DNA of 4,529 bases from the IMG/VR virus record IMGVR_UViG_2778261706_000026; one strand, given 5' to 3'. The position numbers and the translations under genes were made by a program. This DNA comes from a virus. Taxonomy: Duplodnaviria > Heunggongvirae > Uroviricota > Caudoviricetes. The notes under the pieces were generated by a model. That model worked only from the letters and a program-made list of their open reading frames with translations, was not told the origin of the DNA and searched no databases. Positions 1 to 4,529 of the stretch are shown here, piece after piece (within the stretch, counting starts at the first letter, position 1; each line of letters starts with the position of its first letter).

Positions 1-1119
1 TCAAATAACCAACTTAACCCATTCCTGACCTCGAGTATCGTTATAGCGATCGGTGGTTGCCTGGACTTTATGTCCTAGTAATGTTTTTGTATCGATACCC
101 TGTGCACGGTACAGCCGTTCTGATAGAGAGCGTTGTTCATGAAATGTTGGCGGAGTTTTTCCTGCTGGTGGAATTACCCCAGCCAGATCCCGTGCTTTGG
201 CAAAGTAGTCGCTCAGGTTGTCTTTACTCATCGGCTTCGGTTGTTTCTGGTGCCGACTATGGATTAGATATGGACTTAATATTCTGTCTCGGCACCCATC
301 AATAACTTCTTTTAACGTTATCCCAATGGCATCACAGCGTAGTGTAAGCGGTAACGCCAGACGCATTCCGGTTTTTCCCTGGGTGATATGCAAGTGTTCG
401 TTCCACACATCTGAAAAACGCATGTGGCAAATGTCATCACGGCGCTGACCAGTAACAATCGCAAGAAGCATTGCGTTACGGATAAAGTGTTTTTCAGGCG
501 TTGCATTGTAAATTTTTTGCCAGTCTTCCATGGTGAGCCTGGCTCTGGTTACTTTAGGGATCGGTTTACGGGTAGCCTCCGGAGGATTCCATCCAGGAGG
601 AACTTCCCCTGCATGCTGTGCTTCTTTATAAATATCAACCCATAATCCACGATTTACTCTCGCTGTACTGACCATGTCTTTATCCAGCCACTCATCCAGT
701 ATTAATGCAAAGTCTCTTACTTCCAGTTCTTTCAATGGGTGGTTTCCCAGACGGGAAACCAGGTATGCAGCCATTCGAGTTTTTTCTTTGTGAGTTGTAG
801 CTGCAATATCTCCATTTTTCAGTCGCGTGTCCTGTATTTTCAGATATCGATCAACCCATGCCTTTAATCTGATACCCCGACGTTTTGTTGCTGACGGACT
901 TTCATCAATTTTGCGCATGAAATATTCAGCTTCTGCTGCAGCTATTCGCTGATTGGCTGTGGAAGCGATTTTTTCTGCCTTACCTTTGTCTGTTCCGAGT
1001 CCGTGAAATTTTCCAGTCACAGGATTTTTATACTGGTAGTAAACTCTGCCAGTTCTGCGATCAAACTTTTCGTAAAGACCGGCTACGTCAGTGCTGTTTT
1101 TTCGTGGCCTCGGTGACAT
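1..1119 (-). CDS. int: Tyrosine site-specific integrase, lambda Int family (prophage integrase)
   Basis: Complete 372-aa minus-strand ORF (ATG at 1119-1117, TGA stop at 3-1). Translation carries the lambda-Int-type catalytic box (AIVTGQRRDD, TFHEQRSLSERLY, LLGHK...TDRY) and aligns by eye with lambda Int along its length. AAGGAG sits 10 nt upstream of the ATG, inside the xis coding region. The 3' end at the window edge implies attL lies just left of the window. Confidence 0.95.
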   Translation of the reverse strand: MSPRPRKNSTDVAGLYEKFDRRTGRVYYQYKNPVTGKFHGLGTDKGKAEKIASTANQRIAAAEAEYFMRKIDESPSATKRRGIRLKAWVDRYLKIQDTRLKNGDIAATTHKEKTRMAAYLVSRLGNHPLKELEVRDFALILDEWLDKDMVSTARVNRGLWVDIYKEAQHAGEVPPGWNPPEATRKPIPKVTRARLTMEDWQKIYNATPEKHFIRNAMLLAIVTGQRRDDICHMRFSDVWNEHLHITQGKTGMRLALPLTLRCDAIGITLKEVIDGCRDRILSPYLIHSRHQKQPKPMSKDNLSDYFAKARDLAGVIPPAGKTPPTFHEQRSLSERLYRAQGIDTKTLLGHKVQATTDRYNDTRGQEWVKLVI

Positions 1120-1357
1120 GAGTTAAAATCTCCTTCAGTGCATCATCATCGCCAGTATGAATTTCCGGCGCAATTCCCGTTTCACCAGGCCCAACAAATA
1201 CTGCTCGGCGATCTATCAGCCAACGCCCACGAATTTTTTGTGGTCTTGGAACGATGTATCCTAGTTTTCCGTATTTCACCAGGGTAGTGTTTGTTATTGG
1301 GAGACTGAACCGTTTTGGTTTCCACTCGTCGAGCGTTATCAGGTACTGTTCGCTCAT
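1088..1357 (-). CDS. xis: Excisionase (lambda Xis-like)
   Basis: Minus-strand ORF immediately upstream of int, overlapping its start by 32 nt. N-terminus MSEQYLITLDEW resembles the lambda Xis YLTLQEW motif, and the later PRPQKIRGRWLIDRRAV resembles lambda PPPVKDGREYLFHESAV. ATG at 1357 is preceded by GGAG about 9 nt upstream; the ORF-track start at 1366 is a GTG three codons further up. Confidence 0.85.
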   Translation of the reverse strand: MSEQYLITLDEWKPKRFSLPITNTTLVKYGKLGYIVPRPQKIRGRWLIDRRAVFVGPGETGIAPEIHTGDDDALKEILTHVTEATKKQH

Positions 1358-1375
1358 GGCTATCACTCCGGAACG

Positions 1376-1407
1376 CGCCAGTTGCAGAATATCAACGACA
1401 ACTGGCG
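1376..1407. repeat. Perfect 9-bp inverted repeat (CGCCAGTTG / CAACTGGCG) with 14-nt loop, between exonuclease stop and xis start
   Basis: Read directly: CGCCAGTTG at 1376-1384 and its reverse complement CAACTGGCG at 1399-1407. No U-run follows on either strand, so it is not a canonical intrinsic terminator; it may be an RNA stem-loop or a protein-binding palindrome. Confidence 0.5.
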
Positions 1408-1418
1408 ACGGTTGAACA

Positions 1419-1856
1419 TTAAAAATCAGCCTGACTCGGGATCAGTTTTTGCCAGATAACTGAAACGTATTTTGCCTGGTAACGGGCGTCATCAAGTGCA
1501 TTATGGCGCTCACCTTCGAATGGAATAGCCGTTCTGGCATCGAAGTCTATGGCTTTCCCCAGCTCAACGATTGTGCGTACATCGCGATCGTTGTAGTAAC
1601 GCCACGGGCAGGGGATCCCCTGCCGTTCGTATGAACGGCGCAAAATCGTGTTGTCGAAGTTGGCTCCATTTCCCCAGACCTGAACAAAAAATTCACCGGA
1701 GTTTTCGTCGATAAATTCCCGCAATTGTAACAGTGCATCATCTAACGGGATTTCATCGGTCATAATGGCAGATTGCGCTTCGCGTGATTGCTTAAGCCAC
1801 CATTTAATGGTGTCCCTCGCCGTGTGCTTTCGTGTTGTGTGCCTGCTTTTTACCAC
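1419..1856 (-). CDS. DnaQ/DEDDh-like 3'-5' exonuclease, apparently N-terminally truncated (possible pseudogene)
   Basis: Translation contains an Exo II-like motif (FFVQVWGNGANFD) and an Exo III-like motif (HNALDDARYQAKY), but no N-terminal Exo I (DxE) motif. The first in-frame start is a GTG and the first 13 codons (MVKSRHTTRKHTA) look non-homologous. The frame is closed by TAA at 1902-1904 on the minus strand. The internal ATG at 1763 has no Shine-Dalgarno. Confidence 0.55.
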   Translation of the reverse strand: MVKSRHTTRKHTARDTIKWWLKQSREAQSAIMTDEIPLDDALLQLREFIDENSGEFFVQVWGNGANFDNTILRRSYERQGIPCPWRYYNDRDVRTIVELGKAIDFDARTAIPFEGERHNALDDARYQAKYVSVIWQKLIPSQADF

Positions 1857-1880
1857 GTCAGGCGAGGTGGTCCCCGTTAT

Positions 1881-1926
1881 TCCCCAACAACAAGGATCTT
1901 GTTAATCTGGATATCCCCAACAACAA
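1881..1926 (+). repeat. Perfect 13-bp direct repeat TCCCCAACAACAA (1881-1893 and 1914-1926)
   Basis: Read directly from sequence. The second copy lies inside the left inverted repeat of the cassette; the first lies 5 bp upstream of the flanking TTGTTAA direct repeat. Confidence 0.7.
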
Positions 1927-1929
1927 TAA
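1906..1929 (+). repeat. Left terminal inverted repeat of cassette (11 bp perfect, about 24 bp imperfect)
   Basis: TCTGGATATCC at 1906-1916 is the exact reverse complement of 2471-2481; contains the 8-bp palindrome GGATATCC. Confidence 0.6.
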
Positions 1930-1940
1930 GAGTATTGAAT

Positions 1941-2456
1941 GTGATCGCTGAATTAACGGCAGCAATGACGGCTATTCGTGAAACCGCCCAGATTGCAAAA
2001 CTAATGAACGAGGCAAAAACTCAAGCTGAAGTAAATGCGGCTATTGGTGAACTGAACTCAAAGCTTGCATCTATTCAGCGCGAATGCGTGTCTCTCGTTG
2101 AGCTGGTGGGCACTTATCAAGAAATAAATGCTTCTCTCAAAGCTAAAATTGCAGAATTTGAAAACTTTGAGGCTCAGACGGAAGGTTATATCCTTAGCCA
2201 ACTTGAGTCGGGAACTTTTGTGTACTCGAAGGAGGTAACCGTGAACGGCGGCAGCATAATCATGCATCTTTGTCCAAAATGTTTTGGACAAAAGATAGTA
2301 TCGATACTTCAGCCATTCCCGGTTAGAGAATATGAATTTTTTCATAAAAGCAGGTGCCTGTACTGTGAAAATCAGTTTCTTATGAATAAAAATCCGGATT
2401 ACGTATCACCTCCATCTATTGAAGAGTTGGCCAGAAAACTGAACGGCAATCTGTAG
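1941..2456 (+). CDS. Hypothetical protein: predicted N-terminal helical/coiled-coil region plus C-terminal four-cysteine zinc-ribbon-like motif (CPKC-x24-CLYC); cargo of the TIR-bounded cassette
   Basis: Long plus-strand ORF ending TAG at 2454-2456, opposite in orientation to all neighbouring prophage genes. Start is uncertain: GTG 1941 (AAGAG about 8 nt upstream), ATG 1965 or ATG 2004. The ORF-track N-terminal extension from 1788 is R/P-rich, overlaps the exonuclease remnant and the left repeat, and is rejected. The protein has only one Asp and no DDE or HUH motif, so it is unlikely to be a transposase. Confidence 0.6.
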   Translation: MIAELTAAMTAIRETAQIAKLMNEAKTQAEVNAAIGELNSKLASIQRECVSLVELVGTYQEINASLKAKIAEFENFEAQTEGYILSQLESGTFVYSKEVTVNGGSIIMHLCPKCFGQKIVSILQPFPVREYEFFHKSRCLYCENQFLMNKNPDYVSPPSIEELARKLNGNL

Positions 2457-2457
2457 A

Positions 2458-2481
2458 TTTTTACTGTTATGGATATCCAGA
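2458..2481 (-). repeat. Right terminal inverted repeat of cassette
   Basis: GGATATCCAGA at 2471-2481 is the reverse complement of 1906-1916; the imperfect inner extension begins 2 bp after the cargo ORF stop codon (2454-2456). Confidence 0.6.
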
Positions 2482-2570
2482 TTGTTAAAGAGCATGCCGG
2501 ATGCTTGCTTGTGTCCGGCGCGTGTGCACCACTCTCCCCCCGTGGAGGATTCCTTAATTACCAGATTTCA

Positions 2571-2723
2571 TTAGTCAGAGTTTCTTGCTAACCAGCGACG
2601 CGCGCCAGATTCGGTTTTAAACGTTTTGCTTTTGGTATACGTCATCGCGGTGAACGTGCCGTCCTGGTTGGGAAACACGCCGCACACCAGAGATTCGTTG
2701 TTGCCAAGATCAAGAGTATCCAT
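2571..2723 (-). CDS. Small Rac-prophage-type protein (YdaG-like, about 50 aa)
   Basis: Minus-strand ORF ending TAA at 2571-2573. Internal ATG at 2723 has a good SD (GAGG 5 nt upstream). The ORF-track start at 2801 adds 26 residues with weaker SD spacing. It sits immediately downstream of the racR-like gene, as ydaG does in Rac; my recollection of the YdaG sequence is weak. Confidence 0.55.
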   Translation of the reverse strand: MDTLDLGNNESLVCGVFPNQDGTFTAMTYTKSKTFKTESGARRWLARNSD

Positions 2724-2875
2724 GCTGACCTCATATCCCCTTAACGCCGGGGTAGCGGAACAAAAACCTGCTGCATAGTTAAAGTTGAACCCTGCCGTCA
2801 TGTTCTTACGCCTCGGGCTGGCTACTTAATCCCTGACCACTGCCGGGTAACTCTAGGTATTGCCCTGTATTGTGT

Positions 2876-2898
2876 GGGACGGGATGGGTTGGTATGGG
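2876..2898 (+). other. G-quadruplex-type motif GGGacGGGatGGGttggtatGGG on plus strand
   Basis: Four GGG tracts with loops of 2, 2 and 7 nt, read directly. It lies on the template strand just downstream of the predicted leftward promoter. Confidence 0.35.
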
Positions 2899-2901
2899 AA
2901 A

Positions 2902-2930
2902 ACTATAGGAAATGCCTAATTGCTTGTCAA
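2902..2930 (-). promoter_or_regulatory. Near-consensus sigma70 promoter, leftward (PL-like): -35 TTGACA, 17-nt spacer, -10 TATAGT
   Basis: Minus-strand reading TTGACAagcaattaggcatttccTATAGT (rc of 2902-2930). The spacer contains an ATTAGGC operator half-site (plus-strand GCCTAAT at 2914-2920). Oriented toward the ydaG-like gene. Confidence 0.55.
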
Positions 2931-2943
2931 TAGGCTACGCCTA
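2931..2943. promoter_or_regulatory. Operator-like palindrome TAGGC-tac-GCCTA immediately upstream of the PL-like -35
   Basis: Same TAGGC-N3-GCCTA architecture as the three palindromes between the racR-like and ydaS-like genes. A related CCTAaTAGG palindrome lies at 2959-2967. Confidence 0.5.
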
Positions 2944-3002
2944 ATGATTTGGGTGCGACCTAATAGGTGATGGTTTGTGGGAGAGGTAGTAGGAGTTAAC
3001 TA

Positions 3003-3024
3003 ACGGGAACTAGGAATTTCCCGT
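3003..3024 (-). terminator. Weak stem-loop (7-bp stem ACGGGAA/TTCCCGT, 8-nt loop) just downstream of the racR-like stop
   Basis: Inverted repeat read directly; there is no clear U-tract after it on the minus strand, so terminator function is doubtful. Confidence 0.2.
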
Positions 3025-3038
3025 CGGACCATATAAGT

Positions 3039-3515
3039 TTAAGTTCCTGTCTTGGTGATGTTCTGGCTTTTCCGTTTTGATTCTTGATTTTTCAGATAGT
3101 TAGCTACCTTCATTTCCATTGCGGCAATGTAGGCACGAACGTCATGATCAACCCAACTAGGCTCCGTAGCATTTCCAGATAAGAGGAAAGCCACAATTGC
3201 TCTTTTTTCATCAGAGGCGGCTTGATAAAGGCTGTTTATGTCTAAAAGTTCACTTTTTGTATCTGAAGTGGATGGGGTTGGTATGGGGTATTCGTTAAGC
3301 CCCCAATGCTCTGGACCAACCACATCAGAAAAGAAACGCCATAGTTCTGGAAGTTTGTCTTTACTTATCGAACCTTTCTTAATCCAGTCATGGATTGATG
3401 GTGGTTGGACTTTGAAATGACGTGCGATTTCCGCCTTTGATTTGACGGCTCCTGATGCAATTTTTTTGTTAATGGCCTGCTCTATCGCTCGGCCTAAGTC
3501 TTTACCACTAAGCAT
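3039..3515 (-). CDS. racR: HTH-type prophage repressor, RacR-like (158 aa)
   Basis: Complete minus-strand ORF with an N-terminal helix-turn-helix (KAEIARHFKVQPPSIHDWIKKGSI). Divergent from a Cro/YdaS-like gene across an operator-rich intergenic region. Length and context match RacR of the Rac prophage as I recall it. No obvious S24 peptidase/autocleavage domain. SD GGAGA about 9 nt upstream of ATG at 3515. Confidence 0.85.
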   Translation of the reverse strand: MLSGKDLGRAIEQAINKKIASGAVKSKAEIARHFKVQPPSIHDWIKKGSISKDKLPELWRFFSDVVGPEHWGLNEYPIPTPSTSDTKSELLDINSLYQAASDEKRAIVAFLLSGNATEPSWVDHDVRAYIAAMEMKVANYLKNQESKRKSQNITKTGT

Positions 3516-3544
3516 TGCTTAATAGTCTCCTATGCGCATCGCAT

Positions 3545-3557
3545 TAGGCAATGCCTA
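3545..3557. promoter_or_regulatory. Operator palindrome 1: TAGGC-aat-GCCTA
   Basis: Perfect 5-3-5 palindrome read directly; the closest of the three to the racR-like start. Confidence 0.55.
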
Positions 3558-3569
3558 CTCTCGAAGTGT

Positions 3570-3582
3570 TAGGCATAGCCTA
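3570..3582. promoter_or_regulatory. Operator palindrome 2: TAGGC-ata-GCCTA
   Basis: Perfect 5-3-5 palindrome; centre 25 bp from operator 1; abuts the -35 of the rightward promoter. Confidence 0.55.
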
Positions 3583-3612
3583 TTGACAATTGCATTAGGC
3601 TAAGCCTAATAT
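3583..3612 (+). promoter_or_regulatory. Near-consensus sigma70 promoter, rightward (PR-like): -35 TTGACA (3583-3588), 18-nt spacer, -10 TAATAT (3607-3612)
   Basis: Read directly. The predicted transcript start is about 20 nt upstream of the GGAG SD (3628-3631) and the ATG at 3640. The spacer shares the gcaATTAGGC element with the PL-like promoter. Confidence 0.6.
3596..3608. promoter_or_regulatory. Operator palindrome 3: TAGGC-taa-GCCTA (extends to the 17-bp palindrome ATTAGGCtaaGCCTAAT, 3594-3610)
   Basis: Perfect palindrome; centre 26 bp from operator 2; overlaps the spacer and -10 of the rightward promoter. Confidence 0.6.
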
Positions 3613-3639
3613 TATTGTGTGTTTTTTGGAGTTCATTCG

Positions 3640-3779
3640 ATGAAAAAAGATAACTATTCATTCAAACGAGCTTGTGCTGTTGTCGGTGGGCAATCAGCAA
3701 TGGCTAGGCTTTTAGGTGTATCTCCTCCAAGCGTAAATCAATGGATCAAAGGTGTACGTCAGTTGCCTGCTGAGAGATG
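3640..3779 (+). pseudogene. ydaS: Cro/YdaS-like HTH regulator, interrupted after codon 47 by an IS3-family insertion
   Basis: ATG at 3640 with GGAG 8 nt upstream. Translation MKKDNYSFKRACAVVGGQSAMARLLGVSPPSVNQWIKGVRQLPAERC matches my recollection of the N-terminal half of Rac YdaS. From 3780 the frame reads into the IS terminal repeat (EPPRVSWRVFYL) and stops at 3817-3819. Confidence 0.7.

Positions 3780-4529
<750 letters not shown>

Follow-up and report, generated by a model that had tools for sequence, protein, structure and literature searches.

What is the open reading frame (ORF) at 1419–1856 of this prophage: a complete small gene, or the remainder of a larger one? The window, by which we mean the whole stretch of 4,529 nucleotides analysed here, is the left end of a potC-adjacent lambdoid prophage and is 99.97–100% identical to Escherichia coli O157:H7 EDL933 over positions 1–3780. 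The ORF lies on the minus strand, starts with GTG and has 145 codons. The next gene downstream, in the same leftward series, is the excisionase gene xis (1088–1366, minus strand; Pfam Exc, 'excisionase' in RefSeq), followed by the integrase gene of this potC-side prophage (1–1119, minus strand; RefSeq annotation in EDL933). On its other side the ORF has as its neighbour a plus-strand cassette gene for a protein of 171 residues (1941–2456), beyond which are a DUF1391 gene (2571–2801, minus strand), racR (3039–3515, minus strand) and a ydaS-like gene (plus strand) cut at 3780/3781 by a copy of IS1203/IS629. A near-consensus sigma-70 promoter, TTGACA-17-TATAGT (11 of 12 positions), is present at 2902–2930 on the minus strand and is directed left toward the DUF1391 gene. 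It is surrounded by GCCTAAT/ATTAGGC motifs that recur in the racR–ydaS intergenic region (3530–3610), and together these elements are probably the early-left promoter with RacR operators.

The ORF product matches the Pfam family PF16473 (Rv2179c-like) with 159.1 bits, against a gathering cut-off of 27. The match covers only profile positions 47–177 of 177, not the complete domain (1–177). Both Exo II (NxxxFD), WGNGANFD (encoded at 1676–1653, ORF residues 61–68), and Exo III (H-x4-D), HNALDDARYQAKY (encoded at 1505–1467, with HNALDD at residues 118–123), are present and are invariant in an alignment with three full-length relatives. Exo I, the DxE motif, which supplies two of the four acidic residues that bind metal, is absent from the ORF, in agreement with what the first-pass annotation had read from the sequence. 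The remnant is predicted to have no 3′–5′ exonuclease activity because Exo I is missing. Of the four DEDD metal ligands the fragment has only two, and the N-terminal quarter is missing from its domain; judging from what is established for DEDDh exonucleases, it would be non-functional, inactive and probably unable to fold.

Longer homologues place the ORF at the end of a much larger gene. Intact versions encode 813–825 residues (WP_000102136.1, 813; WP_000102189.1, 814; WP_000048562.1, 823; WP_000048362.1, 825) and are found at 5001–7442 of L006 (the potC prophage of strain AR_0137, with an intact 813-residue gene), at 1685–4129 of L004 (a potC prophage of O113:H21) and at 3137–5608 of L008 (the rspB prophage of O55:H7 DEC5D). 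The order int, xis, exonuclease is the same in L004, L005 and L006. In full-length relatives the N-terminus matches PF06630 (Exonuc_VIII) and the C-terminus contains PF16473 in full (positions 1–177 or 2–177), the DEDDh domain being the last ~180–200 residues. Alignment of the ORF with them, the check that had been proposed, shows where homology is lost. As had been suspected, the 13 residues at the start (M1–A13) have no counterpart in the full-length relatives and homology runs from R14. From there the 132 residues of the remnant are identical to the C-terminus of WP_000102136.1, so that 132 of 813 residues are kept and 681 codons (residues 1–681) are gone. In L006 and L004 the parent Exo I, MIDLETMG, precedes the junction residue by 46 residues, with IDLET at residues 635–639 of the 813-residue relative, and a DxE motif is present in all four long forms that were translated. 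The proposal that the gene had lost its 5′ end is thereby borne out: relatives with an intact 813–825-residue gene exist, and similarity to them ends at position 1816. The parent itself had been pictured as a short, stand-alone Rv2179c-like exonuclease. It is instead a multidomain gene, and the loss goes far beyond ~45 codons.

What truly survives of the prophage exonuclease gene, its 3′ end, thus occupies 1419–1816 (minus strand), as placed by the end of the L006 alignment at 1816, the Pfam match and RefSeq. It takes in two of the three bases of codon R14 and everything up to F145, with the stop at 1421–1419. What precedes it, at 1817–1856 (minus strand), is a fortuitous 5′ extension of non-exonuclease DNA whose counterpart lies upstream of dicB in undeleted relatives. 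The extension supplies the GTG (1856–1854), 12 unrelated codons and the first base of codon R14. The upstream frame is indeed closed: a stop codon lies 16 codons ahead of the GTG. Neither this GTG, at 1856, nor the ATG at 1763 is preceded by a Shine-Dalgarno-like sequence. RefSeq already annotates 1419–1820 as a pseudogene ("3′-5′ exonuclease; incomplete; missing N-terminus").

We considered whether the short ORF might nevertheless be complete in itself and functional, encoding a small protein such as a regulatory or nucleic-acid-binding piece of the DEDDh fold. It is open over 145 codons and perfectly conserved in 267 genomes, although conservation inside a recently expanded clone is uninformative. 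The protein family phrog_8783 (114 residues) matches ORF residues 32–145 from end to end, which would suggest a short form in its own right. As a genuine short family, however, phrog_8783 was rejected by an exact-sequence look-up and a search of phage collections. In the look-up, the 114- and 145-residue proteins occurred only as E. coli gene calls (for instance in O157:H7 K5806 and Xuzhou21), and their clusters were full of "partial" fragments from contig ends. Full-length homologues that begin at the equivalent of residue 1 or 32 and lack a DxE motif had been named as the finding that would mark the gene as intact; only gene calls of the remnant and contig-end partials answered to that description. 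The short 114/145-residue form is an annotation artefact of the remnant. The missing Exo I ligands and first 46 profile positions, the want of a Shine-Dalgarno sequence at both the GTG and the internal ATG, and the near-identity of the DNA up to the junction with the interior of the long genes all argue against a small functional gene, and we give that idea almost no credence. The remnant is an ordinary pseudogene, already known and marked as such in RefSeq.

The point at which the parent gene ends could be fixed to the base. Similarity is lost or gained at 1816|1817 in six independent comparators, which puts the deletion junction (1815–1817, assigned to neither strand; flank comparison) inside the interval 1815–1860 predicted for it. 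The left arm, 1–1816, is 99.8% identical to L006, and the alignment stops exactly at 1816, as it also does against L002, L004 and L005. In a search of phage collections, 19 of the 19 records that reach the end of the left arm stop matching at 1816, and the junction was absent from all phage records. The right arm was found at 99.07% identity in L008 (window 1815–2889; 100% over 1817–2460), where it begins at L008 position 6499/6501, and at 94.5% in L004 (window 1817–2894), from position 5001. Identity of 93–100% between the flanks and their relatives, over lengths of 1.8 kb and 1.07 kb, is far beyond chance.

In these undeleted relatives the two flanks are separated. Window positions 1816 and 1817 correspond to 2082 and 5001 in L004, where the blocks are 2,918 bp apart, and to 3534 and 6501 in L008, where they are 2,966 bp apart. 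Homology stops abruptly inside a protein domain, and the flanks are found 2.9–3.0 kb apart in relatives, which is the pattern of a deletion-derived pseudogene and supports the original suggestion of a deletion or replacement. The counterparts of 1817–1856 (L004 5001–5040; L008 6501–6540) lie ~405–425 bp upstream of dicB and, in undeleted relatives, 124 bp upstream of the cassette ORF. The DNA at 1817–1871 (no strand assigned) is the surviving end of a conserved stretch upstream of dicB and is 96% identical to positions 4001–4055 of L003, the BL21 prophage. Undeleted relatives align straight across the equivalent of 1816/1817 (L004 4491–5054 with L003 3486–4054) and part only at the equivalent of 1870. 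Because similarity among them crosses this point, the right breakpoint is a real deletion end, not a module boundary. Neither repeats nor microhomology account for the junction: no repeat brackets it, and the shared sequence amounts to 0 bp with L004 as the right-hand parent and 2 bp (CC, 1815–1816) with L008.

The interval between the flanks in L004 and L008 holds the 5′ part of the exonuclease gene, a DUF1482 (ydfD-like) gene, dicB and ~405–425 bp upstream of dicB. The window has kept the xis–int side of the parent gene's setting, and the DUF1482 and dicB genes are missing. The DNA for the RecE-like N-terminal region (PF06630) is likewise absent from the window, homology ending at 1816. The block proposed in the first-pass annotation as missing, recET-kilR-sieB, does not correspond to these losses, which are the exonuclease 5′ end, the DUF1482/ydfD-like gene and dicB. 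The slot upstream of dicB is occupied by DicF in L002, L003, L005 and L006. In the window, Rfam searches at the gathering threshold and at E values up to 0.1 found no DicF, and no STnc100-like RNA was found there. STnc100 is a Salmonella sRNA family, and a sub-threshold match to it (33–34 bits; gathering threshold 47) fills the slot in L004 (4563–4780) and L008 (6044–6267), where a different small RNA may take the place of DicF. Because L004 and L008, the relatives that share the cassette, carry the STnc100-like match instead, we make no claim that the deletion took DicF itself.

Close to the junction is a second discontinuity, the mosaic boundary at ~1871, from which the cargo differs between prophages: L006 has ydfC there, BL21 has other small genes, and the window has the 171-residue gene. 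That gene (GTG at 1941) belongs to phrog_1244 and has no Pfam or NCBIfam family. It is bracketed by an imperfect 26-nt inverted repeat (1904–1929 and 2458–2483) and preceded by a 13-nt direct repeat, TCCCCAACAACAA, at 1881–1893 and 1914–1926. Its slot and orientation match those of sieB in Rac, and it seems to be one of several genes that serve as alternative cargo at a prophage hotspot. The same cassette sits beside an intact exonuclease gene and dicB in both L004 (O113:H21) and L008 (O55:H7). Because undeleted prophages carry the same cassette and the junction is 54 bp from the mosaic boundary, the truncation is an event separate from the cassette, as had been surmised.

How the two flanks came together can be approached through their closest relatives, which differ. 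L006 shares 99.8% identity with the left arm and L008 only 86.6%, while the right arm finds its best match, at 99.07%, in L008. Such a pattern would be expected from an illegitimate exchange between prophages, in which a potC-type phage, L006-like on the left, was joined to early-region DNA of a resident prophage resembling the rspB one of O55:H7. O55:H7 DEC5D fits this scheme in having the right-arm DNA at rspB and an empty potB–potC site, and the rspA/rspB-site prophage of O157:H7 differs from that of O55:H7 and is truncated relative to it. On the other hand, lambdoid prophages are mosaic anyway, and homologous exchange inside the interval now deleted could unite an L006-like exonuclease gene with an L008-like cassette; L004, moreover, is an existing undeleted potC prophage with exonuclease gene, DUF1482, dicB and the same cassette. 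We regard the exchange as unlikely, though it deserves weighing, and for the exonuclease gene the outcome of exchange or deletion is identical.

The search for an ancestor bears on the same question. The DEC5D genome (L010 41035–44846) has no prophage at potB–potC and an identical cassette region in its rspB-site prophage, so that O55:H7 DEC5D was rejected as the holder of an undeleted ancestor at the same site. This arrangement hints at prophage reshuffling between the potB–potC and rspB sites during the O55-to-O157 transition. The O157:H7 rspA/rspB-site prophage was also tried as donor of the right arm; being a different, truncated element, it gave an uninformative result. Among the relatives compared, none was both undeleted and nearly identical to the window on the left and the right arm alike, and a single-step deletion in situ is for that reason the simplest history, not a demonstrated one.

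An insertion sequence offers another route to such a junction. IS1203/IS629 is abundant in O157:H7 genomes (21–40 places per record), deletions driven by IS excision are known in O157, and one copy lies 2 kb away in the window, at 3780/3781. An adjacent deletion or enhancer-assisted excision by IS629/IS1203, with later loss of the element, would account for a junction microhomology of only 0–2 bp. Yet 1816|1817 shows neither the remains of an IS nor an inverted repeat or a target-site duplication, and the nearby insertion is far younger than the deletion. A 40-mer over its junction (3780/3781) occurs in 0 of 5,426 complete E. coli genomes, for which reason we take the insertion to be strain-specific and recent. 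We consider an IS origin of the 1816|1817 junction improbable. The copy in the window (3780–4529) breaks the ydaS-like helix-turn-helix gene, and the same gene is intact in EDL933.

The reading we favour, with high confidence, is that the ORF is the non-functional scar of a 2.9–3.0 kb loss from the prophage exonuclease gene region. The ancestral prophage would have had, in leftward order, the immunity region, the DUF1391 gene, variable cargo, a small-RNA slot, dicB, a DUF1482/ydfD-like gene, the 813–825-residue exonuclease gene, xis and int. A single illegitimate joining with 0–2 bp of microhomology would then have taken out ~2.9–3.0 kb, with one end of the deletion at codon 682 of the exonuclease gene and the other ~405–425 bp upstream of dicB. 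It would have removed the RecE-like N-terminal region and the first 46 positions of the DEDDh profile, including the Asp and Glu of Exo I. Also removed would have been dicB, which encodes a cell-division inhibitor, along with the small-RNA slot upstream of it and the ydfD-like gene. The ORF would be visible only through a chance in-frame GTG, lacking a ribosome-binding site, ahead of the 132 surviving codons.

The 3′ 398 bases of the ORF are present in ~4,070 of 5,426 complete E. coli genomes, and in undeleted genomes the match ends at or before 1816; long forms of the exonuclease occur in more than 4,000 genomes, and about 75% of complete E. coli genomes have the parent gene class. The junction itself, traced with a 40-mer placed symmetrically across it, was found in 267 of the 5,426, in every case with at least 99% identity. 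The named carriers among the matches listed are all O157:H7 or O157 (EDL933, TW14359, Xuzhou21, 86-24 and ATCC 43888). As the junction is identical in all 267 carrier genomes, we infer from this sequence comparison that the deletion predates the spread of O157:H7.

The closest known counterparts of the remnant are the full-length exonucleases of Qin-like and potC lambdoid prophages. It is 86% identical to an 814-residue protein of this group over the aligned residues and holds the same position directly upstream of xis–int, but lacks their PF06630 region, the beginning of their DEDDh domain, where Exo I lies, and a long acidic/zinc-ribbon-like linker. In the Rac prophage of E. coli K-12, RecE (exonuclease VIII) shares its N-terminal two-thirds with the parent gene, at 59% identity between parent residues 58–615 and RecE residues 50–591, and the parent sits in the same early-left place, between kil-type genes and xis–int. 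In contrast, no counterpart of the RecE C-terminal domain was found in the parent, whose last 200 residues are instead the DEDDh 3′–5′ domain; no recT follows the parent gene, and no RecE-like part is left in the window. The parent class thus joins a RecE-like N-terminal region to a DEDDh 3′–5′ exonuclease and has no recT partner. A literature search returned no paper naming Rv2179c-like prophage exonucleases and no experimental study of the parent gene.

At the level of the domain, the full-length parent aligns from Exo I onward with PDB 8KEL, a solved 'Exodeoxyribonuclease' of 227 residues that we take to be phage T4 DexA. The remnant begins at the equivalent of its residue ~62, without Exo I and the N-terminal part of the fold. 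Relative to PF16473 DEDDh exonucleases as a whole it retains Exo II, Exo III and the C-terminal three-quarters of the domain.

Other copies of the gene have also decayed. The Qin-like prophage of BL21 carries an 'exonuclease VIII, missing C-terminus', in which the N-terminal end is kept, whereas the window keeps the C-terminal end; BL21 also retains ydfD, dicB and DicF, a block lost entirely from the window. In strain 2009C_3996 the same prophage gene is split by IS600. The BL21 and 2009C_3996 copies are independent inactivations, by deletion or IS insertion, and decay of this prophage exonuclease gene is commonplace. Exo VIII-type recombination genes are reported to be intact in only one of seven O157 Sakai prophages (Asadulghani et al. 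2009, PMC2669165).

One could ask whether the loss was kept for a benefit: removal of a host-toxic block of dicB, the ydfD-like gene and the small RNA, with the remnant made at a low level and interfering with, or binding the partners of, intact paralogous exonucleases of other O157 prophages. We think this very doubtful; if it were true, the deletion would amount to a taming of the prophage. As one more decayed gene in the well-documented pool of defective prophages of O157:H7, the remnant is of little importance in itself, and its junction, 1816|1817, serves as a clean lineage marker. The biologically more notable consequence is that the same event took dicB and its neighbours, leaving the prophage without its cell-division-inhibitor block.

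Follow-up and report, generated by a model that had tools for sequence, protein, structure and literature searches.

We consider it reasonably probable that the 13-nt direct repeat TCCCCAACAACAA of an E. coli O157:H7 prophage belongs to a PsieB/sas-type control region of the lambdoid early-left operon, whose sas-like RNA would block translation of the cargo gene. The two copies of the repeat change together across about 27 repeat types in Enterobacterales prophages, and the minus strand at 1831-1926 was shown, by sequence and model comparison, to be homologous to the P22 sas antisense RNA in both sequence and hairpin structure. The P22 sas/PsieB system is known and is also found in lambda; here, judging from the sequence, it is joined to a different cargo in an O157 prophage. 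This regulatory reading, which is concrete and testable, takes the place of a "transposon scar".

The window (the whole 4,529-nt stretch that was analysed) corresponds to the left end of Sp6, a lambda-like prophage adjoining potC. Its gene order is int-xis-exo on the minus strand, the cargo on the plus strand, then ydfA-racR on the minus strand, with the following principal genes:

1-1119, minus strand: integrase, followed by excisionase
1419 to about 1820, minus strand: remnant of a 3'-5' exonuclease, its N-terminal three quarters gone
1941-2456, plus strand: cargo ORF of 171 aa (ECs_1504 / WP_000559928, RefSeq), with a coiled coil and a C-terminal CxxC...CxxC

The intact exonuclease gene measures 2.4 kb in a relative locus (L003). 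The genes beyond the cargo are ydfA-like and racR, both on the minus strand, and a ydaS-like gene that is interrupted in the window by an IS3-family element. The cargo protein belongs to PHROG 1244 (function unknown), and searches with it returned no Pfam or PADLOC family and no match to the SieB Pfam family. The cargo sits in the sieB slot, yet is not SieB.

The repeat pair and its covariation across prophages

An exact search of the window recovered exactly two plus-strand copies of TCCCCAACAACAA, at 1881-1893 and 1914-1926 (start-to-start distance 33), and allowing up to two mismatches revealed no third match anywhere in the window. The chance expectation for this 13-mer is 0.14 matches, and two were reached in 1 of 200 dinucleotide shuffles. 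Copy 2 lies inside the left arm of a 26-nt inverted repeat (1904-1929 / 2458-2483, 81% complementary), and copy 1 ends 5 nt 5' of the heptamer TTGTTAA (1899-1905), which occurs again at 2482-2488. An earlier note on this DNA had described a 13-bp direct repeat with one copy within the left arm and one outside it; both exact copies were confirmed, and the coordinates it gave all proved correct when the features were re-located by sequence search. The repeat copies and the promoter-like element between them are as follows:

1881-1893, plus strand: copy 1, an exact match overlapping the -35 region of a predicted PsieB-type promoter
1881-1893, minus strand: copy 1, which makes up the 5' arm and the GGGG loop in a conserved hairpin (fold prediction)
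1901-1908, plus strand: -10-like region of the cargo promoter, either GTTAAT (1901-1906) or TAATCT (1903-1908)
1914-1926, plus strand: copy 2, an exact match starting at the predicted +1 of the cargo mRNA

On the 3' side, copy 2 is followed by a Shine-Dalgarno sequence, AAGAG, and then by a GTG start codon at 1941.

Relatives of the locus were sought with the neighbouring conserved element TGTGCCTGCTTTTnnCCACnTCAGGCGAGGTGG (window 1838-1870) as seed, rather than with the repeat itself, and the search reached prophages of Klebsiella, Hafnia, Xenorhabdus, Photorhabdus, Providencia, Proteus, Morganella and others. In 81 of the 119 distinct related sequences from other prophages, the equivalent place holds a direct repeat that is exact over 8 nt or more, its copies lying 32-35 bp apart (33 bp for 50 of them, 34 bp for 22). 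Copy 1 does not change across E. coli-type loci. Between lineages the repeat varies in sequence and is nevertheless identical between the two copies of a locus, as in CCCCAACAACA, CCACAGTCAA, CCCCTACAG and CCCCAATGCAA; further lineage-specific repeats, CCCCAACATAA, CCCCAGCAA and CCCCACCAA, are likewise kept alike in both copies. The repeat types, which also include CCCCAACAACAA, ACCCCTACAG and TTCCACAGTCAA, are all C/A-rich.

To quantify this, we compared the copy 1 of 27 types with their own copy 2 (identity 9.56/11) and with the copy 2 of other types (6.03/11); the total own-copy identity, over about 27 repeat types, was reached by 0 of 10,000 permutations. Differences between copies showed no G-U-tolerant bias, with 40 tolerated versus 60 reverse transitions, a comparison that is uninformative. 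Single-linkage clustering of the repeat types chained all of them together and was set aside. A few cassette types, those with GATGACT leaders, have no copy 2 altogether.

Homology to the P22 sas RNA and promoter geometry

The minus strand of the repeat region carries three nested features:

1831-1926, minus strand: homologue of the sas antisense RNA, from covariance model R1 and alignment with P22 sas and the lambda sieB upstream region
1871-1896, minus strand: stem-loop UCCUUGUUGUU-GGGG-AAUAACGGGGA, 11 bp with its loop at 1882-1885, predicted as both MFE and centroid structure
1838-1870, unstranded: conserved 33-nt element TGTGCCTGCTTTTTACCACGTCAGGCGAGGTGG, which would form the 3' hairpin of the sas-like RNA on the minus strand

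Covariance model R1 drew on P22, lambda and 29 further sequences with different repeat types, excluding the E. coli type, and matched window 1831-1926 on the minus strand with 78.4 bits (E = 4.4e-18) over its full length (1-96/96), all hairpin pairs in the match being standard. The window, the P22 sas RNA and the lambda sieB upstream region also align directly. The P22 sas RNA has a length of 127 nt and a given sequence (PMC13397905, Table 2). Comparison of this sequence identified it as the minus strand of the sieB upstream unit: read 5' to 3', it first complements the start codon and Shine-Dalgarno sequence of sieB, then copy 2, and continues with a spacer, the copy-1 hairpin and the conserved element. 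In the window, going by the 127-nt length in P22, the sas-like RNA probably reaches rightward to about 1945, over the Shine-Dalgarno sequence and start codon, and the complement of copy 2 is, on this alignment, the truly antisense part of the putative RNA; the P22 sas sequence holds an equivalent complement.

The hairpin was examined in a 31-sequence alignment without the E. coli type, where 8 of its 10 pairs change on both sides. Paired cells amounted to 84.5%, versus about 40% with slid partners, and the covariation score was reached by 0 of 500 shuffles. Hairpin arms folded with their own partners gave -9.0 kcal/mol, as compared to -5.0 kcal/mol with swapped partners. The minus strand is favoured over the plus strand in mean MFE (-8.5 vs -5.6 kcal/mol), in z score (-2.2 vs -1.8) and in the number of G-U pairs (97 vs 25). 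One lineage (L132-type) has a hairpin position that pairs solely on the plus strand, as worked out by hand. RNAalifold, run on a MAFFT alignment of 60 hairpins, returned no structure because bulges shift the arms out of register, and was replaced by a named structure imposed on an improved alignment, and by partner-swap energies.

The copy-1 hairpin directly abuts the conserved 33-nt element, in which GCCUG (1859-1863) pairs with CAGGC (1841-1845) to form the predicted 3' hairpin of the sas-like RNA. This element is near-invariant in E. coli, Xenorhabdus, Hafnia, P22 and lambda, and since the pairs of this second helix never vary, they are uninformative for covariation. Other readings considered for the 33-mer were coding sequence (the N-terminal end of a basic ORF on the minus strand), an operator or the spacer of a promoter, and a DnaA-box-like site.

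An Rfam search of the window gave no match at E <= 1, and at the P22 sas locus and the lambda sieB upstream region nothing relevant was returned, nor is there a curated sas family. The lone Rfam match at E <= 1, to Listeria rliG at 1940-1981 of locus L487, is a chance match far under the gathering score. K-12 Qin is without the sas-like element (degenerate), so K-12 transcript maps cannot help.

We then turned to the promoter. The P22 locus was located by BLAST; the NC_002371 coordinates of the 2026 sRNA paper did not map. The P22-pbi annotation has P sieB, sieB and esc where expected, and its feature 'P sieB' spans TGTACCCCTACAGCGAGAAATCGGATAAACT, which is made up of copy 1 and the -10. Copy 2 of P22 begins at the 7th base past this annotated -10, and in P22, lambda and the window alike the 5' edge of the repeat falls on the predicted +1. 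Every one of the 81 two-copy variants has a TAnnnT hexamer, which in nearly every case lies 5-8 nt ahead of copy 2; this -10 is weak in the E. coli type, and reads TATAAT, TATATT or TAAACT in other lineages. The PsieB-type geometry of the window agrees with the P22 annotation, but its own hexamer (GTTAAT/TAATCT) is weak, and a generic sigma-70 promoter and terminator scan of 1700-2700, covering both strands for promoters, returned nothing. On this geometry, copy 2 is predicted to be the first 13 nt of the cargo mRNA 5' UTR.

The lambda sieB upstream region (NC_001416, about 34,385-34,482) presents the conserved element, a hairpin, TAAACT, a second ACCCCTACAG, a Shine-Dalgarno sequence and ATG, in the order TTGTGCCTGTCTTTTAACCACATCAGGCTCGGTGG, TTCTCGTGTACCCCTACAGCGAGAA, ATCGGATAAACTATTACA, ACCCCTACAG, TTTGATGAGTATAGAA and ATG, with its two ACCCCTACAG copies spaced 34 bp. 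The lambda record NC_001416 carries no annotation of a sas-type RNA.

A variable accessory slot, a model for its control, and the alternatives

Segment 1833-2493 is a portable module that is 93.6% identical in CPS-53/SfIV-like prophages, where it lies between yfdP-side genes and a LexA-like repressor, with flanks unrelated to those of the window. Partial matches to the module, mostly to its first 39-92 nt, were found in 2390 of 5426 complete E. coli genomes. Across loci from E. coli genomes and IMG/VR, ...GTTATTCCCCAACAACAAGGATTCGGTTAATCTGGATATCCCCAACAAC is the leader preceding many different ORFs, each of which has its own Shine-Dalgarno sequence 2-6 nt past copy 2. The first ORFs of 251 loci cluster into 29 unrelated families, one of which is SieB (Pfam PF14163); the slot downstream of the leader is occupied by at least 29 unrelated gene families. 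The same layout, an early-left operon with an opposite-strand gene, is found in P22, lambda, Hafnia phage Pocitis76 and SfIV.

We posit the following course of events. In a lysogen, the opposite-strand cargo would be transcribed from the weak -10 at 1901-1908, and the cargo mRNA would start at about 1913-1915, so that copy 2 would open the leader just before the Shine-Dalgarno sequence. Leftward transcription, whether by pL read-through in lytic growth or superinfection or from a promoter of its own, would produce a sas-like RNA bearing two leader-complementary stretches. The first would be the true antisense, complementary to copy 2, the Shine-Dalgarno sequence and the start codon; the second would be complementary to copy 1 and exposed in a stable stem-loop, of which it would form the loop and the 5' arm. 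By pairing with the leader, this RNA would stop translation of the cargo while the early-left operon is active, as reported for P22 SieB.

Some observations sit uneasily with a sas-type function. A leftward read-through transcript would already hold the true antisense, which leaves the second anti-leader stretch not accounted for. The E. coli-type -10 is poor, some cassettes have no copy 2 and the cargo is not SieB. Published O157 Sakai Hfq-CRAC sRNA tables list no sRNA at the locus (Sp6 1,543,5xx-1,543,7xx), which counts only weakly, as these cultures had not been induced and only Hfq-bound RNA is seen by this method.

More tentatively, the sas-like RNA could be a cassette-independent off-switch for whichever exclusion or defence gene occupies the sieB slot, with the leader motif acting as a 'specificity code' in about 27 lineage-diversified types, a proposal that we hold to be rather improbable as it stands. 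If it were true, a lytic or same-code superinfecting phage could silence the resident cargo whatever the protein encoded, and leaders that lose or change the code would escape silencing.

The repeat pair appears to have arisen by duplication. In single-hairpin relatives, such as Qin-like loci, a real Shine-Dalgarno sequence lies in the hairpin arm, an ATG occupies the position of the -10 of two-copy loci, and the boundary with the conserved element forms a TGnTAnnnT promoter (GGAAATCTATATG versus GGAAATCTGTATAAT); two-copy loci carry a pseudo-Shine-Dalgarno sequence where the single-copy relatives carry the real one. This layout suggests an ancestral duplication of about 33 bp, in which the leader and -10 of a single-hairpin ancestor would have been copied about 33 bp downstream, the old copy retaining the hairpin role and the new copy taking the leader role. 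Copy 1 looks like the old mRNA leader with its Shine-Dalgarno sequence. Given the function that we infer for the duplicated leader, selection for hairpin-leader complementarity would hold both copies identical. The suggestion that the upstream copy is the relic of an earlier or tandem terminus is borne out in part, as a duplicated old leader and Shine-Dalgarno sequence, and fails in part, as this is not a transposon end.

The same duplication could have left nothing more than a relic: the leader would have been duplicated once, copy 1 would now be just a hairpin arm and a -35, and the identity of the copies would be due to gene conversion or recombination in cassette swaps. The single-copy relatives display the ancestral state that this requires, certain cassettes do without copy 2, the breakpoints of cassettes lie at copy 2 or next to it, and the differences between copies lack a G-U bias. 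We nevertheless think this unlikely, as about 27 types, many differing at several positions, each keep their copies near-identical; conversion across 11-13 nt repeats 33 bp apart would need to occur at high frequency in many genera, and the 5' edge of the repeat falls on the predicted +1 not only in the window but also in P22 and lambda.

The copies could also be DNA operators for one protein, centred near -29 and +6 relative to the cargo promoter and about three helical turns apart, with a repressor or activator that occupies both sites and governs the promoter. Their constant spacing of 32-35 bp flanking the -10 would fit, the poor -35 consensus suggests dependence on a factor, and covariation would suit a co-evolving DNA-binding protein. 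However, the repeat type stays constant although the immunity repressors differ (LexA-like YmfK, XRE-type, RacR), the neighbours vary by lineage (exonuclease/dicB, yfdP, ral) with no co-varying regulator gene evident, and operators give no account of the other arm of the hairpin, which co-varies with copy 1. To our knowledge, no regulator has been reported to bind at the sieB upstream site in lambda, the best-studied case, which also counts against operators, and we judge them quite unlikely. The earlier proposal of paired sites for one factor survives insofar as the copies co-vary, with RNA, in the form of a sas-like antisense and the cargo leader, and not a recombinase, as the best candidate partner.

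Copy 2 could instead serve as an unstructured C/A-rich enhancer, or as an Hfq (ARN)n or GcvB-target site, with copy 1 incidental. GcvB targets CACAACA, and Hfq binds A-R-N motifs near Shine-Dalgarno sequences (PMC4104026); in the window, AACAACAAUAAG forms an (ARN)4 run immediately 5' of the Shine-Dalgarno sequence, and every repeat type is C/A-rich. A translational-enhancer role for the C/A-rich copy 2 is plausible. As an explanation of the pair this is very doubtful: copy 1, the covariation and the hairpin go unexplained, and CACAACA has no exact match here, nor does it occur in repeat types like CCACAGTCAA and CCCCTACAG. Anti-sRNAs of the AgvB/AsxR type have a length of 51-60 nt, a conserved 3' terminator domain and a position at the PR' moron site (PMC4104026), which is not the location of this locus. 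An AgvB/GcvB-sponge identity was rejected separately, on the different locus, the want of a common 3' domain and a motif, CAACAACA, that is not CACAACA; nor is the motif common to other repeat types.

The weighing of a transposon origin turns on the ends of the cassette:

1904-1929, unstranded: left arm of the inverted repeat, which brackets the cargo and holds copy 2
2458-2483, unstranded: right arm, in which the motif recurs a third time, inverted and degenerate, as TTACTGTTATGGATA
2482-2494, minus strand: boxA-like TGCTCTTTAACAA, a 13/13 match at the right slot boundary
2497-2520, minus strand: hairpin GCCGGA-N12-UCCGGC, next to boxA on its upstream side as read leftward

The terminal inverted repeats are present (26 nt, 81%), and their arms co-vary with cassette type: the inner part changes with the cassette, reading GATATCC/GGATATC, GATGACT/AGTCATC or GTAACCCTC/GAGGGTTAC (left/right arms). 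The arm-arm duplex is predicted at -27 to -28 kcal/mol, versus about -9 for shuffles. On this model it would bracket the whole antisense cargo in the leftward transcript as a long-range stem of 20 bp, and one idea is that it might be an RNase III site releasing a small RNA, whose 5' end the cut would create.

On the right, the leftward (T)GCTCTTTAACAA / TGCTCTTTAACAA at 2482-2494 is what we take to be the rrn-type boxA consensus. The right boundary CCAGATTGTTAAAGAGC is common to most E. coli-type cassettes, and the boxA-like motif is also present in 35 of 90 loci without a sas-like element, in many unrelated phage contexts. No lambda-type boxB was recognised near it. The hairpin at 2497-2520 stands in place of the cargo terminator hairpin of canonical loci, and a related sequence is found in K-12 Qin.

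Comparing the flanks of other copies of the cassette, as the earlier note had suggested, revealed that canonical loci have no TTGTTAA duplication and carry TCGGTTAA on the left; the duplication is restricted to the O157 variant. The right TTGTTAA is the 3' half of the boxA-like sequence and the left one is the O157 variant of TCGGTTAA, so the pair is not a target-site duplication, and the notion of a mobile cassette flanked by one falls. A preference for insertion into end-like sequence also finds no support, as the cassette was never found outside one slot and has no transposase: full-length matches to the module were absent from unrelated sites, all lying in the slot beside the conserved element, and the module encodes no transposase. 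The 'empty site' palindrome AATCTGG...CCAGATT was absent among the relative loci examined.

The reading of the cassette ends as IS- or MITE-like, with copy 1 as the remnant of an earlier insertion or a preferred target and TTGTTAA as a target-site duplication, fits the imperfect inverted repeat around the ORF and the heptamer on both sides in the window, but is hardly credible and is rejected given these canonical loci, the boxA origin of the right heptamer, the missing transposase, the confinement of the module to one slot beside the conserved 33-mer, and the presence of copy 1 with every cargo and in phages P22 and lambda.

Comparison with known systems

The P22-sas-like element is absent from Rfam and from the annotation of the genome and phage records examined, and adjoins a highly variable accessory slot; the same architecture recurs in phage lambda as well as in Klebsiella, Hafnia, Xenorhabdus and Proteus prophages. 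Should the RNA act as in P22, it would offer prophages a general route to silence their own exclusion or abortive-infection genes on going lytic, and would show how related phages could disarm one another. The co-varying 13-mer pair provides a handle for compensatory mutations.

The P22 sas RNA is, according to Ranade and Poteete in 1993, reportedly made by the superinfecting phage. It pairs with sieB mRNA and shifts translation from SieB to the internal product Esc (PMC12197685). P22 and the window are alike in placing in the early-left (pL) operon an RNA, predicted in the case of the window, that is antisense to the start of an accessory gene on the other strand, and they share the conserved 33-nt element, the hairpin and a direct repeat at the -35 and +1 positions, which for the window are predicted ones. 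They differ in the repeat itself (CCCCAACAACAA in the window, ACCCCTACAG in P22) and in the target, which in P22 is sieB with its internal in-frame esc and in the window an unrelated 171-aa protein. The -10 of the window is weaker than that of P22, and its cassette, unlike that of P22, is also bracketed by the 26-nt inverted repeat and the boxA-like sequence. Lambda has an architecture identical to that of the window, and carries sieB itself.

The right boundary of the slot resembles the rrn/lambdoid boxA, a NusB-NusE site, with a hairpin before it; the likeness is a sequence match only. In the RNA-OUT/RNA-IN pair of IS10, the antisense RNA is a stem-loop; its loop and the 5' strand of its stem complement the target mRNA at the extreme 5' end and in the ribosome-binding region. 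The mechanism proposed for the window resembles RNA-OUT in its working only, with no homology; here the stem-loop copy would be a paralogue 33 bp away from the true antisense segment, and there is no transposon.

The slot can also be set beside the P2/P4 hotspots, where variable genes are found in prophages and satellites (PMC9122126), and beside BstA, which comes with cognate self-immunity (PMC8585504). Variable hotspots and the window slot are alike in holding, between conserved flanks, a wide range of unrelated genes, most of them uncharacterised, with a known exclusion gene among them. As in the BstA case, the slot raises the question of how a prophage escapes its own defence, for which the cargo would be a candidate. 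In contrast to the P2/P4 hotspots, the slot of the window lies within a lambdoid pL operon, and its conserved flank would, by homology, encode an antisense RNA and not just serve as a recombination anchor.

Exonuclease junction and conserved element

The sas-like module meets a 3'-5' exonuclease (RecE-like) gene at ~1817-1832, the join falling in the middle of that gene; relative to Qin-like prophages (L008), the window is without the N-terminal three quarters of the exonuclease, as well as ydfD, dicB and dicF. One ORF spans this junction:

1419-1856, minus strand: ORF running from a GTG within the conserved 33-nt element into the exonuclease remnant

This 33-nt element (1838-1870) and its relatives hardly vary across a range that extends from E. 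coli to Xenorhabdus, whereas the flanking sequence diverges. Its two variable positions coincide with the site at which certain variants carry the DnaA-box-like sequence TTATCCACA; at loci with a single hairpin, the 3' end of the element makes a TGnTAnnnT extended -10.

The cargo slot and its right boundary

Across loci L001-L490, the slot that lies downstream of the conserved 33-mer and adjoins the sas-like element is highly varied: its first ORFs, taken from 251 loci, represent at least 29 unrelated families. SieB, the ECs1072 family and both small membrane and zinc-ribbon proteins are among them, and nearly all lack an assigned function. Within the cargo ORF of the window, a perfect 11-nt inverted repeat (TTTGTCCAAAA / TTTTGGACAAA, 2-nt gap, 2269-2292) lies at the first CxxC motif (CPKC).

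A second, larger inverted repeat (1904-1929 / 2458-2483) flanks the cargo and co-varies with cassette type, with at least four matched end pairs observed (L006, L005, L004, L050 and other loci). Its arms are predicted to form a long-range duplex of ~20 bp, whichever strand is considered, with an energy of -27 to -28 kcal/mol. This duplex could pair the 5' and 3' ends within the mRNA or, in the leftward transcript, could act as a site for RNase III.

Two further features mark the right edge of the slot:

2482-2494, minus strand: boxA-like sequence TGCTCTTTAACAA, 13/13 against the consensus
2497-2520: hairpin GCCGGA-N12-TCCGGC, ahead of the boxA-like sequence on the leftward strand

The consensus matched by TGCTCTTTAACAA is that of the rrn-type boxA. 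Together, hairpin and boxA-like sequence look like a nut-like signal, in boxB-boxA order, on the pL-direction transcript. Across canonical loci, the boundary hairpin also serves as a cargo terminator on the plus strand.

Sequence to the right of boxA is common to the window and K-12 Qin (L486): CCGGATGC...GTGTCCGGCGC...CCGTGGAG. Between ydfC and dicF of K-12 Qin, the sas-like element is degenerate and the cargo gene is absent; the covariance model gave no match in this prophage. Further right in the window (region ~3780-4529), an IS3-family transposase orfB (3822-4520, minus strand) splits a ydaS/cro-like gene that is uninterrupted in Sakai and TR01 Sp6, and the early-right region is therefore disrupted in this copy of the prophage.

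A candidate leftward promoter at the cargo start

A GAGTAT motif directly 5' of the start codon is common to several cargo families and to lambda sieB (1929-1936 in the window; ~665-672 in lambda, L487). In the Klebsiella-type IMG/VR locus L186, a 9-bp tandem duplication in the spacer (TGTATAATC TGTATAATC) places the two copies of the 13-mer direct repeat 43 bp apart and doubles the -10. On the strand opposite GAGTAT lies a -10-like hexamer, reading AATACT / TACTCT in the window, TATACT in lambda and TACTCT in P22. Its position (1929-1936, minus strand, in the window) is such that a leftward RNA would begin within or close to the complement of copy 2 of the repeat (1914-1926 in the window). 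This hexamer could be part of a promoter of the Psas type.

Follow-up and report, generated by a model that had tools for sequence, protein, structure and literature searches.

The description of Rip1 is due to Patel, McCarthy, Taylor et al. (Nature 651:1060, 2026). According to three sources that cite or report this work, a review and a meeting report among them (PMC13434031, PMC12908700, PMC13601566), it is a single prophage-encoded protein that is harmless alone, and its homologues are widespread in proteobacterial prophages. Two of them (PMC13434031, PMC12908700) state that small terminase or portal rings template a Rip1 ring, leading to a membrane pore and to an aborted infection. In these sources, 12 Rip1 proteins encircle an 11-mer small-terminase ring via their C-terminal halves, and the pore is lined by the N-terminal amphipathic helices. 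The complexes make liposomes leak dye and perforate cells, with premature lysis of infected cells as the outcome.

We analyzed a stretch of 4529 bases (the window) in E. coli O157:H7, where a lambdoid prophage of the Rac type is inserted beside potC; the window is the left arm of this prophage. Its plus strand carries an ORF at 1941-2456, and we consider it likely that this gene encodes a diverged Rip1-family protein, a one-protein abortive-infection defence, in a Rac-like O157:H7 prophage. Family membership is supported by sequence, fold, architecture and genomic slot, and the functional steps would be those of the published family.

The prophage setting and the open reading frame

As far as base 3780, the window shared 99.9% identity with strain TR01, and its main features were as follows.

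1-1119, minus strand: integrase
1088-1366, minus strand: excisionase
1419-1856, minus strand: Rv2179c-like 3'-5' exonuclease gene, 5'-truncated
1941-2456, plus strand: rip1-like ORF, GTG start, TAG stop, 171 aa
2571-2801, minus strand: ydaF-like DUF1391 gene
2902-2930, minus strand: strong leftward sigma-70 promoter, TTGACA-17-TATAGT, consensus match 11/12
3039-3515, minus strand: racR
3640 onward, plus strand: ydaS-like cro gene, interrupted at 3780 by an element of the IS3 family

The prophage that carries the ORF has decayed: its exonuclease gene is truncated, and an IS sits within the cro-like gene. The IS3-family element occupies 3781-4529, with an rve/HTH_21 transposase OrfB at 3822-4520 on the minus strand; the ydaS-like cro gene is uninterrupted in TR01, where the identity ends at 3780. 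The exonuclease ORF covers only the C-terminal Rv2179c-like domain of far longer phage exonucleases and is a pseudogene in RefSeq. The DUF1391 ORF is readable as 76 aa, of which RefSeq calls only the last 50 codons, and its Pfam match spans residues 28-75. In addition, the heptamer GCCTAAT occurred 5 times in the window against 0.5 expected, clustering at 2902-2945, over the leftward sigma-70 promoter, and at 3543-3610, in the racR/ydaS intergenic region. These clusters are probably the RacR operators OL and OR, and the promoter at 2902-2930 is probably the early-left promoter under RacR control; a transcript from it would cross the rip1-like gene in antisense.

The ORF itself is real as originally predicted; RefSeq calls an identical one, WP_000559928.1, labelled 'hypothetical protein', and the gene layout confirmed it as the sole plus-strand gene between the int-xis-exo block and racR. 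The mechanical ORF reaches back to a TTG at 1788, and an ATG at 1965 would yield the 163-aa alternative given earlier. The GTG at 1941 is supported as the start because 20 of the 22 homologues share the MIAEL... start position and a weak Shine-Dalgarno sequence, AAGAG, lies ahead of it at 1928-1932. Among 5426 complete E. coli genomes, 681 carried the gene, with the ORF intact (coverage of at least 80%) in 647. Compared to the allele of phage PhiR49_1 (93.6% identical), dN/dS was 0.14, and the ORF is under purifying selection.

Some of the compositional claims stood only in part. The protein is indeed poor in Asp, with 1 Asp against 19 Glu in 171 residues, but this is a quirk of the allele and not a family trait, because relatives carry 6-9 Asp. 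The ORF is weakly AT-rich compared to the window (41.9% against 46.8% GC), but not in comparison with racR (42.6%) or int (45.3%), and its GC3 of 0.395 is not below that of either gene. Horizontal acquisition, which had been argued from composition, thus loses that argument, as GC and GC3 are no different from racR or int. Instead, the nucleotide alignments show that the gene was acquired as a cassette, because homology begins abruptly at 1833 and breaks off just as sharply at 2493.

We also observed a perfect 11+11 nt palindrome, TTTGTCCAAAA-TG-TTTTGGACAAA, at 2269-2292, over the coding sequence of the first CPKC zinc knuckle. It is probably a by-product of codons, since codon 111, in the left arm, differs synonymously in the PhiR49_1 allele. 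A consensus scan detected neither a plus-strand promoter nor a terminator near the rip1-like gene.

Relationship to Rip1

The protein had been described as having a helical N-terminal half and a C4 zinc-ribbon C-terminal half, and both were borne out by the AlphaFold model and by the invariant cysteines. The motif is exact (C111-P-K-C114, x24, C139-L-Y-C142), and all 22 homologues, at 27-94% identity, keep its four Cys. With the family alignment, the model reached a mean pLDDT of 86.8, with helices at 3-23 and 28-79 and then beta strands over 84-148. The sequence is not predicted to contain a membrane segment: its Kyte-Doolittle mean over 19 residues peaks at 1.13. The parts of the protein map to the window as follows.

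1941-2177, plus strand: N-terminal helical half, residues 1-79, putative pore-forming part by homology to Rip1
2190-2390, plus strand: C-terminal beta/zinc-ribbon domain, residues 84-150, putative phage-ring sensor by homology
2271-2273, 2280-2282, 2355-2357 and 2364-2366, plus strand: Cys codons

A profile built from the 22 homologues matched PDB 9OOX chain L among solved structures (E = 9e-24, residues 5-152 against 15-160). This chain is 'ring interacting pore 1 (Rip1)', and the entry, released 4 February 2026, is a cryo-EM structure of Rip1 of Escherichia phage HK446 with the small terminase of Enterobacteria phage T6. Single-sequence phmmer gave E = 3.6e-7 against 9OOX, and BLASTP against HK446_037 gave 27% identity over 150 aa (E = 5e-13). 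Using the AlphaFold model, Foldseek retrieved 9oox_L and 9oox_M with a probability of 1.00, 27-28% identity and target-normalised TM-scores of 0.54-0.68; beyond 9OOX it returned nothing significant, the next match having E = 0.17. The fold search, which had been suggested as a check, therefore left 9OOX Rip1 as the sole significant match.

The family is large. PHROGs assigned the protein to phrog_1244 (E = 1e-57), where the function is given as unknown, and a family profile search retrieved 3381 cluster representatives at E <= 1e-3, nearly all of 145-180 aa. Relatives by tblastn included HK620 (hkaP), HK629/630 and HK446, as well as the Pseudomonas Mu-like phages DMS3, JBD30, D3112 and MP38, and the CxxC...CxxC pattern is conserved among the window protein, HK446 Rip1, HK620 HkaP and DMS3 gp25. 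Pfam, NCBIfam and PADLOC 2023 hold no model for the family and gave sub-threshold coiled-coil noise only. More specifically, we obtained no match of the protein to PF14163 (SieB) at E <= 0.1, to DUF4145 or HEPN in Pfam/PADLOC, or to the C4-type zinc-ribbon/DUF164 profile (CT398/HP0958 type), and no RAZR chain was among its sequence and fold matches.

Three other proteins were set aside as identities: the 83-aa Tab of JBD26, which has its locus in common with the Pseudomonas homologues, is unrelated and does not occur in DMS3; TerI of Listeria is a small Listeria protein; and GiPD474 of Gifsy-1 carries an ATPase domain.

Taken together, the gene displays full-length sequence similarity to Rip1, the 9OOX fold, helices with CxxC...CxxC and the position of an opposite-strand prophage moron. 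The proposal of a defence candidate gains from full-length homology and a fold match to an experimentally characterised protein, from which the function would be carried over. The words 'unrecognised' and 'novel' no longer apply: the family is named, its structure has been solved since February 2026 (9OOX), and HK620 hkaP was annotated as a putative superinfection exclusion protein already in 2001. By sequence comparison, what is new is one more member of a known family, at about 27% identity, not a new kind of defence. The contrast with membrane-acting SieB that the missing membrane segments had implied also falls away, given that Rip1 has no transmembrane segment and kills via a membrane pore, according to PMC13434031.

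Conservation within the protein was uneven. The N-terminal half is the best-conserved part of the family (major-residue frequency 0.67-0.72), and the zinc-ribbon part is more variable (0.56). Between the window allele (1941-2456) and the PhiR49_1 allele (L004 4450-4965), 9 of the 10 amino-acid differences fall in residues 86-164. Since synonymous changes are likewise commoner in the C-terminal half (13 against 5), this excess is at most suggestive of sensor diversification; the variable zinc ribbon and the distribution of allele differences would fit a specificity-determining sensor and are no proof of one. In a low-power test of N-terminal amphipathicity, the maximum hydrophobic moment was 0.44 (residues 8-25) compared to 0.40 +/- 0.07 in shuffles. 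As HK446 Rip1 itself scored no better than shuffled sequence, this test is uninformative and not negative.

A sieB-type promoter cassette and its cargo

The elements flanking the ORF were located by comparison with other phages.

1833-1940, plus strand: promoter/leader cassette of the P_sieB type, 108 nt upstream of the rip1-like ORF
1841-1870, no strand assigned: interleaved helices S1 and S2, from column-wise pairing in leaders
1881-1893, plus strand: first copy of the C-rich repeat, TCCCCAACAACAA, which by P22 homology overlaps the -35 region
1903-1908, plus strand: predicted -10 hexamer TAATCT, aligning with the annotated P22 sieB -10, TAAACT
1914-1926, plus strand: C-rich repeat, copy 2, at the predicted mRNA 5' end and followed by the weak AAGAG at 1928-1932
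2457-2493, plus strand: 3' flank of the mobile cassette, where PhiR49_1 homology ends at 2493

Homology to PhiR49_1 is confined to 1833-2493, with the leader about 90% identical to the region upstream of its allele, and K-12 Rac homology resumes at 2590, in the ydaF-like gene; therefore, the mobile unit that carries the gene is a cassette of 661 bp. Across loci of Citrobacter, Enterobacter, Symbiopectobacterium and Edwardsiella, the leader kept about 80% nucleotide identity while the proteins were 43-60% identical, and on these alignments the 108-nt leader is more conserved across genera than the protein. The same leader architecture is common to Rac sieB, HK446 rip1 and HK620 hkaP. The HK446 leader matched lambda and P22 at 87%, in a region that the P22 RefSeq entry annotates with a 'sieB promoter' and a 'sieB RNA start site'.

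The 13-nt sequence TCCCCAACAACAA forms an exact direct repeat with 33-nt spacing and is conserved in all type I leaders. It is replaced by CCCCTACAG in the leaders of P22, lambda, Rac and HK446, and likewise in the HK620 hkaP repeats. A TAnnnT occupied the -10 position of every leader variant (TAAAAT, TATAAT, TAACAT, TAATAT and others). Judged by consensus, both hexamers (-10 and -35) are weak, and the TAATCT of the window scored below the threshold of the consensus scan. From homology to P22, transcription is predicted to start at about 1913-1915, just ahead of the second repeat; the 5' UTR would then be some 26 nt long, and its Shine-Dalgarno sequence is weak. The fold of this predicted 5' UTR was no better than shuffles (z = 0.61), and Rfam at E <= 1 had no match in the window.

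Upstream of the promoter, the leaders contain two paired helices. In S1, GCCTG (1841-1845) pairs with CAGGC (1859-1863), and in S2, CCAC (1853-1856) pairs with GTGG (1867-1870), in a pseudoknot-like arrangement. By column-wise pair counting in 118 distinct leaders among the matches listed, S1 was paired in 96.3% and S2 in 97.9%, and 0 of 500 shuffles reached the observed pairing; a window-based 'best helix' statistic did not separate the leader helices from shuffles. A few compensatory changes were seen (UA->GC, AU->GC, CG->UA), and variants of the helices included GCCCGG/CCGGGC (Rac), GCCGGG/CCCGGC, CCUCA/UGAGG and CGGG/CCCG. A third hairpin (1871-1897) encloses the first repeat, with arms wholly different between the two leader types. 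In many other phages, some leftward gene begins just 12-20 nt from S1, and the mechanical GTG start (1856) of the exonuclease ORF falls inside the conserved promoter cassette.

As for the strand on which the helices act, G-U against A-C pairs and folding energies were ambiguous, the upstream helices of the window folding at -18.6 kcal/mol on the minus strand against -10.3 on the plus strand. A P22-like start site places S1 and S2 outside the cargo mRNA; in that case they would either form part of the early transcript that runs leftward or exert their effect as DNA. Ranade and Poteete reportedly found in 1993 that P22 escapes its own SieB via an internal product, Esc, and an antisense RNA, sas, and an antisense role related to sas is possible for the conserved helix block. 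A more extended reading, which we regard as rather unlikely, is that the sieB promoter region combines a cargo-swapping cassette with a sas-like antisense or processing module that silences the installed defence in the lytic cycle. The ~60 nt upstream with S1, S2 and the repeat-1 hairpin could then be transcribed antisense from the early-left promoter during lytic growth. If this were true, related phages might silence each other's defences, and the remaining cargo families would be undescribed defence genes.

The slot had been called sieB-equivalent, and this proved accurate: in K-12 Rac, sieB on the plus strand abuts ydaF/DUF1391 on the minus strand, exactly as the rip1-like gene does here. 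In HK446 and HK620, the interval from kil/cIII to N holds rip1 and hkaP, respectively, each on the opposite strand. The PhiR49_1 copy (93.6% identical) adjoins an unrelated cI repressor, and the Citrobacter and Edwardsiella copies lie between xis, exo or recET-type genes and the repressor or N. DMS3 gene 25 (L002 3968-4495) is flanked by genes 24 and 26 and is read from the opposite strand. The neighbourhood check that had been proposed thus placed the relatives in opposite-strand prophage moron sites (HK446, HK620, PhiR49_1, Citrobacter, Edwardsiella, DMS3). The Pseudomonas terminase-gene locus is where Rip1 and Tab are described, and the DMS3 gene 24/26 slot is a second cargo-swapping hotspot because JBD26 has the unrelated Tab there. 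In Edwardsiella prophages (L010/L012 4962-6279), we also noted two plus-strand ORFs of 228 and 175 aa between the rip1-like gene and N. No Pfam match is on record for them, and from their position they may be part of a small island of accessory genes that are expressed in the lysogen.

In IMG/VR, two pattern scans for repeat pairs gave at least 240 loci (L026-L265), a sample biased by the search patterns and by the number of matches listed. From the matches listed, we took 214 leaders and 189 complete downstream ORFs, with the following cargo among the matches listed.

rip1-like: 95/189
SieB (PF14163 / phrog_1301): 74/189
phrog_5286-type, 98-151 aa, function unknown: 9/189
80-aa family: 2/189
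Pro/Lys-rich peptides, 30-39 aa: 9/189

The phrog_5286 proteins have 148-151 aa and a related protein 98 aa, and a SieB cargo from the same cassette type scored 3.8e-21 against PF14163. As differing cargo stands behind one promoter cassette, 'sieB-equivalent position' is literally true, and from these sequences the leader at 1833-1940 looks like a cargo-swapping hotspot.

Competing explanations and proposed mode of action

The promoter cassette in common with sieB of P22, lambda and Rac, and the SieB cargo in 74 of the 189 complete IMG/VR ORFs among the matches listed, leave some room for a superinfection-exclusion or Abi protein that works by a mechanism other than a ring-templated pore, for example a functional analogue of SieB sharing only the expression slot. 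At 27% identity, the function could have drifted. Nevertheless, we judge this improbable: homology to Rip1 is full-length and joined by the fold match, the zinc-ribbon cysteines and the helical half are kept as in Rip1, and the protein has neither a PF14163 match nor a transmembrane segment. Less probable still is a cytoplasmic regulator or chaperone with a coiled coil and a zinc ribbon, like CT398/HP0958 or DksA, that would modulate gene expression in the lysogen. The regulatory option of the original prediction has only an architectural resemblance to coiled-coil and Zn-ribbon proteins in its favour.

The state of the prophage bears on a further explanation, in which the gene would be a decaying, non-functional passenger of a defective element. 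The truncated exonuclease gene, the IS in the cro-like gene of the window and the weak promoter hexamers count in its favour. However, the ORF is intact in 647 genomes at a coverage of at least 80%, its dN/dS is 0.14 and its promoter region is conserved across genera, and we give the passenger hypothesis very little credence.

For the preferred assignment to the Rip1 family, we propose the following course, in which the trigger and the expression in the O157:H7 strain are inferred from the published family. In the lysogen, the rip1-like gene would be transcribed alone from the sieB-type promoter (-10 at 1903-1908, start near 1914), in the direction opposed to the early-left operon, which is repressed, and the protein would build up in a soluble and harmless form. 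When a second phage reached the late stage and made ring oligomers (small terminase, portal), the C-terminal beta/zinc-ribbon domain would grip the outside of the phage ring, which would thereby template a ring of the Rip1-like protein, on the pattern of the HK446/T6 structure with its 12 Rip1 around an 11-mer terminase. The gathered N-terminal helices could then form a pore in the inner membrane, permeabilising the cell ahead of finished progeny and protecting neighbouring lysogens.

With this assignment, a 'hypothetical protein' present in about 1/8 of complete E. coli genomes, with most O157:H7 strains sampled among the carriers, acquires a functional name and a mechanism that can be tested. 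A resident Rip1-like defence could shape which phages multiply in EHEC, including Stx and therapeutic phages. As a distant Rip1 relative with a differently evolved sensor domain, the gene is useful for decoding ring recognition and specificity, and the sieB-type promoter cassette offers a sequence handle to harvest lysogen-expressed defence candidates from lambdoid prophages.

Comparison with known systems

HK446 Rip1 (HK446_037, AFH20665.1) is, like the protein described here, a single protein of ~165-170 aa with a helical N-terminal half followed by a beta/C4 zinc-ribbon half. Its gene is also on the opposite strand, in the interval from the early-left genes to N or the repressor, with a sieB-type promoter region ahead. 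The two proteins are ~27% identical, and the window protein adds a C-terminal tail of ~20 residues; its leader has the CCCCAACAAC repeat variant, whereas the HK446 rip1 leader has CCCCTACAG. HkaP of HK620/HK629/HK630 occupies the same slot with 29% identity to the window protein and matches 9OOX at E = 2e-10. Its 2001 annotation as a putative superinfection exclusion protein was positional only.

The homologues in Pseudomonas Casadabanvirus (DMS3 gp25, JBD30, D3112 orf25, MP38 ORF25) have ~30% tblastn identity to the window protein. DMS3-25 matches 9OOX at E = 1e-19 and belongs to the same family, and the Pseudomonas genes are likewise opposite-strand, prophage-expressed morons. For a Pseudomonas Rip1 homologue, PMC13434031 places the escapers in the portal and not in the small terminase. 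Tab (tail assembly blocker) of JBD26 is, as these homologues are, an opposite-strand prophage moron at the same terminase-gene locus. However, it is unrelated to the window protein, has 83 residues and blocks tail assembly; DMS3, which carries a Rip1 homologue, is Tab-sensitive.

SieB of P22, lambda and Rac (PF14163) has the slot, the orientation and the promoter cassette in common with the gene of the window, but it is an unrelated protein with transmembrane segments and a PF14163 match, neither of which the window protein has. The biology of SieB, reportedly set out by Ranade and Poteete in 1993, is that of an abortive exclusion that is expressed in the lysogen and takes effect late in infection.

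RAZR, a companion system (PD-T7-4; Zhang et al., Nature 2026, PMC13017515), offers a parallel in the recognition of phage rings. Its Cys4 zinc ribbon binds the circumference of a phage ring, with portal and an Erf-like recombinase as triggers and an active ring of the defence protein templated on them, and its zinc finger is its most variable part and sets specificity (PMC13017515). The zinc-ribbon part is similarly variable in the family described here. Unlike Rip1, RAZR has a HEPN RNase (DUF4145) effector, forms no pore and carries its zinc finger at the N-terminus.

Follow-up and report, generated by a model that had tools for sequence, protein, structure and literature searches.

Probable RacR operators at the rightward and leftward early promoters of a Rac-like prophage of Escherichia coli O157:H7

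A stretch of tailed-phage DNA of 4,529 nucleotides (IMG/VR record IMGVR_UViG_2778261706_000026; here called the window) carries several copies of one short palindrome, placed on and next to two predicted promoters that point away from each other on either side of a repressor gene. This arrangement raises the questions of which protein reads the palindromes and which transcripts are controlled through them. An initial annotation, made from the sequence alone, took them as the operators of a genetic switch laid out like OR and OL of phage lambda. That reading is matched by published experiments on the orthologous region of the Rac prophage of E. coli K-12, where RacR operators and a lambda-like switch are already known; the annotation had rediscovered a published system. 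We conclude that the palindromes are very probably RacR operators that control the rightward promoter (PydaS, the PR analogue), the leftward promoter (the PL analogue) and racR itself.

RacR binding, the order in which the sites are occupied, the PydaS start, repression, autorepression and a leaderless racR transcript have all been shown for the K-12 orthologue, and by analogy would be expected in the window. Krishnamurthi et al. 2017 described GCCTAA/TTAGGC repeats in the K-12 racR-ydaS intergenic region, with which RacR gives three complexes in EMSA; RacR was enriched at this region in vivo (ChIP-qPCR) and repressed a ydaS-promoter GFP fusion, and these authors themselves drew the analogy with lambda (PMC5700373). 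From DNase I footprints, Wisniewska et al. 2022 derived an ATTAGGC monomer motif and (T/A)TAGGC-N3-GCCTA(T/A) operators, O1-O3, and found that the ydaST promoter was protected first, at the lowest RacR concentration (PMC9638921). In the same study, which also made the comparison with lambda CI/Cro, primer extension gave a single start for PydaS, with hexamers TTGACA/TAATAT, and changing the -10 from TAATAT to CCCGGG abolished promoter activity (PMC9638921). A follow-up of 2025 credits RacR with 'four operators' in this intergenic region, and describes a reverse promoter activated by YdaT, PracR4, as the K-12 equivalent of PRE (PMC11879457).

The prophage and its repressor

The window represents the immunity region of a lambdoid, Rac-like prophage of the E. 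coli O157:H7 Sp6 type. From 2450 to 3780 it is 100% identical to Sakai and to many E. coli O157:H7 genomes, and the Sakai counterpart is annotated 'prophage Sp6; lambda-like phage' and adjoins potC. The prophage of the window also adjoins potC (the Sp6 site), and does not occupy the K-12 Rac site.

The minus strand carries, from the left end, an integrase gene (1-1119), an excisionase gene (1088-1366) and the remnant of a 3'-5' exonuclease gene (1419-1856); an ORF without assigned function follows on the plus strand (1941-2456). The first gene 3' of the leftward promoter is a ydaF-like gene on the minus strand (2571-2801), whose product matches DUF1391 (Pfam PF07151, 6.6e-30). It aligns with K-12 ydaF and is annotated 'DUF1391 family protein' in O157:H7 PA20, the PGAP call covering 2571-2723 only. 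Unlike K-12 Rac, the window has no ydaG stretch and has lost the kilR/recET region, so that the leftward arm of the prophage is heavily deleted and retains only the exonuclease remnant. A PADLOC search with RacR, the DUF1391 protein and the product of the ORF at 1941-2456 gave no match.

On the other side of the switch, the Cro analogue ydaS (3640-3780, plus strand) is also broken, which is a further difference from K-12. It is the same as Sakai ydaS up to 3780 and unrelated past that position, where it is cut after codon 47 by the end of an IS3-family element (IS629/IS1203-like; 3781-4529, minus strand). The element was recognized by Pfam matches to rve and HTH_21, carries the orfB transposase (3822-4520, minus strand) and has matches annotated 'IS3-like element IS1203 family transposase'. 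It lies outside the switch but breaks its rightward operon: since ydaS is cut at 3780, the operon, which in Sakai comprises ydaS, ydaT and replication genes, is disconnected from PydaS. Among 5,426 complete E. coli genomes, no record covered at least 80% of the ydaS::IS junction (3600-4000). The intact Sakai YdaS matches PF15943 YdaS_toxin (3.8e-30) and P22_Cro.

The repressor gene, between these two arms, is racR (3039-3515, minus strand). Its product of 158 aa is a RacR orthologue: it scores 246.8 bits on the NCBIfam NF049929 RacR equivalog model (cutoff 200), is 92% identical to K-12 RacR over all 158 aa, and is named 'DNA-binding transcriptional repressor RacR' by PGAP in O157:H7 genomes. 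The protein has an N-terminal HTH domain and a C-terminal domain other than Peptidase_S24. Searches against Pfam (E <= 0.01) and PHROGs returned no family and no Peptidase_S24, in line with the annotated lack of an autocleavage domain, so that RacR does not have the architecture of the lambda CI/LexA type. A sequence search of the PDB with RacR gave nothing meaningful (best E = 0.63).

Operators and promoters in the window

The sites, their geometry and non-random occurrence, the promoter hexamers, their conservation and the identity of the repressor are all observations on the window. The palindrome TAGGC-N3-GCCTA (TAGGCNNNGCCTA) occurs exactly four times, at 2931-2943, 3545-3557, 3570-3582 and 3596-3608, and exact matches in 200 dinucleotide-preserving shuffles of the window had a mean of 0.00 and a maximum of 0. 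The three intergenic sites are centred at 3551, 3576 and 3602, which gives spacings of 25 and 26 bp; the exact pattern search and the shuffles thus agree with the three perfect 13-bp palindromes first noticed there. The site closest to racR (TAGGCAATGCCTA, 3545-3557) has its centre 36 bp upstream of the racR ATG, the next (TAGGCATAGCCTA, 3570-3582) abuts the -35 of PydaS, and the third (TAGGCTAAGCCTA, 3596-3608) fills the PydaS spacer and overlaps its -10 by 2 nt.

Left of racR, the fourth perfect copy (OL2, TAGGCTACGCCTA, 2931-2943) abuts the -35 of the leftward promoter. A search at up to one mismatch revealed a second, promoter-proximal left operator with one mismatch (OL1, TAGGAAATGCCTA, 2906-2918). 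Its distance from the 2931 site is 25 bp, and two of its bases belong to the leftward -10, just as the 3596 site shares two with the rightward -10. At this stringency five sites are present in the window, against 0.07 expected by chance. A degenerate operator with two mismatches (TAAGCATTGCTTA, 3509-3521) spans the racR ATG and the leaderless start. Shuffles give 1.22 matches at up to two mismatches, and this site alone is therefore not significant; it is, however, identical in K-12, where it is the published O3 (PMC9638921), and the equivalent site in distant homologues has one mismatch only.

OR thus comprises four sites (3509, 3545, 3570 and 3596) and OL two (2906 and 2931). The initial count had the three OR palindromes and the 2931 copy right, and missed both 2906-2918, which makes OL a pair, and 3509-3521, which makes OR a set of four. 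Three perfect intergenic sites with TAAGCATTGCTTA over the ATG match the published consensus, and a near-consensus PydaS is overlapped by an operator and followed by a divergent Cro-like ydaS, IS-truncated here; by both features the region is of the RacR type. The list of half-sites includes, in addition, a lone GCCTAA within the racR coding sequence (3492-3497). We considered ACCTAATAGGT (2958-2968) as a third OL site and rejected it, as its geometry differs from TAGGC-N3-GCCTA and genera other than Escherichia do not conserve it.

A scan for consensus sigma-70 promoters over 2400-3900 found only two sigma-70-like sites, and both are flanked by operators. PydaS (plus strand, 3583-3612) is TTGACA-18-TAATAT, with its -35 at 3583-3588, its -10 at 3607-3612 and 10/12 matches to the consensus. 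The leftward promoter (minus strand, 2930-2902) is TTGACA-17-TATAGT, with its -35 at 2925-2930, its -10 at 2902-2907 and 11/12 matches; this -10 is identical in K-12 and related loci. Coordinates and scan bear out what had been described for both promoters, namely that the third palindrome overlaps the rightward -10 and the second abuts the rightward -35, and that the 2931-2943 copy is just upstream of a leftward TTGACA-N17-TATAGT.

Written in promoter orientation, the PR cassette is TAGGCATAGCCTA-TTGACA-ATTGCAT-TAGGCTAAGCCTA-ATAT and the PL cassette is TAGGCGTAGCCTA-TTGACA-AGCAAT-TAGGCATTTCCTA-TAGT. Both early promoters therefore have the same composition: an operator, TTGACA, 6-7 nt, and a second operator whose final TA starts the -10. 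Since PR and PL are one cassette, the gcaATTAGGC element that had been reported as common to both spacers is present only as the left half of the promoter-proximal operator, and its copies differ, being GCATTAGGC at PR and GCAATTAGGC at PL.

This composition suggests how the switch would work. One RacR dimer would bind each 13-bp TAGGC-N3-GCCTA site, with one HTH on each (A/T)TTAGGC half-site, and binding to sites 25-26 bp apart may be cooperative. RacR on both sites of a cassette would cover the -35 flank, the spacer and the -10. PydaS would be shut off in this way, and with it the rightward genes ydaS (Cro-like) and ydaT (CII-like) and the replication genes. As PL has the cassette of PydaS, both early operons would be closed directly by RacR. 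On the left RacR would act through OL1 and OL2, on the DUF1391 gene in the window and on the kil, recombination, xis and int genes in intact relatives. The two operator regions, here about 615-690 bp apart, might also be bridged by RacR, as they are by CI in lambda.

The third transcript under the control of the operators would be that of racR. The annotation had found no convincing sigma-70 promoter for this gene, which fits the K-12 map, where racR is transcribed from three weak promoters, PracR1-3, most strongly from the leaderless PracR3 (PMC9638921). A relaxed scan of the window shows a probable -10 of the PracR3 equivalent at 3522-3529 (minus strand), read as GAGACT or GACTAT; in K-12 the corresponding hexamer is GAGAAT (or GAATAT), and GAGAAT has been mapped and mutated there (PMC9638921). 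The candidate -35, TTGCCT (3546-3551, minus strand), is inside the operator 3545-3557, which would account for autorepression. RacR would thus exert negative autoregulation on a weak leaderless promoter from two sites, 3545-3557 over the candidate -35 and 3509-3521 over the ATG and the start. The K-12 orthologue represses its own gene about 3-fold, and racR is not repressed by YdaS (PMC9638921). The annotation's suggestion of a racR promoter that may be weak or activator-dependent like lambda PRM consequently stands as to the weakness, which the K-12 mapping supports; PRM-like activation by RacR is unsupported, because K-12 RacR autorepresses racR and YdaS does not repress it. With the racR promoter placed according to the K-12 map, operators overlap the divergent PR, PL and the repressor promoter, as in a lambda-type switch. 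The -10 of K-12 PracR2 (AGTAAG) is not conserved in the window, and with such differences around the racR promoters, the map made in K-12 may not hold exactly here.

In other respects the whole immunity region of the window can be aligned with K-12 Rac, which has all six sites at homologous positions, the same hexamers at PydaS (TTGACA/TAATAT) and at the leftward promoter (TTGACA/TATAGT), the half-site ATTAGGC, an orthologous repressor, an identical site overlapping the ATG, and an intergenic region of nearly the same length (124 bp vs 123 bp). The -36 site has one mismatch in K-12 (GCCTA to CCCTA), whereas all three intergenic sites are perfect in the window. Because the half-sites are identical, the Sp6-type prophage probably has the same immunity specificity as K-12 Rac.

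Conservation of the cassette and the reader of the palindromes

The distribution of the cassette among related loci bears both on the leftward promoter and on the identity of the protein that reads the sites; for all statistics that follow (cassette recurrence, operator columns, IMG/VR loci), ascertainment was partly through the motif itself. With N3 and spacer bases that vary, the PL cassette recurs in 12 species-level loci reached via the protein and in two phage genomes. It is present at both PR and PL in Escherichia, Mixta, Proteus, Klebsiella phage KpF5, Achromobacter and one or two MAGs, and the OL1 position is occupied in K-12, Mixta, Proteus, Achromobacter and KpF5. Furthermore, it stays with the promoter despite intervening genes, at 1.6-2.3 kb from the repressor gene in Achromobacter and 1.9 kb in KpF5. 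In 36 operators the mean majority fraction was 0.97 in the half-site columns vs 0.50 in the N3 columns, a contrast that is partly there by construction because these operators were chosen at up to two mismatches.

A DNA-first scan of IMG/VR viral contigs for the operator followed by TTGACA (TAGGCNNNGCCTATTGACA) gave at least 120 loci. Among the matches listed, a gene for a RacR-like protein is present in 102 of 120, and its median distance from the cassette is 73 bp; in many of the other 18 the match is near the locus end, where the repressor gene was possibly cut off, and most of these 18 still show operator pairs 24-26 bp apart. An OL pair with a spacing of 24-26 bp is present in 97 of the 99 listed loci that have a complete upstream region. 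Two layouts of OR, told apart by the positions of the sites relative to the repressor start, predominate. Type A, to which the window and K-12 belong, comprises sites at -87, -61 and -36 and the degenerate ATG site, and was seen in 70 listed loci with at least 91% identity; the same counts of four OR and two OL sites were found in 70 closely related viral contigs among the matches listed. Type B has sites at -60, -35 and 0, in about 27 listed loci with 47-79% identity. Judged by these positions, type A resembles type B to which a further unit of about 26 bp has been added.

The leftward pair and its promoter have a counterpart in the expression data for K-12, where ydaG, ydaF, kilR, ydaE, racC, recE, recT, xisR and intR are derepressed upon RacR depletion or silencing, and where transcriptomes show ydaG, ydaF, kilR, ydaE and racC up 40- to >70-fold with lowered RacR. 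Part of this response could be indirect, through YdaS/YdaT or prophage excision, and one Rac gene of K-12, kil, is known to be silenced by Rho-dependent termination. One might therefore regard the pair at 2906-2943 and its promoter as an inactive relic, in a leftward arm that is heavily deleted in this prophage, with the leftward genes controlled indirectly by read-through, Rho or YdaS/YdaT; we found no direct experiment on a RacR-type leftward promoter in the literature. We consider this improbable. The size of the K-12 response as RacR falls argues against it, and so do a promoter that keeps 11 of 12 consensus positions, the OL pair in 97 of 99 viral contigs among the matches listed, and an operator/-35/-10 cassette that is kept in distant genera and moves with its promoter as N3 and spacer vary. 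The preferred reading is thus that of a leftward promoter under direct RacR control.

A different question is whether RacR is the protein for which the palindromes exist. In K-12, YdaS and YdaT too bind the racR-ydaS intergenic region (PMC11879457), so that RacR is not its sole reader; YdaS represses itself (PMC9638921), and the YdaT footprint spans the -35 and -10 of PydaST (PMC11879457). In prophage CP-933P the footprints of the repressor PaaR2 and of YdaS overlap (PMC8630535). YdaS-like genes, moreover, accompany the motif in every related locus examined, including a viral contig of high GC content, L105, and consequently co-occurrence cannot tell YdaS from RacR. It could be argued from these observations that the palindromes are read chiefly by Cro-like YdaS and/or CII-like YdaT, RacR binding being incidental. 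The binding data make this very unlikely. RacR footprints fall on the ATTAGGC repeats (PMC9638921), and a 49-bp fragment with one repeat is shifted by RacR into a single complex (PMC5700373). The YdaT motif is a different one, ATGATT-N6-AATCAA (PMC11879457), and YdaS leaves racR unrepressed despite the operators over the racR promoters (PMC9638921). By analogy with lambda CI/Cro, some operators are likely used by both RacR and YdaS, which is compatible with RacR as the main reader.

That the palindromes are chance or structural repeats (RNA hairpins, terminators) with no protein-binding role is effectively refuted already by the shuffles, none of the 200 of which contained an exact match, by half-sites that are conserved around a variable N3 loop without need of compensatory pairing, and by the published RacR footprints in K-12 (PMC9638921). 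A terminator scan flags 3594-3610, with a 7-bp stem and a T-rich tail; this is an artefact of the operator palindrome, and such a hairpin, being upstream of the expected PydaS start, would be absent from that transcript. Rfam at E <= 1 gave no match in the whole window, so that no known RNA element explains the palindromes.

Comparison with other switches and implications

The RacR region resembles that of lambda in its divergent repressor and cro-like genes, in its operators over both PR and PL, and in having several palindromic operators about 2.4 helical turns apart (25-26 bp in the window). The spacing in lambda is 23-24 bp. K-12 Rac shares with lambda, in addition, a leaderless repressor mRNA (PMC9638921) and a CII analogue, YdaT, that activates a PRE-like reverse promoter (PMC11879457). 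There are also clear differences. By Pfam, RacR is not a homologue of CI, and it has no Peptidase_S24; OR and OL are both tripartite in lambda, whereas the window has four OR and two OL sites; the operator of the window is 13 bp long with a 3-bp centre, and one OR site lies over the repressor start codon. Lambda PRM is activated by its own product and repressed by Cro, whereas in K-12 Rac only autorepression of racR by RacR was seen, and YdaS does not repress racR.

A closer parallel may be drawn with the PaaR2-YdaS-YdaT region of CP-933P, from the same O157:H7 host lineage (Jurenas et al. 2021, PMC8630535). It has the same gene order of repressor, ydaS and ydaT, four equally spaced inverted repeats in OR, a leaderless repressor gene, and a PL-like promoter with operators of its own and hexamers identical to those of PR (PMC8630535). 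It differs in its palindromes, which are of 18 bp with the consensus half GTTTAGTAA, in its repressor, the octamer PaaR2, and in a toxin-antitoxin pair 3' of the repressor gene (PMC8630535). PL933P and OL1-3 of CP-933P have been tested by experiment (PMC8630535), whereas for PL and OL of the RacR type we found no such test in the literature. Nor did the literature on RacR with ydaG, ydaF or kilR yield a description of RacR sites or a promoter left of racR, upstream of ydaG/ydaF; older subscription literature or EcoCyc/RegulonDB may contain one. Apparently, then, the undescribed parts are only the OL pair with the PL cassette, and a group of relatives whose repressors carry Peptidase_S24.

These relatives show the same operators with other repressors. 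Pseudomonas phages D14H and VW-6S encode 'CI repressors' of 283-286 aa whose first ~75 residues are 52-55% identical to RacR and whose C-terminal halves match Peptidase_S24 (PF00717); both phages keep TAAGCATTGCCTA over the repressor ATG. The contig L105 encodes a 218-aa HTH + S24 (PF00717) repressor whose identity to the RacR HTH is just 30%. On this contig, perfect TAGGC-N3-GCCTA operators are arranged as in type B and accompanied by an OL pair and a divergent YdaS-like gene. The presence of the same operators with S24 C-termini in all three indicates that the operator code tracks the N-terminal domain and that the C-terminal domain is exchangeable.

Together, this evidence leads us to propose a reading which, taken jointly, we would give about an even chance. 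A bipartite OL, with its sites 25 bp apart, would lie on a PL cassette the same as that of PydaS, with direct shut-off of both early operons by RacR and possibly OL-OR bridging. The operator code and the layout would travel with a small N-terminal HTH domain joined to interchangeable C-terminal modules, either Peptidase_S24 or, in RacR, a non-protease helical domain, and RacR would be like CI but for the loss of an SOS-cleavable domain.

On the whole the finding adds little: it shows that a reader with the sequence alone can recover a real switch, and it extends the K-12 RacR operator map to the Sp6-type prophage of O157:H7. The comparative data bring out two stable OR layouts, one with three sites and one with four, and the S24-bearing relatives with the same operators bear on the induction of Rac-type prophages, whose repressor is not SOS-cleavable. 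The left operator pair and its promoter, in turn, would directly account for the derepression of the complete leftward Rac operon (kilR, recET, xis and int in K-12) upon loss of RacR.

Layouts of the right operators

Across loci L008-L014 and L017 and the viral loci L020-L139, the right operators fall into two stable layouts. The three-site layout has its operators at -60, -35 and 0 relative to the repressor ATG; in the four-site layout, that of Escherichia, they lie at -87, -61 and -36, with a degenerate site at 0, counted from the same codon. The four-site layout looks like the three-site one into which a single unit, about 26 bp long, has been inserted. A Rac immunity region of the E. coli type, with the same six operators and a RacR of 92% identity, is also carried by a 5.2-kb contig (L006, JARKOR010000130.1) that was assigned to 'Candidatus Nanosynbacter sp.' and is most likely mis-binned.

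The leftward side

Near the left operator OL2, the block ACCTAATAGGTGATGG (2958-2973) is the same in K-12 and in the window, and its flanks have diverged on either side. The centre of its core, CCTAATAGG, is at 2963, and OL2 is centred 26 bp away. As a candidate RacR-type operator the block was rejected, since it does not match the TAGGC-N3-GCCTA geometry and is not conserved outside Escherichia. The predicted leftward transcript opens with 45 nt (2852-2896, minus strand) of rut-like composition, 40% C and 11% G, and such a leader may provide a link to the known Rho-dependent silencing of the Rac leftward genes. Where K-12 has sieB, the window has a 171-aa ORF (1941-2456, plus strand) that matches phrog_1244, a family of unknown function, at 1e-57. 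Pfam returned nothing significant for this ORF and PADLOC no match; judged by eye, its N-terminal half is coiled-coil-like and it has two CxxC pairs.

racR promoter elements and interruption of ydaS

Mapping in K-12 Rac (PMC9638921) located racR promoter elements that are only partly kept in the window (3522-3529, 3558-3569). The -10 element of PracR3, GAGAAT in K-12, is GAGACT here, and the K-12 PracR2 -10, AGTAAG, has no counterpart. On the rightward side (3780-4529), the end of an IS3-family element of the IS629/IS1203 type, including its orfB (3822-4520), cuts ydaS after codon 47. The resulting 59-aa fusion ORF retains the HTH and loses the C-terminus, and the element separates PydaS, the ydaS promoter, from ydaT and the replication genes. 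This ydaS::IS junction was absent from all 5,426 complete E. coli genomes searched.

Relatives of RacR with a Peptidase_S24 domain

Repressors joining a RacR-like N-terminal HTH to a C-terminal Peptidase_S24 domain were found in Pseudomonas phages D14H (L018, 2501-3352) and VW-6S (L019, 2501-3361), and in a high-GC viral contig (L105, 2738-3394). The operators of L105 are perfect TAGGC-N3-GCCTA sites and are laid out in the same way. Within this group of repressors that share the RacR-like HTH, RacR looks like the S24-less member.
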